Shown here: positions 1 through 64,000 of the stretch, one piece after another | Position numbering within the stretch: the stretch's first letter is position 1 | How the letters are laid out: each line of letters opens with the position of its first letter | NCBI GenBank assembly: GCA_001817065.1 | Contig: MHHQ01000015.1 | Span: 1,017 to 65,016, forward strand | DNA: 64,000 bases | Source: Candidatus Andersenbacteria bacterium RIFCSPHIGHO2_02_FULL_46_16 | GTDB taxonomy: Bacteria; Patescibacteriota; Andersenbacteria; UBA10190 | Direction of reading: 5' to 3' | Notes under the pieces: generated by a model | Database searches by the model: none | What the model was told of the DNA's origin: nothing | Seen by the model: the letters and a program-made list of their open reading frames with translations, nothing else | Made by a program: the position numbers and the translations under genes

Positions 1-98
1 CGTTAAATGATCCACCCGTAGACGGATAACTGGACCATCGGACAGAACGATAGAACAATAGGAACACCTGTGTCGGAATTTGATCCGTAGTGTTAGGT

Positions 99-137
99 AG
101 CGTCATACAATTATAAAAATTAATGACGCTTTTTTAT
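99..137 (+). terminator. Rho-independent terminator hairpin (agcgtcat...atgacgct) followed by T-run
   Basis: 8-bp perfect inverted repeat 99-106/123-130 then TTTTTT; paralogous to the hairpin at 577-616. Confidence 0.5.
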
Positions 138-343
138 TACACCTACGCAAAACTACGGGCGTGCGCCCGTAGAGTTTCACTGTTGGCAAGATATGTATGG
201 CTTGAATTGAGAAGCGTTGGGGGTCATTAAGCGTTTGATGAACGTGATCTTGATTTGACATTAAGGGGAGAATCGTATATAAATTTTACGGTTGCGTTCT
301 TTTTATATCCGACCTTGTAGGAACAATTACGGAGGATGAGGCT

Positions 344-550
344 ATGTTAGTACTCTCGAGGAAAAAAAACGAGTCGATCATAATTAATGACGATATCGTG
401 ATTGTGGTAGTTGAGATTCGGGGTGATAAGGTGAGGCTGGGAGTTGAAGCACCGAAGGAGGTTCCTGTACACCGACGTGAGGTATACGATGCGATTCAAC
501 GTCAAAACAGGAAGGTCCAGAATTCGGAGGAGGAAGGTCAAATAGAATAA
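344..550 (+). CDS. csrA: Carbon storage regulator CsrA (RNA-binding global regulator)
   Basis: 68-aa product [48 protein letters not shown] matches the canonical CsrA fold signature; GGAGG 10 nt upstream of ATG. Confidence 0.85.
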
Positions 551-576
551 TATCATCATTCTTCTCTGTGTTATCC

Positions 577-616
577 GCGTCAGTAGATTTTACAAAAATT
601 TACTGACGCTTTTTTA
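577..616 (+). terminator. Rho-independent terminator after csrA
   Basis: 9-bp perfect inverted repeat gcgtcagta/tactgacgc with 15-nt loop, followed by TTTTTT. Confidence 0.6.
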
Positions 617-774
617 TATTAATTATTTTATGCGTGGTGGCGCGCATGCTTGCACTCTGTTGTTCCTGTATCATAGTAATGTGCTTGGCTTATCGTGTAG
701 CATATCAGAGGAATAACTCGATTTTCTGCTTTTGGAATATCCAGTATAAACTGCAGATAAAGGAGGTGAGTTTT

Positions 775-1395
775 ATGAAGATGAATAATTTTTTCCTAGG
801 TGCAGCAGCGGTGATGATGGTTGTTCCAGCACTAGTGGTTAGTGGAGCGTCTGCAGCCAATGACAGCAAGTTATCCGCAGGAGAGAAAATAACTCCAGCA
901 AGGTGTGATGAAGCAGGGAAGTTGGTGGTTAATGTTAAAGAAAATATCGTTAATACTGTGGATTCGGGCGAGGGTGGTAATTATTGGGCATTTGATGCTA
1001 TGAATCGCCAAATCCAAGTAAGGGACAATGGCGATGGAACATTTTGTGTGGTGATGCGCAATGAGGGAAAGTTTGATGCTCAAGCTGGTCAAACCAGTCC
1101 TGGTGTTGGCGGTATACTGGATGGTGATGAGGACGGTACATATCGTGGCGGGTACCGCGCGACAATTACCGGAACGTTGAGGGCGACGCCGGATTGGCGA
1201 ACTAATGGTTCAGTGGGCACAACCGATTACGAATGCGATATCTCCGGCGCTTGTCCGGGTTATGTAAACTGGGCAGGTCAGTATTTTGAACCTGGTTATG
1301 GTTTTACCTATGACTGGTGGGGCTGGATTTATTCCGCAGGTAAAAACGGAAAATGGCTTAATTCCTCTGATGGAAATTCAGGCGACATCTTATAA
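775..1395 (+). CDS. Secreted hypothetical protein (signal peptide, Gly/Trp/Tyr-rich)
   Basis: Strong SD AAAGGAGG 7 nt upstream of ATG 775; N-terminal MKMNNFFLGAAAVMMVVPALVVSGASA signal-peptide-like; ORF track frame 634-1395. Confidence 0.6.
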   Translation: MKMNNFFLGAAAVMMVVPALVVSGASAANDSKLSAGEKITPARCDEAGKLVVNVKENIVNTVDSGEGGNYWAFDAMNRQIQVRDNGDGTFCVVMRNEGKFDAQAGQTSPGVGGILDGDEDGTYRGGYRATITGTLRATPDWRTNGSVGTTDYECDISGACPGYVNWAGQYFEPGYGFTYDWWGWIYSAGKNGKWLNSSDGNSGDIL

Positions 1396-1440
1396 AGATT
1401 ATTAGTTTGGGCGTTTTTGCCTGAATTATTAGGGAGTAAA

Positions 1441-1478
1441 AAACACGAAAGTACAGATGTACTCTCGTGTTTTTTTGG
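1441..1478 (+). terminator. Rho-independent terminator
   Basis: acacgaaagtac...gtactctcgtgt imperfect hairpin followed by TTTTTTT. Confidence 0.5.
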
Positions 1479-1578
1479 AGGAAAGGGGGTGATTAAGGAT
1501 ATGCAAATGATGAATTGTTTGATAAAAAAGGTGATATTTCTGTTGACGTGCTAGGGCTATTTTTGCTAGGTTAGAAAT

Positions 1579-1677
1579 ATGAATTTGGCACTAGCACAAA
1601 TGGGTTGGTTTATTCTGTTTATGATTATGCTGTTCGTGATGAGCGAACGCGTGCTAGGTATTGATGTAAGAGCCTGA
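1579..1677 (+). CDS. Possible 32-aa hydrophobic peptide (MNLALAQMGWFILFMIMLFVMSERVLGIDVRA)
   Basis: Short ORF predicted to form a single TM helix, followed 30 nt later by a strong terminator (1707-1744); weak RBS; not in the supplied ORF track (<60 aa). Confidence 0.2.
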   Translation: MNLALAQMGWFILFMIMLFVMSERVLGIDVRA

Positions 1678-1706
1678 AGAATTAACATAAATAGACCTTT
1701 ACATGA

Positions 1707-1744
1707 GCCCCTAGCACACAGCTAGGGGCTTTTCGTTCTTTTCA
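1707..1744 (+). terminator. Rho-independent terminator
   Basis: cccctagc acac gctagggg hairpin followed by cttttcgttctttt. Confidence 0.6.
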
Positions 1745-1775
1745 CTTTCAAGATCTGTATTACGGAGATAATGAG

Positions 1776-2822
1776 ATGTACGTTAGAACAAGATCTGTAT
1801 TACGGAGAGAAATTTCCGAGCGTCGTCAGCAGCAACGAGAAATTGCGGAAAAGCGTGACGGATATATCTGTACGAAGTACGGCATAGCAAGTTTCTCGCG
1901 ATTGGTTGATGAGTATCTAGGCACTCTGCGCAGGGAGGACAAATGCACTGCATTGTTGTGTCGGCACATTGCTTCACCGACAATGGAGGCGCTGGCTTGC
2001 TACTTCGTGTGCAACAACGTCGGGATGTCTCCAGCCGCTGTGGAGTTAGTTTGTGATGGATTTCAGCTGGGAAAGAATCCGGAGAAACTGGCGTTGGTCA
2101 AGCAGCTATGGGTGCGTCGGTCGGCTAAGGGCAACATTGTGAGACAGTACAAAAAACCGTGCCAAAAACGGCAGCCCCTAACATCCTTGGAGCATCGACC
2201 ATTTAAGGACATTGTCACGGATGATGGATCTTCATTGGTTGGCCTTCACCATCAATACCATCAGCAAGTTTTCGGCGATTATCTGGTTCCCCGGCTGGAT
2301 GCATCTAAATTTTTTCAGGCATGCCTGAAACAAGCGACGGGTAAGCCGGAAACAGTTTTCGTACAATGTACTGATGGTTTGGAGTCGGAGGTAAATTATT
2401 GTCGGTTACGGCAAGCCCAAGCGGAGGCGACGTGTGACAAGTTTACTGTCCTTAATGTTAAGAATCAGCCGAAGACTGTTGACCAGGTTTTGGATGGAAA
2501 GATTCGACCTCCGGCCAAGTGGTATTACCCGTTGTACTTGTGTTTGTTTCTGGACGGCACGTTTGCCTTGCTCGAGAGCTTTGACGATCCCAGTTTGGAT
2601 GACAAAGTGCCCAGCATTTGGCGTCATGCGATGGAGGAGATTAAGCGATCGACTGGTGTCTGGTCTTTGATTGTCGAGGTGCCTTGTACGACGGAGATGA
2701 ACCATTATCCGCAAAGAATAATTGACAACGGGATTGACAGTGCCGCCGTGTCTATTAACGGAGAAGAGGACCTGAATGTACTTTTTAGACAGACAACGAC
2801 TGCTTTAGGCGAAAATTTATAA
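1776..2822 (+). CDS. Hypothetical Cys-rich protein (348 aa)
   Basis: Long ORF in track; no recognisable family; start codon lies within a 20-bp direct repeat. Confidence 0.45.
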   Translation: MYVRTRSVLRREISERRQQQREIAEKRDGYICTKYGIASFSRLVDEYLGTLRREDKCTALLCRHIASPTMEALACYFVCNNVGMSPAAVELVCDGFQLGKNPEKLALVKQLWVRRSAKGNIVRQYKKPCQKRQPLTSLEHRPFKDIVTDDGSSLVGLHHQYHQQVFGDYLVPRLDASKFFQACLKQATGKPETVFVQCTDGLESEVNYCRLRQAQAEATCDKFTVLNVKNQPKTVDQVLDGKIRPPAKWYYPLYLCLFLDGTFALLESFDDPSLDDKVPSIWRHAMEEIKRSTGVWSLIVEVPCTTEMNHYPQRIIDNGIDSAAVSINGEEDLNVLFRQTTTALGENL

Positions 2823-2872
2823 TCGCTCGAGAGTTGTTTGCCACAGGGTGTCATTTATGACATCCTTTTTTT

Positions 2873-3835
2873 ATGTCTAAACAAACCATCAGAACTAAGC
2901 AAATACTACTTTTAATTAAGAAGCTAGTGTCTTTTTCGCCGCGGCAGGAGGAAAATGAGACCGCGTGCGCTGAGTTTATTAAAAGCTGGCTTAGTGAACA
3001 GAATTTGTCATTCTCAGTACAAAAATTTACGACGCTTATTCCGCATATTGAGCAGGCATCCCTATTGGCTGATGGCCAGGAGCTTGAGTGTGCGGGCTGT
3101 TCTTTTGTCAGCGGGGAAATAAATAATGCGAATAACATTATTAGCTCGCTGGCTGATATTCCTTCAGATTGGATAGAACCAAATATAAATTTCAATCCTC
3201 GCTGTCCTGCCCTATCGCGCAGCTATTATTACTGGGCGCCAGCATTGGCTGTTCGGCCGCGGGATCTAAATAAGATTATTAAAGCCAAGCAAATAAAAGG
3301 AATAGTTCAGGTGAGACCGGTAAACCGGCCGGCGGAAAATATTCTGGTGGGTAATATGGTGGCACCGCAGCAGATAGTGATTGCCCATTATGATTCCATT
3401 GCAGTGGGGGCGACAGACAATGCTTCAGGTACGGCAGTGGTGATGACGTTGATTCAGGAACATCCGGAACTGGCCAAAGATAATTTGTTTGTCTTGTCAG
3501 CAGACGAAGAGCTGTCCTACGACAAGCCTTATTATTGGGGTCATGGCTTTCGGATGTTCGAGGGGAATTATGGAGAAGTGATGGAGAAGTGTCAGCAAAT
3601 AATTGTGGTTGATAGCGTGGGCAATACGACAAATACCATGAAGCGAGATGAGTATCTCACAAAACTGGCTTTCCCGATCAAGAATCTTGATAAGTGGATG
3701 AATAAAATATCCCTCTGCTGTGGAGATATAGATAAATTATTGAGTGTTTATCACTCCGAGCTTGATTTAGATGGTCAACTTAAGGAAAAACAATTACAAC
3801 AGGCAGTGAAATTATTGCGTTCCTCGTTAAATTAA
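2873..3835 (+). CDS. M28/M20-type metallopeptidase-like protein
   Basis: Motif IAHYDSIAVGATDNASGTAVVM resembles the HxD...G-x-DN-SG zinc-aminopeptidase signature. Confidence 0.55.
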   Translation: MSKQTIRTKQILLLIKKLVSFSPRQEENETACAEFIKSWLSEQNLSFSVQKFTTLIPHIEQASLLADGQELECAGCSFVSGEINNANNIISSLADIPSDWIEPNINFNPRCPALSRSYYYWAPALAVRPRDLNKIIKAKQIKGIVQVRPVNRPAENILVGNMVAPQQIVIAHYDSIAVGATDNASGTAVVMTLIQEHPELAKDNLFVLSADEELSYDKPYYWGHGFRMFEGNYGEVMEKCQQIIVVDSVGNTTNTMKRDEYLTKLAFPIKNLDKWMNKISLCCGDIDKLLSVYHSELDLDGQLKEKQLQQAVKLLRSSLN

Positions 3836-4238
3836 TATTTGTTGGTCAGGGAGAGTGATTCTGGAAGGACAGTGAGGAGGAAACTGTGTACGGGGCATAA
3901 GCTTTGTCTTTTGGCCGAACTGCCCAATGCTAATTTTTAGAGCCATCGGGGCTGATGTATGCTAAAGGGACTAGTGTTCAGCGATGGAGGATGGTGAAAA
4001 TGGGATGCTGGGGGAGACGGCTTTACTACCTATTGGGAAGATTATCAGGTGGTTAATCAGGGAGGCGGCGCTGGTGGGAATGGCATGGAGAGGACTCTTG
4101 ATAACTGCCGGAATGCTTCGTTAGGGGAACGGAGCTTTTTTATTAAACGAATGTACGGGTAAGCGTGTTTTATTATTGCCGAAACTAATTCTAGCTGGGG
4201 ATTGGTTAATGAATAAAAGAATTAGTTTTTGATCTATT

Positions 4239-4601
4239 TTATTCTTCCTTGTCTGTCAGTTTCTGTAATAGTTCACGCTTGGCTGCGTCGGCTTCCGCGC
4301 CGTCCACTGAGTCGGATGAATCTTGTTTGAATTCCCGAGCTACTTCGATAACATCTCGCTCTGTGATGCCACCGCCGCTGCGTTGTCGCAGACGCTTCAT
4401 GATGGCTTTTTTATCCTCGCCACTAAGAATGCCAATGTTGTTTAAAGCATGTTTAATATCCAGGCGTGATAGTTTGTCTTTATTGGAAGTAAAAAATAAT
4501 CCCATATTATTAATATAATTTAAGCATACAAATTTTTGCGATGGGGTGCTAGGGCATGTGTCTATGGAGAGTAATAGTATAAATGCACTATGCTTGGCCA
4601 A
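4239..4601 (-). CDS. Hypothetical protein with SHOCT-like C-terminal segment
   Basis: ORF track; apparent TTG start at 4601 or ATG at 4505; no SD seen; GILSGEDKKAIMKRLRQRSGGGITERDVIEVAREF resembles a SHOCT short C-terminal domain. Confidence 0.3.
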   Translation of the reverse strand: MAKHSAFILLLSIDTCPSTPSQKFVCLNYINNMGLFFTSNKDKLSRLDIKHALNNIGILSGEDKKAIMKRLRQRSGGGITERDVIEVAREFKQDSSDSVDGAEADAAKRELLQKLTDKEE

Positions 4602-4700
4602 AGGTTGAGAGAAAAGGGAAAATTTAAATATAGGGCGTTGAAGAATGCTTGTTGGGTAATACCTGTTTGGTTATGCGAATGGGTCAAGTTAGGATAAAAC

Positions 4701-7544
4701 ATGATGAGTGACGATGAGCTGAAGCAAACCTGGTGGGAAAGGGAAGGGATTGGTCTGGTGGCGATGCTTATAACCTGGCTAGGATTTTTTTGGCGGCAAA
4801 TATTTAACGGACAGGCTTATTGGCAGGGTGATATCGGTGTAGTCTTTTATCCGCTGGAATTTGTGTATGGAGTGTTTCAGAAAGCACGGCAGCTGCCGGT
4901 TTGGAGTACGGAGTTTGGTTTTGGTCATCCGTTATTAAGTTGGGGACAGTTAGGTTTTTTTACCCCTTTGCATGTGATGCTGCGAGAGATGGGTTTGCAT
5001 GCGCTGACTCTAATACAAGTGTCGATGATGGTGCATTTTGCGGCAGGACTGCTGGGGATGTACTGGTGGCTACGGTGGCGCAGCTGCCGATCGTTGGCAG
5101 CGGCGTTGGGGGCGATCGTGTTTGTTTTTAATGGTTACAATGTTAGTCACATCCTGCATTTAAATTTTTTTATTGGCGTCATGTTGTTGCCTTGGGGATT
5201 GGTGGCGCTGGAGGCCTTGATGAGAAAAGTGACAATAGTACGGGTAATAAATTTAGGAGTGATAACGGCGGTGATAGTGTTGAGTGCGCATGCACAGATC
5301 GCTCTATATTGTCTGCTGCTTATAATGTTGGTTGGTGTGATGTTGGTCGAACGCTGGTCTGTAAAATTACTGCTGGGCTTAGCTACTGCGGCGTTGTTGG
5401 GTGCTATGTTGTCCTCGTTGGCATGGTTGCCATTGCTGGAATTCTTGCCATATCAGGACAGGACAGGAGGCATAACAACACAGGAACTATATAATTTTAG
5501 TTATCCGCCCTGGCAGGCAATTACCTTAATCTTGCCGACTTATTTTGGGGACTTAGGAAGTCACTGGGGGGCAAACAGTTATTTGGAACTGGGATCCTAC
5601 GTTGGAATAATACCATTGCTGCTGGCAGGGGCGGGTTTAGCCTGGAGTAGAGCGCGAGGTAAGAGAGATTATGTAGCTGCGGTAACAATGTTGGTGATAG
5701 GGGCAGTGTTAATATTAGGCCGTTACTCGATTGTTTATCGTTTGTTAGTAGAAAAAGGCTTCTGGCCGCCATTTACTGCACCCAGCCGGTGGCTTTTGTT
5801 GGTGGAGTTTGCGTTGGCGTGGTTAAGCGCTCTTGGACTGAGTAAGTTCAATGGGTTGTTGATTAAAATGGAAAGGCTAGTCGGAATCATTGGTGGATTG
5901 CTGCTTGTGGGGCTGCTGCTGGCGCCATTTGTTTATAGCCAGCACTTAACTAATTGGCAGAGTGTAAAAGGGTGGGAAGTGGGATTGTCGGCAGGCGGTA
6001 TAGGTGTTTTTGTTCTGGGTGGGTTGATTGCAAGAAGACCACTATCAGTAAAGTTTTGGTCATTAATGATAGTGGGGATTGTAGCTCTGACTTTAGTATC
6101 TTTTGGTTGGCAGCTATACCCGATGGTGAACCGGAAAGAGGCTATTAAGCAAACCTCGATAACGCAAGTGCTCCTTGACTATAATAAGCAGCATGTGGTG
6201 CCGGCACGTATATACAGCGATAAAGTATTATTACGCAAAGGAGGAGAAGAAGGGGACGGGCAAGAGTTAGAAACCAAGCGGACCGGTGTATTAAGCAGTG
6301 AGCTTTGGGTGCAACAAGCTGTCCTGGCAGAAGAGAATGACTGGTCGTGCGTGAACTTGGCGATTGAGTCGGACCGCACTGGTGGCGGTATGATCGAGAT
6401 GGCGATAAGGGAGATGGACGGGCAAATGATGGTGCGGCAAGTACAGATATCATCAGGCGAAGTGACGGATGCGGGCCGACAAACGTTTTGTTTTGAGCCG
6501 ATAAAAGATAGTGGCGGGAAGCAGTACTGGATATCGTTTCAGGCAATCCATAACGGGGGGAACATCCAATTGTTTTATTGGCTGGAGGAAAGTGAGCAGA
6601 CTGGGTTGTATTTAGTGAGAGTCGCCAAGCCGACCAAGCAACAAATGGCACAATCAAAGAAGAATGCGCGACTGGCGATGCAGCTACAATATGGCCTGGA
6701 TGTGAATGATGAACAGATGCTGCTGATCAGGCATTTGAATGCGACAGTGGGAGCCAGCGGAGCGAGATGGATTGGTTCAATTTCAATTAGGCGATATCGG
6801 GATTTTGTGAAGGAGCTATTCGCTAATGATCGGGATACGGTTGATGGCGACGGTCAGCATGTGCTGATGAAGAATAGAAAGTTATTTGATTTAGCTGGGG
6901 TGACCCATTTCTCCCAGCGGTTAGAAGAAGGGGTAACGGATGCGATGTTAGATAATGGTTTTCGCTTAGTAAAACAAGAACGGGTACGCGGAGTAAATTA
7001 TCGTTTGTATGAAAATGAGCAGGCGCTGCCCCGGGCATTTATAGTGCCGCGGGCGATTATTGAGTCTAGTGAGCAAGCGACTTTAGCGGCTATGACCCGA
7101 AATGATTTTAATCCTCGTGAGATGGTGTATTTGGAAGATCCGCAGGGAAAGCTAACGACGCATGATCTGCCAGTGGTTGATAAAGTAACGGGGTCAGTAG
7201 AGGTGGTTAAACATGAACCGTCCAGAGTAGACGTGCAGGTGGATATTAATGAAGCAGGGTGGTTGGTGCTAACTGATTCCTATACTCCCTTGTGGCAGGT
7301 GTTGGTGGATGGTCAGCCAGCGGCATTGCTGATTGCTGATCAACTGTTTCGAGCGACTCGTGTGCCGGCTGGTGAGCATGTGGTTTCGTTCCAATATGAG
7401 TCATCCGCAGTGGCGCAAGCACAGCGATTGACCGGGGCTGGTTTATTATTCGGATTAGTTTTGTTTGCATTGAACGGTTTGAATATGAGAAACTTGCTGC
7501 ATGCAGGAAGTACACTTTCAGACAAAAACAAAAGAGAAAATTAG
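4701..7544 (+). CDS. Large polytopic membrane protein, YfhO-like (putative envelope glycosyltransferase)
   Basis: 947 aa with many N-terminal TM helices and a large C-terminal soluble domain; architecture typical of the YfhO family. Confidence 0.45.
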   Translation: MMSDDELKQTWWEREGIGLVAMLITWLGFFWRQIFNGQAYWQGDIGVVFYPLEFVYGVFQKARQLPVWSTEFGFGHPLLSWGQLGFFTPLHVMLREMGLHALTLIQVSMMVHFAAGLLGMYWWLRWRSCRSLAAALGAIVFVFNGYNVSHILHLNFFIGVMLLPWGLVALEALMRKVTIVRVINLGVITAVIVLSAHAQIALYCLLLIMLVGVMLVERWSVKLLLGLATAALLGAMLSSLAWLPLLEFLPYQDRTGGITTQELYNFSYPPWQAITLILPTYFGDLGSHWGANSYLELGSYVGIIPLLLAGAGLAWSRARGKRDYVAAVTMLVIGAVLILGRYSIVYRLLVEKGFWPPFTAPSRWLLLVEFALAWLSALGLSKFNGLLIKMERLVGIIGGLLLVGLLLAPFVYSQHLTNWQSVKGWEVGLSAGGIGVFVLGGLIARRPLSVKFWSLMIVGIVALTLVSFGWQLYPMVNRKEAIKQTSITQVLLDYNKQHVVPARIYSDKVLLRKGGEEGDGQELETKRTGVLSSELWVQQAVLAEENDWSCVNLAIESDRTGGGMIEMAIREMDGQMMVRQVQISSGEVTDAGRQTFCFEPIKDSGGKQYWISFQAIHNGGNIQLFYWLEESEQTGLYLVRVAKPTKQQMAQSKKNARLAMQLQYGLDVNDEQMLLIRHLNATVGASGARWIGSISIRRYRDFVKELFANDRDTVDGDGQHVLMKNRKLFDLAGVTHFSQRLEEGVTDAMLDNGFRLVKQERVRGVNYRLYENEQALPRAFIVPRAIIESSEQATLAAMTRNDFNPREMVYLEDPQGKLTTHDLPVVDKVTGSVEVVKHEPSRVDVQVDINEAGWLVLTDSYTPLWQVLVDGQPAALLIADQLFRATRVPAGEHVVSFQYESSAVAQAQRLTGAGLLFGLVLFALNGLNMRNLLHAGSTLSDKNKREN

Positions 7545-8793
7545 TACCCGGGAAAATTGTCGGGTGTGCGGGCGTGGTAGTTTGCGGTCTGTTTTATCTT
7601 TGGGGGAGCATAGTGTGTCAAATTTTGTCGCGACGAGTGAGGAGGAAGTAGTCAAAGCGCCATTGGAGCTCGTGTTATGCGATGGCGGGACTGGCGGCTG
7701 CGGATTGTTGCAATTGAAGCATACGGTTGATAGCGAAGTGATGTATCGCAATTATTGGTATCGATCGGGTGTGAATCAAACCATGATTGAAGCCTTGGGG
7801 GATGTCGCGCGCAAGGCGGAGTCGTTAGTGCAGCTCAAACCGGGTGACGTGGTGATTGATATTGGCAGCAATGACAATACGCTGCTTAAGTCTTATACGG
7901 TGAATGATTTACAGCTGATCGGTTTTGAGCCAGCGCGATCAATTCTACCCTATGCCACGGAAGGGGCAACCAGGGTAGTGAATGATTATTTTTCGCAAGA
8001 AGGCGTGGTAACGCTGCAACTATCAGGCCGGATCAGAGTAATTACGGCTATTGCCATGTTTTATGACTTGGAGGATCCGAATAAGTTTGTAGCTGATATG
8101 AAAACTTGTCTGGCTGAAGACGGATTGATCGTGATACAACAAGCTTATCTGCCGGTGATGCTAACAGATAATATTTTTGACAATATCTGTCATGAACATT
8201 TGGAGTACTATTCGTTATTGTCCATAGAGGCGTTGCTGGAGCGGCATGGTCTGGAGGTTGTAGATGTCGAGTTGAATGATGTGAATGGCGGCAGTTTTCG
8301 TACTTATATAATGCATAGGGGTGGTCAATTACAGGGCTTGAATCCAGGGGCAAAAGAGAGACTAGAGACAATGCGTCAAAAGGAAAGAGAGATGCAGTTG
8401 GATAGCGAGCAAGTCTATTTAGACTTTGCTAACCGAGTAGAGAGTATTAAGCAGCAAGTGGTTGATTTTATTAGCGGCGAGGTGGCAGCAGGCAAGAAGG
8501 TGTATGTTTATGGGGCTTCAACCAAAGGCAATACGCTCTTACAATATTTTGGATTGGATCATAATTTAATTACAGCCGCGGCGGAGCGGAATCCGGATAA
8601 GTGGGGTAGGCGGACAGTAGGCACAAACATTCCTATCGTTTCGGAAGCAGAAGCGCGAGCAGCTAATCCTGATTATTTTTTGGTGTTGCCGTGGCATTTT
8701 ATGAATGAGTTTAGGCAAAGGGAACGGGCCTGGTTAGCACAGGGGGGTAAATTTATTGTGCCTTTGCCACACTTTGAAATTATTGGTCGGTGA
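7501..8793 (+). CDS. SAM-dependent C-methyltransferase (TylCIII/NDP-hexose C-methyltransferase-like) with N-terminal Zn-ribbon
   Basis: CRVCGRGSL...LCDGGTGGCGLLQL N-terminal Cys cluster followed by YRNYWYRSGVNQTM, as in Methyltransf_13/14 C-methyltransferases; overlaps the upstream gene by 44 nt. Confidence 0.6.
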   Translation: MQEVHFQTKTKEKISTRENCRVCGRGSLRSVLSLGEHSVSNFVATSEEEVVKAPLELVLCDGGTGGCGLLQLKHTVDSEVMYRNYWYRSGVNQTMIEALGDVARKAESLVQLKPGDVVIDIGSNDNTLLKSYTVNDLQLIGFEPARSILPYATEGATRVVNDYFSQEGVVTLQLSGRIRVITAIAMFYDLEDPNKFVADMKTCLAEDGLIVIQQAYLPVMLTDNIFDNICHEHLEYYSLLSIEALLERHGLEVVDVELNDVNGGSFRTYIMHRGGQLQGLNPGAKERLETMRQKEREMQLDSEQVYLDFANRVESIKQQVVDFISGEVAAGKKVYVYGASTKGNTLLQYFGLDHNLITAAAERNPDKWGRRTVGTNIPIVSEAEARAANPDYFLVLPWHFMNEFRQRERAWLAQGGKFIVPLPHFEIIGR

Positions 8794-8842
8794 TGACAGG
8801 TGGTGGTAGTTGCAGGCAGGCGAAAAAACCTGATGTGTCTTA

Positions 8843-9547
8843 CTAGCTAAACTTTATTTTCCAGGGGAGCAAGACGGAGTCGAGGATAATTTTATTGGTC
8901 ATCTTCGATTTGCCTTGATGACGTTTAGGCCATTTGACAGGGTGTTCTCGCAGCTTAAAGCCTTGCTGAGTCAGTTTGAACTTGAGTTCAAAAAGGAAGC
9001 CATAACCGTCGGAGCGAAACTGATTAAGGCCGATGGCACGAAGGACATTAATGGGTATGGCCAGGTAGCCGGTCGTACAGTCCTGGATATGTAAACCGAG
9101 AATGGTCTGAACATAGCGTTGAGCAAATCGGCTGAGCAGCTGTCGCCAGAGGGAGATGCCTGGGAAGGTGGCACGGGTGGTGTGCCGGGAACCGAGACTG
9201 ACATCAGCGCCGGAATCTAAAAGTTTAATCAAATGAGGAATCTCTTGGGGATCGTGGGAAAAGTCAGCATCCATGGTGATAACCGTATCAAATTTATTAT
9301 CGGATATAACTTTATGGAAGCCAGCTAAATATGATTTAGCGAAGCCGCGTTGTTGGTAACGGACTAGCAGGTCCAGGTTGGGAAAGTTAGGTTGCATGGA
9401 GCGGACGATGTTAGCCGTACTGTCAGGTGAGTTGTCATCAATTACCAGGATGGATAGAGAGGGATCGACGGAAAACGTTCGCTCAATTATCGGTTGGATG
9501 TTCTGGGCTTCATTATAGGTGGGAATCAAAACGATAATTTTTCTCAT
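8843..9547 (-). CDS. GT2 family glycosyltransferase (polyprenyl-phosphate sugar synthase-like)
   Basis: MRKIIVLIPTYNEAQNI...VIDDNSPDST...TMDADFSHDP matches the GT2 DXD-type fold signature. Confidence 0.75.
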   Translation of the reverse strand: MRKIIVLIPTYNEAQNIQPIIERTFSVDPSLSILVIDDNSPDSTANIVRSMQPNFPNLDLLVRYQQRGFAKSYLAGFHKVISDNKFDTVITMDADFSHDPQEIPHLIKLLDSGADVSLGSRHTTRATFPGISLWRQLLSRFAQRYVQTILGLHIQDCTTGYLAIPINVLRAIGLNQFRSDGYGFLFELKFKLTQQGFKLREHPVKWPKRHQGKSKMTNKIILDSVLLPWKIKFS

Positions 9548-9693
9548 ATCGTTACGTTAGCAAACAATAACGGAAAAACATATAATACGTCTTCCTTAAA
9601 AGAAAGGTAAAGGAAGATTAAAAACGTTTTTTAGGGCTAGGCAGAGAGCGGATAAATTGGACGGGGTAGTGGGGTAGTTACATACTAAAGATA

Positions 9694-10254
9694 ATGAGTC
9701 ACTATAGACATCAGAAGTATTGGCAGCGTTTTTTGTTGCCGGGAGAATCAATTGTTTTTTGTTTTGGGGTGAGCGGAGCATATCTGATACTGTTTTGGAT
9801 GATACCGGCGATGGTGATGACAGCACTGGCTATATATTCGGTTTTTATAAACGTGATCCTAGGCTTCTTACTGGGGATAGTGGCTGTGAGCGTGTATTTG
9901 CCTATCTTGTACCGGAGATATTTTGTACACTATGCTATAACTGACCGTCGGGTGATGACTAGGGAGGGTCTGTTACACAAAACATTTGTGACGGCTGATT
10001 TACCGTCGGTTACGGATGTAACTATCGATGAATCTTTTCTGGAGAGGGTTTTAACGGGCACCGGGATTGTGGGTATCAATACTGCCGGTAGCAATCGTGT
10101 CGAGCTGCATTTTGATCATGTGAAAAGGCCGTTTGCGCTGAGAAAAGAGATTTATCGGAATCAATATAAGGTAATTGAAGAGCGTAAATTAATGTCGTTG
10201 CAGAAAAACGGATATAGTGAAGAACAAGTTCCGGTGCAGCCGCAAATTTTATAG
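9694..10254 (+). CDS. Membrane protein with bacterial PH domain (bPH_2/YdbS-like)
   Basis: Two TM helices followed by a YAITDRRVMTREGLLHKTFVTADLPSVTDV... PH-like segment. Confidence 0.55.
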   Translation: MSHYRHQKYWQRFLLPGESIVFCFGVSGAYLILFWMIPAMVMTALAIYSVFINVILGFLLGIVAVSVYLPILYRRYFVHYAITDRRVMTREGLLHKTFVTADLPSVTDVTIDESFLERVLTGTGIVGINTAGSNRVELHFDHVKRPFALRKEIYRNQYKVIEERKLMSLQKNGYSEEQVPVQPQIL

Positions 10255-10348
10255 GTTGGTTAGTGAACAGGCGATACGGGGTCGAGGAGTGGGCTAACTG
10301 CTTTTTTTAGTTAATTTATTCTTCTTTTTCAGGGAGAGAAACGGGCAT

Positions 10349-10483
10349 GTAACTGCTCACTGGTCTAGGAAGACTATTGGCTAAGATAAGACGTTATAAT
10401 TTTTCACTTTTAAGAAAACCTTCTTTTTCTGGCTCTAAATATGGCTTAACCTAGTAATCCACCCTTAACCTGTGAGCAGTTAC
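10349..10483. mobile_element. 135-bp MITE (copy 1) with 12-bp perfect TIRs gtaactgctcac/gtgagcagttac, flanked by 8-bp TSD ACGGGCAT
   Basis: Same 135-bp sequence (about 4 substitutions) recurs at 43384-43518; direct repeat acgggcat at 10341-10348 and 10484-10491. Confidence 0.75.
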
Positions 10484-10595
10484 ACGGGCATGGGTTGACA
10501 AAATGCTTGTGGTGTGATATATACTATACGTAGTGTTTTTAATGCTTGTTCGTTTCAATTTTGTTTCTTCGTACCTCAAGAAAGAGAGGGTCAAG

Positions 10596-11696
10596 ATGTC
10601 AGGCAAGAATTGGATTTTCGAAGTGCCGACGAACCATGGGAATGTATCGATTGCCGTCCATCCTGGGCCGCATACAGATGAGCTGCTAGCTATTATGATG
10701 ATTCAGAAAGCAGCAACGAGGCAGTTTGTGATGGATCATCAGGCAGAGACAATCGGATTGGGTGTGGAGGGTGGACCGTATGATGAACACCCGAACAACG
10801 GTAAGCCGAGAAAGGTCGGTGAATGCACGGCCACGTTAGTGGGTAAAGCGCTGGGAATTCATCAGGATCCGGTATGGGAGCGGATGCTCCGGTTCGCTTA
10901 CTGGGTAGACCAAGGTGAACCCATGCCTAGAGTGGATGACGGGGAAGGATCTTTTCCGGAGGAATGGAACCATCCCTTCGACATCAACAACTTGTTCAAG
11001 TGTCATTGGCGGCGTTTGAGCAAAGGGAAAAAGGAGGTGCCAGTAGAGAAGGGGCTTGAGTATGTGACGTGGGCGTTGGAAATTCTCGATAATTTCTGGG
11101 CACAGCAAAGGGACTTCATTGCAGCCGAGGAGGAGATTAGGAAGAATTCAGAAACGAGGACTATGATGCATAAAGGAAGACCTTTGGATGTCATGTTGAT
11201 TCGGTCTGATAACCCGGAAATCAACGCAGCAGCGCGATACTTCTTCAGGGCGGGGCTCGTGATAATTCGCCATAGCCTGGGGCATGTCCGCATTTTCCGC
11301 AACAAGCAGAACGGAGTCGGATTGGATGACCTGATGAAGCTAATTACGATCCGAGAGTGCGAATTACGGGGAGAGCCGTATACCGGGAGATGGGATGAAC
11401 TGAAGAATGAAGGAGAAGGACCGGGCGGGATCTGGTATTACTTTAGACAGCACGGAATGTTGTTGAATGGGTCTGAACAGCACGAGAAACCGTCAACGGT
11501 CATCAATGATGATGAGTTGCTGAGACTGGTAGCAACGGCGTTAGACACAGACTTGTTTCACCCGCCGTTAGAGGACACGTGTAAAAAAGGATCATGTCGT
11601 CATTCCCGAACAACGCCGTGCCCGTTGTACCAGTACGGATTGGGTCGTTGTCAGAAAGTGAGGTACGACGAAGCCAGGAACCGGATTTCTGGTTAA
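10596..11696 (+). CDS. Hypothetical protein, possible MYG1/UPF0160-like metal-dependent hydrolase (weak)
   Basis: RBS AAGAAAGAGAGGG before ATG 10596; N-terminal VHPGPHTDELLAI resembles the GTHxGxFHxDEALA motif of MYG1-family hydrolases; C-terminal Cys cluster; GC content higher than surroundings. Confidence 0.4.
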   Translation: MSGKNWIFEVPTNHGNVSIAVHPGPHTDELLAIMMIQKAATRQFVMDHQAETIGLGVEGGPYDEHPNNGKPRKVGECTATLVGKALGIHQDPVWERMLRFAYWVDQGEPMPRVDDGEGSFPEEWNHPFDINNLFKCHWRRLSKGKKEVPVEKGLEYVTWALEILDNFWAQQRDFIAAEEEIRKNSETRTMMHKGRPLDVMLIRSDNPEINAAARYFFRAGLVIIRHSLGHVRIFRNKQNGVGLDDLMKLITIRECELRGEPYTGRWDELKNEGEGPGGIWYYFRQHGMLLNGSEQHEKPSTVINDDELLRLVATALDTDLFHPPLEDTCKKGSCRHSRTTPCPLYQYGLGRCQKVRYDEARNRISG

Positions 11697-11715
11697 GTAA
11701 ATGAAAACGACTACA

Positions 11716-11760
11716 CCCCTTGGGAAAAAGTACGAAGCTTTTCCTAGGGGGTTTTTCTTT
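11716..11760 (+). terminator. Rho-independent terminator
   Basis: ccccttgggaaaa...ttttcctagggg hairpin followed by gtttttcttt. Confidence 0.6.
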
Positions 11761-11792
11761 AGGCGGAGGTATAATACAGTAGAATATTGAGT

Positions 11793-13526
11793 ATGTTGAA
11801 TTTAAATAAAGAAATTCGGAGCGACATTGAGGAAGGCATAAAGACAGCCATTGCAGCTGGTGCTTTGGCGTCGACGGCTGATAAGACGAACGTAGTGGTG
11901 GAAGCCTCTTCGGAAAAAGGAGGAGGAAAGCTACAAGAGGCAGAAACTCATCGGGGAGACTATGCGTCGGCGGTGGCTCTGGCGATGACTAAGCAGGTAG
12001 GAAAGCCGCCGATGGAGATTGTAAAAATAATTGCCGAGCATATGCCGAAGAAGGAATACATCGGACGGATGAAAGCGGCTGCACCTGGATATTTAAATAT
12101 TTGGCTTAATCCGGGATGGATGACAGCGCGATTAAATAATTTAATTCAGGATAACGTATGCGATACGGTTAAGGCGGGAGAGGGGAAGAGTGTTAACTTG
12201 GAGTTTATTTCTGCCAACCCGACCGGACCGCTGACTTTGGGCAACGTACGTTCGGCCTTTAGTGTGGATACTTTAGGTAAAGTGCTTGAATGTGCCGGAT
12301 TTAATGTGACGCGGGAGTATTATTTTAATGACACGGGTGCACAAGTAAAGAAACTGGGTGAGTCGGTGGTCCGAAGGGTACTGCAACAAAAGGGCGAGAC
12401 GGTTGATTATGGAGACGAGTTATATCAGGGCGATTATATTAATGAATTAGGGCGGGAAATAGCGGAGGGGCTGAAGGAAAATGAAAACAAGGAACTATTT
12501 CAAGCAGACCTAGTGGACAGCCAGATGATCGAGCGCGTGGGGGGACTTGCTGCTACGCGGCTGACGGCCGATATAAAAAAGATGATAGCGGAGGACATGA
12601 GAATTGAGTTTGATGTTTGGACGTCCGAAGATGATTTGCGGCAGAAAGGGAAAGTAGCTGCGGTGATTGAAAAACTGAAGGCAAGCGACAAAGTATATAA
12701 GAAAGATGGCGCTTGGTACTTGAAAACTACTGCTTACGGTGACAGTGAGGATCGGGTGGTGATAAAAAGTGACGGTGAGTATGCATATATCGCGCCAGAT
12801 ATTGCTTATCATCAAGATAAATACGATCGGGGATTTGATGAGATTTTTACCTTCGTCGGGGCAGACCATCAAGGGCATCTGCCAAAGGTAAAAGCGGCGA
12901 TGGAGGCATTAGGCAATGACGTGACTAAGCTACACCAAATAACTTGCCAGTGGATGAGGATGACCAAGGACGGCCAACAGGTGAAATTGTCGAAGAGATT
13001 AGGACAAATTGTGACACCCAAAGACCTGATTGACGAAGTGGGCTACGATGCGATGCGTTTTTTTATGGTTCAGCATGCGTTGAACACGCATATGGATTTT
13101 GATATTGGCATTGCCAAGGAAAGAAGTGAAAGAAATCCGGTGTATTACGTCCAATATGCCTATGTGAGATTGCAGTCAATTTTGCGGCAGGCAAAAGAGA
13201 GGGGCGTCATTAATGAAGTAGGCGAGGTGTTTGAATTATCCAATAGTCCGGCCTTAACTCACGTGCAGGAGCTGAACTTGATACGGCAACTATATCGATT
13301 GCCGGAGGTTATCGCGGGGGTAGCAGAGCGGTTTGAGGTACATGATTTGCCTTACTTTGCCATGGAGTTAGCGAAGGCCATACATGTATTTTATAAACAC
13401 GTGCCGGTATTGGCGGGAGAAAACCAGGAGTTGATTAAGAATCGATTACAGTTGGTGTTGGCTGCTCGAGAAGTAATGGGAAAGACATTGGATTTGATTG
13501 GGGTTAGCAAGCCGGATGTGATGTAG
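11793..13526 (+). CDS. argS: Arginyl-tRNA synthetase
   Basis: ANPTGPL..., DIAYHQDKYDRGFDEIFTFVGADHQGH and the C-terminal anticodon-binding region are ArgRS-typical; TATAAT at 11770 (near-leaderless); ORF track frame from 11787 (TTG). Confidence 0.9.
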   Translation: MLNLNKEIRSDIEEGIKTAIAAGALASTADKTNVVVEASSEKGGGKLQEAETHRGDYASAVALAMTKQVGKPPMEIVKIIAEHMPKKEYIGRMKAAAPGYLNIWLNPGWMTARLNNLIQDNVCDTVKAGEGKSVNLEFISANPTGPLTLGNVRSAFSVDTLGKVLECAGFNVTREYYFNDTGAQVKKLGESVVRRVLQQKGETVDYGDELYQGDYINELGREIAEGLKENENKELFQADLVDSQMIERVGGLAATRLTADIKKMIAEDMRIEFDVWTSEDDLRQKGKVAAVIEKLKASDKVYKKDGAWYLKTTAYGDSEDRVVIKSDGEYAYIAPDIAYHQDKYDRGFDEIFTFVGADHQGHLPKVKAAMEALGNDVTKLHQITCQWMRMTKDGQQVKLSKRLGQIVTPKDLIDEVGYDAMRFFMVQHALNTHMDFDIGIAKERSERNPVYYVQYAYVRLQSILRQAKERGVINEVGEVFELSNSPALTHVQELNLIRQLYRLPEVIAGVAERFEVHDLPYFAMELAKAIHVFYKHVPVLAGENQELIKNRLQLVLAAREVMGKTLDLIGVSKPDVM

Positions 13527-13994
13527 TCTGGTGGGGAATAATGAAGTCAATATACTTGTAGCTAGCGATATAAATGAGGTTTTTGTAAGTAAATTTATGA
13601 AGATAGAACAAGTTAGGCAAAGTCGTGAAACGACGAGCAGAACAAGGTGAAGCTATGCTAAGCGAGGTGAAGCCAACGATATTAGGTAATAGAGCGAAGC
13701 AAGTGGATTTCGTCTAACGTATCGCTATATCCGAAGTTCTGCGGAGCGTAGCGGAGCAAAATATGGGTGGAGGCTTTTGTATAAAAGCCGTAACCGGATA
13801 CTTGTTGTTAGCTGATGTATATGTTTTTCTCTAATTTAAGAGTTGGGCGATAGCCCAAAAAAGAAAAGGAATATTTCAGCTAACGTTTACGCATCATCTG
13901 AAGTTTTCATCCCGACTTAGCAGGATAAACTTTTTATTTCAGACTACGCTTTATTTAATTATCTCCGCCTAAATCTTCATCTAAACTAAGGGGT

Positions 13995-14065
13995 GAAAAT
14001 TTGGGTCGAGAAAAGTTTTCACTCCTTGTTAATTCTAATAATGAAAAATTTTGGAGCCAGATATG
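13995..14065. repeat. Island repeat module A (AAATTTGGG + covarying hairpin + CCAGATATG)
   Basis: Homologous to modules at 14816-14890 and 17204-17280; interrupted at its 3' end by the 172-bp GC-rich element. Confidence 0.6.
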
Positions 14066-14233
14066 GAAGTCACATTATGAAATGCCACAAATATAGTGAC
14101 GGGCCCTGTCGGCGCTGCACCCCCACCCGACGGCTTCGGCCTGCCAGGCGGGCAGCCTGCAGGCGCTCGGTGGGGGTCCCCCGCGCCGCCACCCGTTTAT
14201 TTAAGAGTGGCATTTCATAATGTGACATCTATA
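14062..14233. repeat. 172-bp GC-rich palindromic element, copy 1
   Basis: Identical except 1 nt to copies at 41665-41836 and 45464-45635; 20-bp perfect TIR gtcacattatgaaatgccac / gtggcatttcataatgtgac; ~75% GC core. Confidence 0.8.
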
Positions 14234-14274
14234 GTTGGTGTTGGGCGATGTTGGATTTCATTTTCCATTCCTTA

Positions 14275-14688
14275 TTATTGTATTTTAAATAAATCGCCGT
14301 TTAGTATAACTGGTTGCATTGCAAGAAGTTCGTCAGTATAAATCATCTCTGGAATATCATTTAATATGAAAATTGTTTTATTCAAACAGTGCGCAAAACC
14401 CATTTCCAAAAAAGAATTGCCCCCGATATAATTACGAATACCCTTTTTATCAATATTAACTATCAATACAGCATCAGCGTTTTTAATCTTCTCAAAATAA
14501 TCACGAATTAAATCATGTTCAATCTTGTTTTTGGTAGATTCGTGAGAAGATTCCTCGGCCAATACTTTTTCGGCATATTTCTTGGTGTGTTTCGGTAATA
14601 CAACTTCGTGATTATTTTGAAGCAATTCTTTTTTAGCGGCTAACATTTGAACAGCTGACGACATGCTTCCGCAAATAACAATTTTCAT
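14275..14688 (-). CDS. Nucleoside 2-deoxyribosyltransferase-like (NDT/SLOG-fold) protein
   Basis: MKIVICGSMS N-terminus and GGNSFLEMGFAHCLNKTIFILN resemble the NDT-family Gly-rich start and catalytic Glu segment. Confidence 0.5.
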   Translation of the reverse strand: MKIVICGSMSSAVQMLAAKKELLQNNHEVVLPKHTKKYAEKVLAEESSHESTKNKIEHDLIRDYFEKIKNADAVLIVNIDKKGIRNYIGGNSFLEMGFAHCLNKTIFILNDIPEMIYTDELLAMQPVILNGDLFKIQ

Positions 14689-14815
14689 ATTTTTCTGTGG
14701 CTAGGTGATTTATTTAAAATATTTTTATAAAGGGAAAATGGAAGCCAATTTCGCACAATGTTTCGGGATATCTGATGTTTCTGGCTCGATTCAATATAAA
14801 TGTAGAAAAGAGCCT

Positions 14816-14890
14816 GAAATATGGGTCGAAGAAATTTGACATACCTTATTTATTAAATGCGTCAAATTTCTGAGCTAGATATCCCGTGTT
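14816..14890. repeat. Island repeat module B
   Basis: AAATATGGGTCGAAGAAATTTGAC...GTCAAATTTCTGAGCTAGATATCCCGTGTT; hairpin stem AAATTTGAC/GTCAAATTT. Confidence 0.6.
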
Positions 14891-14938
14891 CTGCGACCCG
14901 AAGGGCTTGAGTCGCAAAAAAATTTATAATCGGCTTGG

Positions 14939-15481
14939 TCACTTCTTAATTTTAGTTTCAGGATACCTTACGATAACAGAAAAAATATCCCCTTTATCGT
15001 CCAGCTCATCAAGTCTAGTAAAAAGGTCCAAAACTATGTCATCAGTAATATCTTCTTTAAGCCGTATAATGAGCGCGCGATTGATTCCGAGTTGTTTATA
15101 TAAACTTTCCATCGCTTGAAATTTTCTCTCTTTATTTTTAACAACGGTATGCTTTCCGCTGGTTACATCCACTGCGTAGTTTTTGCCATGGAAGGTAAAC
15201 ATCATGTCAATGCCGAGCATACGATCCAATAAAATATCTTTCGGTAAATCAGATAGCTTTAGGCCTTCATCGCGCAACTTTTGCACCACCAGTTCATATC
15301 TCTGCGGAAAGCCCTGTTTGACCTGCTCTAAGATTTTTCCCTCGCCATCTTCAAGAGAGAAAATTTCAACGCCAAGATCGCGCGCGGCTTCAATCAGTTT
15401 GTGCATTCTTTGCTCTGCCAACATTGAAACTTCGTTTACATAGTTTGGGGATATTTTTTCTTGTTTTGGTGATTCAAACAT
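14939..15481 (-). CDS. Hypothetical protein (180 aa)
   Basis: ORF track; same orientation as the other island genes; no recognisable family. Confidence 0.45.
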   Translation of the reverse strand: MFESPKQEKISPNYVNEVSMLAEQRMHKLIEAARDLGVEIFSLEDGEGKILEQVKQGFPQRYELVVQKLRDEGLKLSDLPKDILLDRMLGIDMMFTFHGKNYAVDVTSGKHTVVKNKERKFQAMESLYKQLGINRALIIRLKEDITDDIVLDLFTRLDELDDKGDIFSVIVRYPETKIKK

Positions 15482-15855
15482 AGATTATAAATTTTTTGCT
15501 ATTTCCGATAAAGTCGTCGGTATATCTGAAGTTTACGACTAAAACTTTAGTTTTAGGAAGTAAATTTAAGATATACCGTGCTAGGCAAAGTCGCGAAACG
15601 ACGAGCAGAACACGGCGCAGCCGACGACTTTATGCAAAAGAGCGAAGCGATTTTGCATAACGTTTCAGAATATGCGATATTTGCCAGCGGTACAATATGC
15701 CCGAAGGGCGACCGCTGGCAAATATGGGTGTAGCGACCAGCGGGAGCGGAACCGCATATTCTGTGTTATACGCGCCGAAGGCCGAGCCAGAGTGCAACGT
15801 CCCGTAGCGAAGCGGAGGGCTGGCGAAGAGTCCGTCCCGCCCGACACTTCATCAC

Positions 15856-16350
15856 TTACTTTGTTTGCAAAAGGGCAGAAATTTTGTTTTCCAGATGGTC
15901 AATCCCGCCAAATTCTTTGACCGGAATTGATTTTATTTTGGCTCTCGTTTCAGGATTAACATGTGTAATTGTCATTTCTTCTGTTCCGCCGATACTTTCG
16001 CAATCATCTTCTATGAGTACATCTGGCATGACTCTCTCAGCTACATTTTTGTATTCTTCATCTCCGAGGCGGAATAGAAGTTGACCGTCTGGAAAATTGA
16101 ACTGTTTCAAAACCGCACGAACAGCTTCTATTTCATCTGACTTTCGACGTGATGTGAGATACAAAATTTCTGCCCCTTGGTTTTTCCACGAAGTCAATTT
16201 TTTCACTGCGCCACCGATTGGCACATATGAAGTATATTCCTTCACAGAAGGCTCTTTGGCTTTAACCTGTTGCACAATTTTCTCATGTGAATGCCCTACT
16301 GCGTTTTTGTGCATCGTTATTGTGCCTTCTGTGAATACCATGATTTTCAT
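15856..16350 (-). CDS. Hypothetical protein (about 164 aa, start MKIMVFTEGTI)
   Basis: ORF track 15856-16449; internal ATG at 16350 preferred; no recognisable family. Confidence 0.4.
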   Translation of the reverse strand: MKIMVFTEGTITMHKNAVGHSHEKIVQQVKAKEPSVKEYTSYVPIGGAVKKLTSWKNQGAEILYLTSRRKSDEIEAVRAVLKQFNFPDGQLLFRLGDEEYKNVAERVMPDVLIEDDCESIGGTEEMTITHVNPETRAKIKSIPVKEFGGIDHLENKISALLQTK

Positions 16351-16723
16351 AATAGCAGTGAAAAATTGATGTCCTTTATAAATTGTACCAATTAAGGGCG
16401 GGACGGATTGCGTATAACGTTCACCGATAAGCGAAGTTTTATTGAGCAAAGCGAAATAAAATTTGGGAAAATGCCGAGCCGAGGCATTTTCCGCTTATCG
16501 CGTTGTTAAACGACCCGAGCCCGCCTTTCCTTATTATAATATAAAATAATAAGGCGGGCAGAGCGCAGCGGGGCTTGAGTTTTGTTCAAAAATATATTCC
16601 TTATTAAATAAGCCCTTCTGAAATTTTTCGTCCGCGCTTGATTGACTTTTTGGTCACGATATGCTTAAGTGTACTATCCAGTCAACTTCGACTGGCAACG
16701 ACAATTAAAAGGAGGATAATGAT

Positions 16724-16972
16724 ATGCCATACGATCCGAGACCAGTAAGTGAGGGTGGCAACAGCGGTATCGACGAACGGTTTTCGCGAAAGGCTCCATC
16801 TGGAAAGTTCCGCGTCGTCATGGTTGACACATTTGACGGCACGGACTCTGTTGTCGGCGACTACACGCGCCGAGGCGCACAGAGGGTCGCCAAGAAAAAG
16901 GGTGGCGAAATGACCAAGATGTACGTTTACAACGACGAGGGTAAGTGCGTTGGGGAAACCGGAACTTTCTAG
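16724..16972 (+). CDS. Small hypothetical protein (82 aa), high-GC
   Basis: Perfect SD AAGGAGG 8 nt upstream of ATG; terminator hairpin 17005-17043 downstream; opposite strand to neighbouring island genes. Confidence 0.6.
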   Translation: MPYDPRPVSEGGNSGIDERFSRKAPSGKFRVVMVDTFDGTDSVVGDYTRRGAQRVAKKKGGEMTKMYVYNDEGKCVGETGTF

Positions 16973-17004
16973 TCGCAACTCATCATCAAGCCCAGTCGGC
17001 CATG

Positions 17005-17043
17005 GCCTGCTTGCATATGAATAATGTGGGCAGGTCTTTTTTT
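17005..17043 (+). terminator. Rho-independent terminator
   Basis: gcctgc...gcaggt stem followed by TTTTTTT. Confidence 0.5.
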
Positions 17044-17203
17044 GTAAAAATTTCAAAAGGGCTTAAATTTAAAATGAAAAAATATTTTTGAACAAAATTT
17101 CGTTTAACGTATCGGCATCATCTGAAGTTGCGCCCATTTTCAAAGGCTAAAACTTCAAATTTCCACCTATCATTATTATATCACCAAACTTTTATGTCAC
17201 GGC

Positions 17204-17280
17204 GCAATTTGGGAGAAGAAATTTTGCATGCCTTGATTTATAATTGTGCAAAATTTCTGAACCAGATATGCCGTGTTAGC
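17204..17280. repeat. Island repeat module C
   Basis: CAATTTGGGAGAAGAAATTTTGCA...TGCAAAATTTCTGAACCAGATATGCCGTGTT; 10-bp stem AAATTTTGCA/TGCAAAATTT. Confidence 0.6.
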
Positions 17281-17297
17281 TGATGTAAATTTAAAAA

Positions 17298-17585
17298 TTA
17301 TTTTTGAAACTTCCTTTGACAATCTATTGCAACTTTTATACATTCTTCCGGATCATACCCAAGGTCTTCACACCATCTTATCGTCGAAAATATAATATTA
17401 CCCAGTTCTTTTTTAAGTTCATCATCGGTATGCACACTTTTATCTTTTACAGCGTCACGTTCCCAGCGACAAATATCACCAAACACCTTGCCCATACGGA
17501 CAATGATTTGACTGAGGCTTAATTTCTGGTCGCCCCAAATATCGCGGCTTTGTTGCAATAGATTTTTTATTTCCATAGATTTCAA
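17298..17585 (-). CDS. MazG-like nucleotide pyrophosphohydrolase (small all-alpha NTP-PPase)
   Basis: 95 aa; ELKKELGNIIFSTIRWCEDLGYDPEECIKVAI resembles the MazG EXXE...ELGDxL...LgiD helix signature. Confidence 0.55.
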   Translation of the reverse strand: MKSMEIKNLLQQSRDIWGDQKLSLSQIIVRMGKVFGDICRWERDAVKDKSVHTDDELKKELGNIIFSTIRWCEDLGYDPEECIKVAIDCQRKFQK

Positions 17586-17673
17586 AAATAATTTTTAAAT
17601 TTATTTCAGCTAACTGGTTATTAAATGAACTTACGGATGTACTTTAGCATAATTTAGTATGTTATGCATACTT

Positions 17674-17682
17674 TTGATATAA
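17674..17682 (+). promoter_or_regulatory. Extended -10 element TGATATAAT for the recombinase gene
   Basis: TGaTATAAT lies 8 nt upstream of the GTG start at 17690, which would make the mRNA leaderless. Confidence 0.4.
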
Positions 17683-17689
17683 TAGTGAT

Positions 17690-18502
17690 GTGGAAAATGT
17701 TTTGGATAAAACCGAACGGATATTGCGATTGCGTAACTATAGTTCAAAGACTCGTAAAGCGTATTTGCTATATATAAAGGATTTTATCACGTTTTCCAAG
17801 AGAGTAGGTATTAGAAATAAACAAAAAGCAATTGAAGAGTTTTTACTTGATAAACATAAGCGAGGACAATCGCCGCAGACAATTAATCTTGCGTTGAATG
17901 CAGTGAAGTTTTTTTACCGCGAAGTATTAAAAGATCCGCAAAAAATAGATTTGAAAATGGCCAAGAGAAGTAAGAAATTGCCGGTTGTACTTTCACGCGC
18001 GGAAATTAAGAAGATTATTGATGGTACCAAGAACACAAAATATCGGTTAATGATTGCGCTGGGTTATGCCTGCGGTTTGCGAGTGAGCGAAGCGGTCAGT
18101 CTAAAAGTGCAGGATTTGGATATTGATGAATTGGTTGTCCACATAAAAAAAGGAAAGGGAAAAAAAGACAGAATTAGCGTATTACCGGAAAAATTGCAAA
18201 ACAATCTACGCAATTTAATAGCTGGTAAGAATAAAGGAGAATATGTTTTTAGTTCCAACCGTGGCGGACTCCTGACCACAACATCTTTACAAAAGATGTT
18301 TCGTCAAAGTTTGGCAAACGCGAGGATTAACAAGTTGGCAACTTTCCATTCATTGCGTCATTCTTTCGCGACGCACTTGCTGGAAAATGGCATCGATGTG
18401 CGCTACGTCCAAGAATTGCTTGGGCACGCCAATATCAGAACGACGCAAATATATACACGGGTGACAAATCCCGGGTTAAAGAAGATAAAAAGCCCGCTAT
18501 GA
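17690..18502 (+). CDS. Tyrosine site-specific recombinase (XerC/XerD-like integrase, 270 aa)
   Basis: C-terminal HSLRHSFATHLLENGIDVRYVQELLGHANIRTTQIYTRV carries the R..H..R..Y catalytic signature; N-terminal SAM-like core-binding domain; GTG start. Confidence 0.85.
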   Translation: MENVLDKTERILRLRNYSSKTRKAYLLYIKDFITFSKRVGIRNKQKAIEEFLLDKHKRGQSPQTINLALNAVKFFYREVLKDPQKIDLKMAKRSKKLPVVLSRAEIKKIIDGTKNTKYRLMIALGYACGLRVSEAVSLKVQDLDIDELVVHIKKGKGKKDRISVLPEKLQNNLRNLIAGKNKGEYVFSSNRGGLLTTTSLQKMFRQSLANARINKLATFHSLRHSFATHLLENGIDVRYVQELLGHANIRTTQIYTRVTNPGLKKIKSPL

Positions 18503-18589
18503 GCGAGTGGGTAAAATAATACAGTAACATAACCATATTAAATTTAGGTTTTTTACATTATGCTTGATATAAAGTAAGATAAAGTACTT

Positions 18590-19270
18590 ATGAGAATTGG
18601 TATCGATGCACATATAATATTGTCAAAGCATAAACGGTATGATCCGAAGATTGCTAGATATACCGAGAACCTGATAAAGAATTTGATTGCCGCAGATAAG
18701 AAATTAGAGCACGCCTGGGTATTATTTTTTGACGCGCGCATGAAGGGATCGAAGAAATTGAAGAAATTTGAACAGCCGAACGTGGAAATCAAGCATTTTC
18801 CGTTTGTACAATATCGGAAGTACTTACCGGTGCTGTATTCCCACATGCTGGTGTCGTCTTACTTGACGGCGGCTAGATTGGACGTTTTTCATTCGCCGGA
18901 AGGACTGATCCCCTACCTGTATCTAGGCCGAATTGTCACGACATTTCATTACGTGCCTACAGGAGAAAGCGAAAGTAACATCTTTGTCAGAACATTTATG
19001 TTAGGAGCCCGCGCGGCATTTGCCCAGTTGTGCAAGCGAGCGAAAAAGATCGTGGTGAATAATGGATCAGACAAAGCCTTGCTATTGGACAAGCACGGTT
19101 GTGATAACAAACAGGTGATAGTGATGGCAACGGAAGACATAGCGCAGGTGGAATGGTCCAAACGTGTAAAAGAGCTCATGGGCTTATACCGAGAGGTGGC
19201 CAAGAAAAAAACTAAAACGAAAGAAGCCGGGAAAAAAGGAATAAAAAAAGAGCCTAAAGGAAAAAAGTAG
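18590..19270 (+). CDS. Hypothetical protein, GT4-like N-terminal region with Lys-rich C-terminal tail
   Basis: MRIGIDAHIIL start typical of GT4 glycosyltransferases, but only 226 aa, ending KKKTKTKEAGKKGIKKEPKGKK. Confidence 0.35.
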   Translation: MRIGIDAHIILSKHKRYDPKIARYTENLIKNLIAADKKLEHAWVLFFDARMKGSKKLKKFEQPNVEIKHFPFVQYRKYLPVLYSHMLVSSYLTAARLDVFHSPEGLIPYLYLGRIVTTFHYVPTGESESNIFVRTFMLGARAAFAQLCKRAKKIVVNNGSDKALLLDKHGCDNKQVIVMATEDIAQVEWSKRVKELMGLYREVAKKKTKTKEAGKKGIKKEPKGKK

Positions 19271-19327
19271 AATAATAGAGAGCTGTAGTGGCAGACAGCG
19301 TAAGACTTACTTGGCATAAGAGCGCTG

Positions 19328-22300
19328 ATGTGGTTTCTTAATGATATGGTAAAGAAGAAACAAAAATTTGAGGATGTTCCGTCGAGGGTGAATGTTAGTG
19401 AGTTGGAGCAGGGAATTTTGCAGTATTGGGAGAAGGAAAATATTTTTAAAAAATCGTTGGATAACAATAAAGATAACCAACAGTTTACCTTCTATGATGG
19501 CCCGCCATACGCGACGGGCAAGCCGCACTATGGTCATATATTGCAGTCAACGATAAAGGACACTGTTTTGAGATACAAGACAATGAGGGGTTACTTTGTG
19601 CCAAGACGGGTCGGTTGGGACTGTCACGGTTTGCCGGTGGAGACCTTAGTGGAAAAGGAGATGGGGATCAAGTCTAAGAGGGATATTGAAGACAAAGTAG
19701 GGATTGAGCAGTTTAACAAAAGATGCCGCGATACAGTTTTTCGTTACATTGAGGATTTTACCAGTACTTTAAAGAGGATGGGCCGTTGGGCTGATTACGA
19801 CAATGCCTATGCGACATTGAACCGTGATTACATGGAAACGGAGTGGTGGGTGTTTAATAAACTGTGGGAACAAGGTTTGGTGTATCAGGCGTTTCGGTCG
19901 ACGCCATATTGCATCCGGTGCGCGACACCGTTATCGAATTTTGAAGTGACAATAAATTATCGAGACACCAGAGACACGGCAGTTTATATTATGTTGCCGG
20001 TGGTAAATGAAGATAATTTGTTTTTGTTAGTTTGGACCACCACACCATGGACGTTGCCGGGTAATGTGGCGGTCGCATTTAATCCGGATCCAAGTTTCAA
20101 ATATGTGATTGTCCGGGATGGGGAAAGGCAGTTGATTTTAGAGAAAAGCCGGGCAGTGGTGCTGTTTGGTGAGCAAGTTGAGGTGGTAAAGGAATTAACA
20201 GCGGCGGACATGGCAGATTTAGAGGGATATGAACCATTATATCCGGAGGTTTTGGAGAAAATGGAAAACTTGGATCGGGTGAAGATGTATAGACTAGTGA
20301 AGTCCGGTCATGTTGTTACAGACGAAGGTACAGGCTTAGTGCATATTGCTCCAGCTTTTGGGGAAGAAGATGCTGAGATTGGCAAAAAGCAAGGGCTGCC
20401 GACATTAAGGACGGTGGATACGGGCGGAAAGTTCACCGCGGATGTTGCCAAGTGGGCGGGCGAGAATATTTTTCAGGCGAATGAAAAAATTGTCACGGAC
20501 TTAGAAGAAAGACGGTTGTTGCTGAAGAGTGAGAAGTACCAGCACAGTTATCCTTTTTGTTGGCGCTGCGATACGCCGCTGATTTATTACGCCTTGGATA
20601 GCTGGTTTGTGAAAATTAATGGCAGCGGATTAAAGGAGCGAATGCTATCAGCAGCGGAGAAAATTGATTGGACACCGGAGCATATTAAGAAAGGCAGATT
20701 TTGGAAAGGGATTGAATCGGCGCCGGACTGGGCAGTGTCCCGTAACCGATACTGGAGTGTCCCAATGCCGGTGTGGCAGTGCGATCAATGCAATGAAAAA
20801 GTTTGCGTATCGAGTATTGAGCAGCTGAAGGATCTGTCGGGGGCGACGGAAGAACAAGTGGCTGATATCCATCGGCCATATGTTGATGACATTACGTGGT
20901 CTTGTTCGTGTCAGGGGACGTTGAAGCGCGTTGAAGAAGTGTTAGATGTTTGGTTTGATGCCGGATCAATGCCTTATGCCCAGCTGCATTTCCCGTTTGA
21001 AAATGAGCAGCAAGTGAAGAAGAGCTTTCCGGCTGACTTTATCGTTGAGGCGGTGGAGCAGACCAGGCTGTGGTTTTATGTTATGCACGTACTTGCGTTG
21101 GCACTGACGGATAAAAAAGTGAGCGGGCAGGTTGGTTTAGGGGAAGATAGTCCAGCCTTTTTGAGTGCGATTGGATCTGGTCTGATATTTGCGGAGGATG
21201 GGAGAAAGCTTTCTAAGAAGCTGAAGAATTATCCGGAGCCGGAACCAACGATAGAAAAATATGGGGCTGATGTGCTGAGATTGTATCTGTTGAGCAGTGC
21301 CAGTCTGGGGGAACCTTATCGATTCGCCGAGAAAGATTTAAGGCGAGTGCAAAGCAATACATATATGACGCTCTGGAATGTGTATAGCTTTTTTGTGCGG
21401 TATGCCAATACGCATAATTGGCAACCGAGCACGAAGGCTGGCGTATCAGCTAATGTTTTAGATGTCTGGATAACAACTCGGCTGAAGGAATTTAAAAGTG
21501 AAGTGATTGAGGCTACGGAGAAGTATCAGGTGGATAAGGCGGCGCGGAAGTTCATCCCATTCATTGATGACTTAAGTAATTGGTATGTACGCCGGTCACG
21601 GAATAGATTCCAAAGGCCGATTGATGCCAAGGAGAGAGATGAAACATTTGGGACTTTGTATGCAGTATTAGTTGAGGTAACCAAGATAATGGCACCTTAT
21701 ATGCCCTTTGTGTCAGAAGCGATGTATCGGAATTTAGTTAAGGCCGGTGAATCGGTTCATCTGGAAAAAATCGAGACGATTGGGGAACTGGGTGAGGCAG
21801 AGCAAAAAATACTGCTAGAAATGGCCAAGGCGCGGGAGGCGGTGGCTGTAGGCTTGGCTTTGCGAGCGAAGAAGGGGATTAAGGTACGACAACCTCTGCG
21901 CGCGTTGTTAGTGAAGGGGGAAGAAATGAAGGCTGATCTTCAAATAATGGTGTGTGATGAAATAAATGTTAAGGAAGTAAGGTTTGTTAAGGAGTTTGTT
22001 GATCATGAAGCATATGTTAAATCTGAGGAAGGTGGTGGCGTAGAAGCTATGCTGGATACGGAGATTACAGAAGATCTGAAATCGGAAGGCTTGGCTCGGG
22101 AAGTAGTCAGGCATGGTCAGGTGCTACGACGGGAGGCGGCTTATGCTTTGGATGATCGAATTGAGCTGATTTATGTGACTGATGATCGTGAACTGGACAA
22201 AGTGCTAGAAGATAATAGTGCCTATATTTTAGAAGCCTTACAGGCAGAAGAAGTAATACGAGAAAAAGCAGAAGCTGATGCAGGAAAAGATATTGAGATA

Positions 22301-22336
22301 AACGGGAAAAAGTTGTATTTGGGTGTGAGAAAATGA
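19328..22336 (+). CDS. ileS: Isoleucyl-tRNA synthetase
   Basis: PPYATGKPHYGHIL (HIGH motif), KLSKKLKN (KMSKS-like motif) and class I editing and anticodon-binding regions; true start may be ATG 19346 (MVKKKQKFEDV). Confidence 0.9.
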   Translation: MWFLNDMVKKKQKFEDVPSRVNVSELEQGILQYWEKENIFKKSLDNNKDNQQFTFYDGPPYATGKPHYGHILQSTIKDTVLRYKTMRGYFVPRRVGWDCHGLPVETLVEKEMGIKSKRDIEDKVGIEQFNKRCRDTVFRYIEDFTSTLKRMGRWADYDNAYATLNRDYMETEWWVFNKLWEQGLVYQAFRSTPYCIRCATPLSNFEVTINYRDTRDTAVYIMLPVVNEDNLFLLVWTTTPWTLPGNVAVAFNPDPSFKYVIVRDGERQLILEKSRAVVLFGEQVEVVKELTAADMADLEGYEPLYPEVLEKMENLDRVKMYRLVKSGHVVTDEGTGLVHIAPAFGEEDAEIGKKQGLPTLRTVDTGGKFTADVAKWAGENIFQANEKIVTDLEERRLLLKSEKYQHSYPFCWRCDTPLIYYALDSWFVKINGSGLKERMLSAAEKIDWTPEHIKKGRFWKGIESAPDWAVSRNRYWSVPMPVWQCDQCNEKVCVSSIEQLKDLSGATEEQVADIHRPYVDDITWSCSCQGTLKRVEEVLDVWFDAGSMPYAQLHFPFENEQQVKKSFPADFIVEAVEQTRLWFYVMHVLALALTDKKVSGQVGLGEDSPAFLSAIGSGLIFAEDGRKLSKKLKNYPEPEPTIEKYGADVLRLYLLSSASLGEPYRFAEKDLRRVQSNTYMTLWNVYSFFVRYANTHNWQPSTKAGVSANVLDVWITTRLKEFKSEVIEATEKYQVDKAARKFIPFIDDLSNWYVRRSRNRFQRPIDAKERDETFGTLYAVLVEVTKIMAPYMPFVSEAMYRNLVKAGESVHLEKIETIGELGEAEQKILLEMAKAREAVAVGLALRAKKGIKVRQPLRALLVKGEEMKADLQIMVCDEINVKEVRFVKEFVDHEAYVKSEEGGGVEAMLDTEITEDLKSEGLAREVVRHGQVLRREAAYALDDRIELIYVTDDRELDKVLEDNSAYILEALQAEEVIREKAEADAGKDIEINGKKLYLGVRK

Positions 22337-22530
22337 TCAATAGATAAGTCACCATCCGTAAATAACTTAACCATTTCTCGCCCACTATGCGCCAATCTAC
22401 GACTTTTCTTCAATCACGAACCACTCACCGTAGCTTGGCTACGGCTCCTGGTTCGCTCAATTGGAAAAGCCGTATCTCGACGCATATTGAACGAGATCTG
22501 GCCAAGTTATTTTTGGATGGCGCCTTAGTA

Positions 22531-22566
22531 AATAAAAACTCTACCCAGTCAAGGTAGAGTTTTTAT
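22531..22566. terminator. Bidirectional terminator between convergent ileS and the surface-protein gene
   Basis: 11-bp perfect stem aaaactctacc/ggtagagtttt preceded by an A-run and followed by a T-run. Confidence 0.6.
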
Positions 22567-22609
22567 GTTTGTCTTTACTTTGCTAACCGTGGGTCAAGAT
22601 GGGAGGAAT

Positions 22610-23650
22610 TTAGATTAGGTATTTCTTGATAGAGATAGCTAATCCAAGCGAACCCATAACGATTGAGGCAACACTGGTTGCACCGGCGCCGGTGGCAGCT
22701 GTCACCGGAACTGGGATGGGTGAAGTGGGTTGGGTCGTAGTTACTGCTTTGACACCACCTGGTATAGACACGATAGTGGTGTCTGTGTCGGTGTCGGAGA
22801 GACCCTTGTTTTCACTACGGGCTTTAACGGAATTGACTAGAGATTTGCCGTCTGAGGCATCTTTATCAACTTTAACTTCGACAAAGAAGGTTAATGTTTC
22901 GCCGCCACTGATAGCGATATCAGACCAGGTAATTGTGCGGCCTTCGATGAATCCGCCGCTAGATACTCGAGTGATAGCGACTAAACTAGGAATGGTATCG
23001 GTTACTACTAGATCATCAACAGTTCCTTCCCCATCATTTTTGACAGTGATTTCGTAGGTTAGGACATGGCCGGGACGAGTGATAGCGCGATGATCCGTTT
23101 TAGTCACTGTTAAGCTAGCTGCCTTATCGTTATCGTCTTCTGGTTCAGGGGAAGGACTAGGACTGGGTGATGGAGATGGCGAGGGACTGGGTGATGGTGA
23201 AGGACTGGGACTTGGACTAGGACTGGGTGATGGAGATGGACTTGGAGACGGAGATGGTGAAGGACTGGGACTTGGACTAGGACTGGGTGATGGAGATGGA
23301 CTTGGTGATGGAGATGGTGAAGGACTTGGACTTGGAGACGGAGATGGTGAAGGACTTGGACTGGGTGATGGAGATGGCGAGGGACTTGGACTGGGTGATG
23401 GAGATGGACTAGGACTGGGTGATGGAGATGGGCTTGGAGACGGAGATGGTGAAGGACTTGGACTGGGTGATGGAGATGGGCAAGGGGAGGGGCTGGGTGA
23501 GGGAGAAGGTGTTGGAGAGTCACAGTAACATGCAGCGTCCGTGCTTTTTGGATTTATAAACGCTGATGCAGTTCCTGCTATCGCTACGATCAAAGTTATC
23601 GCAAGGAGGCGATTGATCCATTTGATTTTGTTTTGATTATCGCCGGTCAT
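22610..23650 (-). CDS. Cell-surface protein: signal peptide, long (Ser-Pro)n linker, DUF11-like conserved repeat domain, C-terminal TM anchor
   Basis: About 75 SP dipeptides; [42 protein letters not shown] is DUF11-like; C-terminal hydrophobic [12 protein letters not shown]. Confidence 0.7.
23150..23520. repeat. Tandem hexanucleotide repeat (SP codons) with nested 60-bp higher-order period
   Basis: 60-bp units at 23198-23257 and 23258-23317 are identical; ggagatgg/ggtgatgg units throughout. Confidence 0.8.
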
Positions 23651-23907
23651 ATATTTGGGGTAAATAATAAAAACTAATTAATATTGATGGGAATTAGCGA
23701 AACATGTGATTGTCTTCTAATTACTGCCTTTTGTCAATAGAAGAGACAGGATCTGGGAATATCCAAATTTAGTTTTTGTGAGCAGTTTAAAGAGGTTAGT
23801 TTTTTAATAGTGGCAGGTATCAGATAGCTAGTTAATATCAATGAGGGAGTGGTAAATGATGGCGAATTGATCGGGCATACCTTAAGAAACCGCGATATAA
23901 TAAGAAG

Positions 23908-24654
23908 ATGATCAAAAGAGAGAAAATTGAAGGGCTGGTGTTGTCTCGAAGAAATATTGGTGAAGCAGATCGGATATTAACGTTATTTACGGCTAACCGA
24001 GGACTGATAACAGTTATGGCTAAGGGGGTCAGAGTCGTCCCATCGAGGAGAGGGAGTCACGTTGAACCTTTTACAGAAATATTAACTATCGTGAATGGCA
24101 CTAATGGCAGGTATTGGTTAACGGCTGCAGAAACTAAGGAGTATTTTCAGGAATTGCATCAGGACCAAAATGGATTAATGAGGGCACACTTTTTAGCTAG
24201 GGCCGTAACCGGACTATTCCATCAGGAAGAACCCCAGCCGCAGATTTATGAGGCGGTCAGGGATAGTTGGAAGATTTGGCCTAGTTGTAAGGACGGGCAA
24301 GGATCGATGTTGGAGATATCGTTATATCTGATGATTCTGAAAGCGGCTGGCTATCAACCCCAGCTGAAAAGTTGTCGGGTGTGTGGTCTACGAGTTGGAG
24401 AAACGATAGTGCTAGATGAAAATTTAGGTGGCTGGGCTTGTATCTCTTGTCGTTCGTCTTTGGCAGAGGCGATAGATTCAATCACGATGGATGGTTTAAG
24501 GGTTATTAAATATTTGGCAGAAAAGCCAAATTTGGCTCTGCGGCTGTCGATAGATATCGGATTAGGTCAGCAATTGGAAGAAGCAATGCGAAAGTATGTC
24601 AGCGGGGTAGTGGATGCACAATGGCGCGGTGCGCTGGTTAAAGATTTACGGTAG
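23908..24654 (+). CDS. recO: DNA repair protein RecO
   Basis: N-terminal OB-fold region IEGLVLSRRNIGEADRILTLFT and C-terminal Cys4 zinc motif CRVCG...WACISC. Confidence 0.8.
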   Translation: MIKREKIEGLVLSRRNIGEADRILTLFTANRGLITVMAKGVRVVPSRRGSHVEPFTEILTIVNGTNGRYWLTAAETKEYFQELHQDQNGLMRAHFLARAVTGLFHQEEPQPQIYEAVRDSWKIWPSCKDGQGSMLEISLYLMILKAAGYQPQLKSCRVCGLRVGETIVLDENLGGWACISCRSSLAEAIDSITMDGLRVIKYLAEKPNLALRLSIDIGLGQQLEEAMRKYVSGVVDAQWRGALVKDLR

Positions 24655-24664
24655 ACTGCTAATT

Positions 24665-26683
24665 ATGGAAGAGAGAGCAAATAAGAATGGGGAGAATAAG
24701 AAAGAAAAGAATAGAGCGGATAATGGTATGCCCAATGGAGAAGAAGGCGGTATCCAGATGACGCAGCGAGGTTTATATGTGCGGGATGAACCAGTGGAGT
24801 TAAAAGCGAGACAGCAAGAGTTACATCGACTAGGCATTACCCGTCATCCGCGCGGCGATTTAGAGCAAACTGGCGATACGTTGGCTTCGACACGATATAA
24901 AAATTTAGTACTACAAAGAGCGAAACAATGGGGGAAGGTAATCCGTTTCAGTGGATCGTTATTGTTGGTGATTTTTCTGGTTGTTTGGGCTATAGTGGCA
25001 CTATTATGGTACCGCTCCCGGGTAACTGTGACGGAAGAGCAGGTTAATGTGAGAATCGAGGCACCGCAAGAATTTACGGCTGGTGAAGAGATTATTTATA
25101 AGATTATCTATCAAAACGATAGCCGGGTAGATTGGCAGAACGTGGAGTTAGTCGTGACACCGCCGCGGGGATTTATTTACCGAGGAAGTAATCAAGCGGT
25201 GGAAGTATCAGGAAAAAATGTGGTGTGGCGGCAGGGAGATTTGGTTAGCGGTCAGACAGGGGAATTACATGTCAGAGGCCAGTTAATTGGAGAGCAGAAT
25301 GAAACAGCCACAGTTAAGACAGATATTATTGTCACGCCGATTAATTTTCCCAGCGGACGATTTGTGAAATCTGCGGCTACGGCGACGATAATTACTGCTT
25401 TGCCCTTGGAAGTAGCGTTGGATATACCAAAAGATGCAGCGACTGGTGAGCGAGTTAGAGCTAGTATGCATGTGAGGAATTTGAGTAAAAATGTGTTGGG
25501 AGATATCTATTTAAAATTAAAACTTGCGGAGAATGTTGAATTGGATCCAGAGGACGTTGATTTTACCGCGGGTTATTTTGCGGTTCCGGGAGAGTGGCGG
25601 ATTACAACACTTAATCCTCTAGAAAGCCGAGAGTTTGATTTTGTTTTTTATGTGACGGGACAGCCGGGGGAGACAAAGGTAGTTGACGTAGAGGCTGGGA
25701 TTAGGCAAAACGGGGATGAGTTTACGCAAAGGAAGCTGACGCATGTAGTGACGGTGTCTGCCAGTGAAGTATTGGTGGAACAGAGATATAATGGTAAAGA
25801 TGGCCCAATCGTCATTACCGCGGGGCAAACGATAGACGGCGAGGTTAAATATAGTAACGTGGGTACGGTTGGCTTAAAGGGTGTAATTGTTAAAGTGCGT
25901 TTTGAGGGAATTGCTTTTGATCCATCATCGCTAAGGTTGACTGGAGGAGCCTATAGCTCAACTGATCAGACAATTACCTGGTCAGCAGCTACGGTACCGG
26001 AATTAGCGGTATTACAACCTAATCAAGAGGGAATCATAAAATATAGTTTTACAGTTTTACCAACACCGCGATATCTAGCAACTGGGATCGGAGTAAAAAA
26101 TAATGTAATTGTCAGTGTAGCGACGGTTGATAGTCCTGATATCCCAACTCCAGTGGGTGGAGAAAAGAAAGTGGTGTCGAGTCGGTCGGTCTTATCGTTG
26201 CGGACAGATTTAAGTTTAGGAGTCGACGCATTCTATGATGATGGCAGGTTGGGTATTAAAAGCGCCGGACCGACGCCGCCCCAGGTCGGACAAACCACGA
26301 CTTATACAGTGCGATTCCGAGTGGGCAGCAGTTTGAACGACGTGTCGGATATGAGGCTGGTGGCAGTTTTACCTGATGGTGTCAGTTATACTGGGGAATC
26401 TTTTAAGACGAGTGGCGAGATGACTTTCAGTGATAGGACAGGTGAGCTGATGTGGTCATTGCCTTTAGTTGAAGGAGGGGTAGGTCGGACAAAACCACCG
26501 CAGGAATTACATATTCAGGTGTCAGTGACGCCTGGCGAAGACTTGCGGGGGGCAGTAATTGCTTTCCTTAACCGTGTGACATTGGACGCCACTGACCAGT
26601 TTGTCGATGAGAGTATAACGGAGACGACGAAAGATTTTCCGACCACAGAAACAGCGGTGGTAGGCAGGGGAACGGTTGAATAA
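24665..26683 (+). CDS. Large membrane-anchored hypothetical protein with repeated beta-sandwich (DUF11-like) domains
   Basis: ORF track 24614-26683; TM helix LLLVIFLVVWAIVALLWY then about 550 aa of repetitive extracellular-type sequence. Confidence 0.5.
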   Translation: MEERANKNGENKKEKNRADNGMPNGEEGGIQMTQRGLYVRDEPVELKARQQELHRLGITRHPRGDLEQTGDTLASTRYKNLVLQRAKQWGKVIRFSGSLLLVIFLVVWAIVALLWYRSRVTVTEEQVNVRIEAPQEFTAGEEIIYKIIYQNDSRVDWQNVELVVTPPRGFIYRGSNQAVEVSGKNVVWRQGDLVSGQTGELHVRGQLIGEQNETATVKTDIIVTPINFPSGRFVKSAATATIITALPLEVALDIPKDAATGERVRASMHVRNLSKNVLGDIYLKLKLAENVELDPEDVDFTAGYFAVPGEWRITTLNPLESREFDFVFYVTGQPGETKVVDVEAGIRQNGDEFTQRKLTHVVTVSASEVLVEQRYNGKDGPIVITAGQTIDGEVKYSNVGTVGLKGVIVKVRFEGIAFDPSSLRLTGGAYSSTDQTITWSAATVPELAVLQPNQEGIIKYSFTVLPTPRYLATGIGVKNNVIVSVATVDSPDIPTPVGGEKKVVSSRSVLSLRTDLSLGVDAFYDDGRLGIKSAGPTPPQVGQTTTYTVRFRVGSSLNDVSDMRLVAVLPDGVSYTGESFKTSGEMTFSDRTGELMWSLPLVEGGVGRTKPPQELHIQVSVTPGEDLRGAVIAFLNRVTLDATDQFVDESITETTKDFPTTETAVVGRGTVE

Positions 26684-26770
26684 GAGTGATGGGTTTCGAT
26701 TATGAGGTTAAGGGATTTGGTAGATGCTAGGAATCGCCAGAATTGATTTTAGGCTATTGATAGAAATGTT

Positions 26771-27310
26771 ATGGACAGACCAATTTTCGCACAGTTGTTT
26801 TCTAAGCCTGGTCAGGGGGCTGGGAACAATGAGGAGAAACGCCGAAGACTGGAAAGAGCGGCGGATAGAGCCGGGCAAGGGGGACTTGGGAATAAACTGG
26901 GCCTATTTAAGACGGATGAATGGAGTGTGGAGAGGCAGCACAGACAACAGTCGGTAAGGGACAAATATTTTAAAGACAAGCAAAGAATGCATGTGCAGGA
27001 GCGGCGGGCAGAGGAACAGCTTAAAAGGCAGACAGAATCAAGAAAGCGAGAAATTGAAAATTATTATAGAGTTGGCGAGTTGGGGCAGACGGATCCGCGA
27101 TTAGAGACCGCGAAACAAAAAGCAAAACGTAAATATGGTCGCTACGAACAAAAAGAACAGAGGCGACATCATCGACAATGGCTGCAATCATTTAGAAAAA
27201 TGAGAAGACAGCGAGACAAGGGTTATCGCCAGATTACGAAAAGCATGAAGAAAGAGCACCGGCGCAGTCGTGGTTTGCCCGATGAACTACAGGCGCCATG
27301 GAAGATATAA
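26771..27310 (+). CDS. Highly charged (Arg/Lys/Glu-rich) hypothetical protein
   Basis: ORF track; strongly biased charged composition; no recognisable family. Confidence 0.35.
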   Translation: MDRPIFAQLFSKPGQGAGNNEEKRRRLERAADRAGQGGLGNKLGLFKTDEWSVERQHRQQSVRDKYFKDKQRMHVQERRAEEQLKRQTESRKREIENYYRVGELGQTDPRLETAKQKAKRKYGRYEQKEQRRHHRQWLQSFRKMRRQRDKGYRQITKSMKKEHRRSRGLPDELQAPWKI

Positions 27311-27431
27311 TGAGGAGACAAAATTAATTCGGTGAGGATGATAAAAGGTGAAATAGTAAATAGGTCTGGACAGGGGCGTGCTGTAGACTTACTGTACGAG
27401 GGTTAACCGACAAATATTTTAAGCAATTGAG

Positions 27432-28742
27432 ATGGAAAAGATTATTAATTTAGCGAAAAATCGAGGGTTTATATTTCCTGATTCGGAAATCTACGGTGGC
27501 TGGGCAAACTCATGGGACTTTGGGCCGTTAGGAGTGGAGCTAAAAAACAATATAAAACAAGCTTGGTGGAAGAGATTCGTGCAGGGGCGGCTAGATATGG
27601 TTGGTTTGGAAACAGCGATAATTATGAATCCAAAGGTATGGGAAGCCAGTGGGCACGTGGATGAATTTACTGATCCGTTAGTGGAGTGTAAGAAGTGTCA
27701 TCGCCGGTCGCGGGCGGATGAATTGGAGAAGGGTAACATGTGTCCGGACTGCGGTGAAAAGGACAGCTTGACTGTGCCGGCCAATTTTAATCTTTTATTT
27801 AAAACATTTGTTGGGCCAAAAGAGAATGATGCGGCTGTCGCCTACTTGCGGCCGGAAACTGCGCAGGGAATGTTTGTGGATTGGCCAGCGGTATTAGCAT
27901 CGACGCGAAAACGGTTGCCGTTTGGTATCGCACAAATTGGTAAAGCGTTTCGCAATGAAATTACGCCTGGTAATTATGTGTTTCGGACGCGTGAATTTGA
28001 ACAGATGGAGATTGAATATTTTATTGAACCGACCAACTGGGAAACAGAATTCGATAAATGGTTGAATGAGATGCGAAATTGGTTAACGTATTGCGGGATT
28101 GATAGCAAGCTAGTTCATGAAGTGGAAGTGGCGGAGGAGGACAGGGCTTTTTATTCCAAGCGGACAGTGGATATTGAGCTGGATTGGCCGTTTGGCCAGA
28201 AGGAGTTGTATGGTTTGGCTTATCGAGGCGATTGGGATTTGAGTATGCATGCGAAGCAGTCAGGTCGGGAAATGAATTATGCTGATACAAAAACTGGGCA
28301 AAAATTTATTCCGCACGTGATTGAGCCGACCTTTGGGGTAGAACGGACGGTATTGGCCATGCTGTTATCGGCTTACCGGGAGGAAGACGTGAGAGGTGAG
28401 AAGAGAGTGGTTTTAGGATTGCCGGCTTGGGCGGCACCCTATCAAGTGGCAGTTTTGCCACTATCCAGCAAACCAGAATTGATAGAAAAGTCACGTCGGT
28501 TAGCAGAAAGCCTGACGCAGAATAACCATTGCGATTTTGATACCACGCAGTCAATTGGCAAGCGTTACCGCAGACAAGATGAAATTGGAACTCCGTTTTG
28601 TGTAACGGTGGACTTTGACTCATTGGAGGATCATGCGGTAACTATTAGAGACCGCGATACGATGCAGCAGGAAAGAGTGGTGATGACAAGAGTAGAGGGT
28701 GTTTTGCGTGAGAGACTAAAGAACAAGGGCGGATTGAAATAA
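27432..28742 (+). CDS. glyQS: Glycyl-tRNA synthetase, alpha2 (archaeal/eukaryotic-like) type
   Basis: MEKIINLAKNRGFIFPDSEIYGGWANSWDFGPLGVELKNNIKQAWW is the hallmark N-terminus of class II alpha2 GlyRS; anticodon-binding C-terminal domain. Confidence 0.85.
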   Translation: MEKIINLAKNRGFIFPDSEIYGGWANSWDFGPLGVELKNNIKQAWWKRFVQGRLDMVGLETAIIMNPKVWEASGHVDEFTDPLVECKKCHRRSRADELEKGNMCPDCGEKDSLTVPANFNLLFKTFVGPKENDAAVAYLRPETAQGMFVDWPAVLASTRKRLPFGIAQIGKAFRNEITPGNYVFRTREFEQMEIEYFIEPTNWETEFDKWLNEMRNWLTYCGIDSKLVHEVEVAEEDRAFYSKRTVDIELDWPFGQKELYGLAYRGDWDLSMHAKQSGREMNYADTKTGQKFIPHVIEPTFGVERTVLAMLLSAYREEDVRGEKRVVLGLPAWAAPYQVAVLPLSSKPELIEKSRRLAESLTQNNHCDFDTTQSIGKRYRRQDEIGTPFCVTVDFDSLEDHAVTIRDRDTMQQERVVMTRVEGVLRERLKNKGGLK

Positions 28743-28784
28743 CGCTAGGATTTATAATTTACCGATTAATTTTTCATTTGTGAT

Positions 28785-30062
28785 ATGTCCTCATTTGTGG
28801 TGAAGGAAAAAGAATTACAGGAGGGATTAAAAGTCGTGCTGATACCGCGGCAAGAAGTGTTAACAGCGACGCTGTTGGTGCTAATTGGGGCAGGATCGCG
28901 TTATGAAACAGATAGACAGGCCGGTTTGTCTCATTTCCTGGAGCACATGTTTTTTAAAGGGACAAAAAATCGTCCGACAACGAAGGAAATTGCCGAGGCA
29001 ATTGATAACATCGGCGGGGAATTTAATGCCTTCACGGGTGAAGAATATACGGGCTTTTATGTTAAAGTGGCAGCCTCGCAATTATTGACGGGCATGGATG
29101 TGGTGGCTGACATTTTATTGAATCCATTATTCCCGGCAGAAGAGATTGAGCGAGAAAGAGGAGTAATTATTGAAGAGATAAGGATGTACACTGATGCACC
29201 GATGCATCATATTAGTCATTTGTGGCAGCAGGTGTTATTTGGCCGGCATCCATTAGGCCGAAGAATTGATGGATCGATTGAGACGGTATCAAAATTTAAG
29301 CGCAATGATTTTATTAAATACACAAAACAACATTACCATACGAGGAATGCTGTGGTGGCAGTGGCTGGTAATTATGATGAAGCAAAAGTAGTTGGGTTAT
29401 TACAGGGTATGTTTGCTAAGCTGCCCGGCGGGAAGGAAACTGTGCCAAGACGAGCACCAGGAGTTTTACCGCAACATAAATTCATTAAAGAAGTACGGGA
29501 TAATATTGACCAAACTCATATGATTGTTGGCGTGCCGGGAGTACGGCTGGATGATGACAGGAGATTCGCGGCTAATCTGTTGGCTATAATTTTAGGCGGC
29601 GGGATGAGCAGTCGCTTATTCATATCGATACGAGAAAGACATGGGCTAGCGTACGCTGTGCATACGGGGGTGCAGGCGTATGTCGATGCAGGTGGGTTTG
29701 CTACCCAACTGGGTGTAAGAAGTGAAAAATCTGACCAGGCACTAATATTGGTTTTTGAGGAGTATGATCGCGTAATGAATGAGGCGGTACTGGAAAGTGA
29801 ACTTAAAAAGGCGAAAGAGATGATTAAAGGACGCTTGTTATTGGACCTAGAGGAGACTAATGCGTTAGCGCAGTTTGCCGGGGTGCAGGCATTGCTGCAA
29901 AAGAAAATTGAAACACCGGAGCAACTAATGAAAAATTATAATACAGTAAGTGCGGAGGAGATAAAGAAGCTGGCACAGGAGTTGTTAGTGCCTAGTAAGC
30001 GAGCGGTGGCTGTGCTTGGTCCAAACAAGTCTATCGAACGAGTGCAAAAAGTGTGGCACTAG
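28785..30062 (+). CDS. M16 family (insulinase/pitrilysin-like) zinc peptidase
   Basis: Inverted zinc-binding motif HFLEHMFFKGT (HxxEH) near the N-terminus. Confidence 0.8.
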   Translation: MSSFVVKEKELQEGLKVVLIPRQEVLTATLLVLIGAGSRYETDRQAGLSHFLEHMFFKGTKNRPTTKEIAEAIDNIGGEFNAFTGEEYTGFYVKVAASQLLTGMDVVADILLNPLFPAEEIERERGVIIEEIRMYTDAPMHHISHLWQQVLFGRHPLGRRIDGSIETVSKFKRNDFIKYTKQHYHTRNAVVAVAGNYDEAKVVGLLQGMFAKLPGGKETVPRRAPGVLPQHKFIKEVRDNIDQTHMIVGVPGVRLDDDRRFAANLLAIILGGGMSSRLFISIRERHGLAYAVHTGVQAYVDAGGFATQLGVRSEKSDQALILVFEEYDRVMNEAVLESELKKAKEMIKGRLLLDLEETNALAQFAGVQALLQKKIETPEQLMKNYNTVSAEEIKKLAQELLVPSKRAVAVLGPNKSIERVQKVWH

Positions 30063-30090
30063 CTAACCAATCAGCCATTAACGAAGGACA

Positions 30091-31173
30091 ATGTCGCGTC
30101 AAGTAAAGAGAGTAGGGTATAATAAAACTATGAGATTAAGTGCGATAAAAAAAATTGATATTACCTCCAGCACTATATTTAGAGTGTTGTTGATACTGTT
30201 AGGTTTCTGGTTCATCTATCGAATATTTGACATTGTTATTATGTTGTTTGCGGCTTTTATTGTTGCCTCGTTGGTGGAACCGATTGCTCGATATCTAGAC
30301 CGATGGAAAATACCGCGAGCGTTATCGGTCATCGTCTTTTATGTGCTGGTTTTGTTGATTTTGGCAGGATTAATCACATTGATTGTTGAGCCAGTGGTCA
30401 TCCAATCGCGTCAATTAGCGACAGTGGTACCGAGCGTCATTAACAGCCTAAATGAATTAACTCCCTTGATACCAAGGATTGAACATGCGGCATTGATTGA
30501 TTCCATTCAGTCTGGACTACTTAATTTTGGGGATAATATTGCTAATCTCAGTTGGAATGTCTTTACTGGGACCAGGTCAGTGATTGCTGGTTTTGTTAGT
30601 TTCCTGTTTGTGTTTGTGATAGCCTTGTATCTGGTGGTAGAACGGGATGCTCTGAAAAAAATGGCGAAATTGTTGACCCCAACTGAGCACTATTCGTATG
30701 TGGCGCGCATGATAGAGCGAGCGCAGAAAAGCGTGGGGCGGTGGGTAGTGGGGCAGATTGTGTTAGGCTTGATGGTTGGATTATTAGTGGGTGTTAGTAT
30801 GTGGCTGATTGGTGTGCCATATGCGTTATTGCTGGGAATTTTAGCTGGTGTGCTGGAGATTGTGCCTGCCATTGGTCCATTGATTGCGGCAACACCAGGC
30901 GTGCTAGTCGCTTTAACTCAAGGTTGGGCGATGGGTTTAACCGCATTTGTCGTATATGTCATTATTGGGCAAGTAGAAAGTCATGTCTTAATACCTAATG
31001 TGATGCGCCGGGCGGTTGGTTTGCCTCCCCTGGTGACAATTATTGCCGTAATCATCGGGGCGAGACTATTGGGTGTATTAGGTATAATTCTGGCGGTACC
31101 AGCAGCGACAATTATTGCGATTTTTTTGTCTGATATTGCCCGAGCAGATGGTGCGGAAGAGTTGAGTGGATAA
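30091..31173 (+). CDS. AI-2E family (PerM/UPF0118) membrane transporter
   Basis: About 350 aa with about 8 TM helices; ARYLDRWKIPRALSVIV segment typical of AI-2E proteins. Confidence 0.5.
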   Translation: MSRQVKRVGYNKTMRLSAIKKIDITSSTIFRVLLILLGFWFIYRIFDIVIMLFAAFIVASLVEPIARYLDRWKIPRALSVIVFYVLVLLILAGLITLIVEPVVIQSRQLATVVPSVINSLNELTPLIPRIEHAALIDSIQSGLLNFGDNIANLSWNVFTGTRSVIAGFVSFLFVFVIALYLVVERDALKKMAKLLTPTEHYSYVARMIERAQKSVGRWVVGQIVLGLMVGLLVGVSMWLIGVPYALLLGILAGVLEIVPAIGPLIAATPGVLVALTQGWAMGLTAFVVYVIIGQVESHVLIPNVMRRAVGLPPLVTIIAVIIGARLLGVLGIILAVPAATIIAIFLSDIARADGAEELSG

Positions 31174-31220
31174 AGAGGCAGAGCAATTTTAGCTGTTTCG
31201 GGGGAAAGGATTAACGCGTT

Positions 31221-31661
31221 TTAGATAATATTGGTGATTACGATAGAAATCAGAATGATTTGGGAGACAAGACCTAGGGGTATATTGGTTGTTTCCCACT
31301 GAATTTTGTCATGGAAGTGAAAAAGAGGGTAAATGTAGCGCCACCAGCCTTTAGTAGGTTTGCCGGTAAACGACCAGAAACTTTGCAGGATGTCTGGTAT
31401 ATTACCACCAAGGATGGCAGACAGAACGGGGAGAGTGAAGAATTGGTCACCGAGCAGGATAAAAGAGGCTAACAGACCGAGAGTGATATCTAAGCCAATC
31501 AGAAAGAAGGGGAAACGGTTATGCTGCGGCGGATAAATATTCCAATGCAATAAGCCGTCTAGGACAAGATGAAACAAAAAGGCCAGGAGAAAGATCAACC
31601 AGGGATTTTGAGGTAATAGACCGAAGGGAAGACTGATAATTGTATGGGCAAGTGAAAGCAT
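31221..31661 (-). CDS. Small polytopic membrane protein with several conserved His, possible DUF457-like membrane hydrolase
   Basis: ORF track; 4 predicted TM helices. Confidence 0.35.
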   Translation of the reverse strand: MLSLAHTIISLPFGLLPQNPWLIFLLAFLFHLVLDGLLHWNIYPPQHNRFPFFLIGLDITLGLLASFILLGDQFFTLPVLSAILGGNIPDILQSFWSFTGKPTKGWWRYIYPLFHFHDKIQWETTNIPLGLVSQIILISIVITNII

Positions 31662-31758
31662 AATAAATACTTAGCTATAAACAGAGTAATAATTTGATGG
31701 TTGAAATGACCATATATGATTTTAACAGGACTTTATAATTTTTGTATAGTAATGTCTG

Positions 31759-32559
31759 ATGGTGAAAATACCTATGTTTGATTCTCATGCACATGTAGCG
31801 TCTGGGCAGTTTGATCTGGACCGGCCAGCTGTTATAGAACGGGCGCGGGTAGCTGGTGTGGATGGTTGGTTAGAAGTGGCGAGTACTGCAGCTGGGAGTC
31901 GACGAGCAGTGGAGTTAGCAGAGCAGTTGGAAGGAACATTAGCTACGGTGGGGGTGCATCCGGAAGAGATTAATGCGATGCAAGAGGAGGATTGGCAGTT
32001 ATTAGACGAATTAGCGGGGAGTGAAAAAGTAGTGGCTATTGGCGAGGTTGGTTTAGATTTTCATCGCGAGGGAACTTATGAGAAACAAATCGAGTACGTG
32101 AAGAAATTTGTTGATTTAGCGATTAAACATAACAAGCCTATCATCTGGCACATCAGGAGCAGCCAGCAGCTAGATGCTAACGAATTATTACTTGATTACT
32201 TGCGGCATTGCCCATTGCCTGGCCGCCTGCGCGGAATTGCGCATACTTTCAGCGGGACGGTAGAGCAAGCGCAACGATACGTGGAGTTGGGGATGTATCT
32301 TGGTATATCGGGTGTGGTGACTTTTAAGAACGCGGGAGTTTTATTGGATGTAGTAAAAGCAATTGACTTAGAGTATTTATTAATTGAGACGGATAGCCCT
32401 TACTTAGCGCCTGATCCGTATCGAGGACAGCGGAATGAGCCAGCGTATGTGAGGTTTGTTGCGCAAAAGGTTGCACAGCTAAAAGAAGTAACTATTAAAG
32501 AAGTGGAAAAAGTCACATACTGCAATTGGCAAAAATTGATAGTTAGTCAAAAGGTTTAA
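31759..32559 (+). CDS. tatD: TatD family metal-dependent deoxyribonuclease/hydrolase
   Basis: MFDSHAHV start and GEVGLDFHR motif. Confidence 0.85.
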   Translation: MVKIPMFDSHAHVASGQFDLDRPAVIERARVAGVDGWLEVASTAAGSRRAVELAEQLEGTLATVGVHPEEINAMQEEDWQLLDELAGSEKVVAIGEVGLDFHREGTYEKQIEYVKKFVDLAIKHNKPIIWHIRSSQQLDANELLLDYLRHCPLPGRLRGIAHTFSGTVEQAQRYVELGMYLGISGVVTFKNAGVLLDVVKAIDLEYLLIETDSPYLAPDPYRGQRNEPAYVRFVAQKVAQLKEVTIKEVEKVTYCNWQKLIVSQKV

Positions 32560-32666
32560 TTGGGTGAACTTTTGAGAAGATGGGTTTTCAGATGAGATAA
32601 ATCTGCTAAGGGTAGGCTGTGTTTAAGTCAGTAGCCGAAGAATTTGGGGTATAGTATAGTAGAGGA

Positions 32667-34004
32667 ATGAAGCGAACAAGATTAGAACGCAAGGAAGGCA
32701 ATGAATTGCGGACGACATGGTTAAGACAGGATGGACAAAAAACAATGCGTCCCTTGGCAGCCAGGAGCCGACCGAATGATTGGGACGGTTTTATTGGACA
32801 TAACCATATAATTGGTCAGGGAACTGGTTTGCGACAAGCAATTATACAAGGGACAGCAGGATCATTGATACTATGGGGTCCTCCCGGTATTGGTAAAACT
32901 ACTTTGGCGTATATTATCGCAAAGTATATGCAAGCTAAGGTGGAACGGATAAGTGCGGTGGCGGCGGGGGTTAAAGACTTGCGAGCGGTGATTGATCGGG
33001 CTAGCCAGTGGCAAAAGATTGGGCAGCGGACAGTTTTGTTGGTGGATGAAATACATCGTTTTAATAAAGCACAGCAAGATGTTTTATTGCCATATGTGGA
33101 AGAAGGCTTGCTCACGCTAATTGGCGCAACGACAGAAAATCCCTACTTTGAAGTCATCGCTGCTTTGGTGTCGCGAGCGGAAGTGGTGCGGTTAGAGCGA
33201 TTAACAGATGAAGATATTGGTCAAGTGATTGATCGGGTAATGAAAGGGGAAAAAGGTGCTAGGAAAATGAGAATTAGCACTAAAGCTAAACAGGCGCTGG
33301 TGATGATGGCTGGGGGAGACGCGAGGCGGGCACTGAATATTCTTGAACGTGCGGTGCTCAGTGGACGAGGGGCGTCCATTAGCCAAAAGGATATTGAGTC
33401 AGCCGCTCAACAGTCGGTAGTGCAATATGATAAGGCTGGTGAGACACACTACGATACAATATCCGCTTTCATAAAGAGCATGCGCGGATCAGATGTAGAC
33501 GCAGTTTTATTTTATTTATTTCGCATGATTATGGCGGGAGAAGATCCGAAATTTATTATGAGGCGCATGTTTATTTTTGCCTCGGAGGACATTGGCAATG
33601 CTGATCCGCATGCATTAATGGTAGTGGCTAGTGCGGCGCAGGCACTGCAGTGGGTGGGTTTACCGGAGGCCGAATATTCGTTAGCGCATGCAGCTTGTTA
33701 TTTAGCAGCAGCACCGAAAAGCAATAAAGTTAAAATTGCCATAGAAAGGGTTAAAGAAGACGTGATGCGTTATGGCAACGCAACACCGCCCGGACATATC
33801 ACTAACGCGCCTGTGGAGGGAATGAAGCAGCATGGCAAAGGTGTTGGTTATTTATATCCACATGATTGGTCGGAGGGATTAGTGAAGCAGCAGTATCGGC
33901 CTGACATGATACAAGGACACGTGTATTATGAGCCAGGAACAAATGGATTTGAGAAAGAAGTGAAGAGGAGAGTGGAGAAGGCGAGGGGGATAATTTTTGG
34001 CTAA
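32667..34004 (+). CDS. rarA: Replication-associated recombination protein A (AAA+ ATPase RarA/MgsA)
   Basis: Walker A LILWGPPGIGKTTLA, DEIHRFNKAQQD, and C-terminal MgsA-specific HYDTISAFIKSMRGSDVDAVLFYL. Confidence 0.85.
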   Translation: MKRTRLERKEGNELRTTWLRQDGQKTMRPLAARSRPNDWDGFIGHNHIIGQGTGLRQAIIQGTAGSLILWGPPGIGKTTLAYIIAKYMQAKVERISAVAAGVKDLRAVIDRASQWQKIGQRTVLLVDEIHRFNKAQQDVLLPYVEEGLLTLIGATTENPYFEVIAALVSRAEVVRLERLTDEDIGQVIDRVMKGEKGARKMRISTKAKQALVMMAGGDARRALNILERAVLSGRGASISQKDIESAAQQSVVQYDKAGETHYDTISAFIKSMRGSDVDAVLFYLFRMIMAGEDPKFIMRRMFIFASEDIGNADPHALMVVASAAQALQWVGLPEAEYSLAHAACYLAAAPKSNKVKIAIERVKEDVMRYGNATPPGHITNAPVEGMKQHGKGVGYLYPHDWSEGLVKQQYRPDMIQGHVYYEPGTNGFEKEVKRRVEKARGIIFG

Positions 34005-34029
34005 ACATGCCAAAACACAAATTACAAAA

Positions 34030-34460
34030 CACAAATAAAGCACAGTACATAAAATACAAACAAAACAACGAATGACCAAATCCTAAATCCTAAAAGAGTG
34101 AAGTGTTAAGAAATCCAAATGTCAAAATCCAAATGTCAATTCAATGGCAAATGTCAAATTTTTACAATTTACAATTTTTCCCTAAGGGATCCTTTCGGGA
34201 CAACTTTCAAATAAATATCAATGCTTCAATTTTCAAACAGCGAAATATGAAATCCTAAATCCTAAACTGGAGAAATCCGAAACAAATAGAATTGTTAAAA
34301 AATCCAAATGCCAAAATCCAAATGCCAATTCAATGACAAATGTCAAAATTATAAATAAATCCTAAAACCTTAAATCCTAAACAAATCAGAATAACGAAAA
34401 ACTAAAAACGAAGAACGTAAAACAACAATGCAAAATTGAAAACCCCCTGCTACGTTCTAA
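34030..34460. repeat. A-rich low-complexity mosaic repeat region (AAATCCNAAAT / CAAATGTC units) with an internal ~170-bp duplication
   Basis: 34079-34145 and 34248-34340 are imperfect duplicates; related blocks at 41464-41620, 42655-42900, 45690-45810, 52930-53170 and 55890-56010. Confidence 0.7.
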
Positions 34461-34526
34461 GGAAACCGGGAGGTTTGTTTTAGCATTTATTATATAATAG
34501 GGTTAACTAAGCTTTTTATTTTATGA

Positions 34527-34555
34527 TTGACAGAAGAGGTTATTGGTGCTAGGAT
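34527..34555 (+). promoter_or_regulatory. Sigma70-like promoter TTGACA-17-TAGGAT
   Basis: Consensus -35 hexamer and acceptable -10 hexamer about 115 nt upstream of ATG 34673. Confidence 0.4.
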
Positions 34556-34672
34556 ATTTTGTTCAGTTAGCTCGGTTTGTACGTTTTAGTTAAATCCTCA
34601 TTAACGAGGAAACCCTTGATCCTTGGGTTTAGGGATGAGTTTTTGGGTGAAACAAGCCTAAAGGAGAGTGTG

Positions 34673-35152
34673 ATGTCTGCTGTATGTAAATTAGTTCTCG
34701 ACTGCACCAAACCGTTTGATCCCGTTTCTTTTATGGGCAAAGGTTGGAAGGAATTGGAGAGAGACGAGCGCGCGTATGCCATGACCCAGGTCGACTTCTC
34801 CAAGTGTCAGTTCCTGACCTGTCTTAAAGAAGGAGAGGATTACTTCGCAGGAGAAGAGAAGCTGCGCCGGCTCAAGGATGATTATCCCCAACTCATCCGC
34901 CACGGCGGTAACCAGTTTCTAGCCTTGTGGGAGGACTATAAACAGAACGGCGACAACAGCGTGTTGGAGCATTTACGTCTGACCCAAGGTATTACCTATG
35001 TGGACTTCCCCGGCCTGATTCTGCAGAGCCCGTTCGGCGGTCGGGATGTGTTGTGTTTGTACTGGGATGGCGATCACTGGCATTGGGATTACTACTGGCT
35101 TGGTAGCGGGTGGGATGGCCGGGGTCGGTCGTCTGTTTCTTCCGCAAGTTAG
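34673..35152 (+). CDS. Hypothetical protein (160 aa, Trp/Asp-rich C-terminus)
   Basis: SD AAAGGAGAG before ATG 34673; ORF track frame 34577-35152; terminator at 35278-35310. Confidence 0.5.
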   Translation: MSAVCKLVLDCTKPFDPVSFMGKGWKELERDERAYAMTQVDFSKCQFLTCLKEGEDYFAGEEKLRRLKDDYPQLIRHGGNQFLALWEDYKQNGDNSVLEHLRLTQGITYVDFPGLILQSPFGGRDVLCLYWDGDHWHWDYYWLGSGWDGRGRSSVSSAS

Positions 35153-35277
35153 TCTTTGGTACTGGATCCTTAAGCTCTGTCCCTGGGAAATTTTGTTCTT
35201 CGTCCTTCGATAAACTCAGGATAAACCCTTCGAGTTCGCTCAGCTCTTCGACTCGGCTCAGAGTTTCGCTGCGGCTC

Positions 35278-35310
35278 AGCCCTTCGCAATGCGTTGGGCT
35301 TTTTTCTTTT
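35278..35310 (+). terminator. Rho-independent terminator
   Basis: agccc...gggct hairpin followed by tttttctttt. Confidence 0.55.
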
Positions 35311-35429
35311 ATGATCTTTGATTATCTCAAATAACATGTTTTAAGAGACGCAAGAAATTACTTCAGTAAGGGGTTTTGTGGGTTATTATGGCTTTAGTAT
35401 ATAGTGGAGTGGTAGTTATTATGTGATAT

Positions 35430-37958
35430 ATGAATGAATACGATAGCCAGAGTGTTGAAGCTAAATGGCAAAAACGGTGGGAAGAGGAGAGGTTATTTGC
35501 GCCACGGGAGGAAACAACGGGGCGGAAGATGTATGTGTTGGACATGTTTCCATATCCGTCGGGGGATGGATTGCACGTCGGGCACGTGAAGATTTATACG
35601 GCAGCTGATGTCGTATCGAGATATTTGCGTATGAAAGGCATGAATGTTCTGCATCCGACAGGCTGGGACGCATTTGGGTTACCGACAGAAAACACAGCCA
35701 TAAAAAAGAAAGTTCATCCGGCTGATTTAACCAAACAAAATATTGAGCGGTTTAAAAAGCAGATGCAAGCGGTGGGTTACTCATATGACTGGGATCGTGA
35801 GATCAATACTTCGGATCCTGATTACTATCGTTGGACGCAATGGATTTTCATCAAATTGTTCAATATGGGTTTGGCTTACGAGGCGACTATACCGATAAAC
35901 TGGTGCCCGAGCTGCAAAACAGGACTGGCTAATGAAGAGGTGGAGGATGGTAATTGTGAGCGATGCGGGACAGTGGTAGTAAAGAAACCGATCAGACAGT
36001 GGATGTTGAAAATTACAAAATATGCCGATCGTTTATTACAGGGTCTGGATGGATTGGATTGGCCGAAGGCTGTGCCGGAGATGCAACGGAATTGGATTGG
36101 GCGGAGCGAGGGAGCAGAAGTTGATTTTAAAGTTGAAGGCACCAGAGAAGCGATCAAAGTGTTTACGACGCGCCTGGATACTATTTATGGCACAACTTAT
36201 TTGGTTTTAGCGCCAGAGCATGAATTAGTACTGAAGCTAGTGAATGGTCAAATGGACGGGGTGGTATTGGGTAACAAAGATGAGGTACAAGCTTATGTAA
36301 TGCAGGTTAAAGATAGAAGCGATCGAGACAGGGTGGCAGATAGCGAGATAAAGTCGGGGGTGGAAATGAAAGGTTTGATGGTAAGTAATCCAGTTAATCG
36401 CCAGCTCATACCAGTGTGGGTCGCTGATTATGTGTTGGGTAGTTATGGGACGGGAGCGGTAATGGCGGTGCCAGCGCATGACGAACGGGACTTTATGTTT
36501 GCGAAACAGCATCAGTTGCCGATATTACAGGTAATACAACCTAAAATCGCCAAGGGTAATGCCCAACTGCCTTATACTGGTGAAGGAGTGTTGATAAACG
36601 CGGACGAACAGAGCGGGTTGAAAAGCGAGGTGGCGAGAGAAACACTCGTAAAAGTACTGCAACTGAAGGGTGAGGGGAGGAAGAAGGTTAATTATTTCCT
36701 CCGTGATTGGGTTTTTTCTCGTCAGAGATATTGGGGAGAACCAATTCCCATTATTCATTGTGAAGAATGCGGAGCGGTGCCGGTACCGGAGGAAGATTTA
36801 CCAGTGAGGCTGCCAGATATCAAAGAGTATGAACCGACGGGAACAGGAGAGTCTCCTTTGGCTTCCGCGGCAGATTGGATTGAAGTTAAATGTCCAAATT
36901 GCCCGCGCATAGGTAAAAGAGAAACAAATACTATGCCCCAATGGGCGGGATCTAGCTGGTATTGGTTGCGGTACTTGGACCCAACGAATCGAGAAGAGTT
37001 AGCTAGTCGGGAGATTATGGACAAATGGTTGCCGGTTGACTTGTATGTGGGGGGTGCAGAGCATGCGGTTTTGCATTTGTTGTATGCTCGTTTTTGGAAT
37101 ATGGCTTTGTTTGATCAGGGGGTCGTGGCGCACGAGGAGCCGTTCACCCGTTTTCGAGCCGTCGGTTTATTACTAGGTGAAGATGGACAGAAGATGAGCA
37201 AGTCGCGGGGGAATGTTATCAATCCTGATACTGTGATTAGCCGGGTGGGGGCGGATGCGCTGCGAGTTTATGTCATGTTTATGGGTCCGTTTAGCAACGC
37301 TATGCCATGGAGCGAAACAAGTTTAATTGGAGTAAGCCGGTTTTTGCGGCGTGTGTGGAAAAGAGTTGGTTCATTGATTGATAAATTGTCAGAACAGGAT
37401 TCCGCTGACATGAGTTATGTGTTGCACGACACGATAAAGCGGGTATCAGAAGGCATTGAGCAGTTTAAATTTAATACTGCGGTGGCGGCATTAATGGAGA
37501 TGTTGAATAAACTTGAGGAGGGAGAAGGGGTATCGCGCAGTACGCTTGAAGCTTTTGTTTTGATGTTAGCGCCACTGGCACCGCATATGGCGGAGGAGCT
37601 TTGGGAGCAGCTGGGACATCCCGAGTCTTTAATATATCGCGCTTGGCCAAAGTTGAATCAAAGTATTCTGGCAGCAGCGGTTAAGCGTATAGCAGTGCAA
37701 GTGAATGGCAAAGTGAGAGGGGAGATTGATATGGTGCCAGGGATGGCGCAAAGCAAAGCAGAAGAGTTGGCCCGGTTGGAGAAAAACGTCGCCAAATATT
37801 TAGGGGCCAGCATCGTGAAGAAGGTTGTTTATGTGGAAGGGCGCATGTTGAATTTTGTAGTCGAAAATGGAGAAAATCCGAAAGACGAAACTAAAGAAGT
37901 CCCTGCCTACCGGCAGGCAGGCGAAACAAATCCGAAATCTGAAATTTCTAAATTCTGA
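35430..37958 (+). CDS. leuS: Leucyl-tRNA synthetase
   Basis: YPSGDGLHVGHV (HIGH motif), KMSKSRGN (KMSKS motif) and a CP1 editing domain; the last ~30 codons are supplied by an intergenic-type repeat. Confidence 0.9.
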   Translation: MNEYDSQSVEAKWQKRWEEERLFAPREETTGRKMYVLDMFPYPSGDGLHVGHVKIYTAADVVSRYLRMKGMNVLHPTGWDAFGLPTENTAIKKKVHPADLTKQNIERFKKQMQAVGYSYDWDREINTSDPDYYRWTQWIFIKLFNMGLAYEATIPINWCPSCKTGLANEEVEDGNCERCGTVVVKKPIRQWMLKITKYADRLLQGLDGLDWPKAVPEMQRNWIGRSEGAEVDFKVEGTREAIKVFTTRLDTIYGTTYLVLAPEHELVLKLVNGQMDGVVLGNKDEVQAYVMQVKDRSDRDRVADSEIKSGVEMKGLMVSNPVNRQLIPVWVADYVLGSYGTGAVMAVPAHDERDFMFAKQHQLPILQVIQPKIAKGNAQLPYTGEGVLINADEQSGLKSEVARETLVKVLQLKGEGRKKVNYFLRDWVFSRQRYWGEPIPIIHCEECGAVPVPEEDLPVRLPDIKEYEPTGTGESPLASAADWIEVKCPNCPRIGKRETNTMPQWAGSSWYWLRYLDPTNREELASREIMDKWLPVDLYVGGAEHAVLHLLYARFWNMALFDQGVVAHEEPFTRFRAVGLLLGEDGQKMSKSRGNVINPDTVISRVGADALRVYVMFMGPFSNAMPWSETSLIGVSRFLRRVWKRVGSLIDKLSEQDSADMSYVLHDTIKRVSEGIEQFKFNTAVAALMEMLNKLEEGEGVSRSTLEAFVLMLAPLAPHMAEELWEQLGHPESLIYRAWPKLNQSILAAAVKRIAVQVNGKVRGEIDMVPGMAQSKAEELARLEKNVAKYLGASIVKKVVYVEGRMLNFVVENGENPKDETKEVPAYRQAGETNPKSEISKF
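37873..37957. repeat. A-rich mosaic repeat containing palindrome cctgcctaccggcaggcagg, copy 1 (forms the leuS 3' end)
   Basis: About 45 bp (gaaactaaagaagtccctgcctaccggcaggcaggc) shared with 41502-41544. Confidence 0.7.
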
Positions 37959-38087
37959 TACCGACTGTAGGCGAGGCTTACAGCAGCGAGGTTCGCTGGA
38001 GCGTGTGAACGTCAGAAAATACTTTGGTGGAATGAAAGAGGGGGATGAATGGGGTACACTGGTAATATGTCCGTGCACAAGGCCAGG

Positions 38088-41000
38088 ATGAAAATAAAAT
38101 ACGATCCCCCGACCAGATACGTCCGGTCGTCATTGCACTGGGGTACTATTTGTGTTTTGCTTGGTCTATTAGTAGCGGGGGGAATTAGGTATTTAACAAC
38201 CAGCCAACGGGCCGGGGCTTTAGATTTTACGACGCATTTATTAAGCGGCGATACTTCGGCAGTTGGTGTTTTGAGCGTCGAAGCGACAGATATTGATGAC
38301 GATGGGGATATTGATGCTATCACTTGCGGCAAAGATGGTTTGAAAGTATACAAGCAATTGACGGGCGTGACGTTCGAGGCGAAGCTGATTGACGACAAAG
38401 CTTGTGAACGGGTTATTGTGGCCGATTTAGACAAAGATGGAGCCAGTGATTTATTGCTCACTATGTGGGGCAGACAACCGAGCGTGCGATGGTACCGCAA
38501 CACGGGTAATGTGGAGTTTTCGGGAACTAATATCGGGACGGGGTCTGACGGCAAGGCGGCAGTGGGAGATGTGGACGGGGATGGAGCGCTGGACGTGGTA
38601 ACGGCCACAACGCAGGGATCGCTTGTTGTGCTGGAGCGATGGATGAATAATGGCAGTGGGAGCTTCACGTCAACCCAACTATCGGCGGATAGTGGAATAC
38701 AAGCTATAGCTATTGGTGATGTGGATGGTAATGGTTTTCGGGATGTTGTGACGAGTGGATCACAAGGGTTACAACGATGGCATACGTCGGATGGACTTGC
38801 TTTTTCCAGGATAGATTTGGATGACTCCCATACCGGACAAAGACATTTAGCGATTGGGGATATTAATAATGATAACAAGACAGACATAGTCGCTGCGGAG
38901 CCGGGAGGTAATCAGGTAATTTACTATCGCAATATAGATAAGTGGGCGTTTCAGCGGATAGACATCGGTTCGGATATCGATGCCACAACAGTACAAATTG
39001 TTGATTTAGACGAGGATGGTGATATGGATGTCCTGGCGGCGGCGCAGGATAATAATCTGATTGCCTGGTTTGATAATGACGGTAGTGATTCATTTACTAA
39101 ACGGACATTAGCAGAGGGGCTACAAAGTATTTTTGGCGTCAAGGCGGTTGATGTTGATAATGACAATGATTTTGATGTGATTGGCGGTAATCACATGCGC
39201 GGGACGGTGTATTGGTTTGAAAGGGTAGCAGCCAAACCGGTGGCTACCGAACCGGGCAGCATTACGCAAAGCACGGACGGAAAAGGAATAATCACTTTTA
39301 CTACAACAGTTTCTGACGGAGACTATGATGCGACGCGTATTAGGGTGCAATACTCGCTGGACGGCGTAAACTGGTATAAACCTTGGTTAACATCAGCTAG
39401 TCCGTCAGCTGGGGCAGTGAATTTAAAGAACAGCCATGGTTATCAAGTGGGTACGACCAATGCGATTGATACAAACGGCAATAGTGAAGTCACGGTGACG
39501 ATGAAATGGGATACTAAGTCGGCAGAAAATACCGGCGGACCGGTGACCGGTGAACAAGAATCAGTGCGTCTTAGAATTATCCCGCGTGATGCGGTGGGCA
39601 ATGGGGAAACGGTGGATAGTGATGTCTTTGAAATAGATAACCGGGGACCACTGACAACGGGAATGACAGTGAAGCAGCTGGCAAGCGATTTGGCAGATTT
39701 GGAATGGGGGAAGATAACTGATAATAGTGGAGCCGAATTCCAAATTTATTATGGAAGTGATGCGGCGAAAGTATTATCTAAAGATTCGGAGGTATGGGAT
39801 GGCAGTGATGATACGGCTCTAAGTGAGATGAGTGCTACTGGCACAACTATTACCGACTTAGCTGCTGACACGCTTTATACTTTTAAGCTGGTGCTGAAAG
39901 ATGCGTTTGGGAATGAGGCAAGCTTATCAAGTGTGACGGGTCGAACAACGAAGGATGGAACAAGTTTAGTCGTTACTCCCGGAGTTTCACCAAACACAAC
40001 ACCAGCAGCGACAGTTTCCGCAGAACCGTTACCAGAGACTACGATCTTACCTAGCACGGAACCGACTTTAATGCCAACGGCTACTTTGACAGCTTCTCCG
40101 GTGGTGACAATCAGGCCGACAGTATCACTGACACCAGAGATAGAAGAAACGAACTTACCGCCCCAGGCTGACGCAGGTGATGATTTAGTAGTAAATAATG
40201 GGGAATTAGTGATATTGGATGGTACGGCGTCTAGGGATCCGGAAGGGGCATCATTGATTTATAACTGGCGCCAAGTGGTGGGTAAGCCAGTTAGTTTATC
40301 GTCGAGCAATACTGCGACGCCTTCTTTTACGGCAAAACATGATGATGATTCGTACGTGTTTGCGTTGACAGTAAGAGATTTGGGCGGGAGGGTGGCGACA
40401 GACTCAGTTACTATTGTTACGAGACTACCATTAGTGCAAACAATCAAAAAACAAAATGTTGAACCAACTCAAACAACTAATAATATTCCCTTTATAGTAA
40501 GTGGGTTATTAGCGCCGGCTAATTATTTACTATTGTTTCTTGCCTTCTGTGTCACTGGAGTTGCTATTCAGGGCAGAATTCCCCACGTGCTGAAATTTAA
40601 TATTAAGCAATTGATAAGAAGAAAAACAGTACAGAAGACGATGAGCGAAATGCATGTCTTACGCGTCCTGGATTCCCAGAATGGTCGTCGGTTAGCCAAT
40701 GTGAAACTGCAAGTGAAGGGTATGGACGACAAGGTTTGGGGTAAGGCAGAAACGACGGAAAATGGCGAGGCGGCGTTACAATTGCCCGTTGGTCGGTATA
40801 GGGTGGAATTGCGAGGCGGTGCTTATTCATTTGCACAAGCTGGTTTGCAAATACCAGTGCAATCAGGGGAGGTTGTTTATACTGGAGGTAGTTTGCAAGT
40901 GAATCGACAAGATGAACCTATGACAATACTAGTACCACTAAAACGAGTGGTCGATGAAGTATTGTCATGGCGTATGAAACTATTAAAAAGTTGGCAATTC

Positions 41001-41459
41001 ATTCAGCGACGAAGCCATTTTTTGGCATGGCCTGTTTATATTGGTGGAGCAGGCTTGAATACAACATTGCTGTTATGGGTAGCGCAGCTGCAGTTTTTGA
41101 TAATTGAGGTGATTTACATAGCACTCGTGTTTATCAAGGTGTGGATAGAGATGAGACAGACGCCATCGTATGGGGTTGTCCGTGATGCGATATCACGTGT
41201 ACCGCTTGATTTAGCAGTAGTGCGTCTTTATGAAGAAAAGACAGGTAAACTTGTACTGACTAGAGCAACTAATGGGCAAGGCAAGTTTTTTGCTTTGCCT
41301 CCATCGGGAACATACACAGTGACGGTGACAAAGCCTGGGTATGCTACTTTTACTAGACATGATGTGATGGTAAATCGTGAGCAAAGCGGAGCATTACAGA
41401 TCCAGACTGATCTAATGCCGGTGGTACCTATAGCTAGACCTTTCATGGCAGCAGCATGA
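38088..41459 (+). CDS. Giant surface protein: FG-GAP/VCBS beta-propeller repeats, FN3/PKD-like domains, TM helices, C-terminal carboxypeptidase-regulatory-like domains
   Basis: Seven DxDxDGxxD calcium-binding-type loops (DIDDDGDID, DLDKDGASD, DVDGDGALD, ...); C-terminal RVLDSQNGRRLANVKLQVKG and VVRLYEEKTGKLVLTRATNGQGKF CarboxypepD_reg-like; ORF track 38049-41459. Confidence 0.65.
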   Translation: MKIKYDPPTRYVRSSLHWGTICVLLGLLVAGGIRYLTTSQRAGALDFTTHLLSGDTSAVGVLSVEATDIDDDGDIDAITCGKDGLKVYKQLTGVTFEAKLIDDKACERVIVADLDKDGASDLLLTMWGRQPSVRWYRNTGNVEFSGTNIGTGSDGKAAVGDVDGDGALDVVTATTQGSLVVLERWMNNGSGSFTSTQLSADSGIQAIAIGDVDGNGFRDVVTSGSQGLQRWHTSDGLAFSRIDLDDSHTGQRHLAIGDINNDNKTDIVAAEPGGNQVIYYRNIDKWAFQRIDIGSDIDATTVQIVDLDEDGDMDVLAAAQDNNLIAWFDNDGSDSFTKRTLAEGLQSIFGVKAVDVDNDNDFDVIGGNHMRGTVYWFERVAAKPVATEPGSITQSTDGKGIITFTTTVSDGDYDATRIRVQYSLDGVNWYKPWLTSASPSAGAVNLKNSHGYQVGTTNAIDTNGNSEVTVTMKWDTKSAENTGGPVTGEQESVRLRIIPRDAVGNGETVDSDVFEIDNRGPLTTGMTVKQLASDLADLEWGKITDNSGAEFQIYYGSDAAKVLSKDSEVWDGSDDTALSEMSATGTTITDLAADTLYTFKLVLKDAFGNEASLSSVTGRTTKDGTSLVVTPGVSPNTTPAATVSAEPLPETTILPSTEPTLMPTATLTASPVVTIRPTVSLTPEIEETNLPPQADAGDDLVVNNGELVILDGTASRDPEGASLIYNWRQVVGKPVSLSSSNTATPSFTAKHDDDSYVFALTVRDLGGRVATDSVTIVTRLPLVQTIKKQNVEPTQTTNNIPFIVSGLLAPANYLLLFLAFCVTGVAIQGRIPHVLKFNIKQLIRRKTVQKTMSEMHVLRVLDSQNGRRLANVKLQVKGMDDKVWGKAETTENGEAALQLPVGRYRVELRGGAYSFAQAGLQIPVQSGEVVYTGGSLQVNRQDEPMTILVPLKRVVDEVLSWRMKLLKSWQFIQRRSHFLAWPVYIGGAGLNTTLLLWVAQLQFLIIEVIYIALVFIKVWIEMRQTPSYGVVRDAISRVPLDLAVVRLYEEKTGKLVLTRATNGQGKFFALPPSGTYTVTVTKPGYATFTRHDVMVNREQSGALQIQTDLMPVVPIARPFMAAA

Positions 41460-41463
41460 GAAT

Positions 41464-41545
41464 CGAAAATCCGAAATCTACCTGAATGGATGTCTTCGGG
41501 AGAAACTAAAGAAATCCCTACCTACGGCAGGCAGGCCCAACAAAT
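41464..41545. repeat. A-rich mosaic repeat, copy 2 of the block seen at the leuS 3' end
   Basis: Sequence similarity to 37873-37957. Confidence 0.7.
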
Positions 41546-41664
41546 AAGAAGTCTATAAATCCAAATGTCCCTCCTTCGCATAAAGTTTTGGGTGACAAGT
41601 CGGAAGCGTAGGCAAAACACAAAACTATAAAACTTTATCCCAAAGGAACCCCCTAGGGGCAAAC

Positions 41665-41836
41665 TATGGAAGTCACATTATGAAATGCCACAAATATAGT
41701 GACGGGCCCTGTCGGCGCTGCCCCCCCACCCGACGGCTTCGGCCTGCCAGGCGGGCAGCCTGCAGGCGCTCGGTGGGGGTCCCCCGCGCCGCCACCCGTT
41801 TATTTAAGAGTGGCATTTCATAATGTGACATCTATA
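41665..41836. repeat. 172-bp GC-rich palindromic element, copy 2
   Basis: Differs from copies 1 and 3 by a single A to C change (gctgcccccccacc). Confidence 0.8.
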
Positions 41837-41946
41837 TAACAAATCGGTAACAAACTTTATAAACACTGGAATTATAATAATCAGCAGTTGCTTTATGGGG
41901 CAAAGATGTTTAAAAAGGTAATAACTAGTATTAATTACAAATATTT

Positions 41947-42654
41947 ATGAAAGCAGTTGTATTGGTGGCGGGGAAGGGGACGAGAATGGCTAAATATTAT
42001 GAGGGGCCTAAACATTTGTTGCCGGTGGCGGGCAAGACGGTAATCGAACACGCTTTAGATAACTTACCGGCAGAGATTGATGGGTTGGTGATGGTGGTAG
42101 GTGGCCCTCATGAGAATAAAATAAGGGATTTCTTTTCAGCGGGAGAGTATCAAGGGAGGCCAATCGAGTTTGTGGTACAGAAGGATCAGTTGGGTTTAGC
42201 GCATGCGTTTAAGTGCGCCGCACATCTCGTGGAAGGTCGCTGGCTTGGCATGGTGGGTGATGATATTTTTGGTCCCAAAGGGATGCAAGGACTGGTTGAT
42301 AATGACTTGGCCGTATTGGCCTCGCGGGTGGACCATCCGGAAAATTTTGGTGTTTTAGTAGGAGACGAGGAGGGGTTTTTGGTCAGGTCCTTGGAGAAAC
42401 CTAAGGAATTCATCTCCGACTTAGTATGGAATGGCGCGATGGTAATGGATCAATCTTTTTTTGAGATGGATATTGCGCCCTCCGCACGGGGAGAATATGA
42501 AACGCCGGATGTGTGGATGGAGTTGATAAAACGGGGAAGGAAAATAAAGATTGTCGAAGCAGATTTCTGGCTGCCGATTAACGACAAAGATCAGTTGGAA
42601 GAAGCGGAGAAAATAATAGAAGAAATCCGAAAGCTGAATAGAAATAAATCCTAA
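41947..42654 (+). CDS. Sugar-phosphate nucleotidyltransferase (NTP_transferase family)
   Basis: MKAVVLVAGKGTRM... N-terminal G-x-G-T-R nucleotide-binding signature. Confidence 0.7.
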   Translation: MKAVVLVAGKGTRMAKYYEGPKHLLPVAGKTVIEHALDNLPAEIDGLVMVVGGPHENKIRDFFSAGEYQGRPIEFVVQKDQLGLAHAFKCAAHLVEGRWLGMVGDDIFGPKGMQGLVDNDLAVLASRVDHPENFGVLVGDEEGFLVRSLEKPKEFISDLVWNGAMVMDQSFFEMDIAPSARGEYETPDVWMELIKRGRKIKIVEADFWLPINDKDQLEEAEKIIEEIRKLNRNKS

Positions 42655-42900
42655 ATACTTTGATTAAATGACCAATGTCCAATGACCAATGTCCAATCAA
42701 ATCCTAAATCCCAATGTCCAAAAACGCGTAAATTAATAGCACAAATTTCAAAGTCCAAACAAAACATAATGCTACAAACTCTACAAACCATAATAAATCG
42801 GTAACAAACCATAACACGCGGGAATCAAGGATGAAGAATAATGAATCAAGGAAGTGAAAAACGTAAAGCAAAAAGTGTAAAGCAACAGTGCAAAGTTTAA
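42655..42900. repeat. A-rich low-complexity mosaic repeat region
   Basis: aatgaccaatgtccaatgaccaatgtccaatcaaatcctaaatcccaatgtcc; related to 34030-34460 and 45690-45810. Confidence 0.65.
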
Positions 42901-43235
42901 AAATAGCGACGATACTGGTTTTCAGTAATAAGTTAATTTGTGAATTGAGCATAGTTTTTTCTTTCTGTCTTGGGTGGTACTACACTGCGATAAAATAATA
43001 ATTGTCTTTGATGCTGATCGGTTGGGCATGGTTTTGGCGCATAATTAACAGGTAGTTGGCCTATATCAGCCATTTATAAAAAGAGGGTTTCCAAAATATA
43101 GACCTATTTAAGTCTCAATTTTAAGTCATGCAACAAAGAAAAACTTGACATTATTGAGGTATTAAGGTAAGGTAATAGTTCTTGTTATTTGACAAACGAA
43201 TGGTGTTGTTGGCCATAGGGAAAAGGGAGGTCTAT

Positions 43236-43810
43236 ATGCTGAAAGTGTTTTTAAGGTTTCGCGGGATTTCGGATGATGTCAAAACGATATTTGATAAGGA
43301 GGCACCCTTTAAGAAGATTATTGCAGAAATGCAAGGGATCAGCATGCCAACTATCACTTCTTCTGTTCGTATGGCTACTAAGGGTAACTGCTCACTGGTC
43401 GAGGAGGACTATTGGCTAAGATAAGACGTTATAATTTTTCACTTTTAAGAAAACCTTCTTTTTCTGGCTCTAAATATGGCTTAACCTAGTAATCCACCCT
43501 TAACCGGTGAGCAGTTACTACTAAGGAATGCTCTGAAAATATCCAGAGACTTGTAGCAGCGGAGGGTGAAGCTAAAGATGTTGAAATTGAAATTGATGAT
43601 GTATCAATGAATCTTTATGGAGACAGCGATTTTTCCTTTGAAGTCGTTGGTGATGGGATCTGGTTGACAATTGGGGGTGGTCTTAAGCTATTCTTTCAAG
43701 GTAAAAGTGCGGGTTATTTTACGGAGGCAATGACTGGAATCCTAGGAACCTTGAGTCGACTAAATCATGTCATTAGCGATTTCCCTTTTAATCCTAAGGA
43801 AGATGATTAG
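43236..43810 (+). pseudogene. Gene for an approx. 144-aa hypothetical protein split by a MITE insertion
   Basis: Strong SD AAGGGAGG before ATG 43236; removing the element (43384-43518) plus one copy of the TSD joins ORF 43236-43424 in frame to ORF 43607-43810. Confidence 0.7.
43384..43518. mobile_element. 135-bp MITE (copy 2), TIRs gtaactgctcac/gtgagcagttac, 8-bp TSD TACTAAGG
   Basis: TACTAAGG at 43376-43383 and 43519-43526; element is about 97% identical to copy 1 at 10349-10483. Confidence 0.8.
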
Positions 43811-44008
43811 CCAGACGATGATAACGATGATGACCCGTTGTGAAAGCATTATGGCCATTCAGTTTAGACTGAGTGGCTTTTTATTTATTTAATACGAGAT
43901 TTACAGACGGAGCGGTAGACCCTCCTTCGTCTGTCAAATGGGCGGACTTCGGAAGGGTGGAAGGTACTCAATTCTCGTTGGTATATTTTGTTAAGTAATA
44001 CTGACAGG

Positions 44009-45349
44009 TCAACCTCTGCCTACGGAATGATAGACAAGGCCTTTGGCGGACATGTCGGATGGACTAAATAGATTGCGGCCATCGATTATGATTGGGTTCT
44101 TGAGGAGTTTGGATACTTTGTCCCAATTGGGTTCTTTAAATTCATCCCAATCGGTGAGAATCACCAGGGCGTCGGCATTCTTGAGCGGCTCATACATGTT
44201 TTTGCAGTAAGTTAGTTTGTTACCCAATTCGATTTTAGCAGTTGCGGTAGCTTCCGGGTCATATGCATGGACAGTGGCACCATCAGCGTGCAGATGTTCG
44301 ATAATTGGTACGGACGGAGCATTGCGCATGTCGTCAGTGTTGGGTTTAAAGGCAAGTCCCCAGACAGCGATTTTTTTACCTTTAATAACCCAGAGAGCTT
44401 GTTCTACTTTGAGCAGGAATGATTCACGTGCTTGTTGGTTGATCTTCTCCACTTCTTCTAATAGACCAAACTTATAACCTAGCTCCTCCGCGATGGTTAT
44501 AAAGGCCGAGACGTCTTTGGGGAAGCAAGAGCCGCCATAGCCGATGCCGGCGTTTAAAAAGTGGGTATTAATACGCGAGTCCATGCCCATACCCTGGGCG
44601 ACGCGGTCAATATTGGCGCCAGAGAGTTCACAAATTTTCGCTAAGGCGTTGGCAAAGGAGATTTTTAAGGCCAGGAATGAGTTACTGGCATGTTTAATAA
44701 GTTCAGCACTCTTAACGTCTGTGACGACGAAGGGGGCATCGATAGGGGCATAAATTTCCCGCATGATTTTTTCGGCGCGCTGGTTAGATACACCAACGAC
44801 AATTCGGTCAGGTTCCAGAAAATCTTTAATGGCCGATCCTTCTCGTAGAAATTCCGGGTTGCTGACAATGTCAAAGTCAATTTTAGCGCCTTTGTTATGG
44901 AGGCCACGTTTAGTATATTGCGTAATGGTTTGGGCAACCCTTTCTCCGGTCTGCACTGGGACGGTACTCTTATCTACGACAACTTTATAGCTGGTGGCGA
45001 CTTCGGCAATCTCGCGGGCGGCCGCGGCGACGTACGACAGGTCAGCTTTGCCAGTCGGCAGCGGTGGGGTGTTAACGGCAATAAAAATAACATCAGAATC
45101 ATTGACAGCATCTTTTAGACTGCTAGTGAAAGATAAGCGTTTAGCTTTGACGTTTTTAGCGACTAATTTGTCCAAGCCGGGCTCATAGATTGGCATGACA
45201 CCCTTTTTCAACTTAGCGATTTTTTCTTTGTTGTTGTCGACGAGAATTACTTGATGACCAATTTCAGCTAAGGCGGTACCGGAGACCAGACCAACATAGC
45301 CTGCGCCGATAAATGCTAGCTGATGTTTTTTAAATTTAGTTTTGGGCAT
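44009..45349 (-). CDS. Nucleotide-sugar dehydrogenase (UDP-glucose/GDP-mannose dehydrogenase family)
   Basis: N-terminal Rossmann segment AFIGAGYVGLVSGTALAEIGHQV, catalytic GGSCFPKD, and C-terminal UDP-binding domain. Confidence 0.85.
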   Translation of the reverse strand: MPKTKFKKHQLAFIGAGYVGLVSGTALAEIGHQVILVDNNKEKIAKLKKGVMPIYEPGLDKLVAKNVKAKRLSFTSSLKDAVNDSDVIFIAVNTPPLPTGKADLSYVAAAAREIAEVATSYKVVVDKSTVPVQTGERVAQTITQYTKRGLHNKGAKIDFDIVSNPEFLREGSAIKDFLEPDRIVVGVSNQRAEKIMREIYAPIDAPFVVTDVKSAELIKHASNSFLALKISFANALAKICELSGANIDRVAQGMGMDSRINTHFLNAGIGYGGSCFPKDVSAFITIAEELGYKFGLLEEVEKINQQARESFLLKVEQALWVIKGKKIAVWGLAFKPNTDDMRNAPSVPIIEHLHADGATVHAYDPEATATAKIELGNKLTYCKNMYEPLKNADALVILTDWDEFKEPNWDKVSKLLKNPIIIDGRNLFSPSDMSAKGLVYHSVGRG

Positions 45350-45463
45350 AGGATGCTTAAAATTGATAAAATCTTGATGGAAGGTGCTAGATAAGGTCGG
45401 ATTAGCCTAGTGCTAAACGACCAATAAGGGGCTTAAAATGTAAGGAAGCGCAATATAGAGAAC

Positions 45464-45635
45464 TATGGAAGTCACATTATGAAATGCCACAAATATAGTG
45501 ACGGGCCCTGTCGGCGCTGCACCCCCACCCGACGGCTTCGGCCTGCCAGGCGGGCAGCCTGCAGGCGCTCGGTGGGGGTCCCCCGCGCCGCCACCCGTTT
45601 ATTTAAGAGTGGCATTTCATAATGTGACATCTATA
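45464..45635. repeat. 172-bp GC-rich palindromic element, copy 3
   Basis: Identical to copy 1. Confidence 0.8.
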
Positions 45636-45689
45636 GGTCTTCTGACATGCGTCAAAGTTAGCAGAAGAAGGGGGAGGGGGCAAGAGGAA

Positions 45690-45810
45690 GGGGAATGAAT
45701 CAGAATGACCAATGATCAATGACCAATGCCCAATCAATGACAATGGTTAAAATTTTCAATTTCCAATTTTCAAATAAGTATCAAGGTATCAATTCTCAAA
45801 CAGTGAGGAA
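45690..45810. repeat. A-rich low-complexity mosaic repeat
   Basis: gaatgaccaatgatcaatgaccaatgcccaatcaatgac...caaataagtatcaaggtatcaattctcaaacagtga; 45761-45808 is similar to 34204-34248. Confidence 0.65.
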
Positions 45811-45900
45811 AGAGGGTTAGTAATATAAGGTTATCAGGAATGTTTGGTTCGATGAGCCTGAATAACATAGGAGCGGAGGGCGCCTGATGTTATACTGCAC

Positions 45901-47052
45901 ATGATGGGGTTGCGATATCTATTTGCGCTAAAGCCCAAGAAGGAACTGGTCGAACTATATTGGTTCTCTTTATTGTATTCCTTTGCGGCTTCGCTGATTC
46001 TAATTTTTGAACCAGTATTTTTCTACGTAGAAAATTTTTCTCTTGCCTGGATAGCTAGTTATTATGCGGCGCATTACATTTTATACCTGATTTTGTTGCC
46101 CTGGGGTGCGACTTTAACCGGTCGTTTTGGTCTAGAAAGGTCTCTGGCGATATCGATGCCCCTGTTCGTGGTTTATTTTTTAACTTTGGCTGCGATACCA
46201 ACCTTACCCGGGCTTTTTTATGTCTCTTGGATACTGTTAGCGCTATTTAAAACTTTTTATTGGCCGGCTTACCATGCAGAAATAAGCAAGTTTGGCGACA
46301 AGGGTAATTTGGGGACGGAAATATCTTGGCTGATGGCCATTAATAGCGGAATTGGTGTGCTAGGTCCTTTGATCGGCGGGCTGGTGGTGACGATGTTTGG
46401 TTTTCCGGTTTTATTTGTTATTGCAGCAGGCCTAGCCTTGTTTGCGGGATTTCCGCTGCTAAAGACTAAGGAACGATTTAATCCAGTAACACTTAAGTAC
46501 AATAAACCGTGGCAAATCTTGAACCAGGATGGCCAGCGGATGGTACGATGGGGCATGGCGGGATGGGGAGCGGATTTAGTTTATTTAGTTTTTTGGCCAA
46601 TCATGATGTTTACGGTTTTGGGTACGGCCGGGACGCTCGGTTTGATCTCATCCATCAATGCGATGATCATGACCGGGCTTGGTTTTTTTGTAGGTGAAGC
46701 GAGCGATCGGATGTCGAGGCGGAAAATTTTGCGTTTCCATTTGCCCTTCATGGCTATCGGTTATCTGCTGGGTCCTTTAGCGGGCGGGGCATTGCGGGTG
46801 TTTCTAACGGATACTTTGATGAAAGCATCGTATGTCGGGGTGCAACTACCGATGTGGCACAGGCTGTATCGGCGGGCAAGGCGGGTTGATCCACTGTTAT
46901 ACGCCACGGTACTGGAGATGCTGATTTGTATCTACAAGATACTGATTGCGTTAACATTGGTGGCTGTGTTCTCAATGACAACGCCGACCATTGGTCTTGG
47001 CGTTACGTTTATTATTGCCGCGGTGATGAGTCTTTTCTTCGTGTTTATATAA
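45901..47052 (+). CDS. Polytopic membrane protein (possible MFS-type transporter)
   Basis: ORF track; 10-12 hydrophobic segments. Confidence 0.35.
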   Translation: MMGLRYLFALKPKKELVELYWFSLLYSFAASLILIFEPVFFYVENFSLAWIASYYAAHYILYLILLPWGATLTGRFGLERSLAISMPLFVVYFLTLAAIPTLPGLFYVSWILLALFKTFYWPAYHAEISKFGDKGNLGTEISWLMAINSGIGVLGPLIGGLVVTMFGFPVLFVIAAGLALFAGFPLLKTKERFNPVTLKYNKPWQILNQDGQRMVRWGMAGWGADLVYLVFWPIMMFTVLGTAGTLGLISSINAMIMTGLGFFVGEASDRMSRRKILRFHLPFMAIGYLLGPLAGGALRVFLTDTLMKASYVGVQLPMWHRLYRRARRVDPLLYATVLEMLICIYKILIALTLVAVFSMTTPTIGLGVTFIIAAVMSLFFVFI

Positions 47053-47206
47053 AGAGGCTTAAGTAAAACGGGTTTAAGTGAAGAGGCAAAAAATAAGGAA
47101 TATTTTAGCAGGTCGCTAAAAGATTGGAAATTATTATTAGTGGAATGGAAGCAATAAAAAAGCAGCTTCGTCCGTGATGACCTGGTGCTGCTGGACCAGT
47201 GGTTGA

Positions 47207-47956
47207 CTATTTCGTTTGCTGGCGGGCGAGATATTCCAGGCCTTTGCCGACGTCCGTGTTGATGGGGACGCCTTTGGCACAGAGGGGGCACGTTGCTTCA
47301 TCCCACGCGTCGAGCTTGACGTTAACCAGAGCGAACAGTTCTTGTGGGTCAGCTACGTCGGCCGGGGTAACACTGCCGCGGTTGCAGAGGACACCGAGGC
47401 CGACGACCTTCCCGCCAAGTTGGCGAGTTACATTAATTACCTTCTTAGCGGAGCCGCCGGTGGTGAGAACGTCCTCAACGACTAAGACGTTTTTACCCAC
47501 ACAGTCCTTATCATAGCCCCGACGAATAACAAAGTTACCTGATGTTACCAGGAGTTCCTCACCGGGTTGGATGATAAACTTCATTGGAAAGAGTCTGGCA
47601 ACGTAGTTAATGGATACCTCACAAGGTTCTTCCCCGTCACACTTGAAGATGGATCGTTCATCCTTTTGGGCATAGATGCCTAGTATCTCGCGGCCGGTTA
47701 ATGCCGACAAATGATGGGCCGTCCATTGTGAGAGCATGATTCCGCCAAGGGCTGGGGCGACGACCACATCGATTGGATATTGGGCGAAGTGTTCGGCGAT
47801 AGCCTGGCACAAAGCTGATGTCTCTTTCCCGTGCGGATAAACGGCATCCTTGTTGACGTAGGCGGTGCCGTGTTTACCGGATGTATACACGATGTGGCTG
47901 TTGGTGATGACGGCGCCAACTTTCTCCAGGATTTCTAGGACTTTTTGCTCGGTCAT
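47207..47956 (-). CDS. pyrE: Orotate phosphoribosyltransferase-like (type I PRTase)
   Basis: PRPP-binding motif VLVVEDVLTTGGS; OPRTase-like N-terminal region; unusual Cys-containing C-terminal extension. Confidence 0.55.
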   Translation of the reverse strand: MTEQKVLEILEKVGAVITNSHIVYTSGKHGTAYVNKDAVYPHGKETSALCQAIAEHFAQYPIDVVVAPALGGIMLSQWTAHHLSALTGREILGIYAQKDERSIFKCDGEEPCEVSINYVARLFPMKFIIQPGEELLVTSGNFVIRRGYDKDCVGKNVLVVEDVLTTGGSAKKVINVTRQLGGKVVGLGVLCNRGSVTPADVADPQELFALVNVKLDAWDEATCPLCAKGVPINTDVGKGLEYLARQQTK

Positions 47957-47965
47957 GGGTTCACC

Positions 47966-48931
47966 TCATTTCGATAGGGATTGGTTAATCTGATCACGGA
48001 GTTTGAACGTGGCGCTGCGAGCTGCTTCGGCAAAGTTTGCGTCGTTAGAAGCGAAAATAATATCGCGCGCAGAGTTGACGATAATACCGGCGCCGCGGCT
48101 GTCCTTACCTGCTGTCACTGATTTCTTGACGTCGGCACCTTGTTTTCCTATGCCTGGTAAGAGAATTGGCATTGTATCACCGACGAGCATGCGAACTTCG
48201 CGAAGTTCATTGGGATAGGTTGCGCCGACGACTAAACCGCAGTTTAGGTGGCTATTCCAATGCTGGGATACCCGATGAGCGACGTATTTGTAGAATGGCA
48301 TGTAATTGCCAGGGACAACATCGCCGCAGACGTCTAGGTCTTGAAACTCACCGGCGCCCGGGTTGGATGTGCGGCAGAGCACAAAGATGCCTTTATCCGC
48401 TAGGGCCAGAAAAGGTTGCAGCGACTCAGCACCGAGATACGGGTGAACGGTGATAGCGTCCGCGTTCATAGAACGAAAAGCCGCATCTATGTAACCCAGA
48501 TTCGAGTTGCCTATGTCACCGCGCTTGGCATCATAAATCACCGGGACATTGGGTGCCATGTCGTGAATAAGGGCGATCGTGCGTTGCAGGGCATTGATGC
48601 CATTTACTCCATGAGGTTCGTAAAATGCGGCATTAGGTTTGTAGGCGCAGACAAGATCTCCTGTTGCCTCAACAATCGCCCTATTAAAGGCAAGAATTGT
48701 GTTTAAAACGTCAATAGGGCCTTCAGGGCTAAATCTTATACGACTGGACTCGGGGATCTTGTCTAGTTGGCTATCGAGGCCAACGCATACGAAGTTGTTA
48801 CGAGCCCACTGAGCCTCCAACAGTTCCCGAAAGTTGCGATGGTTCGTTGCCACGGTTACATCTCCTATAATAGTGTTCAGTTGACGAGGTACAAAGTGAG
48901 CCAAGCACACGCCGGACTCTACTCGAGGCAT
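47966..48931 (-). CDS. pyrF: Orotidine 5'-phosphate decarboxylase, type 2
   Basis: FVCVGLD...VIYDAKRGDIGNS motifs characteristic of type 2 OMP decarboxylase. Confidence 0.6.
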   Translation of the reverse strand: MPRVESGVCLAHFVPRQLNTIIGDVTVATNHRNFRELLEAQWARNNFVCVGLDSQLDKIPESSRIRFSPEGPIDVLNTILAFNRAIVEATGDLVCAYKPNAAFYEPHGVNGINALQRTIALIHDMAPNVPVIYDAKRGDIGNSNLGYIDAAFRSMNADAITVHPYLGAESLQPFLALADKGIFVLCRTSNPGAGEFQDLDVCGDVVPGNYMPFYKYVAHRVSQHWNSHLNCGLVVGATYPNELREVRMLVGDTMPILLPGIGKQGADVKKSVTAGKDSRGAGIIVNSARDIIFASNDANFAEAARSATFKLRDQINQSLSK

Positions 48932-49084
48932 ATTATATGAATATAAGAAAAGCGCAAGATTGGTAGACTTGGTGTAGCGGGCTTACTCGATCAATTAAAA
49001 AAACGGCTGGTGGGTTGATTCGCTGGTGACGAATTCCAAGAGCCGCTAAGGGGTAGCCGAGGTTTGGATACAATTAGACCAGGT

Positions 49085-49558
49085 CTATGCTGCTGCTGTA
49101 GGAGAAGCAGTGAAGAGATAGTTGTGTTCTCCGGTCCCGCCATCCTCCCTGTAGACTTCGATCGGTTTCCCGATAACTGATGCCAGCTGGTAAAACCGTA
49201 ATTCATCGAGTGGGAGCATGCCGAGCATATCATAGGTGTCGATGTGTTCAGGCAATTCCACTTGGACAGTCTTGTATCGATTCTTGTTTAATCCAAACCA
49301 TCGCAAGTTGAAAGGGAACTGACGCTTGACTAGTGCTGGTTGGGGATTGAACACTGGCCTTAAGTTTTGAGGCTGTATACCGATGAGAGGTAAAAGTCGC
49401 ACTAATGGTATCCACCAGCAGAGACTGTGGATAGAGACCGATCGCCATTCAATAAAGTTAAATGGCCTGGCTGAAAAGCTGATCGACGGGGCCTTGGCAA
49501 AAGCATCCTTTATCTCTTGATCGGTAATACTTTCGGGACTGGGATGTTTTTGTGTCAC
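49085..49558 (-). CDS. Hypothetical protein (157 aa)
   Basis: ORF track; no recognisable family. Confidence 0.35.
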   Translation of the reverse strand: MTQKHPSPESITDQEIKDAFAKAPSISFSARPFNFIEWRSVSIHSLCWWIPLVRLLPLIGIQPQNLRPVFNPQPALVKRQFPFNLRWFGLNKNRYKTVQVELPEHIDTYDMLGMLPLDELRFYQLASVIGKPIEVYREDGGTGEHNYLFTASPTAAA

Positions 49559-49692
49559 TGGGTTTATCCTTTCAAAGAACGGGTTGAAGATTATCTAGGC
49601 GCCGTGCCTAGATTCAAGACAGGGATAGCATGGGTGTACTAAAATGTCCAGCGCCTGAAGCTGGCTTAAAAGGCTAATTCTAACACCAGGTG

Positions 49693-50268
49693 CTAGGATT
49701 GTTTGTTTTCCATTCTGGATTTTATTTTTTTGTATAGAAGCTTGGTGTCAAAAAAAATATTTTTAACACCCCAAGGTGATAATTCGCAAAGTGAGCAGTT
49801 TAGTTGGGGGAGGTCAATGTTATCTTTAAAAGACAGGCTTACGTATGATTTATCTGCTACTAATATCTTCCAGTGAAAACTGATGTTAGTAATATCCTCA
49901 TAGGGCACCTTAATAAAACCTTCTTCGTTTATATTTAATATTTGTTCTTGGTCTGGACTGCTACCGGTGAGATTTTGCATGGCTTTGCTTAATTCAATAT
50001 CATCAAGAATTGGCGTGAACAGCTGCCGGTAATATTTATTGCCTCCTTTGGTAATGGTTTTTGTTGACCAGGCAATGCGTGTTTCATATAAGGATTTGTC
50101 ATCAGCAGCAACTTCATGCTTGGTGATTAAAACCGAGGCAGGCAATAGAATTAATAGCCGAACTTTTTGTGCTTTTGATGTACCACAATTAATTTGCCTA
50201 AGTTCGTTTAATTTGATCGTTATTGTTGGCATTTGATGATAGTATACACGATTTTCGGTAAGTCCCAT
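49693..50268 (-). CDS. Hypothetical protein (191 aa), AT-rich gene
   Basis: ORF track; lower GC than flanks; lies next to tRNA-Leu. Confidence 0.4.
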   Translation of the reverse strand: MGLTENRVYYHQMPTITIKLNELRQINCGTSKAQKVRLLILLPASVLITKHEVAADDKSLYETRIAWSTKTITKGGNKYYRQLFTPILDDIELSKAMQNLTGSSPDQEQILNINEEGFIKVPYEDITNISFHWKILVADKSYVSLSFKDNIDLPQLNCSLCELSPWGVKNIFFDTKLLYKKIKSRMENKQS

Positions 50269-50406
50269 GCCAAAATGAAGTTCTGAAGGGAGATTTGCAT
50301 ATTAACTCAGTGTCCGCTTGTCGGACTGGCGAGCTAATCCAATGTGCCCGGGTGGGAGTCGCCATGAACCACTTAGGGTTCTGGGTAAATAACCCGTAAT
50401 TAATTG

Positions 50407-50489
50407 TGCCGCGGGAGAGACTCGAACTCTCATGGGATTACTCCCACAGGTTTTTGAGACCTGAGCGTCTACCATTCCGCCACCGCGGC
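50407..50489 (-). tRNA. tRNA-Leu (anticodon CAA), type II with long variable arm
   Basis: Reverse complement gives the cloverleaf: acceptor GCCGCGG/CCGCGGC, D-arm GCG...CGC with GG, anticodon stem CAGGT/ACCTG with loop CTCAAAA, variable stem GGGA/TCCC, T-loop GTTCGAGT, discriminator A; CCA not encoded. Confidence 0.85.
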
Positions 50490-50765
50490 TAAATCAGCTA
50501 CTATAATGATGTGAAAGGGTCATGGCTGGCTGATGAATAGAGTACATGTTTTTGCTGGCTAATTCCAGCTAGGTTAAGCGTAAACCTGGTAAGATGTGCA
50601 GTGGGGGCATATTGGAGATATTATTATTGGTGTAGATGTGAGTAAATTGTGAGTAAGTAAGTTGTGCTTAATGACTGGATATGTCTACACTTAGGGTATA
50701 TTAAGTGTGGAATTTTTAAAATTTATAGTGTCCTTCTAATTTTAAGGGGCGGTAAATAAAGTCAT

Positions 50766-51530
50766 ATGAGTGAAGTATTGGCGGTGACTAATCAAAAAGG
50801 AGGAGTAGGCAAAACAACCACCAGTATAAATTTGGGCAGTTATTTAGCGGCAGCGGGCGCCAAGGTGGCGATTATTGATTTGGATCCACAAGCGAATGCT
50901 ACGTCCGGTTTGGGCGTGAAAGTGGGGGAGGATACGCCGACTTTATATGAAGTGCTGACTGGACAGGTAAGTGCCACAAAAGCTCTGCAAGCAACTGGTC
51001 ATGATAATTTGAATATAATACCATCTAGCACCAATTTAGCTGGAGCGGCGATAGAACTGATGGATAGGCCTTATCGGGAATATCGTTTACGACGAGAGAT
51101 TAAAGCGCTGAAAGATTATTATGATTTTATTATTATTGATTGTCCGCCGAGTTTGGGATTGCTGACAATCAATGGTCTGGTAGCGGCTGACCGCTTATTA
51201 ATACCAGTGCAATGTGAATTTTATGCCGTGGAAGGTCTGGGTCAGTTATTGGAGACGGTGGAATTGGTACGGGCTCATTTAAATCCGAGATTGCAGGTGC
51301 TGGGTGCGCTCCTAACTATGTATGACAAGCGAACGGCCATGGCACGAAAAATTGTCCGACAGGTACGGCAGACATTTCCTGGTCATGTTTTTGAAAGTGT
51401 CATACCGAGAAATACCGAGTTAGCGGAGGCGCCCAGTAAAGGCCGCTCTATTTTGGGTTATGCGAAGTATTCGCGAGGGGCTAAGGCTTATGAATTTTTA
51501 TCCGCTGAACTAATTAATCTATACAAATAA
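50766..51530 (+). CDS. parA: Chromosome partitioning ATPase ParA/Soj
   Basis: Deviant Walker A NQKGGVGKTTTSINLG. Confidence 0.9.
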   Translation: MSEVLAVTNQKGGVGKTTTSINLGSYLAAAGAKVAIIDLDPQANATSGLGVKVGEDTPTLYEVLTGQVSATKALQATGHDNLNIIPSSTNLAGAAIELMDRPYREYRLRREIKALKDYYDFIIIDCPPSLGLLTINGLVAADRLLIPVQCEFYAVEGLGQLLETVELVRAHLNPRLQVLGALLTMYDKRTAMARKIVRQVRQTFPGHVFESVIPRNTELAEAPSKGRSILGYAKYSRGAKAYEFLSAELINLYK

Positions 51531-52927
51531 TGAAAAATGTATTTAGAGGAGGGTTAAGATCGTTAATACCTAACCGTAATGTCCAAGACGCTGATGATGT
51601 ATTGGATGAGTTAGAAGATGACGAACTGGATCAGGAAGAGGAAACGGAAGAAATAAAGCCCGGACGTAAATTACCTATTGCGTTGGAAGAAGAGGAGGAA
51701 GAACCCGGTGGGGAAGTAAAGGGAGCAGAGGTAGAGGACATGATAGAAGAAGAGGAGGAAGAGGTATGGAAAGCGCCGGTGGCACCAAAAGTGACACCTC
51801 TACAGATTGATTTTGATGATGATGAGGGTCCTGATTTGAAATTGCAGCAAGCGAAGAAGCAAAAACCAAAAGAATCAGTAAAGGCGAGACTAAATGACCT
51901 GGAGGTAAAAATTGAGGAAAGACCAAGGCAGAAAAAATTAGTAGTGGCAGACAGTGAAAGCATCCCAGAACAGGCTGTGGTTAACGAGGGAACGGTTCAG
52001 CCCAAAGAAATTAAACCGGTTCGGGTAGCCGCGGGAAAACCCGCTAGCGGCAACATTTGGGATAAACACGAAGGGGATGTGCAGCATGTAAAGGTTGATG
52101 ATATAGGCATTAACCCGAATCAACCGCGGCGCAGATTTGATAAGGTAGACATGGAAGAATTAAAGAGTTCAATCGCTCAGCATGGCATTCTGCAGCCATT
52201 GGTGGTGCGACGAACGGATGATGGATTTGAGTTAGTGGCCGGTGAACGGAGACTGCGAGCAGCTAAAGATTTGGGTTGGGAAAAAGTGCCATGTGTGATC
52301 AGGAAGGATGTTACATCAGGTGCCTCGCGTCTCGAGCTCGCGTTAATTGAGAATATTCAGCGGGAGGATTTGAATCCGGTAGAAGAAGCGTTGGCTTATA
52401 AACAGCTCAATGAGGAATATGGCATGACCCATGAGGAAATTGGCGAGAGGGTGGGACGAAGCCGGGTGGGGATCACTAATATTATCCGAGTACTGCAATT
52501 GCCGGAAGAAATACAGCGTGGCTTGATAGATAATAAGATCTCGCCGGGACATGCTAAAGCGATCTTGATGATTCCGGATGAGGAGAAGCAATTACGATTC
52601 TATCGGCACTTAGTGGAAGAAGGATTGACGGTTAGAAAGGCCGAAACGCGCGCGCGCCGTATTCAGCGCACAATGCGGCTGGATGATCCGATGCGGCGAA
52701 AGCGAAAAGGCAGGACAGCGTTTGAGATGAAATATAGCGGCGTCCTCGAAGATCGATACGGATTTGATGCGAAGGTGAGGTTCGATGAACACAAAAATCG
52801 TTATGAGGTAGTGTTCCGATGTTTCAACAAAGAGGAAATTGACCAGCTGTTAGGTCGTTTAACGGGGACAGAATCACTGCCAGAGGAAAGCCAGGACAGG
52901 GACGTGATTGACGCGGATGAAGACTAG
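51530..52927 (+). CDS. parB: Chromosome partitioning protein ParB/Spo0J with long acidic N-terminal extension
   Basis: ParB box GERRLRAAKDLGW and an HTH; about 150-aa Glu/Asp-rich N-terminal extension; start overlaps the parA stop. Confidence 0.85.
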   Translation: MKNVFRGGLRSLIPNRNVQDADDVLDELEDDELDQEEETEEIKPGRKLPIALEEEEEEPGGEVKGAEVEDMIEEEEEEVWKAPVAPKVTPLQIDFDDDEGPDLKLQQAKKQKPKESVKARLNDLEVKIEERPRQKKLVVADSESIPEQAVVNEGTVQPKEIKPVRVAAGKPASGNIWDKHEGDVQHVKVDDIGINPNQPRRRFDKVDMEELKSSIAQHGILQPLVVRRTDDGFELVAGERRLRAAKDLGWEKVPCVIRKDVTSGASRLELALIENIQREDLNPVEEALAYKQLNEEYGMTHEEIGERVGRSRVGITNIIRVLQLPEEIQRGLIDNKISPGHAKAILMIPDEEKQLRFYRHLVEEGLTVRKAETRARRIQRTMRLDDPMRRKRKGRTAFEMKYSGVLEDRYGFDAKVRFDEHKNRYEVVFRCFNKEEIDQLLGRLTGTESLPEESQDRDVIDADED

Positions 52928-52929
52928 CG

Positions 52930-53170
52930 ATATAAATACTCAAATCCTAAATTCTTAAATCCGAAACAAATTTGAATATTTAAAACTGAAAACGTCCTGC
53001 TACGCTAATGCTTTATTTTTTGGATGAAGCCTCGGACGAAAGGTCTGAAGGAAAAGTAAGGCGTAAAATCAAAATGTCAAAGGCCAAATGTCTATTCAAA
53101 TCCAAATGTCAAAGAAGGCAAGAATAAAAGCTTAGTGTCCAAACCACAAAATCCCAATACCAAAAAAATC
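52930..53170. repeat. A-rich low-complexity mosaic repeat
   Basis: caaatcctaaattcttaaatccgaaacaaat...aaaatcaaaatgtcaaaggccaaatgtctattcaaatccaaatgtcaaag. Confidence 0.6.
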
Positions 53171-53219
53171 CCCTATATGCGATATAGGGGTGGGGTGAAA
53201 GGATGTGATCCAATGATCG

Positions 53220-53399
53220 TCATTTCGGTTCCACAAGGTCTTGTTCGATGATTATAGCGTACATGCCGCTCCTCATTGATATGTGCCTCCCGTTTGTGAG
53301 CCAGAGCTCGATTCCTGTATCGATCATCCATTTGTACTTCGTGACTTCATACACACGCTCGAACCCCGCACCGATAAGTGTCACTGTTGTAGGTTGCAT
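53220..53399 (-). CDS. Small hypothetical protein (59 aa) downstream of topA
   Basis: SD GGAGG 7 nt before ATG; near-consensus promoter about 135 nt upstream; not in the ORF track (<60 aa). Confidence 0.4.
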   Translation of the reverse strand: MQPTTVTLIGAGFERVYEVTKYKWMIDTGIELWLTNGRHISMRSGMYAIIIEQDLVEPK

Positions 53400-53537
53400 C
53401 GTTTAACCTCCAGTCCAAGACTTGCTTACGAAAAGGGCAGTCATTGCCATAACAATATTGCCTTTCTAGGCAAGGCTCTGAACTGGAAGAAGAATGAACA
53501 GCTCCGGTGACTTCACTCAATGTGCAAGTCGTTCGTT

Positions 53538-53565
53538 AGTATACGGATAAATACTACTTTGTCAA
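53538..53565 (-). promoter_or_regulatory. Near-consensus sigma70 promoter TTGACA-16-TATACT (minus strand)
   Basis: Read on the minus strand: TTGACAaagtagtatttatccgTATACT, immediately after the topA stop. Confidence 0.45.
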
Positions 53566-53591
53566 TCTAGGCGATTAAACAGGTGTTATTT

Positions 53592-55829
53592 TTAGTCAGG
53601 AGCTGGGGCGGTGTGGCCGCATTCTTTGTTGGAGCAGCGGACAGTGTTCTTGGCAGCAAATACTAATAAACTTTGACAGTCTGGACACTTGTCACCAGTA
53701 GGTTTGCTCCAGTAGGCGTTCTCGCATTTGGGATATTGATTGCAAGCGTAGAAAACTCGGCCGCGTTTAGACTTTTTCTCGACGATATCGCCTTCATTAC
53801 ATTTAGGACATTTTACACCGACGGTCTTTTCAATTTTCTTAATATATTTACAGTCGGGATAACCAGAACAACCCATGAATGGTCCGAACCGGCCGCGTTT
53901 AAGCGCTAATGGTTTACCACAGTCAGGACATTTTTCTTTGGCAGCTAGGTCCTCCAGCTCTTTATCCGGTCCGATATTCTCGGTGAACTTGCAATCGGGG
54001 TAATTGCTGCACGCTTTGAACTTACCGAAGCGACCAAGCTTGATGACGAGTTCGTTTTCGCATTTAGGACATTTCTCGCCGGTTTTTTCTTGAGTGAGTT
54101 CGTCTTTATTGAGTTCTTTTTGTTTCTGTTTGATAGTCTTATGAAATGGCCCATAAAATTCTTTGATAATCGGCTGCCACTTCTTTTTACCGGAGGCAAT
54201 TTGATCCAGGTCGGCTTCAACGAGAGCAGTAAATTCAGTATCAACAATGTTGGGGAAATGATCTTTGAGTAAGTTGGTGACCAGGATACCTATTTCCGTC
54301 GGTTCTAATCTTTTGGCGTCATTCTTTTGGACGTATTCTCTTTTTTGGACAGTATCGATCGTGGGAGCGTAGGTACTTGGGCGGCCAATACCAAAATGTT
54401 CTAAAGCTTTGACCAATGTAGCTTCAGAATAACGGGCTGGCGGCTCTGTAAAGTGTTGTTCTGGCGCAAGCTTGATAAAATCCAATGGATCGTTAGCAGC
54501 GAGCTCGGGCAATAGTGCCTCTTTGAAATAAGCTTTGTCCTGAGAATAAACGCGGGTATAGCCGGGGAAGGCGATAGTGGTGCCGATGGCTTTGAATTGA
54601 AATGATTTTTTAGCGGTGGGGGTCGATGGTGTTGCGTCGATGAGGGCGGTGACCATTTTTAGCTTGGCATCGGCCATTTGACTGGCAACCATTCTTTCCC
54701 AGATTAACCGATAAAGTTTTAACTGGTCGGGAGACAGATGCGCAGTGATTTGCTCTGGCAGGCGGGATGGTTTAGTTGGGCGGATAGCTTCATGGGCTTC
54801 CTGGGCACCCTTCGATTTATTTTTGAACTTACGAGGCTCAGACAGAGCAAAGTCAGGACCAAAATTCTTCGTAATTACATCATAGGCCTGTCTGGTAGCC
54901 TCATCAGCTAAGCTAACAGAGTCTGTACGCATATAGGTAATTAAACCAACGGGTCCTTTGGATCCCAGATCGATTCCTTCATATAACTGCTGCGCTAACA
55001 TCATGGTTTTTTTACTGGAAAAACCTAGTTTACTAAAAGCGGCTTGCTGCAAAGTACTGGTAGTAAATGGTGGTGGCGCAGAGCGTTTTTTATCGGTGGT
55101 GGATACTTGATTAATGGTATAGGCGGCTGAATCAAGAGCCTTTAAGATAGCATCGATTTCCGCTTTGGATTTAAGATCTTTTTTGGCTACTTTTTGACCA
55201 TTGTTTATAAATATTTCAGCTGTGAATGGAGAGTCATCCTTTGATAAGTGGGCAGTCAATGACCAGTATTCTTCTGGTTTAAACGCCTTAATTTCGTCTT
55301 CACGCTCGACGATCAATCGGACAGCGACGGATTGGACTCGTCCGGCGGAAAGGCCACGGCGAATTTTCTTCCATAACAAGGGAGATAGTTCATAACCGAC
55401 TAGGCGATCGAGGATACGGCGGGCTTGCTGCGCATCAACTAAATGCTGATCGATGGAGCGTGGACTGATTATGGCTTTTTGAATAGCAGATTTAGTGATT
55501 TCATCAAAGGTGATGCGTTGGCAGGTAGCCGGATCGGCACCAAGAATATTGGCCAAATGCCAGGCGATAGCTTCTCCCTCACGATCTTCGTCAGTGGCGA
55601 AGTAAATCTCTTCAGCGTGTTTCGCGGCTTTTTTTAACGCGGTGACATTTTTCTCGGCTTTAACCGGGATAACATAGTCGGGTTTAAAATTATGTTTGGT
55701 ATCAACGCCAAGCTTGCTCTTAGGCAAGTCGCGGATATGACCATAACTGCTGGTGACGTGATAGTCTGACCCAAGATATTTTTGAATGGTTTTAGCTTTG
55801 GCTGGCGACTCGACAATGACTAATTTCAT
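53592..55829 (-). CDS. topA: DNA topoisomerase I with C-terminal zinc-ribbon repeats
   Basis: MKLVIVESPAKAKTIQKYLG Toprim start, catalytic Tyr region, and four CxxC...CxxC ribbons at the C-terminus. Confidence 0.9.
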   Translation of the reverse strand: MKLVIVESPAKAKTIQKYLGSDYHVTSSYGHIRDLPKSKLGVDTKHNFKPDYVIPVKAEKNVTALKKAAKHAEEIYFATDEDREGEAIAWHLANILGADPATCQRITFDEITKSAIQKAIISPRSIDQHLVDAQQARRILDRLVGYELSPLLWKKIRRGLSAGRVQSVAVRLIVEREDEIKAFKPEEYWSLTAHLSKDDSPFTAEIFINNGQKVAKKDLKSKAEIDAILKALDSAAYTINQVSTTDKKRSAPPPFTTSTLQQAAFSKLGFSSKKTMMLAQQLYEGIDLGSKGPVGLITYMRTDSVSLADEATRQAYDVITKNFGPDFALSEPRKFKNKSKGAQEAHEAIRPTKPSRLPEQITAHLSPDQLKLYRLIWERMVASQMADAKLKMVTALIDATPSTPTAKKSFQFKAIGTTIAFPGYTRVYSQDKAYFKEALLPELAANDPLDFIKLAPEQHFTEPPARYSEATLVKALEHFGIGRPSTYAPTIDTVQKREYVQKNDAKRLEPTEIGILVTNLLKDHFPNIVDTEFTALVEADLDQIASGKKKWQPIIKEFYGPFHKTIKQKQKELNKDELTQEKTGEKCPKCENELVIKLGRFGKFKACSNYPDCKFTENIGPDKELEDLAAKEKCPDCGKPLALKRGRFGPFMGCSGYPDCKYIKKIEKTVGVKCPKCNEGDIVEKKSKRGRVFYACNQYPKCENAYWSKPTGDKCPDCQSLLVFAAKNTVRCSNKECGHTAPAPD

Positions 55830-56231
55830 AAATTAAAAAGATAATATAAAATAGAAGGGATCTGGTGAAGTGAAATAAAAAATATCAATATTTGAATAGT
55901 ATAGCGTATTGATATATGGAAACAGTAGGGAGTGTCAAACAGTAAAATACAAAACGTAAAACGAAACGCGGAAAATAACGATGAAAAATTAATAGCTTAC
56001 GGCCGGTAAATTGATAAAATTTAAAAGTAAAATATTCTTGCACGAAAACACGTAAAGCGTATATACATAAATGGTTCTTTTGGCATGTGTTGTTGACGTT
56101 GTCTTTGGTTGACGTGAGAGATAATGCATGCATTTGAGCAGGACGGATGAACTGTTGCTTTTGTGGCTTAAAGAGATCTGCCCTGCTTTTTTTATTGGTA
56201 AATGGCAGACACGAAGAAAGGCGAACAAAAT

Positions 56232-57107
56232 TTAGCCTTTTCTTGTATATCTCATACCACCGAGGTGCTCGATGACATCGAGCAATTCTAGTTCGGTTAA
56301 GGTGACGGAAAGAATGGGTGAGGGCAGGCTAGTGATAGACACTAACTGATCCACGTGAAGAGGGGTAGAGGACATTGCACCTAAGACAATTTTTTGCAGG
56401 TCGGTGAGAACGGCAGTGTTGTGGTTTGAAGCTGTGACGATAGGATCAATATTAAGCAATGCAAAAGCATCTTCTGGGGTGAGCAAAGGAGTGGCGCCTT
56501 GTTGAATAAGTTGGTTCGTGCCGGCCGATAATGTGTCAGTGATCGCGCCCGGAACGGCTGCTACGTCTCGGCCATACTCCAGAGCGAGACGCGCGGTGAT
56601 AAGCGAGCCTGAGCGAGCAGCCGCTTGAACGACTAGTGTCGCCATAGTCAAGCCGGCAATGATGCGGTTGCGAGCGGGGAAATGAAACTGCAACGGGGCA
56701 GTGCCGTTCGGGTATTCCGAGATAATGACACCGCCATCCTTAATAATAGCGTTGGCTAATTTGATATGAAGCCTGGGGTATATAGAAGCATCGTCAAGGC
56801 CGGAGCCTAGCACCGCGATAGTGGGAGTGTGATAAGACAGGCACAAGTTATGGGCAATAGAGTCAACACCATAGGCTAATCCAGAGACAAGAGGAACGCC
56901 GTTTTTAACTAAGGGAGTAAGCAGACGATCGATAGCTTGTTTGCCGTAGGCAGATGATTTTCGGCTGCCGACTACGGCCAACAAAGGAGAGAAGTTGAGC
57001 AGGTTTGCGTTGCCGCTAACGTATAGCGGATCGGGCGGATCGAAAATTTCTTTAAGAAGAGCAGGGTAGAGGGGATCGTTCAGCGCAATGGCGATAATAG
57101 TAGACAC
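56232..57107 (-). CDS. dprA: DNA processing protein DprA (Smf)
   Basis: Rossmann-like LAVVGSRKSSAYGKQAIDRLLTPLVKNGVPLVSGLAYGVDSIAH. Confidence 0.8.
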   Translation of the reverse strand: MSTIIAIALNDPLYPALLKEIFDPPDPLYVSGNANLLNFSPLLAVVGSRKSSAYGKQAIDRLLTPLVKNGVPLVSGLAYGVDSIAHNLCLSYHTPTIAVLGSGLDDASIYPRLHIKLANAIIKDGGVIISEYPNGTAPLQFHFPARNRIIAGLTMATLVVQAAARSGSLITARLALEYGRDVAAVPGAITDTLSAGTNQLIQQGATPLLTPEDAFALLNIDPIVTASNHNTAVLTDLQKIVLGAMSSTPLHVDQLVSITSLPSPILSVTLTELELLDVIEHLGGMRYTRKG

Positions 57108-57270
57108 AATTATATTTTATGTCCGGGAACAACTGGGCGCAAAATTTTATACGATCAGATTATGCATGGAGAAATCATCGCGAAAATAGCAAGCCTACTC
57201 CATCTTACTAGTTACAGCGAAATTTCTTGCTTCAACTAGATGATTCCCCGCGGTCTTGCCGCGTGGAGGT

Positions 57271-60171
57271 TCATGTACCCCCGAGAATATTTAACATGAT
57301 GATAATTTCTTGCAGGGTGTGAGGGGTGATGGCGGCGGTAGTTAGAACCAGCTGATTGTTATTAATCGACCAGTCTTCCGGCAAGCGAGCAGCCAGACTG
57401 TCGTTGAGCGGAAGGTGGTGAAAAGATAAAACAATCCGGTAGAAGGGCGGCTGGTGCGAGGGGGTTATCGAACGAGTGTCAATCAATAGAACCTGATGAA
57501 GAGCGGCTAAATGTTGGATTTGCAGCAAGTAATAAAGATTAGTTAGGGGGACAGGAGGAGGGCCGAATTGGTTGGTAATTTCGGCTATGGTGGCTGACAG
57601 GATATCTAAGGTACGTGAGCGAGAGAGTTTTTGGTAGTAGCTGGTGCGTTGAGATAATTCTGGCAGGTAAGAGGTGGGGATGTGAGCGGAGATGGGCAGA
57701 TTAATATTAATGTCATGCCGCATGGCCGGACTGCCGGTGGTTTGGTCAATGGCGTCATGCACCATATCCAAATACAGTTGGACGCCAACAGCGTTGACTG
57801 AGCCAGACTGCTGCTCACCAAGCAAATTACCTGCTCCTCTGATTTCCAGATCGCGTCGGGCTAAAGACCAACCGGATCCCAAGCGAGAGGCTTCGGTTAA
57901 AGCGGTTAGGCGCTGGCGTTGGATGGAGGTAAGTTCAGTTTGATTGTAGAGAAATAGAGCATAGCCTTGCTGCTTCCGGCGACCAATGCGGCCGCGGAGC
58001 TGATACAAATCAGATAGACCAAAGTGAGTGGCGTGCGTAACGATAATAGTATTGGCGCACGGCAAGTCCAGTCCGTTGGCGATGATAGTAGAGCTAATAA
58101 GAATGTCGATTTGCCGGTGATCAAACTGCTGCATGGTTGAAGCGATTTGTTGACTGGACATTTGGCCATGCAGCAGAGCGAGACGAGCGGTGGGTGAGCT
58201 GCTGGCAATACGGTGGGCAAGAGCGGAGAGCTGGCGAATTTTGGGGGCAATAACATAAATCTGTCCGTGGCGTTTAAGTTCACGATCAAGAGCTTGCTTG
58301 ATGATAATATCACTATCTCGTCCCACCCAAGTGAAAATACTTTTGCGGCCAGGGGGAGCGGTGTTTATGACAGACAGTTGTTTAAGATGAGATAAAGCCA
58401 TGGAAAGAGTGCGGGGAATCGGAGTGGCGGTGAGGGAAAGAATGTCGAGACGTGAGCGAAGTTTTTTAAAATGTTCCTTGTGGGCAACGCCAAAGCGTTG
58501 TTCTTCATCGATGACAACCAGTCCCAGATTGTGCCAGAGGGTACTTTTAGACAGGAGAGCGTGAGTGCCAATAACGATGCTGACTTGCCCCGTCGCGATT
58601 TTCTCTCTGACGGCTTGGCGGTCGGCAGCGGTGGAGAAACGCGAAAGAGTTGCTAGTTGTTTAGTTAAATGAGGCAGGCGGCTGGCAAATAAATCATAAT
58701 GTTGCTGGACGAGGATTGTGGTCGGAGCCAGAATGGCAACTTGCTGTTTATTGTTCATGGTATGGCAGGCAGCTCGAATGGCTAGTTCGGTTTTACCAAA
58801 ACCGACATCGCCGATCACTAAGCGGTCCATGGGCGTTGCTTGAGTCAAGTCGTGGCGGATATCCTGCCAGGCTGATGCCTGGTCTGGTGTCAGTTCGTAA
58901 GGGAATGATTTGTTTAGCCAGTCATCTAGGGATGGGTCGAGATGGTAATAAGGCCGAGTAGTCTGCTGGCGCAGAGCTTCGTTTTTTAGCAGTTCACGAG
59001 CGAAAGCGGCGGCATCGCGCTGGGCGTGACGGCGGCTTTTTTGCCAAAGTTGACTGCCCAAGCGATGGATAATGGGCGTGGTATTGCCCAGATAAGGAGA
59101 GACTTTATAAGCATACTCGACTGGAACCGAGAGTGTATCACCCGCTGCGTAACGCAGAATCAGGTAATCCTTAGTGTAATTATTGATAGTGCGTTGTTTC
59201 ATGCCCTCAAAGATTCCGATGCCGTGGTCGCTGTGAACGGCTGGTTTATTTTCTTGTAATTGAGTGAGCAATGCGAGACCGTTGGCATGGGAAATGGGAC
59301 GTGGCTGATTAGTGTTCGGCGGTTTGAGGGCAAGGGGTATGGTGATAGCAGGGAAGGGGATGGTGGGATGCAGAGCGTCATAGACGATGTTGCTTGAACC
59401 AAATAGTTGAACAAATGAGGGACGGATGATGGTGTAAGAACCAATTATTTTGTCCAAGCCGGTCGATGGCAAGTGAAACGATACAGGAGGGATGATTAAT
59501 TTATCAAGGGTTTGCCGGCGGAAATCGGAATCGTACTCAATCTTTTCTAGGTTGGGGCCATAAAGAGTGACCGTGTAGTGTCCTTGATGCAGGGGGTGTT
59601 TGATGACCAACTGTTCACCACGGATAAGGAATGTGCCTGGTTCGATTGAAGTGCGGTGACGACGGTAACCGAGAGTTGTTAAATCTTTTATTAGCACGGC
59701 GAGGGAGACTCTGACATTACGGTGCCAGACCAGTTGGCTGGCGTGGTATTCGTCTGGATGGGGAAGTGAAATGTTAATTAAAGAAAGAGGAACAACAAAG
59801 TTGTGATTCGGGGCACTGCTCAGCAGGTGGTGAACACCTATGCTTAAGGCGGAACAGATGTCGCCAGTAATCTCTTGTTCAGTTAATGCACCGGAAAGAA
59901 AATGCCAATCCTCATTGACATTAAGCAGGCGCCGTAAGTGGTTGAGATAAGCAGTAAATACTTGGGCATGGTGCATTGATTGATCAATCACGACTATTTT
60001 ATAAGGAGCAGGAAAAGTGGCTAAGAAAAGAGGCAAATTTTCTGAGGAAAGGCTGAGAAGAATATCTTGAGGGTGTGCCTTGGCCAGGTGGTCAACTTGG
60101 TGATTAAAACTACTAAGCTGATGCTGCAGCTTTTGCATATCTAACAGAGGATTGTCAGGCACCATATTCAT
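57271..60171 (-). CDS. mfd: Transcription-repair coupling factor Mfd
   Basis: RecG-like SF2 helicase core: Walker [20 protein letters not shown]; TRCF C-terminal domain; 966 aa, so the N-terminus is shorter than E. coli Mfd. Confidence 0.85.
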
Positions 60172-60212
60172 TGACGTTAGTGTAGGATAAGTGTAGATTA
60201 GTTTGTTATTCT

Positions 60213-60992
60213 ATGGTATTTGAAAAAGAACTCAATAGTCTGGGATTAAAAGAAAAAGAAGCAGCGGTTTATTTGACGTGTTTGCAACTGGGTCCGGCGC
60301 CGGTTCAGGCGATTGCTAGGAAAGCTCGTGTGGTTAGAGCGACGACGTATGTAGTGTTAGAGTCCTTGCAAAAGGCTGGATTGGTGACCCATTATAAGGA
60401 TGGCAAAAAAACTTTATATTCAGCGGAAGCTCCGCGGCAATTAATGCGATTATTAGAAAAGGAGAGGGAGGTTATTGATGAGAAGCAGCACGATTTAGAA
60501 CTTATTTTGCCGGAATTGCAGATATTGATGAAGGCGGCGGGAGGCCGGCCATCGGTTAGGTATTTTAGTGGTATTAATGGGTTGAGAGCTATCCGTCAAG
60601 AGATGGTTATGTATAGTAGATCAGGTGATGTGTGGTACAACTATACACCCACTGACCATTTAGAGGCGGTTTTTGGCAAAGGGGGAGAGCTTACTTATAC
60701 AGATCAACGGGTGGCTAAGGGTATTCACGCAAAAACACTATTTTCGACAAAATCTGAAACTTTGAAGAAAGAATTGTTAGCAATGAAGGATAAATATGTG
60801 GAGAGGCGTTATTTGCCGCCTGGACTGTATAAGAGCGCAAGCGGTATGACAGTATATAGAGATCGTGTGGCGATTGGTGTATTTATTGGTAAAATTGGCG
60901 GGGTAGTAATAGAAAGCCAAGTGATAGCGGACACTATGCGCAGTCTGTTTGATATGGCTTGGAAAAGTGCAGAAAAGATTGACAAAGAGTAA
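60213..60992 (+). CDS. TrmB-family transcriptional regulator (winged HTH)
   Basis: N-terminal LGLKEKEAAVYLTCLQLGPAPVQAIARKARVVRATTYVVLESLQKAGLV is typical of TrmB wHTH proteins. Confidence 0.7.
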   Translation: MVFEKELNSLGLKEKEAAVYLTCLQLGPAPVQAIARKARVVRATTYVVLESLQKAGLVTHYKDGKKTLYSAEAPRQLMRLLEKEREVIDEKQHDLELILPELQILMKAAGGRPSVRYFSGINGLRAIRQEMVMYSRSGDVWYNYTPTDHLEAVFGKGGELTYTDQRVAKGIHAKTLFSTKSETLKKELLAMKDKYVERRYLPPGLYKSASGMTVYRDRVAIGVFIGKIGGVVIESQVIADTMRSLFDMAWKSAEKIDKE

Positions 60993-61790
60993 ATTGATGT
61001 TAAGTTTGAGGCATAGAAGTAAGGTGCTTCTATTCACATGACAATGGCGTGTGATTTGTTCTTAAGGAAGGATTCACAGGAGGAGGACAATGAGATGGTC
61101 CACTAACTCACTCCACTGTGGTCCTCGGCGAATTTGAGAACAGGAGGTTACTGTGTCCCCAAATGGAATTGGATGGTGGGAAGGGGCTTTCTGTTTGCCG
61201 CTTGGGTTCTGGACTGGAATTATTAGTTTTTGTCTTTCAGCTAACTTACTTCCAGAACCCAAAGCGGCTTTTTATATTGCCAATTTGCCTACATTTGGTA
61301 AACTATTTGTTGGTTGTTCTTATTTGTATTCGCCGAGGTATCACCTCGACTGGGTTCGCTGAGAAGTTCTTTTGTGCTTACAAAACCATCTGGTTAAAAA
61401 AGCATTTAAAAGGACACTATTAGCGAACCCTTTTTTCTTGGTGTTAGATGATTTTTCATAATGATTAAAACAAGAGAGAGCAGTAGCTACCGCAGCGGTA
61501 TTACAAAATAGCAAGCTAGAAGTTTTTAAAATTCTGCACCGTAATTTATTGGTTCAGTTGATCTTGGTCTAATTTTTTATGAGCTCTTCTATTGACTTGA
61601 AACAGTATTTTGTTATGATTTTATGTTCATTGAAATTAATAGTTTTTGTCCTGATAATCCCGCTTGGCGTAGTAACGCTTCAGAACAACCCCTCCTATAG
61701 TTCTGGGCGTTGCTCGTCAGTGGGATTGTCCGGATAAACAATAAGTAAATACTAGTGTCGCAAAGAAGCGGCAGGCTCTATGATAAGTGT

Positions 61791-62291
61791 ATGAAGATAC
61801 TTTTTGGATTAGGTAATATTGGGAAAGAGTTTAAAGGGACTAGACATAATTTGGGTGAAGCGATGTTGCGGGCATGGGAGGAACAGGCGACAACGGATGG
61901 GTTAGATGGGGTGAGGCTGATACATCCATTAGGACTGATGAATAATTCCGGAGATGATCTGGTAAGGGAAGTGGGGCGGCCACTATCTGAGGTGGATGAT
62001 TTAGTATTGATTCATGATGACATGGAGTTACCGTTAGGCGAGTGTAAGACAACTGTCGGCGGAAGTGCTAAAGGTCATAATGGTGTTAGGTCTGTACTTC
62101 AAGCATTGGGAGACAGAGAGATCACTCGTTTGCGCTTAGGTATTGGGCGTCCAACTTCTGGAATGACGGCAAGAGATTTTGTGTTAGCGCGATTTCGCCC
62201 AGAAGAAAAAGCCTTGTTGGGAGTTATGAGCGAGCGGGCAATATTACTGATCGACCAATTCTTATTCGGCGTCGAGACCAAGAACAATTAA
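61791..62291 (+). CDS. pth: Peptidyl-tRNA hydrolase
   Basis: MKILFGLGNIG...HNGVRS signature; ORF track frame begins at 61755, first plausible ATG is 61791. Confidence 0.85.
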   Translation: MKILFGLGNIGKEFKGTRHNLGEAMLRAWEEQATTDGLDGVRLIHPLGLMNNSGDDLVREVGRPLSEVDDLVLIHDDMELPLGECKTTVGGSAKGHNGVRSVLQALGDREITRLRLGIGRPTSGMTARDFVLARFRPEEKALLGVMSERAILLIDQFLFGVETKNN

Positions 62292-63926
62292 TAAGTTTGC
62301 TGCCGTGGATTTTTCTGAGTCTGGCAGGGGGCTGCTTGTCTTAGCATTGATGATAGCTGCGACTTTGGCCGCTGCGTCGGATTGGTCTGGTGAGGTATAG
62401 TAAACAATGGTTTGTGGAGCTGTTTTGATGGCGGCATTTCCGATAGCGGTGACTTGGTAATCCTCGGCGGTGAGTTTGTCGCTGGTTCGTTTAGCTAAAC
62501 CGGTAATAGTTGTGCCGTTGCGTACCTCAATAGTGGGCAAGGAGATGGATGTGACGACGGGTGATGGAGTGGGGGAGGCACTAGGGCTAGGACTGGGAGA
62601 ATGGCTTGGTGAAACAACGGGAGGGATGGACTCTTTAATGGGTTCCGCTGTTTGATCTAGGATACTCGAGGCTATGGCTTGCAGTTCAGAATAATCGCCA
62701 GTGCGAGTGCGAAGAATTGAGGCTGGTACGCCGCCGAGTATTTCTGTTCCGCCAACCAGTATCCCTTTGGTGCCAGAGGTTAAAACAACCGAGTGGACTT
62801 GGGAGGGTTCGACGGCGCGGACTATTTCATAGAGACGCTTCATTTCCCAAAGCTGCATGTCGGTTCTGATATTATCGGAAACAGAATTAAGGATGGCGTT
62901 GAGTTTAGTAAAATCAAGGGCTGTCTGGACCGAAAAGACTTTGTCGCGAGCGGCGAGCAGAACTTGTTGCTGTCTGGCGGCGCGTTTGAAGTCCCCACCT
63001 TCGGGACCTTCAATGTAGCGGGCTCGAACATAAGCCAGAGCACGCTCGCCGTTCATTTTTTCCGTACCAGCCGGAAAAGATATTTTATGCCAATAATCAA
63101 AGAATGAATTATCGATGGTGATATTGATGCCCCCAATAGCATCAACAATGCTTTTAAAAGCAGTAAAGTCGACGCGGGCATAATAGTGAATAGGCTGGCC
63201 GGTAATGTTTTCCACTAATTTACTTAAAAGGATGGGACCATCGTCGACCTTTTGTGATTCGCCATAGGCGTGAACGGCGTTGATCTTACTGTAAAAATCG
63301 CGTCCCGGTACTTGGACATAAAGATCGCGGGGGATGGACATCAAAGAAGCGCGGTTAGTATACGGGTCCAGGCTGGCTATCATAATGGTGTCAGCTAATG
63401 CTTCTCCTTTATGCCCGTCACCGCCGACAGCAATTAACATGATATTGATTCGTCCTTCACTCTCACCCTCTAGCATGGAGCCTTGTTTAAGCAATAAGTC
63501 TTTTAACTGTCCGAGGATTGATCGGTCGGTCACGGTTATTTTATCCCCGGCGGCAATGATCTTATAACCAAAAATACCGACGCCGATGATAATCAATATC
63601 GTAATTAGGATAGCTGATCGCTTGAACCAAGAGTGTTTTTTGGGGCTGCGTCGGACGTGGTTTTGTCGACGGTCAGAGTGGATGGTGGACGTATTCTGGT
63701 GGGCCAGGTTGGTATGTCTAGTTATGTTAGATGGATGGGTTGGTGGTAAGCTAGGCTGGTCAAGTCCATAGCGGCGTTTAATGACCCCAAAGGCTCGTTT
63801 GTGCGGATTAGGTGACGGTTGTCTAATCATGTGAATAAAGTTGAAGCGTGGGGTTCTTTTACGAATTATATCTGCAGCTATGCTAGGCCAAAGAGAAGGA
63901 TTGAGCAAGGTTAGTAAATTATGCAT
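62262..63926 (-). CDS. LCP family (LytR-CpsA-Psr) cell-envelope phosphotransferase with SP-rich linker and LytR_C domain
   Basis: N-terminal TM helix; LCP core MLIAVGGDGHKGEALADTIMIASL...SIPRDLYV; SPSPSPSASPTPSP linker; C-terminal LytR_C-like region; 3' end overlaps pth by 30 nt. Confidence 0.8.
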   Translation of the reverse strand: MHNLLTLLNPSLWPSIAADIIRKRTPRFNFIHMIRQPSPNPHKRAFGVIKRRYGLDQPSLPPTHPSNITRHTNLAHQNTSTIHSDRRQNHVRRSPKKHSWFKRSAILITILIIIGVGIFGYKIIAAGDKITVTDRSILGQLKDLLLKQGSMLEGESEGRINIMLIAVGGDGHKGEALADTIMIASLDPYTNRASLMSIPRDLYVQVPGRDFYSKINAVHAYGESQKVDDGPILLSKLVENITGQPIHYYARVDFTAFKSIVDAIGGINITIDNSFFDYWHKISFPAGTEKMNGERALAYVRARYIEGPEGGDFKRAARQQQVLLAARDKVFSVQTALDFTKLNAILNSVSDNIRTDMQLWEMKRLYEIVRAVEPSQVHSVVLTSGTKGILVGGTEILGGVPASILRTRTGDYSELQAIASSILDQTAEPIKESIPPVVSPSHSPSPSPSASPTPSPVVTSISLPTIEVRNGTTITGLAKRTSDKLTAEDYQVTAIGNAAIKTAPQTIVYYTSPDQSDAAAKVAAIINAKTSSPLPDSEKSTAANLLIVLGLDAE

Positions 63927-64000
63927 TCACATTACCATTTTTAGGGTGCCGAAGTATACATGAGGCAGCGGATGAGATATAATAAATATTTATAGGTGGT

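What the first reader, a model, noticed from the sequence alone, without database searches (positions are those of the whole stretch)
10341..10491. MITE copy 1 with a different 8-bp TSD (ACGGGCAT), confirming the element's boundaries and transposition signature
Element 10349-10483 has the same 12-bp TIRs and is bracketed by acgggcat on both sides (10341-10348 and 10484-10491). Two independent insertions with different 8-bp TSDs and identical TIRs fix the element length at 135 bp and show that the duplications are not coincidental. The two copies differ at only about 4 positions. This copy sits about 100 bp upstream of the high-GC gene 10596-11696 and may influence its expression.
Basis: seen in the sequence. 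Interest (0 to 1): 0.6.

Follow-up and report, generated by a model that had tools for sequence, protein, structure and literature searches.

The report
Promoter-homing IS66-family MITE copy
This is a real 135-bp miniature transposon of the IS66 family, and it and its transposase-encoding relatives almost always land exactly 11 bp in front of a promoter's TTGACA box, a gene-sparing insertion habit so far described only for other transposon families.

Summary
Window 10349-10483 is a 135-bp element with perfect 12-bp terminal inverted repeats (GTAACTGCTCAC), flanked by ACGGGCAT on both sides. A second copy lies at 43384-43518 (3 differences, not 4), flanked by TACTAAGG. A metagenome scan added about seven more insertion sites. 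Three have perfect 8-bp duplications, one a decayed one (6/8), two have unmatched flanks, and one is cut by a contig end.

The likely mobilising elements were found: 1543-bp and 1606-bp single-gene IS66-family insertion sequences. They have GTAA-type repeats (20/21 match to the MITE right end) and 8-bp duplications, and they sit on the same contigs as MITE copies.

The unexpected result is where they insert. In 10 of 27 distinct flanks, TTGACA starts exactly 12 nt outside the element end (8-bp duplication plus 3 nt), and it occurs at any other offset only once. It is usually followed 17 nt later by a TGnTATAAT-like box and a gene. Copy 1 fits this rule (TTGACA 10495-10500, gene 10596-11696).

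Fixed-distance insertion upstream of -35 boxes is known for TnGBS, ISLre2 and ISKra4 elements. I found no report of it for the IS66 family. No empty site was recovered, and any effect on expression is untested.

The parts
10341..10348 (.). Left copy of the 8-bp target-site duplication, ACGGGCAT
   Evidence: Read directly. It is identical to 10484-10491.
10349..10483 (+). MITE copy 1: 135 bp, 37% GC, no ORF inside
   Evidence: 98% identical to 43384-43518. It is 100% identical to the same site in L134 and 94.8-99.3% identical to copies at other sites. No Rfam family matches it.
10349..10369 (+). Left terminal inverted repeat. The first 12 nt (GTAACTGCTCAC) pair perfectly with the right end. Over 21 nt it matches the IS-1543 repeat 17/21.
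10463..10483 (-). Right terminal inverted repeat (reverse complement GTAACTGCTCACAGGTTAAGG). It matches the 21-bp repeat of the 1543-bp IS66-family element 19/21 here, and 20/21 in the copies that carry C at position 13.
10484..10491 (.). Right copy of the 8-bp target-site duplication, ACGGGCAT
   Evidence: Read directly.
10495..10500 (+). TTGACA (-35-like hexamer), 3 nt beyond the duplication. This is the family's target landmark.
   Evidence: TTGACA sits at this same offset in 10 of 27 distinct flanks. See also the table.
10515..10523 (+). TGaTATATA, an extended -10-like element 17 nt after TTGACA
   Evidence: Read directly. The flank consensus shows T-A-t-a-x-T at this spacing. The consensus scanner did not call it, because TATATA lacks T at position 6.
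10596..11696 (+). Downstream gene (366 aa, no Pfam hit), presumably served by that promoter. Its ATG is 112 nt from the MITE end.
43376..43526 (+). MITE copy 2 (43384-43518) with its duplication TACTAAGG on both sides. There is no TTGACA at the rule position. It splits an open frame.
   Evidence: Removing the element plus one duplication restores a 143-codon frame (43236-43810), but no intact homologue exists in the protein database.

Best explanation
Window 10349-10483 is a non-autonomous miniature transposon (MITE) of the IS66 family, in its single-ORF, ISBst12-like branch. It carries only the transposase-binding ends (GTAA-type terminal repeats). It is moved in trans by the 480-490-aa DDE transposase of co-resident 1.5-1.6-kb insertion sequences that have nearly the same ends. 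Integration uses cuts staggered by 8 bp, which produces the ACGGGCAT duplication. Target choice is not random. The transposition complex places the 8-bp staggered cut so that the element end lies 11 bp (8-bp duplication plus 3 bp) upstream of a TTGACA -35 hexamer, in either orientation, with the promoter always pointing away from the element. Copy 1 therefore lies at about -47 of the promoter-like site of gene 10596-11696. The core promoter and both neighbouring genes stay intact, so this is a low-cost 'safe haven'. Shown: the anatomy, the family of copies, the partner IS, its family assignment and the positional rule. Inferred: mobilisation in trans by these particular transposases, that the TTGACA sites are working promoters, and how the hexamer is read. 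My split on that last point is about 45% direct DNA reading by the transposase and about 40% tethering to sigma/RNA polymerase at the promoter. The sub-terminal part of the repeats reads CTTGACC or CTTAACC on the same strand, which makes reading by the end-binding domain conceivable.
For: Anatomy.

More sites: a metagenome scan with an internal 21-mer gave 13 loci, about 7 further sites. Perfect duplications are AACGCGCG (L131), AATTCTTT (L140/L136) and CCCGAGAA (L149). L141 has a decayed 6/8 duplication.

Partner IS: a 1543-bp element with perfect 21-bp repeats GTAACCGCTCACCGGTTAAGG, duplication TAACGTTG and one 480-aa ORF. That ORF hits Pfam DDE_Tnp_IS66 at 4.6e-33 and NCBIfam NF033517 'IS66 family transposase' at 186 bits against a cutoff of 180. 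A second IS of 1606 bp has a transposase 60% identical.

Physical linkage: MITE and IS lie on one contig in L147 and L149 (IS-1543) and in L135 (IS-1606).

Positional rule: TTGACA starts at offset 12 in 10 of 27 distinct flanks, plus one TTGACG, and at any other offset once. P is below 1e-10 even with a background of 0.02 per position. For the MITE alone it holds at 6 of 9 sites. It also holds for relatives from other samples: the P0011 element has TGATGCTT-acg-TTGACA-17-TATATT, the P0016 element has GCTGCGAG-gac-TTGACA-17-TATGAT, and the P0112 element (45% identical) has GTAGTTTT-ggt-TTGTCA.

The hexamer is target DNA, not cargo. It lies outside the duplication, the 11 intervening nt are not conserved, and a related species keeps the same TTGACA...TATATA promoter before the orthologous gene with no IS.

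The targets look like real promoters. A -10 match of at least 4/6 at 16-18 nt is present in 10/13 adjacent hexamers against 6/19 other intergenic TTGACA in the window (p=0.015). ORFs with ribosome-binding sites start 40-145 nt downstream.
Against: No empty (unoccupied) site was recovered for copy 1 or copy 2. Every contig retrieved through the flanking genes is occupied or ends inside the element. Mobility therefore rests on duplications and the multiplicity of sites.

Two MITE copies have unmatched flanks (L132, L135/L138). Three MITE sites (copy 2, L141, the left side of L143) show no TTGACA.

The IS was not shown to reside in the window's own genome. IS contigs are short and their composition is uninformative (tetranucleotide r 0.4-0.7), and NCBI bins of this organism did not return the IS-adjacent gene.

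The MITE interior is unrelated to the IS beyond roughly 30 nt at the ends, and no IS with the exact GTAACTGCTCAC tip was isolated.

The consensus promoter scanner calls nothing at 10150-10700. No transcription data are available.

Three Bacillota IS66-family elements show no TTGACA at this position, so the rule is a property of this clade and not of the family.
Confidence: 0.8

Rival explanations
1. The targeting is real, but the landmark is read indirectly. The transposase docks on sigma factor or RNA polymerase sitting at promoters, as was proposed for TnGBS by analogy with yeast Ty3, and does not recognise TTGACA DNA itself.
For: Insertion-adjacent hexamers are enriched for a proper -10 at 17 nt compared with other intergenic TTGACA (10/13 against 6/19). 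The flank consensus shows TGnTAtaaT. The duplicated 8 bp falls at about -46 to -39, where the RNA polymerase alpha C-terminal domain contacts DNA next to sigma region 4 (textbook knowledge). PMC3942029 proposes such tethering for the other promoter-targeting families.
Against: The hexamer is invariant (TTGACA 10 times, TTGACG once) although working promoters tolerate much variation. The P0112 element sits by TTGTCA with no obvious -10 and with the next gene on the other strand. The -10 enrichment could equally come from selection removing insertions elsewhere. Nothing sigma-like was found in the transposase.
Confidence: 0.4
2. Insertion is essentially random. Only copies that happened to land just upstream of promoters survive, because gene-dense small genomes purge everything else.
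For: The window is about 79% coding, and copy 2 shows that non-promoter insertions do occur.
Against: Selection cannot produce a single-nucleotide-exact spacing: offset 12 occurs in 10 flanks and every other offset only once. A TTGACA hexamer at that position is found next to five different elements from different samples (exact beside four of them, TTGTCA, 5 of 6, beside the fifth).
Confidence: 0.03
3. The 135-bp repeat is not a transposon. It would be a host regulatory or structured-RNA module (REP- or BOX-like, or an upstream promoter element) copied by recombination, and the flanking 8-mers would be incidental.
For: As RNA the element folds better than shuffles (-35.4 kcal/mol, z=-3.5). 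It contains a perfect TATAAT at element positions 47-52 reading toward the gene.
Against: Five perfect and different 8-bp flank duplications. Ends match those of a transposase-bearing IS with the same duplication length and the same target rule. The fold is just the terminal repeats pairing. There is no Rfam match. One copy sits inside an open frame.
Confidence: 0.03

Closest known systems
IS66 family, single-ORF ISBst12-like group (for example ISBst12 of Geobacillus stearothermophilus and annotated IS66-family elements on Bacillus, Geobacillus and Anoxybacillus plasmids)
   Same: The partner elements encode one DDE transposase that hits PF03050 and NF033517. They are about 1.5-1.6 kb long, have GTAA-starting terminal repeats and make 8-bp duplications. 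The three plasmid elements checked here also have GTAA(C/T) ends and perfect 8-bp duplications, and the B. thuringiensis repeat GTAACTACTCAG matches 10/12.
   Different: Protein identity to the closest plasmid-borne members is only 24-28%. Those three known elements show no TTGACA 3 nt beyond the duplication. A 135-bp MITE derivative and a promoter-proximal target rule are, as far as I could find, not described for this family.
Promoter-upstream-targeting Mutator-like elements: TnGBS conjugative elements, the ISLre2 family and the ISKra4 group (Brochet 2009; Guerillot et al. 2014, PMC3942029)
   Same: These insert at a fixed short distance upstream of the -35 box of sigma-A/sigma-70 promoters, with the promoter pointing away. 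Elements with near-perfect repeats are found in both orientations, and end-to-end junctions are separated by a few flank-derived bp. The same is seen here: both orientations with perfect 21-22-bp repeats, and IS-TAACGTTG-IS junction contigs.
   Different: [quoted passage not shown] The junction-to-hexamer distance is 11 bp rather than 13-17 bp. Here a non-coding MITE follows the rule as well. The hosts are uncultured groundwater bacteria rather than Firmicutes. The best structural match of the transposase model to a solved IS256-family (Mutator-like) transposase is not significant (E=0.017).
Bacterial MITEs in general (for example Correia/NEMIS, Nezha, MITEAba12)
   Same: Short and non-coding, with terminal inverted repeats, a fixed-length target duplication, multiple near-identical copies, mostly intergenic location, and ends resembling those of an autonomous IS.
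   Different: The other MITEs are tied to other IS families and other duplication lengths (from memory: Correia TA, MITEAba12 9 bp). None is known to me to home to a fixed position relative to the -35 box.

Membership tests
MITE (non-autonomous terminal-inverted-repeat element) | Small and without coding capacity | tested here: met
   135 bp with no ORF inside. The only ORF of 50 aa or more that touches it runs out of the element.
MITE (non-autonomous terminal-inverted-repeat element) | Terminal inverted repeats at invariant end points | tested here: met
   A perfect 12-bp repeat. All complete copies are 135 or 136 nt with the same ends.
MITE (non-autonomous terminal-inverted-repeat element) | Target-site duplication of fixed length, different at each site | tested here: met
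   Five perfect 8-bp duplications and one at 6/8. Two copies have unmatched flanks and one is cut by a contig end.
MITE (non-autonomous terminal-inverted-repeat element) | Autonomous relative with matching ends and the same duplication length | tested here: met
   IS-1543 repeats match 20/21 (MITE right end) and 17/21 (left end), with 8-bp duplications, on the same contigs as MITE copies.
MITE (non-autonomous terminal-inverted-repeat element) | Presence/absence polymorphism (an empty site) showing movement | tested here: not met
   Every contig recovered through the flanking genes is occupied or breaks in the element. No intact homologue of the split ORF was found. Sampling was limited to one population.
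IS66 family (partner IS) | DDE transposase matching the family profiles | tested here: met
   PF03050 at 4.6e-33. NF033517 equivalog at 186.2 bits against a cutoff of 180. A conserved D251/D305/E428 and a CxxC...CxxC zinc ribbon appear in the alignment. The zf-IS66 match is only sub-threshold (E=0.018).
IS66 family (partner IS) | Terminal repeats beginning GTAA, with 8-9 bp duplications (ISfinder description, from memory) | tested here: met
   GTAACCGCTCAC... and GTAATCGCTCAC... repeats. Duplications TAACGTTG, CCAGTCAA, AATTTTTC, CCCGTTTT, TTTAGCCT and TGATGCTT.
IS66 family, ISBst12-like group | A single transposase ORF with no tnpA/tnpB accessory genes, length about 1.35-1.9 kb (from memory) | tested here: met
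   Elements of 1543, 1606, 1640 and 1520 bp, each with one called gene of 477-490 aa.
Promoter-upstream-targeting p-MULT elements (TnGBS / ISLre2 / ISKra4) | Insertion at a fixed distance upstream of the -35 box | tested here: met
   TTGACA at offset 12 in 10/27 flanks. The distance is 11 bp here against 13-17 bp in PMC3942029.
Promoter-upstream-targeting p-MULT elements (TnGBS / ISLre2 / ISKra4) | Mutator-like (p-MULT 3 or 4) transposase carrying the signature motif | tested here: not met
   The profiles assign the protein to IS66. Foldseek similarity to an IS256-family transposase is not significant. The signature motif itself was not examined. The element therefore works like these but is not filed as a member.

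The most novel reading that the evidence does not exclude
A clade of IS66-family transposases from uncultured groundwater bacteria, together with a 135-bp MITE that rides on them, has independently acquired exact homing to the position 3 bp (plus the 8-bp duplication) upstream of the TTGACA -35 hexamer. This would be a third transposase lineage with promoter-upstream targeting and the first in which a MITE shows it. The invariance of the hexamer would point to direct reading of the -35 sequence, perhaps by the same domain that reads the CTTGACC-like motif in the element's own ends.
Probability: 0.55. Interest if true: 0.6.

Novelty: new variant of a known kind. Interest (0 to 1): 0.5.

Why it matters
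The MITE on its own is an ordinary new family member. Three things make it worth attention.

First, it comes with a clean sequence-level rule for where this transposon clade lands. Promoter-upstream homing would then have arisen in the IS66 family as well as in the Mutator-like TnGBS, ISLre2 and ISKra4 lineages. It would be a convergent way of multiplying in small, gene-dense genomes without breaking genes.

Second, the invariant TTGACA and the exact spacing make a long-open question directly testable with a small transposase and a 135-bp substrate: does the transposase read the DNA, or does it read the transcription machinery?

Third, it has practical use. It gives a de facto map of consensus promoters in uncultured bacteria, it explains why assemblies of these genomes break just upstream of genes, and it warns that such repeats produce chimeric flank joins.

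Tried and rejected
(1) The genome-contig scan with GTAACTGCTCACNGGT was too unspecific. The one look-alike, L056 from a Saccharibacteria contig, did not hold up.

(2) Empty-site search: look-ups through both flanking genes of copy 1 and through the gene next to copy 2 gave only occupied or broken contigs.

(3) The restored 143-aa ORF split by copy 2 has no intact homologue among 5.8 billion proteins. Gene disruption is therefore inferred from the restored frame only.

(4) Rfam found nothing at the element.

(5) The consensus promoter and terminator scan found nothing at 10150-10700.

(6) I tested the idea that the transposase carries a sigma region-4-like helix-turn-helix. Pfam at E up to 10 on the N-terminal 247 aa gives only zinc-ribbon and coiled-coil noise. 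The AlphaFold model (pLDDT 74.5) has no significant PDB neighbour: the best is the ISCth4 transposase at E=0.017. The result is inconclusive.

(7) I tested whether TTGACA could be part of the element. This is rejected. It lies outside the duplication, the spacer is not conserved, and the promoter exists without the IS in a relative.

(8) I tested whether the rule is general to single-ORF IS66 elements. It was not seen in three Bacillota plasmid elements.

(9) The more distant P0127 element (44% identity) has different ends and nested or abutting elements. It was left uninterpreted.

(10) Tetranucleotide composition could not assign the short IS contigs to the window's genome.

Full report
**1. 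The observation**

ACGGGCAT lies at 10341-10348. GTAACTGCTCAC opens the element at 10349. Its exact reverse complement closes the element at 10483. ACGGGCAT follows again at 10484-10491.

The second copy, at 43384-43518, is flanked by TACTAAGG on both sides. The repeat finder reports the two 135-nt copies at 98% identity. They differ at three positions (18, 23, 123), not four. The exact 12-mer occurs nowhere else in the window. The element has 37% GC, contains no ORF and matches no Rfam family. As RNA it folds mainly by pairing of its two ends (-35.4 kcal/mol, z=-3.5).

**2. The source**

Exact-protein look-ups place the window in a population of uncultured bacteria recovered many times from groundwater metagenomes. 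NCBI bins include GCA_001817135.1, GCA_001817145.1, GCA_001817175.1, GCA_001001305.1 and GCA_003501005.1, and there are many ENA, JGI and Logan contigs. From the accession series and sample labels I take these to be the Rifle aquifer data sets and probably a Candidate Phyla Radiation (CPR) lineage. The tools did not show an organism name.

Several assemblies break inside copy 1: L001, L003 and L004 start 29-54 nt from its right end, and L174-L176 end inside it. That is what a multi-copy repeat does to short-read assemblers.

**3. More copies**

A metagenome scan with an internal 21-mer returned 13 loci. Together with loci fetched later, these define nine MITE insertion sites.
- Five have perfect and different 8-bp duplications: ACGGGCAT, TACTAAGG, AACGCGCG (L131), AATTCTTT (L140/L136) and CCCGAGAA (L149).
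- The most diverged copy (94.8% identity, L141/L139) has a 6/8 duplication.
- Two have unmatched flanks (L132, L135/L138).
- One runs off its contig (L143).

End points never vary. L131, L132 and L134 come from one IMG data set, and L134 is 100% identical to the window. That genome therefore holds at least four copies. The flanks of L131, L132, L140 and L141 resemble the window in tetranucleotide composition (r 0.86-0.92).

**4. The autonomous partner**

Contig L137 carried, 1.6 kb from a MITE, the tip of a second element with a similar end. I searched for homologues of the neighbouring 139-aa gene and then fetched the contigs that encode it. This revealed a 1543-bp insertion sequence with perfect 21-bp repeats GTAACCGCTCACCGGTTAAGG, the duplication TAACGTTG and a single 480-aa gene.

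The protein hits Pfam DDE_Tnp_IS66 (4.6e-33) and passes the NCBIfam equivalog 'IS66 family transposase' (186 against 180 bits). An alignment of 22 homologues shows four regions:
- an N-terminal coiled coil,
- a CxxC...CxxC zinc ribbon, with only a sub-threshold zf-IS66 match,
- a four-helix domain,
- a conserved D/D/E triad.

The MITE's right end matches the IS repeat 20/21 and its left end 17/21. A second IS of 1606 bp has the repeat GTAATCGCTCACAGGTCAAGGA and a transposase 60% identical, and it occurs in the same samples. MITE and IS share contigs in L147 and L149 (IS-1543) and in L135 (IS-1606).

One ORF, about 1.5-1.6 kb, GTAA ends and 8-bp duplications are, from my memory of ISfinder, the description of the ISBst12-like group of the IS66 family. 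Three annotated plasmid elements that I checked show the same ends and duplications. They are only 24-28% identical in protein.

**5. Where they insert**

I lined up the outward flanks of all distinct element ends. TTGACA starts exactly 12 nt from the end, that is, after the 8-bp duplication and 3 more nt.
- It does so in 10 of 27 flanks, with one further TTGACG, and at any other offset only once. The reverse hexamer never appears.
- The binomial probability is below 1e-10 even if TTGACA had a 2% chance per position. Its actual frequency in the window is 3e-4.
- For the MITE alone the rule holds at 6 of 9 sites: on the right side for copy 1, L132, L135/L138 and L149/L137, and on the left side for L131 and L140.
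- It holds for both ISs, again on either side.
- It holds for relatives from unrelated samples. The P0011 element has TGATGCTT-acg-TTGACA-17-TATATT. The P0016 element has GCTGCGAG-gac-TTGACA-17-TATGAT, and TTTACA-17-TAGATT at another site. The 45%-identical P0112 element in an NCBI genome has GTAGTTTT-ggt-TTGTCA.

The flank consensus continues with TG-n-T-A-t-a-x-T at a 17-nt spacing. ORFs preceded by ribosome-binding sites start 40-145 nt further on. A -10 match of at least 4/6 is present for 10 of 13 adjacent hexamers against 6 of 19 other intergenic TTGACA in the window (p=0.015).

The hexamer is target DNA, for three reasons. It lies outside the duplication. The 11 nt in between are unrelated from site to site. 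A related species keeps the same TTGACA...tgaTATATA promoter before the orthologous 139-aa gene with no IS present.

Copy 1 is a textbook case: ACGGGCAT-ggg-TTGACA (10495-10500), 17 nt, TGaTATATA (10515-10523), then the ATG at 10596. The simple consensus scanner did not call this site, because TATATA lacks the final T.

**6. Exceptions and assembly caveats**

Copy 2, L141 and the visible side of L143 have no hexamer. Copy 2 sits in an open frame: deleting the element plus one duplication restores a 143-codon ORF. No intact homologue exists, so the gene is an orphan at best.

Unmatched flanks are common on the IS contigs, and the halves re-pair across contigs. AATTTTTC pairs between L157 and L160. 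TTTAGCCT pairs between L157, L163 and L135. CCAGTCAA pairs between L146 and L156. This shows that assemblers, or real recombination, swap flanks across these repeats. The same may explain the two MITE copies without duplications, although L135 and L138 agree in two independent assemblies.

Contigs L144, L152 and L153 show IS-TAACGTTG-IS. This is either a second insertion into the regenerated target or reads from a circular intermediate.

**7. Mechanism**

What is shown:
- a DDE-type element family with 8-bp staggered integration,
- a non-coding derivative with matching ends,
- a one-sided, orientation-independent landmark at a fixed distance.

What is inferred:
- The MITE is mobilised in trans by these transposases.
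- Landing at about -47 leaves the core promoter and both genes intact, so copies persist.
- Either the transposase reads TTGACA itself or it docks on sigma/RNA polymerase.

The invariant hexamer and the TTGTCA site without a -10 lean toward direct reading. The -10 enrichment leans toward tethering or selection. I could not decide between them, and searches for a sigma-like domain gave nothing. The sub-terminal repeat reads CTTGACC or CTTAACC on the same strand, which is a lead and not evidence. Whether copy 1 changes expression of 10596-11696 is untested. It replaces everything upstream of about -47 and carries an internal TATAAT facing the gene.

**8. Comparison with what is known**

Fixed-distance insertion upstream of sigma-A promoters is established for TnGBS conjugative elements, the ISLre2 family and the ISKra4 group. 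All of these have Mutator-like transposases. The reported distance is 13-17 bp. Elements with perfect repeats insert in both orientations. End-to-end junctions are spaced by flank-derived bases (PMC3942029). The present elements behave the same way but belong, by profile, to the IS66 family. That paper does not mention IS66, and my literature searches found no target rule for it. Three Bacillota IS66 elements lack the rule.

I therefore rate the MITE as a new member of a known kind. I rate the targeting as a new variant of a known kind: the same strategy in a different transposase family, at 11 bp, and extended to a MITE.

**9. Verdict**

The added value is the identified IS66-family partner and the promoter-homing rule, which explains why copy 1 sits where it does. 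Interest is moderate (0.5). The result is solid and testable, but the phenomenon has precedents in other families.

Noticed in passing
L007 4726 (= window 43506-43623 missing); L002 1-38 (= window 10466-10587 missing): Two assemblies carry deletions of about 118-122 bp that start inside the right sub-terminal part of the MITE (element positions about 118-123) and run into the right flank. At copy 1 this removes the TTGACA and -10 site up to the ribosome-binding site. These could be real adjacent deletions or assembly artefacts.
   Followed up: partly
L144 3725-3756; L152 and L153 36-67: IS right end - TAACGTTG - IS left end: two IS-1543 copies head to tail, separated by exactly the 8-bp duplication. 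This is either repeated insertion into the regenerated target or a circle-junction signature.
   Followed up: partly
window 14053-14233, 41656-41836, 45455-45635: A second repeat family in the window: 181 nt, 3 copies, 97% identical. Strain assemblies differ by indels of about 100 bp at or next to two of the copies (window 45566-45671 and 41779-41881 are absent in L007, and 45529-45629 is replaced in L005).
   Followed up: no
window 34100-34353, 45693-45757, 53055-53119: Intergenic clusters of AAATGTCAA / CCAAATG-type short repeats. They account for several of the window's TGTCAA/TTGACA hexamers that lack a -10 element.
   Followed up: no
window 1-64000 (dip at 14001-18000): GC skew is unusually strong and uniform, about +0.2 to +0.33 on the + strand, which carries most genes. 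It collapses to about 0 with lower GC (39-41%) at 14-18 kb.
   Followed up: no
window 23088-23576: Dense 6/12/18-nt periodic tandem repeats inside the minus-strand ORF 22610-23650, suggesting a repetitive low-complexity protein segment.
   Followed up: no
L158 3040-3300; L166 1615-1900; L187 right flank: A third kind of end, GTAACTGCTCACCGATTAAGGAAAG..., abuts IS-1606 after the 8-bp duplication CCCGTTTT. A GTAACTGCTCACTGCC end abuts the P0127 element after 8 bp. Several related elements therefore pile up at the same targets. The L158 flank also contains the CGGCAGGCAGG...AAATCCGAAAT motif seen at window 37911-37951 and 41525-41565.
   Followed up: no
L019, L044, L080, L083, L085, L116 (genome-contig scan): A conserved stretch, (t/g)aaagagtgcGTAACTGCTCACTGGTC/T..., recurs in Chloroflexota, KSB1, Dehalococcoidia and Zhuqueibacterota genomes. 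Conservation extends upstream of the 'repeat', so it looks like a conserved gene or RNA and not this transposon.
   Followed up: no
L149 2125-2808: A DDE_Tnp_1 (IS4/IS5-type) transposase gene lies about 285 bp from the left end of the CCCGAGAA MITE copy. This is another mobile element in the same neighbourhood.
   Followed up: no
L142 3109-3243: A variant of the L141 site in another data set. The MITE is truncated on the left (only element positions 26-135 remain) and joined to unrelated sequence.
   Followed up: no

What the first reader, a model, noticed from the sequence alone, without database searches (positions are those of the whole stretch)
13527..18502. Integron-like cassette array: a XerC/D-sized tyrosine recombinase divergent from a row of single-gene modules separated by structured repeats
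Between argS and ileS lie four small genes, all on the minus strand and all pointing away from a tyrosine recombinase gene at 17690-18502. They are an NDT-like gene (14275-14688), an unknown gene (14939-15481), a second unknown gene (15856-16350) and a MazG-like gene (17298-17585). One inverted high-GC small gene with its own RBS and terminator (16724-16972) sits among them. Every gene is followed on its 3' side by a member of one repeat family, described in the next finding. The stretch 13530-14060 contains several such repeats with no gene, which look like empty cassettes. The repeats conserve a short motif and a hairpin whose stem sequence differs but whose pairing is kept. Structure conserved but not sequence is the hallmark of integron attC sites. 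Integron-like core heptamers occur: GTTAGGC at 13613, GTTAAAC at 16518, GTTTAAC at 17101 and GTCTAAC at 13716. The recombinase is only 270 aa and shows no obvious IntI-specific insertion, so this is not a classical integron. It could be a lineage-specific recombinase-plus-cassette platform. The cargo (nucleoside deoxyribosyltransferase-like and MazG-like nucleotide enzymes plus unknowns) resembles typical chromosomal-integron or defence-island cargo.
Basis: partly seen in the sequence, partly recalled or inferred. Interest (0 to 1): 0.85.

Follow-up and report, generated by a model that had tools for sequence, protein, structure and literature searches.

The report
Integron-like gene-cassette array in CPR bacterium
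Next to a small tyrosine recombinase in this candidate-phyla-radiation (CPR) bacterium lies a row of seven swappable gene cassettes separated by hairpin-forming sites; it is built like an integron but its recombinase lacks the integron hallmark domain, and I found no description of such a system in the paper library searched.

Summary

- **What is there.** Window 13579-17630 holds seven cassettes: four minus-strand ORFs, one plus-strand ORF and two ORF-less units.
- **The sites.** The cassettes are bounded by eight direct copies of a 12-nt arm, ATT(T/G)nnnnWAAN. The copy nearest the recombinase is a dif-like palindromic core. Each of the others starts an imperfect hairpin: an R box (TAAC/GTTA), a conserved asymmetric bulge of about 3 nt, a 9-11 bp L stem that covaries, and a loop with a conserved motif.
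- **The recombinase.** It scores best against integron integrases (VchIntIA 2a3v, TIGR02249) but lacks the IntI-specific insertion.
- **Evidence for cassette exchange.**
  - In a relative whose recombinase is 80% identical, ten contigs share the recombinase and right flank. They carry six different first cassettes, all diverging exactly at AAC|T.
  - The window's 180-aa cassette, gene plus hairpin, recurs at 93% identity as the first cassette of a Microgenomates array. Similarity ends at the R boxes.
- **What is inferred.** Recombination of a folded single strand is not shown.
- **Limits.** The window's own population shows no cassette variation. The IntegronFinder attC model could not be run.
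- **Verdict.** New variant of a known kind; interest 0.8.

The parts
17690..18502 (+). Tyrosine recombinase, 270 aa. It is IntI-like/Xer-like (the 'Cand' type of Smyshlyaev et al. 2021) and lacks the IntI-specific insertion.
   Evidence: Pfam PF00589 and PF13495. Best NCBIfam hit is TIGR02249 integron integrase, 229 bits, below the cutoff, in 2 stretches; next is XerA, 212 bits. Best PDB match is VchIntIA 2a3v at 168 bits, ahead of XerA 4a8e at 141 and XerD at 87. IntI4 residues of about 205-241 have no counterpart. Reading the sequence shows motifs consistent with the catalytic residues: GLRVSE (Arg), HSLRHSFATH (His-x-x-Arg), GH, IYTRV (Tyr).
17603..17630 (+). Recombinase-proximal core site (attI-like, dif-like palindrome): ATTTCAGCTAA|C TGGTTATTAAATGAAC. 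The inferred crossover lies within or next to AAC (17612-17614).
   Evidence: The site is conserved about 75-110 nt upstream of the recombinase start in nearly all relatives of 49% identity or more. The consensus is ATTTyGnnTAAC|TCGTTTTTATGCGAA. Six different left flanks join at exactly this AAC| in L100-L109. The same is seen for L020 versus L059.
17657..17671 (+). Second conserved arm-like motif, GTATGTTATGCATAC, between the core site and the recombinase promoter. Possibly an accessory or autoregulatory binding site.
   Evidence: Conserved as GTATGTTATRCRAAA in L013, L014, L015, L052, L055, L056 and L100-109. Function is inferred.
17108..17613 (-). Cassette 1: MazG-like ORF 17298-17585, plus its hairpin site. 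On the + strand: A 17096-17129, B 17203-17216, C 17260-17290.
   Evidence: ORF. Weak MazG hits: phrog_715 E 1e-3, NF007113 E 2e-3. A site. CGGCAT(C)ATCTG pairs with CAGATATGCCG. A 35-nt inverted repeat, 94% complementary, brackets the ORF.
16418..17107 (.). Cassette 2: 82-aa ORF 16724-16972 on the + strand, inverted relative to the others, with its own RBS and terminator. Hairpin site: A 16406-16438, B 16459-16472, C 16489-16515.
   Evidence: ORF. Terminator 17004-17036. CGATAAGCG pairs with CGCTTATCG. The cassette's recombinase-proximal end (17046-17108) recurs next to the core site of L056, whose recombinase is only 56% identical.
15661..16417 (-). Cassette 3: HAD/LNS2-like ORF 15856-16350. 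Hairpin site: A 15648-15683, B 15716-15731, C 15749-15775, followed by a GC-rich tail to 15855.
   Evidence: PF24694 E 3e-5, below the cutoff. CAGAATATGCG pairs with CGCATATTCTG, an 11-bp perfect L stem.
15512..15660 (-). Cassette 4: ORF-less 'class 2' structured unit. A 15500-15533; inner partner 15568-15590; outer stem ATAAAGTCGTCGG / CCGACGACTTTAT (15508-15520 / 15621-15633).
   Evidence: (I6, I15). The same element sits next to the core site in L016 and L055, with compensatory changes in the outer stem.
14759..15511 (-). Cassette 5: unknown 180-aa ORF 14939-15481. Hairpin site: A 14747-14779, B 14813-14828, C 14873-14897.
   Evidence: CGGGATATCT pairs with AGATATCCCG. The whole cassette is 93% identical to the first cassette of the Microgenomates array in L110. 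Similarity stops at the R boxes, and the L stem carries a compensatory change.
13884..14758 (-). Cassette 6: NDT-like ORF 14275-14688. Hairpin site: A 13872-13905, B 13993-14008, and a C that is split (14050-14061 / 14235-14262) by the MITE-like insert.
   Evidence: PF05014 E 1e-4, below the cutoff. A site. MITE boundaries.
14062..14234 (.). 173-nt GC-rich MITE-like palindromic element inserted into the C half of cassette 6's site. It is not part of the array proper.
   Evidence: Two further copies at 41665-41836 (99.4%) and 45464-45636 (100%). Terminal inverted repeats (I1). Flanks.
13718..13883 (-). Cassette 7: ORF-less. Hairpin site: A 13706-13738, B 13755-13770, C 13790-13822.
   Evidence: A site. 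GTTAGCT R box at 13807-13813. Its L stem is weaker: TATCCG pairs with CGGATA.
13579..13717 (-). Terminal remnant of a class-2 unit, homologous to 15550-15648. This is the distal end of the array, 53 nt after the argS stop codon.
   Evidence: Direct repeats D3, D6 and D11. Alignment A2.

Best explanation
This is a site-specific-recombination cassette platform that works like a chromosomal integron. Its recombinase comes from a Xer/IntI-related clade that lacks the IntI extra domain.

**Layout.**
- The recombinase gene (17690-18502) sits beside its own core site (17603-17630). That site is a dif-like palindrome: left arm ATTTyGnnTAA, a centre of about 7-8 nt, right arm TTATGCGAAAT.
- Cassettes are inserted at the AAC of that site. 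They accumulate as a one-directional row pointing away from the recombinase.
- Each cassette is a segment from one AAC to the next. It carries at most one small ORF plus one imperfect hairpin site.

**The hairpin site**, read on the window's + strand (the non-coding strand of the cassette genes):
1. left arm plus TAAC (R box);
2. a spacer of about 4 nt;
3. a 9-11 nt L box of free sequence;
4. a loop carrying the conserved motif GCAAAWWTGGGTG and a small GC hairpin;
5. the complementary L box;
6. a 1-nt spacer;
7. GTTAnnn (R box).

**Shown.**
- The anatomy.
- The covariation.
- The fixed orientation of all sites.
- The link between sites and recombinase across many genomes.
- Cassette replacement in relatives, and relocation of one of the window's own cassettes, with breakpoints at the AAC/GTT of the R box.

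**Inferred.**
- One strand folds. The R and L stems then imitate the two arms of the duplex core site, and the roughly 3 extra bases are extrahelical.
- The recombinase exchanges one strand at TAA|C with the core site or with another hairpin.
- Replication resolves the junction, as in attC x attI recombination and CTX-phage integration.

In the window's own population the array is fixed.
For: **1. Sites.**
- Eight direct left arms, ATT(T/G)nnnnWAAN.
- The A-box HMM hits only inside the array within the 64 kb.
- In 8 other species or loci the hits lie only upstream of related recombinases, in the same orientation.

**2. Hairpin.**
- 12 of 18 sequence-defined A sites have a perfect downstream complement of at least 9 nt, each with p <= 0.02. 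None of the 18 has an upstream match of 9 nt or more.
- The L stem is 98% paired, with 9 of 11 pairs compensatory. AAC/GTT is nearly invariant (one U-G in 30 cells). Slid controls give 22-51%.
- The A-side spacer is 3-6 nt and the C-side spacer 0-2 nt in the family-like units (L stem 9-11 bp, family flanks) from CPR and DPANN loci.

**3. Breakpoints.**
- L100-L109 share an identical recombinase, 75 nt of upstream sequence and the right flank. Their six different left flanks all diverge at (T/C)AAC|TGG.
- L054 and L055 are 99.6% identical to the right of the AAC of an A site and unrelated to its left.
- L055 contains a 67-nt duplication that ends at TAAC, once at the core site and once at an A site.
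- L020 versus L059.
- The left side of L056's core site matches window 17046-17108.

**4. A window cassette moves.** The 180-aa gene plus its hairpin is 93% identical as cassette 1 of a Microgenomates array. That array has at least 9 single-gene cassettes and a truncated recombinase remnant. Similarity ends at the R boxes.

**5. Recombinase.**
- IntI4 (2a3v) and TIGR02249 are the best matches, ahead of XerA and far ahead of XerD.
- The family has 7402 homologues, the top 120 at 76-82% identity (bar the self-match) across CPR classes. Very many sit on contigs of 1-2 kb, which indicates variable flanks. For P0037, 58 of 124 blocks have a longest contig under 2 kb.

**6. Not a chromosomal terminus site.** GC skew is +0.28 to the left and +0.30 to the right of the locus.

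**7. Hint of single-strand folding.** The stable DNA mini-hairpin motif GCGNAGC occurs at 4.0 per kb in the array's intergenic DNA, against 0.25 per kb elsewhere. This is suggestive only.
Against: - The recombinase lacks the domain that, in IntI, contacts the extrahelical bases of attC. Hairpin recognition would therefore need another solution.
- There is no direct evidence for single-strand folding or for circular cassettes.
- Whole-unit folding energies beat shuffles clearly in only 1 of 4 units tested: z = -3.65, against -0.97, -1.58 and -0.73.
- More than 25 contigs of the window's own species are collinear. They show no cassette gain or loss.
- In L016 the partner of A8515 lies about 400 nt away, across an 89-aa gene. 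That is an awkwardly large loop.
- The only alternative junction seen for the window's array (L001, at 16459) lies between the L box and the loop motif, not in the R box. It joins DNA of 31-34% GC, so it is probably a chimeric assembly.
- The IntegronFinder attC covariance model could not be run.
- Units used were partly chosen for their complementarity.
Confidence: 0.75

Rival explanations
1. The recombinase is simply the housekeeping Xer of CPR bacteria and the adjacent palindrome is its dif site. The row of genes is a pile-up of small elements that exploit Xer (IMEX-like, or like Acinetobacter pdif modules). These integrate as duplex DNA, and the A/C inverted repeats are duplex half-sites rather than folded hairpins.
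For: - The core site has dif architecture and even dif-like inner arm sequence (CGCATAA ... TTATGCG).
- Smyshlyaev et al. 2021 class the 'Cand' recombinases of candidate phyla as Xer-related and presume that they substitute for Xer.
- The enzyme lacks the IntI domain.
- Both A and rc(C) resemble the core site in both arms.
Against: - The locus is not at a GC-skew switch in the window, L034, L013, L058 or L022.
- The spacing between arms differs: about 8 nt in the core site, 10 nt in A and 7 nt in rc(C). A and C are therefore poor duplex partners. The 3-nt asymmetry is nonetheless conserved across phyla, which is easier to explain for a folded site.
- All five breakpoints seen at an arm fall in the AAC of A-type or core sites, and none in C sites.
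- IntI scores above every Xer.

This rival overlaps with the best explanation. It differs mainly in whether the substrate is duplex or folded, and in whether the enzyme also resolves chromosome dimers.
Confidence: 0.15
2. The A/C pairs are inverted repeats flanking invertible DNA switches (invertons or a shufflon) operated by the adjacent recombinase. Matched L boxes would then reflect the need for identical crossover regions, not hairpin folding. The loop motif B would be a promoter flipped on or off for each gene.
For: - Each intergenic segment is flanked by inverted repeats of about 30 nt with a pair-specific matched core.
- One gene (82 aa) is inverted and bracketed by inverted repeats (I10, I13).
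- In L016 a gene lies between A and its partner C.
Against: - No inverted orientation of any segment appears in more than 40 contigs from many samples.
- A and rc(C) differ by a conserved 3-nt indel in the would-be crossover region. That is incompatible with classical inversion.
- The variation actually observed is replacement and relocation of whole cassettes at A sites, not inversion.
- The promoter scan is not enriched over shuffles.
Confidence: 0.04
3. The repeats are ordinary intergenic structures, such as REP-like elements, terminators or a small RNA family, that happen to sit in a gene-poor accessory island. The recombinase is an unrelated neighbour.
For: - One hairpin plus the rc(B) motif matches a terminator-like pattern (16466-16492, minus strand).
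- The repeats lie 3' of genes.
Against: - There are no copies elsewhere in the 64 kb.
- There is no Rfam match.
- Terminator-like sites are not enriched: 4 found against 4.2 expected.
- The same units occur upstream of related recombinases in at least 8 other genomes, always in one orientation.
- Sequence breakpoints between strains fall exactly in the repeats' conserved AAC.
Confidence: 0.03

Closest known systems
Sedentary chromosomal integrons (IntI + attI + attC cassette arrays, e.g. the Vibrio cholerae superintegron with VchIntIA)
   Same: - A divergently oriented tyrosine recombinase sits beside an insertion site.
- There is a one-directional row of mostly single-ORF and ORF-less cassettes.
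- Each cassette ends in an imperfect palindrome with conserved outer boxes (nnnTAAC / GTTAnnn, compare RYYYAAC / GTTRRRY), an asymmetric unpaired spacer, an inner stem that is conserved in pairing but not in sequence, and a variable loop.
- Site lengths of about 98-177 nt are comparable.
- Cassette boundaries fall at the GTT/AAC triplet.
- The first cassette varies between strains.
- Cargo is small enzymes (methyltransferases, GNAT, isochorismatase, NUDIX, MazG-like) and unknowns.
- IntI is the recombinase's best-scoring characterised relative.
   Different: - The recombinase is 270 aa and lacks the IntI-specific additional domain, which is required for IntI activity according to Messier & Roy 2001, as cited in PMC9668308.
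- The insertion site is a near-palindromic dif-like core.
- The extra bases lie on the arm next to the inferred cleavage point.
- The loops carry a conserved sequence motif (GCAAAWWTGGGTG).
- L stems are longer (9-11 bp).
- The hosts are CPR bacteria, with related units in DPANN-labelled MAGs.
- IntegronFinder requires the IntI C-terminal profile to call an integrase. My inference is that it would at best call these arrays CALINs.
CTX-phage-type IMEX integration by XerCD at dif (single-stranded hairpin attP)
   Same: - A Xer-type enzyme acts without an extra domain.
- The target is a dif-like duplex site.
- The incoming site consists of two inverted dif-like halves, tens of nucleotides apart, that could fold into a duplex-like site with an imperfect centre.
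- Single-strand exchange followed by replication is the model proposed here.
- Tandem accumulation occurs at the site.
   Different: - The units here are not phages. They are single-gene or empty cassettes.
- There are many different units in one ordered array.
- The site is not at the replication terminus.
- There is one recombinase gene adjacent to the site, rather than a XerC + XerD pair.
Single-recombinase Xer systems with a nearby site (XerS/difSL, XerH/difH, archaeal XerA/dif) and the 'Cand' subgroup of Smyshlyaev et al. 2021
   Same: - Size and domain layout (SAM-like N-terminal domain plus catalytic domain).
- A palindromic core with ATAA...TTAT inner arms.
- For XerS, the gene lies beside its site.
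- CPR recombinases were already grouped as Xer-related.
   Different: - There is no GC-skew switch at the locus.
- The site is reused as a boundary of multiple cassettes.
- Hairpin partner sites are present.
- No cassette array is described for the Cand subgroup in the passages of PMC8138268 retrieved by a term search (the paper was not read in full).
Acinetobacter pdif modules
   Same: Discrete gene modules are bounded by Xer-type sites, with inverted copies flanking each gene.
   Different: - In pdif modules the sites are complete 28-bp XerC/XerD duplex sites that alternate in orientation on plasmids.
- Here the crossover-bearing sites are all direct.
- Their inverted partners differ by a conserved 3-nt indel and covary as stems.

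Membership tests
Integron (sensu IntegronFinder / Mazel) | Integrase is a tyrosine recombinase carrying the IntI-specific additional domain around patch III. | tested here: not met
   The alignment to VchIntIA (2a3v) skips residues of about 205-241. TIGR02249 matches in two stretches at 229 bits, below the 265 cutoff. PRK15417 scores 149 bits against a cutoff of 435.
Integron (sensu IntegronFinder / Mazel) | attC sites are imperfect inverted repeats, R''-L''...L'-R', with conserved RYYYAAC/GTTRRRY. Structure is conserved and sequence is not. Extrahelical or unpaired bases are present. | tested here: met
   - The R box nnnTAAC/GTTAnnn has a nearly invariant AAC/GTT (one U-G in 30 cells).
- The L stem is 98% paired, with 9 of 11 pairs compensatory.
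- Non-circular test.
- Conserved 3-nt spacer asymmetry.
- R boxes fit RYYYAAC only loosely.
Integron (sensu IntegronFinder / Mazel) | Sites are recognised by the attC covariance model. | not testable with these tools
   The IntegronFinder model is not available here. No Rfam 15 family, of any kind, matched the region.
Integron (sensu IntegronFinder / Mazel) | attI lies next to intI, and cassettes are inserted at G|TT. | tested here: met
   The conserved site lies 75-110 nt upstream of the recombinase. Six alternative first cassettes join at AAC|T, which is G|TT on the gene strand.
Integron (sensu IntegronFinder / Mazel) | Cassettes are discrete mobile units (ORF + attC) that differ between strains and recur in other arrays. 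| tested here: met
   Not met within the window's own species, which is invariant.
Integron (sensu IntegronFinder / Mazel) | The folded bottom strand of attC is recombined, with replicative resolution. | not testable with these tools
   Inference only.
Integron (sensu IntegronFinder / Mazel) | A Pc promoter at the integrase or attI end drives the cassettes. | tested here: inconclusive
   The consensus scan gives no enrichment and no convincing leftward promoter at 17586-17689. Several cassettes have TATAAT-like boxes just upstream of their start codons, by inspection.
Xer/dif chromosome-dimer resolution | The recombinase belongs to the Xer clade. | tested here: inconclusive
   XerA_Arch scores 212 bits (cutoff 220). 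XerC scores 187 and XerD 185, against cutoffs of about 330. CPR recombinases are classed as the Xer-related 'Cand' subgroup in PMC8138268.
Xer/dif chromosome-dimer resolution | The site is a palindromic core of about 28-31 bp: two 11-bp arms around a centre of 6-8 bp. | tested here: met
   By inspection of 20 aligned upstream regions: ATTTyGnnTAA - CTCGTTT - TTATGCGAAAT.
Xer/dif chromosome-dimer resolution | The site lies at the replication terminus, where GC skew changes sign from + to -. | tested here: not met
   Skew is +0.28 to the left and +0.30 to the right in the window. There is no + to - switch in any of 10 related loci.
Invertible-promoter / shufflon systems | Both orientations of the segment between the inverted repeats are found in a population. 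| tested here: not met
   All contigs of the window species and of the P0037 species are collinear for these segments. This is assembly-level evidence only.

The most novel reading that the evidence does not exclude
A 'proto-integron' may be widespread in CPR bacteria, with related units in DPANN archaea.
- A Xer-clade recombinase without the IntI domain would capture and shuffle single-gene cassettes through folded hairpin sites at a dif-like core.
- It would represent the missing link between Xer/dif-IMEX recombination and classical integrons.
- It could be a major gene-exchange route in these reduced-genome episymbionts.
- IntegronFinder-type searches would miss it, because they require the IntI-specific domain.
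Probability: 0.4. Interest if true: 0.92.

Novelty: new variant of a known kind. Interest (0 to 1): 0.8.

Why it matters
- **Horizontal transfer in CPR.** To my knowledge (background, not tested here), CPR/Patescibacteria have tiny genomes and few recognised mobile elements. How they acquire accessory genes is poorly understood.
- **Scale.** The recombinase family is very large: 7402 homologues, with the top hits at about 80% identity across several CPR classes. A cassette platform tied to it would be a general mechanism for horizontal transfer. That transfer crosses class boundaries: one cassette is 93% identical between this genome and a Microgenomates MAG.
- **Evolution of integrons.** The system combines an IntI-like enzyme without the extra domain, a dif-like insertion site and attC-like hairpins. 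This makes the long-standing idea that integrons arose from Xer/dif-type systems directly testable.
- **Annotation.** Arrays now annotated as 'XerD' plus hypothetical genes, or as attC clusters lacking an integrase, may belong to this class.

Tried and rejected
1. **L004 'indels'.** The apparent indels in L004 (GCA_003501005.1) relative to the window are runs of N, i.e. scaffold gaps.
2. **L001.**
   - It looked like a strain with different cassettes to the left of 16459.
   - Its left part is 31-34% GC, against about 45% for the window genome, and carries core genes (ThyX, Tmk, RNR).
   - It is therefore probably a chimeric assembly, or another organism sharing part of cassette 2.
   - It was not used as evidence. 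Its junction, between the L box and motif B, remains unexplained.
3. **ArgS-side contig breaks.** They are explained by the multi-copy MITE, not by array variability.
4. **Rfam.** Both gathering and E-value modes gave nothing relevant.
5. **Promoter/terminator scan.** Not enriched over shuffles.
6. **Cargo annotation.** PADLOC, PHROGs and NCBIfam gave only weak hits, and there is no defence-system assignment.
7. **MFE folding of whole units.** Ambiguous, with z scores from -0.7 to -3.7. Targeted pairing and covariation tests were more informative.
8. **Short single motifs.** GTTAGCTGA and AAATATGGGT alone are not significantly enriched in the window. The longer A-box profile is.
9. **L013 and L014.**
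   - These are orthologous loci with recombinases 55-59% identical.
   - They show the core site but tightly packed ordinary genes upstream, with no array in L013 and only two isolated A/C units in L014 (one about 8 kb and one about 1.6 kb upstream).
   - Arrays are therefore not universal.
10. **Literature.** Searches for integrons or attC in CPR/Patescibacteria found nothing relevant.

Full report
**1. What is in the window**

Between argS (11793-13526, +) and a GT4-like gene followed by ileS (18590 onward, +), GC skew collapses from about +0.28 to about 0 and GC content drops.

The interval holds six ORFs:
- NDT-like, 14275-14688 (-).
- Unknown 180 aa, 14939-15481 (-).
- HAD/LNS2-like, 15856-16350 (-).
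- 82 aa, 16724-16972 (+), with its own RBS and terminator.
- MazG-like, 17298-17585 (-).
- A 270-aa tyrosine recombinase, 17690-18502 (+).

Family assignments for the cargo are weak and fall below curated cutoffs. PADLOC gives no defence-system assignment. The organism is a Patescibacteria/CPR bacterium. Identical sequence occurs in Rifle aquifer assemblies and in MAGs GCA_001817145.1, GCA_003501005.1 and GCA_001001305.1.

**2. The repeat family**

Read on the + strand, each inter-gene region has the order A - variable - B - small hairpin - C.
- **A** is about 34 nt: ATT(T/G)yGnnTAAC-GTTT-(L box)-AAGTT.
- **B** is GCAAAWWTGGGTG.
- **C** is the L-box complement, then T, then GTTAnnn.

An HMM of A finds seven copies, all on the + strand between 13706 and 17129. 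Nothing else in the 64 kb scores better than E 0.99. An eighth copy of the left arm, at 17603-17614, belongs to the recombinase-proximal site.

A pairs with C. For example:
- CAGAATATGCG (15666) pairs with CGCATATTCTG (15753).
- CGATAAGCG (16425) pairs with CGCTTATCG (16493).
- CGGGATATCT (14764) pairs with AGATATCCCG (14877).

On the gene (minus) strand the order is: gene - nnnTAAC-type box - L'' - loop - L' - GTTAnnn - next gene. That is attC geometry.

There are also two ORF-less units (13718-13883 and 15512-15660) and a terminal remnant (13579-13717). A separate 173-nt MITE-like element (14062-14234) has two more copies in the window and has inserted into the C half of one unit.

**3. Is the pairing more than chance?**

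- **Non-circular test.** A sites were taken by sequence similarity alone, 18 sites in 7 loci. Twelve have a perfect reverse complement of at least 9 nt of their spacer/L region within 480 nt downstream (shuffle p <= 0.02 each). The same-size upstream control gives a maximum of 5-8 nt.
- **Pair counts.** Ten units from seven loci were aligned.
  - The L helix is 98% paired, and 9 of 11 pairs show changes on both sides.
  - The R helix is 83% paired, with a nearly invariant AAC/GTT (one U-G in 30 cells).
  - Sliding the partner by 1-3 columns drops pairing to 22-51%.
- **Asymmetry.** A purely structural search finds the same architecture in further loci, including DPANN-labelled ones (L026 from a Nanoarchaeota MAG, L062, L079).
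  - The spacer is 3-6 nt on the A side and 0-2 nt on the C side.
  - This roughly 3-nt asymmetry is present in the family-like units (L stem 9-11 bp, with the family's flanks).
- **Caveat.** Minimum-free-energy folding of whole units is not impressive.

**4. The recombinase and its site**

- The best NCBIfam model is integron integrase TIGR02249. It scores 229 bits, below the 265 cutoff, and matches in two pieces. Next come XerA (212), XerC (187) and XerD (185).
- The closest solved structure is VchIntIA (2a3v, 168 bits), ahead of archaeal XerA (141) and XerD (87). The alignment omits IntI4 residues of about 205-241, which form the IntI-specific domain. The C-terminal ...SPL is shared.
- Motifs consistent with the catalytic residues are visible in the sequence.
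- About 75-110 nt upstream of the start codon, nearly all relatives of 49% identity or more carry ATTTyGnnTAAC|TCGTTTTTATGCGAA. A further arm-like repeat lies nearer the promoter.
- By inspection this is a dif-like palindrome (compare E. coli dif, GGTGCGCATAA-TGTATA-TTATGTTAAAT, from my own knowledge).
- The locus is not at a skew switch. Skew is +0.28/+0.30 in the window, and none of ten related loci shows a + to - switch.
- The family is very large: 7402 hits, with the top 120 at 76-82% identity (bar the self-match) and 266-281 aa (mostly 270), from Vogel-, Kerfeld-, Moranii-, Pacei- and Spechtbacteria. It is very often found on contigs of 1-2 kb, which indicates variable flanks.

**5. Evidence that cassettes move, and where the crossover is**

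(a) *P0037.* This recombinase is 80% identical to the window's. Ten contigs share the recombinase, the 75 nt upstream of it and a right flank of at least 7 kb. To the left they carry six different first genes: two kinds of methyltransferase, a creatininase, a PNP_UDP protein and two unknowns (one 445 aa, one truncated at the contig end). All diverge exactly to the left of (T/C)AAC|TGGTTTTTATC. The same A-B-C units separate their cassettes.

(b) *L054 and L055.* They are 99.6% identical over 4.1 kb to the right of the AAC of an A site and unrelated to its left.

(c) *L055.* It contains a 67-nt duplication ending at TAAC. One copy is followed by the core-site right half and the other by an A-type right half.

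(d) *L020 and L059.* They differ only to the left of the core-site AAC.

(e) *L056.* The left side of its core site matches window 17046-17108, the proximal end of cassette 2. Its recombinase is only 56% identical.

(f) *The window's cassette 5.* The 180-aa gene plus its hairpin recurs at 93% identity as the first cassette of an array in a Microgenomates MAG (L110).
- That array has at least 9 single-gene cassettes (RidA, methyltransferase, isochorismatase, MtlR, Bro-N, GNAT and others), six co-oriented A sites and a truncated recombinase remnant.
- Similarity ends at the R boxes on both sides.
- The L stem carries a compensatory change, CGGGATATCT/AGATATCCCG to CGGTATATCT/AGATATACCG.

All five breakpoints seen at an arm lie in the AAC of A-type or core sites, which is G|TT on the gene strand, as in integrons. 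The exception is the L001 junction in section 8, which probably reflects a chimeric assembly.

**6. Mechanism**

*Shown:* a recombinase-linked, one-directional array of discrete units bounded at a conserved triplet, with hairpin-capable sites under selection for pairing.

*Inferred:*
- The + strand folds. It is the non-coding strand of the cassette genes and, given the positive GC skew, probably the lagging-strand template.
- The R stem mimics the left arm of the core site and the L stem mimics the right arm.
- The C-side spacing (TAA + 7 nt + TATGCG) approximates the core-site spacing (TAA + 8 nt). The three extra A-side bases are extrahelical and could mark the reactive strand.
- One strand is exchanged at TAA|C and replication resolves the junction, as for attC x attI recombination and CTX-phage integration.

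The 16-fold enrichment of the GCGNAGC motif in the array's intergenic DNA is suggestive of single-strand folding only. This motif is known to me as an exceptionally stable DNA mini-hairpin.

The role of motif B, which is conserved in sequence across species inside the loops, is unexplained.

**7. Rivals**

- **Duplex IMEX/pdif-like system run by a housekeeping Xer.** This cannot be excluded. It is disfavoured by the non-terminus position, by the unequal arm spacing of A, C and the core site together with the conserved asymmetry, and by breakpoints being seen only at A and core sites.
- **Inverton/shufflon.** This is contradicted by the absence of any inverted segment in more than 40 contigs and by the 3-nt indel between partners.
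- **REP, terminator or RNA explanations.** These fail on distribution, on the link to the recombinase and on the breakpoints.

**8. Limits**

- The window's own species shows a fixed array. The only differences are small deletions, such as 17463-17580 in L010, L090 and L099.
- L001 is probably chimeric.
- Some relatives (L013, L014) have the core site but no cassette array next to it (L013 has none; L014 has only two isolated A/C units upstream).
- In L016 one A/C pair spans a gene.
- The attC covariance model could not be run.

**9. Novelty**

- The held literature describes integrons in Bacteria and Archaea only with IntI carrying the extra domain (PMC9668308).
- CPR is not mentioned in the IntegronFinder 2.0 survey (PMC9024848).
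- CPR recombinases are classed merely as the Xer-related 'Cand' subgroup (PMC8138268).
- Four further searches found no description of CPR cassette arrays.

I therefore rate this a new variant of a known kind. It fails the membership test for 'integron' on the integrase domain, but it works like one by every structural and comparative criterion that could be tested.

Noticed in passing
window 14062-14234, 41665-41836, 45464-45636: A 173-nt, 59% GC palindromic MITE-like element is present in three near-identical copies.
- Its terminal inverted repeat is GTCACATTATGAAATGCCAC.
- Two of the three copies sit immediately after an AAC.
- Its inverted repeats resemble the recombinase arm motif (ATTTCATAATG), so it might be an ORF-less hairpin unit that spreads to secondary sites.
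   Followed up: partly
window 23151-23504: A tandem repeat array with a 60-nt period (30/18/24-nt sub-periods) and GGAGATGGA/GGACTTGGA-type units. Its copy number differs between contigs of the same species: L003, L005, L006, L007 and L009 align with shifts here.
   Followed up: partly
window 17463-17580; 14159-14277; 22444-22550: Deletions of about 107-119 nt relative to the window appear in independent assemblies: L010 and L099 (Logan) and L090 (GCA_001001305.1). The first deletion removes the 5' third of the MazG-like gene. All are of similar length, and the cause is unknown.
   Followed up: partly
L001 1-8770 (ena:ERZ27254754:k141_696887) joined to window 16459 onward: The contig joins 31-34% GC DNA to the window genome inside the loop of cassette 2's hairpin.
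- The low-GC part carries RNR, NrdR, dCMP deaminase, Tmk, ThyX, a 103-aa ORF and an APH-family gene, with its own A/B/C-like repeats.
- It is either a chimeric assembly through a shared cassette segment or a real hybrid.
- The junction is not at the R box.
   Followed up: partly
loops of all units, e.g. window 13755-13770, 14813-14828, 15716-15731, 16459-16472; L016 8075; L100 2200: Motif B (GCAAAWWTGGGTG), usually followed by a small GC hairpin (GGGGCGAGCCGAGCCCC in L016 and L100), is conserved in sequence across species inside otherwise variable loops. Its function is unknown. It could be an accessory-protein site, a terminator part or a promoter.
   Followed up: no
window array intergenic DNA (13527-17689 minus ORFs): GCGNAGC (GCGAAGC, GCGTAGC, GCGCAGC) occurs 8 times in 2.0 kb, against 15 times in the other 59 kb. 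CCCGAAGGG-type mini-hairpins are also frequent.
   Followed up: partly
window 13933-13964: A degenerate copy of the recombinase-proximal core site, 72% identical to 17600-17631, lies inside the loop of cassette 6's hairpin (D9).
   Followed up: no
L025, L026, L062, L063, L068, L070, L074 (upstream of recombinases 37-43% identical): DPANN-type relatives carry their own conserved site, (T)AAC|ATCTATTAnATCTACTTGAAAAGTAGATTTAAT, upstream of a TATA-like box. L062 has three tandem ORF-less hairpin units within 500 nt. This suggests the system crosses the bacteria/archaea boundary.
   Followed up: partly
L034 9910-10312; L110 5741-5890: In two arrays the adjacent recombinase gene is degraded. L034 has N-terminal fragments and an internal deletion, and L110 has a 49-aa remnant. 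These are arrays without a working integrase, the equivalent of CALINs.
   Followed up: no
window 10533-11696: A 387-aa ORF upstream of argS has no Pfam hit. It is conserved in all contigs of the species.
   Followed up: no

What the first reader, a model, noticed from the sequence alone, without database searches (positions are those of the whole stretch)
13758..17280. Structured repeat family: AAATWTGGG motif plus a hairpin with compensatory stem changes, six instances confined to the island
Three long copies are clearly homologous over about 75 bp: 13995-14065, 14816-14890 and 17204-17280. Each reads AAATWTGGG, a short spacer, then a stem-loop, then CTGAGCYAGATATSCCGTGTT. The stem sequence differs between copies but pairing is preserved: AAAAGTTTTCA/TGAAAAATTTT, AAATTTGAC/GTCAAATTT and AAATTTTGCA/TGCAAAATTT. 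The loop is conserved, about 20 nt (CCTTGWTTWAT..AAT). Shorter relatives occur at 13758-13790 (AAAATATGGGTGG + GGCTTTT/AAAAGCC), 15681-15730 (14-bp stem ATATTTGCCAGCGG/CCGCTGGCAAATAT overlapping AAATATGGGTG) and 16460-16500 (AAATTTGGGAAAATGCC/GGCATTTTCC). Compensatory stem changes indicate that a folded nucleic acid is under selection. It could be a recombination site or an RNA element at the 3' end of each cassette gene. I did not notice this motif anywhere outside the island in this window.
Basis: seen in the sequence. Interest (0 to 1): 0.7.

Follow-up and report, generated by a model that had tools for sequence, protein, structure and literature searches.

The report
Integron-type recombination hairpins in a CPR bacterium
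The repeats are the folded-DNA recombination sites (attC-like) that bound the gene cassettes of an integron-like array, sitting next to a recombinase that unexpectedly lacks the protein domain thought to be required for handling such hairpins.

Summary
The repeat family is real, is confined to 13.5-17.7 kb and is structured. This is a Y-shaped hairpin of 83-206 nt with AAC/GTT cores.

A covariance model built from three of the sites plus three relatives recovered the two long copies that were not in its seed. It hit nothing else in the 64 kb. It found about 90 further sites in Patescibacteria (CPR) and metagenome contigs. Where a homologue of the 270-aa recombinase is present, the sites lie upstream of it on its coding strand.

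Covariation is strong: 88% of cells paired against 66% in shuffles and 34-49% in slid controls. A 100%-identical 1223-nt cassette sits in two different contexts. Both of its ends fall exactly at the AAC core, once next to an attI-like site.

So these are attC-type sites of an integron-like array of eight cassettes. Two features depart from the classical integron. The recombinase lacks the IntI-specific I2 domain and scores between XerA and IntI. The unpaired bases lie on the same arm as AAC. I rate it a new variant of a known kind.

The parts
13556..13620 (+). Site D': degenerate remnant site at the distal end of the array, 30 nt after the argS stop. It ends in GTTAGGC (GTT at 13612-13614).
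   Evidence: Homologous to site D plus its spacer (13579-13700 vs 15550-15648, 77-86%). The model does not hit it. Assigned by homology only.
13716..13809 (+). Site A. AAC 13716-18; P1 13728-33/13795-800; P2 13734-38/13760-64; GGG 13765-67; P3 GGCTTTT/AAAAGCC 13772-78/13783-89; GTT 13807-09.
   Evidence: Model hit 13710-13816, 79.5 bits. Homologues at L004 8370-8475 and L032 5641-5748. Its own predicted minimum-energy fold differs from the model fold (-15.4 vs -7.4 kcal/mol).
13882..14242 (+). AAC 13882-84; P1L 13890-13900; P2 13901-13/13990-14002; GGG 14003-05; P3 14011-21/14042-52; P1R 14058-65. It is interrupted by the 173-nt element 14062-14234. GTT at 14240-42.
   Evidence: Homology to C and G (families D6, D8, D9). 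The insertion has two more copies in the window. Not a significant model hit (7.5 bits).
14757..14890 (+). Site C (long copy). Degenerate core AAT 14757-59; bulge TTT; P1 14764-73/14877-86; P2 14775-81/14816-22; GGG 14823-25; P3 14831-40/14861-70; GTT 14888-90.
   Evidence: Not in the model seed, yet hit at 42.2 bits, E 7e-10. The minimum-energy DNA fold is exactly the three-way junction.
15510..15582 (+). Site D: simple hairpin variant without P3. Degenerate cores (AAA, GCT). P1 15518-27/15569-78; P2 15529-36/15560-67.
   Evidence: DNA fold -17.8 kcal/mol. Its left arm belongs to repeat family D1/D20. Not a significant model hit.
15659..15767 (+). AAC 15659-61; bulge TTT; P1 15666-76/15753-63; P2 is the 14-bp stem 15677-90/15712-25; GGG 15726-28; weak P3; GTT 15765-67.
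   Evidence: Model hit at 84.6 bits; its complement scores only 13.5. Homologues at L006 8022-8125, L004 1984-2087, L079 and L151.
16416..16507 (+). AAC 16416-18; bulge TTCAC; P1 16425-33/16492-500; P2 16434-44/16454-64; GGG 16465-67; P3 16468-75/16483-90; GTTAAAC 16505-11.
   Evidence: Model hit at 103.5 bits; its complement scores 19.5. L003 9023-9126 has an identical P3 and compensated P1 and P2.
17106..17277 (+). Site G (long copy). AAC 17106-08; bulge TAT; P1 17113-24 (one extra C)/17263-73; P2 AAGTTGCGCC/GGCGCAATTT 17125-34/17201-10; GGG 17211-13; P3 17218-28/17247-57; GTT 17275-77.
   Evidence: Not in the seed, yet hit at 46.8 bits, E 3e-11. The three-way-junction fold lies within 1 kcal/mol of the minimum (-22.1 vs -23.0).
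17601..17667 (+). attI-like region. Core ATTTCAGCTAA|C TGGTTATTAAATGAA (AAC 17612-14), second GTTATGC box 17661-67, then TGATATAAT (17675-83) before the recombinase gene.
   Evidence: Conserved in 7 loci: ATTTCGTATAAC-TSGTT-TATnCGAA. In L037 the shared cassette ends at this type of junction.
17690..18502 (+). Tyrosine recombinase, 270 aa. It is IntI/XerA-like and lacks the IntI-specific I2 domain.
17298..17585 (-). ORF of cassette 1 (cassette 17108-17613), 95 aa. It is flanked by the 35-nt inverted repeat 17275-17309/17580-17614.
   Evidence: I2; called as a gene in L155 and L156.
16724..16972 (+). ORF of cassette 2 (16418-17107), 82 aa. It is in reversed orientation and has its own promoter-like TTGACT and terminator 17004-17036.
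   Evidence: L003 has the same scaffold with a different ORF.
15856..16449 (-). ORF of cassette 3 (15661-16417). Weak LNS2/HAD-like match.
14939..15481 (-). ORF of cassette 5 (14759-15511), 180 aa, no family. Cassette 4 (15512-15660) has no ORF.
14275..14688 (-). ORF of cassette 6 (13884-14758), 137 aa, weak nucleoside 2-deoxyribosyltransferase-like match. Cassettes 7 (13718-13883) and 8 (about 13556-13717) have no ORF.

Best explanation
The repeats are attC-type recombination sites of a chromosomal integron-like cassette array in a Patescibacteria (CPR) genome.

Arrangement. The array runs from an attI-like site beside the recombinase gene (crossover core AAC at 17612-14) leftwards to the end of argS. 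It holds eight cassettes. Each cassette consists of its content plus one hairpin site at its attI-distal end.

The folding strand. The window + strand is the recombinase coding strand and is antisense to most cassette ORFs. It corresponds to the 'bottom strand' of classical integrons. This is the strand proposed to fold as single-stranded DNA.

The fold (shown by covariation):
- an R box, TAAC-G paired with T-GTTA;
- a 2-4 nt bulge standing in for the central region;
- an L box, helix P1, which carries TATGCGAA, the motif also found in the right arm of attI;
- a three-way junction of P2, GGG and P3.
Folded this way, the site mimics the double-stranded attI core.

The reaction.
- Shown by comparison of loci: cassette boundaries fall in the AAC triplet, which places the exchange there.
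- Inferred by analogy with integrons and with CTX phage/XerCD: the neighbouring 270-aa recombinase cuts between A and C, exchanges only that one strand, and replication resolves the product.

Speculation. The missing I2 domain goes together with the absence of extrahelical bases on the arm opposite AAC. Strand choice would then rest on three asymmetries: the one-sided bulge, two conserved G.T pairs, and the one-sided P3 branch.
For: Structure:
- 60 sites: 88.6% of cells paired vs 66.2% shuffled and 34-45% slid. 26 of 33 pairs change on both sides. P1 is 95% paired and P2 97.5%.
- The same holds for 17 sites found through the recombinase and not through my DNA pattern.
- Model specificity: 5 hits in 64 kb, all in the island, all on the + strand. 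Two of them were not in the seed. Complements score 13-20 bits against 85-104.

Association with the recombinase:
- Within every locus all sites lie on one strand.
- Where a recombinase homologue is present, the sites are upstream of it on its coding strand. This holds in the window, L003-L006, L009, L016, L024, L047, L048, L050, L078, L119, L123, L150 and L152.

Crossover:
- L037 and L054 share a 100%-identical 1223-nt block that starts at ...|AACGTTT and ends at ...TATAAC|. Beyond it lie different flanks: an attI-like region in one, another site in the other.
- The L004/L114 homology ends at TATAACGTT|.
- The 12 nt outside the cores are complementary between the two ends of one inter-site segment (6.5 of 12). 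They are not complementary across one site (4.5) or in random pairs (4.2), p about 1e-4 to 1e-7.
- The single-cassette locus L003 has one site, which abuts a chromosomal gene at the far end, and an AAC junction next to the recombinase gene.

Strand:
- The site strand is more stable in 87 of 91 sites, by 2.95 kcal/mol on average.
- Two G.T pairs are conserved (51 of 60 and 57 of 60). Classical bottom strands show the same signature (Nivina 2016, PMC5027507).

attI and recombinase:
- The attI region is conserved in 7 loci.
- The recombinase's best solved relative is VchIntIA (E 2e-48).
- HxxR, a further H and the C-terminal Y are visible in the sequence (alignment).

The island is compositionally distinct: GC 0.39-0.41 vs 0.45, GC skew about 0 vs +0.25.
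Against: - No experiment or read-level evidence shows excision or insertion. The same strain in six samples carries an identical array.
- The recombinase lacks the I2 domain. The literature holds I2 to be necessary for cassette capture (Escudero 2020, PMC7790495). Activity on hairpins is therefore unproven.
- Several relatives pass NCBI's XerA cutoff rather than the integron-integrase cutoff.
- The unpaired bases lie on the AAC arm in 60 of 60 sites. This is the opposite of the classical position of extrahelical bases.
- Low-stringency homology blocks sometimes cross the left core. Only two high-identity junctions define the crossover.
- 55 of the metagenome sites were fished with a pattern that fixes AACGT, GAWRTT and AAWTWTGGG. 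Conservation of those motifs is therefore inflated. Among 28 sites that do not match the pattern, WTWTGGG is present in only 16.
- The alignments used for pair counts were fitted to the model.
Confidence: 0.78

Rival explanations
1. IMEX-type reading. The recombinase is simply the host's housekeeping Xer (XerA-like chromosome-dimer resolvase). The site beside it is a dif. The 'cassettes' are selfish hairpin-bearing elements that hijack Xer and pile up at dif, as CTX and other IMEX elements do. On this reading it is not a dedicated gene-capture platform.
For: - Relatives pass the XerA_Arch cutoff (226-244 bits against 220).
- There is no I2 domain.
- The family is very large and conserved: more than 6400 proteins at E<1e-30, with the top 120 about 80% identical and 266-281 aa long. 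That would fit a housekeeping gene.
- The attI core looks dif-like, about 11+5/6+11 nt: ATTTCGTATAA|CTCGT|TTATATGCGAA.
- There is precedent for a folded single-strand substrate used by XerCD (CTX phage, as discussed in PMC7790495).
Against: - In this window the GC skew has the same sign and size on both sides of the locus (+0.26 and +0.23). The site is therefore not at a replication terminus, where a dif belongs. The same holds in L003, L024, L152 and L153.
- The site always sits directly upstream of the recombinase gene, in different chromosomal neighbourhoods.
- The units are single small ORFs, or none, each with one site. They carry no replication or transfer genes. Most are co-oriented away from attI, as in integrons.
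- This rival differs from the best explanation mainly in who benefits, not in chemistry.
Confidence: 0.13
2. RNA element. The hairpins act in transcripts, as 3'-end stabilisers, terminators or regulatory RNA of each cassette gene. Recombination is incidental.
For: - Each site lies 60-100 nt 3' of a cassette ORF.
- On the ORF strand, the F-type P3 followed by CCCAAATTTT scores as an intrinsic terminator.
- Conserved G.U-type pairs are typical of RNA.
Against: - The G.T pairs and the lower folding energy are on the strand antisense to most ORFs. On the mRNA strand those positions would be A.C mismatches.
- No Rfam family matches.
- Terminator-like geometry is present in one site type only. The count of terminator-like sites does not exceed shuffles (4 vs 4.2).
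- An RNA role does not explain the invariant AAC/GTT cores, the cassette breakpoints at AAC, or the obligatory recombinase neighbour.
Confidence: 0.04
3. Generic palindromic repeats (REP/BIME- or MITE-like) that spread within AT-rich intergenic DNA and have no link to the recombinase.
For: - The window does contain an unrelated palindromic mobile repeat (173 nt, three copies).
- Hairpin repeats in intergenic DNA are common in bacteria.
Against: - There is no copy outside the island in 64 kb.
- Strand and position relative to the recombinase are strict in at least 15 loci.
- The stems covary while the sequence diverges. This is not the pattern of recently copied MITEs.
- Cassette-type flank complementarity is present.
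Confidence: 0.03

Closest known systems
Integron attC sites (59-base elements), especially the long, mutually similar sites of sedentary chromosomal integrons such as Vibrio VCRs
   Same: - Imperfect palindromes with RYYYAAC...GTTRRRY-like cores, an R box, an unpaired spacer, an L box and a variable (sometimes branched) terminal structure.
- Structure is conserved more than sequence.
- One site sits at the 3' end of each cassette.
- The crossover is in AAC.
- The outer core bases are complementary to the other end of the same cassette.
- The bottom strand has more G.T pairs and a lower folding energy (PMC5027507).
- The array lies next to attI and a divergently oriented recombinase gene.
- Sites within an array resemble each other.
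- ORF-less and reversed, self-promoted cassettes occur.
   Different: - There are no extrahelical bases on the arm opposite AAC.
- The only regular unpaired stretch is a 2-4 nt bulge on the AAC arm, with 0 nt on the other arm (60 of 60 sites).
- The three-way junction is conserved, with AAGTT/AAWTWT, GGG and a single C linker.
- The L box carries a conserved TATGCGAA-like sequence.
- Inverted repeats extend 20-75 nt beyond the cores.
- The partner recombinase has no I2 domain.
- The host is a CPR bacterium. I found no report of integrons in that group in the searched library.
CTX-phage attP(+) hairpin and other IMEX elements using XerCD at dif
   Same: - A folded single strand mimics the duplex core site of a Xer-type recombinase that has no I2 domain.
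- An imperfect central region would allow only one strand exchange, with replication resolving the product.
   Different: - Here there are arrays of many single-gene units, each with its own hairpin.
- The target lies beside the recombinase gene and, in this window, not at a terminus.
- There are no phage or replication genes.
Archaeal XerA/dif (single-recombinase dimer resolution)
   Same: - Protein size (about 265-290 aa), domain make-up and score. Relatives pass the XerA_Arch cutoff.
- The attI core resembles a dif of about 28 nt.
   Different: - XerA is not known to be flanked by hairpin-bounded cassette arrays.
- The window protein itself falls below the XerA cutoff (211.6 against 220). 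Its best solved relative is an integron integrase.
Acinetobacter pdif modules
   Same: Small gene modules bounded by inverted recombinase-binding sites. The inter-site segments here also have inverted-repeat ends.
   Different: - pdif sites are 28-bp duplex XerC/XerD sites on plasmids.
- They are not about-100-nt covarying hairpins and are not arrayed next to a dedicated recombinase gene.

Membership tests
Integron (IntI + attI + attC cassettes) | Integrase is a tyrosine recombinase carrying the IntI-specific additional domain (I2 helix) around patch III | tested here: not met
   VchIntIA residues about 212-241 have no counterpart. TIGR02249 scores 229 bits against a cutoff of 265 and matches in two pieces. 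Relatives are 266-281 aa long.
Integron (IntI + attI + attC cassettes) | attC: imperfect inverted repeat with AAC...GTT cores forming an R box, spacer and L box hairpin; structure conserved rather than sequence | tested here: met
   AAC and GTT are near-invariant. P1, P2 and P3 covary. Lengths are 83-206 nt, median 110.
Integron (IntI + attI + attC cassettes) | Cassette boundaries lie in the AAC/GTT core; the same cassette can sit at attI or between attCs | tested here: met
   The L037/L054 identical 1223-nt block is bounded by AAC at both ends, with an attI-like flank in one locus and another site in the other. Flank complementarity test. Only two high-identity junctions are available.
Integron (IntI + attI + attC cassettes) | Extrahelical bases near L'' on the arm opposite the AAC of the recombined (bottom) strand | tested here: not met
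   There are 2-4 unpaired nt on the AAC arm and 0 on the other arm in 60 of 60 sites. Extra bases inside P1 are rare and mostly on the AAC arm. The classical geometry is taken from PMC5027507.
Integron (IntI + attI + attC cassettes) | Bottom strand folds better than the top strand (G.T mispairs, lower energy) and is the strand antisense to cassette ORFs | tested here: met
   87 of 91 sites, mean -2.95 kcal/mol. Conserved G.T pairs at two positions. 4 of 5 window ORFs lie on the opposite strand.
Integron (IntI + attI + attC cassettes) | attI adjacent to the integrase gene, with the array of mostly co-oriented short ORFs extending away from it | tested here: met
   Conserved region ending in ..TATAAC|TSGTT in 7 loci. 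Same layout in at least 15 loci.
Integron (IntI + attI + attC cassettes) | Detected by IntegronFinder (attC covariance model plus intI_Cterm profile) | not testable with these tools
   The program and its models are not available here. The missing I2 predicts no IntI call. Whether the attC model would hit is unknown.
Integron (IntI + attI + attC cassettes) | Integrase-dependent excision and insertion of cassettes | not testable with these tools
   This needs an experiment or read-level population data. The same strain in six samples is invariant.
Xer/dif with IMEX elements | dif core (11-6-11) located at the replication terminus | tested here: not met
   The core is dif-like in sequence. However, GC skew is +0.26 to the left and +0.23 to the right of the locus, so there is no switch. 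The result is mixed in short flanks of L004-L006.
Xer/dif with IMEX elements | Recombinase of XerC/D/A type without I2 | tested here: met
Intrinsic terminators / known RNA families | GC-rich hairpin followed by a U tract on the transcribed strand, or a match to an Rfam model | tested here: not met
   Only the F-type P3 qualifies. The counts equal those in shuffles. Rfam gives no match.

The most novel reading that the evidence does not exclude
A very large family of I2-less recombinases, intermediate between XerA and IntI, operates genuine integrons with single-stranded hairpin attC sites. The family is widespread in Patescibacteria, with relatives in DPANN archaea. Strand choice and one-strand exchange would be achieved by site architecture: a one-sided central bulge, conserved G.T pairs and a three-way junction. 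They would not depend on extrahelical bases read by the I2 helix. This would be either a surviving pre-I2 stage of integron evolution or an independent solution. It could also explain attC arrays reported without detectable IntI.
Probability: 0.45. Interest if true: 0.85.

Novelty: new variant of a known kind. Interest (0 to 1): 0.66.

Why it matters
Integron biology holds that the I2 domain is what lets an integrase recombine folded single-stranded attC sites. It also notes that no evolutionary intermediates are known (PMC7790495). Here is a natural, abundant recombinase without I2. It is tied in at least 15 loci to arrays of covarying hairpin sites, and the cassette breakpoints fall at AAC.

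If this recombinase is active on those sites, three things follow:
- The question of how integrons arose from Xer-like enzymes becomes directly testable.
- Integron-type gene capture is extended to the ultra-small CPR bacteria, and probably to DPANN archaea.
- Current integron finders, which require I2, would be missing a whole class of integrons.

If it turns out to be plain Xer hijacking, it is still an unusual tandem single-gene IMEX array.

Tried and rejected
- Two home-made hairpin scanners (AAC...GTT plus an arm duplex) gave dozens of hits per strand across the window. They were too unspecific to use.
- MAFFT on all eight sites could not align the variable inner parts. I therefore seeded the model with six sites of similar length.
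I used ViennaRNA in a script instead.
- Low-stringency BLAST breakpoints were ambiguous. There were 22 block starts at the left core and none at the right core, but several blocks crossed the left core. Only the blocks of at least 93% identity were informative.
- I looked for cassette polymorphism in the same strain. Six contigs from six samples were identical.
- I searched the supplements of the archaeal integron paper for the motif and found no occurrence in the text held.
- PADLOC, Pfam and NCBIfam on the five cassette ORFs gave only weak hints: nucleoside deoxyribosyltransferase-like, LNS2/HAD-like, MazG-like and CARF-like.
- I first thought the bulge position meant the + strand was the 'top' strand, with the array reading towards the integrase. 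Three results rejected this: the single-cassette locus L003, the L037/L054 junctions, and the strand energy asymmetry.
- I considered the P3-loop AAGGAG as a ribosome-binding site for the next ORF and rejected it, because it lies about 160 nt from the next start codon.
- Literature searches for integrons in CPR/Patescibacteria found nothing relevant. The library is incomplete, so this is not proof of novelty.

Full report
**1. Observation**

- The three long copies are 74-79% identical over 33-63 nt.
- The 21-nt tail motif occurs only at copies C and G, against 0.01 expected by chance.
- AAATWTGGG occurs five times in the island, against about 2.9 expected for the whole 64 kb.
- Copy G reads CAATTTGGG.
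- Copy B lost its tail to a 173-nt palindromic element (14062-14234). That element has two further copies at 41665 and 45464.

**2. Anatomy**

A full site reads, in order:
- left core YTAAC-G;
- a 2-4 nt bulge;
- P1 (e.g. CGGCAT-C-ATCTG);
- P2 5' strand (AAGTT...);
- a variable loop of 3-83 nt;
- P2 3' strand (...AAWTWT);
- GGG;
- hairpin P3;
- a short linker;
- P1' (CAGATATGCCG);
- T-GTTR, the right core.

The tail pairs with the left arm. For site C this three-way junction is the minimum-energy fold. For site G it lies within 1 kcal/mol of the minimum. For site A it is clearly less favourable than the minimum.

I count eight sites. Five are supported by a covariance model. B, D and D' rest on homology and inspection only.

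**3. Is it more than chance?**

I built a covariance model (33 pairs) from window sites A, E and F and from one site each of three related loci.
- In the window it hits only five places. All are in the island and on the + strand. They include G (46.8 bits) and C (42.2 bits), which were not in the seed.
- With filters off, the complements of F and E score 19.5 and 13.5 bits against 103.5 and 84.6.
- It finds 12 sites in loci fetched through the recombinase protein.
- It finds about 78 sites in contigs fetched with a DNA pattern.

On 60 aligned sites:
- 88.6% of cells form pairs, against 66.2% in shuffles and 34-45% when partners are slid;
- 26 of 33 pairs show changes on both sides;
- P1 is 95% paired and P2 97.5%; the inner five pairs of P3 covary.

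The 17 pattern-independent sites give the same picture.

Caveats: the alignments are fitted to the model. The pattern also inflates the apparent conservation of AACGT, GAWRTT and AAWTWTGGG.

The long subfamily (B, C, G) has about 20 relatives from many metagenomes, with clearly compensated P3 stems.

**4. Context**

Within every locus all sites lie on one strand. Wherever a homologue of the recombinase is on the contig, the sites lie upstream of it on its coding strand. This holds in the window, L003-L006, L009, L016, L024, L047, L048, L050, L078, L119, L123, L150 and L152.

Between the last cassette and the gene lies a region conserved in seven loci. It ends in ATTTCGTATAAC|TSGTT-TATnCGAA. 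It also carries a second GTTATAC box and TGnTATAAT.

The window ORFs between sites are short. They are mostly on the minus strand and of unknown function. Three units have no ORF.

The island has lower GC and no GC skew, in a genome with skew of about +0.25.

**5. Where recombination happens**

*Shared cassette.* L037 and L054 share a 100%-identical 1223-nt block. It begins exactly at an AAC left core; the three bases before it already differ. It runs through the site and its content and ends exactly at the next AAC. Beyond that point L037 continues into an attI-like region and the start of a recombinase gene. L054 continues into another site. A second block, at 93% identity, ends at TATAACGTT|.

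*Flank complementarity.* The 12 nt outside the cores are complementary between the two ends of one inter-site segment (mean 6.5 of 12; 11 of 32 pairs reach at least 9). They are not complementary across a single site (4.5) or between random sites (4.2). This is the classical cassette signature.

*Single-cassette locus.* L003 has exactly one site. It sits four bases after a chromosomal gene at the far end. An AAC junction lies next to the recombinase gene.

*Conclusion.* The mobile unit is [C of AAC + site + content + ..TAA], and the site lies at the attI-distal end of its cassette. The + strand is thus the equivalent of the integron bottom strand. In agreement:
- it folds better than its complement in 87 of 91 sites, by 2.95 kcal/mol on average;
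- it carries two conserved G.T pairs;
- Nivina et al. 2016 report the same bias for classical bottom strands.

**6. The recombinase**
- Its best solved relative is the Vibrio integron integrase (2a3v, E 2e-48). The match comes in two pieces that skip residues about 212-241.
About 42 residues are missing exactly at the I2 region. The C-terminal ..SPL is shared.
- NCBIfam scores: integron integrase 229 bits (cutoff 265), archaeal XerA 212 bits (cutoff 220).
- Several relatives that also carry arrays pass the XerA cutoff.
- The family exceeds 6400 proteins at E<1e-30. The best 120 are 266-281 aa long and about 80% identical. Where a source names them, the names are XerD or tyrosine recombinase, mostly in several CPR lineages.

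It is therefore an I2-less enzyme lying between XerA and IntI. It does not meet the accepted definition of IntI.

**7. Mechanism (inferred)**

The folded + strand presents two binding elements:
- an R box (flank + TAAC-G / T-GTTA + flank);
- an L box (P1, carrying the TATGCGAA motif that also forms the right arm of attI).

They are separated by a central region that exists on one arm only. This is a mimic of the duplex attI. The recombinase would cut between A and C and exchange that strand with attI or with another site. The defective central region would block the second exchange. Replication would resolve the product, as in integrons and in CTX/XerCD.

What is shown: the structure, the strand bias, the cores, the breakpoints and the association with the recombinase. 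What is inferred: catalysis by this enzyme, single-strand exchange, and the roles of the bulge, GGG and P3.

**8. Rivals**
- *Pure Xer/dif-IMEX reading.* It shares the chemistry. It is weakened because the locus is not at a skew switch in this window and because of the integron-like unit structure.
- *RNA or terminator role.* It is disfavoured by strand, by Rfam and by terminator counts.
- *Generic palindromic repeats.* They do not fit the strict placement or the covariation.

**9. Comparison and novelty**

The sites meet the structural and positional criteria of attC. They fail two classical features: extrahelical bases opposite AAC, and an I2-bearing partner.

Literature found:
- Escudero et al. 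2020 call I2 necessary for cassette capture and lament the lack of intermediates.
- Ghaly et al. 2022 define archaeal IntI by that domain. They found 539 attCs in 75 genomes but only six IntIs.
- The IntegronFinder 2.0 survey does not mention CPR.
- I found no description of integrons in CPR. The library is incomplete.

I file this as a new variant of a known kind. The finding as written, a structured repeat, is explained. The interesting residue is the I2-less partner and the altered site geometry.

Noticed in passing
window 14062-14234, 41665-41836, 45464-45636: A 173-nt GC-rich palindromic element (ends TATGGAAGTCAC...GTGACATCTATAG, DNA fold about -59 kcal/mol). It has three near-identical copies, all intergenic and all in + orientation. 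One copy is inserted in the right arm of site B. None is present in the about 150 other loci. It looks like a small non-autonomous mobile element.
   Followed up: partly
window 17275-17309/17580-17614; 13807-27/13864-84; 16580-98/17079-97; 16609-28/17046-65; L004 8470-8545/9805-9880: Cassette contents are bracketed by inverted repeats that run 20-75 nt outward from the cores. This is far beyond the 7-bp R box of classical attC. In an excised circle they would lengthen the stem below the R box. Flank modules are shared between cassettes with unrelated ORFs (window cassette 2 and the L003 cassette).
   Followed up: partly
window 14841-14860, 17229-17246, 14022-14041, and about 20 metagenome sites: The P3 loop of the long site subfamily keeps a YCCTT motif, which reads AAGGAG or AAGGAAT on the ORF strand. 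It is too far (about 160 nt) from the next start codon to be its ribosome-binding site. Its function is unexplained.
   Followed up: no
whole window; island 13527-17689: GC skew is about +0.25 along the whole 64 kb but about 0 in the island, and the island's GC is 0.39-0.41 against 0.45. If the skew marks the leading strand, the folding strand of the sites is on the lagging-strand template, where single-stranded DNA is available.
   Followed up: partly
L016 628-728 and 2390-2396; L012, L015, L018, L019, L021, L025: MAGs labelled DPANN archaea (Nanoarchaeota, Pacearchaeota, Woesearchaeota) encode 36-43% identical I2-less recombinases. L016 has an F-type site (74.6 bits), a cassette with a long minus-strand ORF of unchecked function, and an ..ATATAAC junction upstream of the gene. 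This could be cross-domain spread or a binning error.
   Followed up: partly
window 17601-17630 and sites' left arms: The attI core resembles a dif of about 28 nt (ATTTCGTATAA|CTCGT|TTATATGCGAA). The motif TATGCGAA recurs at the P1/P2 boundary of the sites, two bases further from AAC than in attI.
   Followed up: partly
L006 8512-8968: One site has matching left and right arms (CGGCATATGCG / GCATATGCCG) and a normal P2. However, about 330 nt that include a small minus-strand ORF sit where P3 should be. An ORF-bearing insertion therefore lies inside a site.
   Followed up: no
window 16418-17107 (ORF 16724-16972 +): A reversed cassette with its own promoter-like TTGACT and a strong terminator (17004-17036). 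L003 carries the same scaffold around an unrelated 153-aa ORF.
   Followed up: no
L001, L002, L007, L008, L010, L011, L014, L015, L018, L157-L160: Many contigs end within a few hundred bases upstream of the recombinase gene. Assemblies seem to break at the array, which would fit repeated or population-variable cassettes.
   Followed up: no
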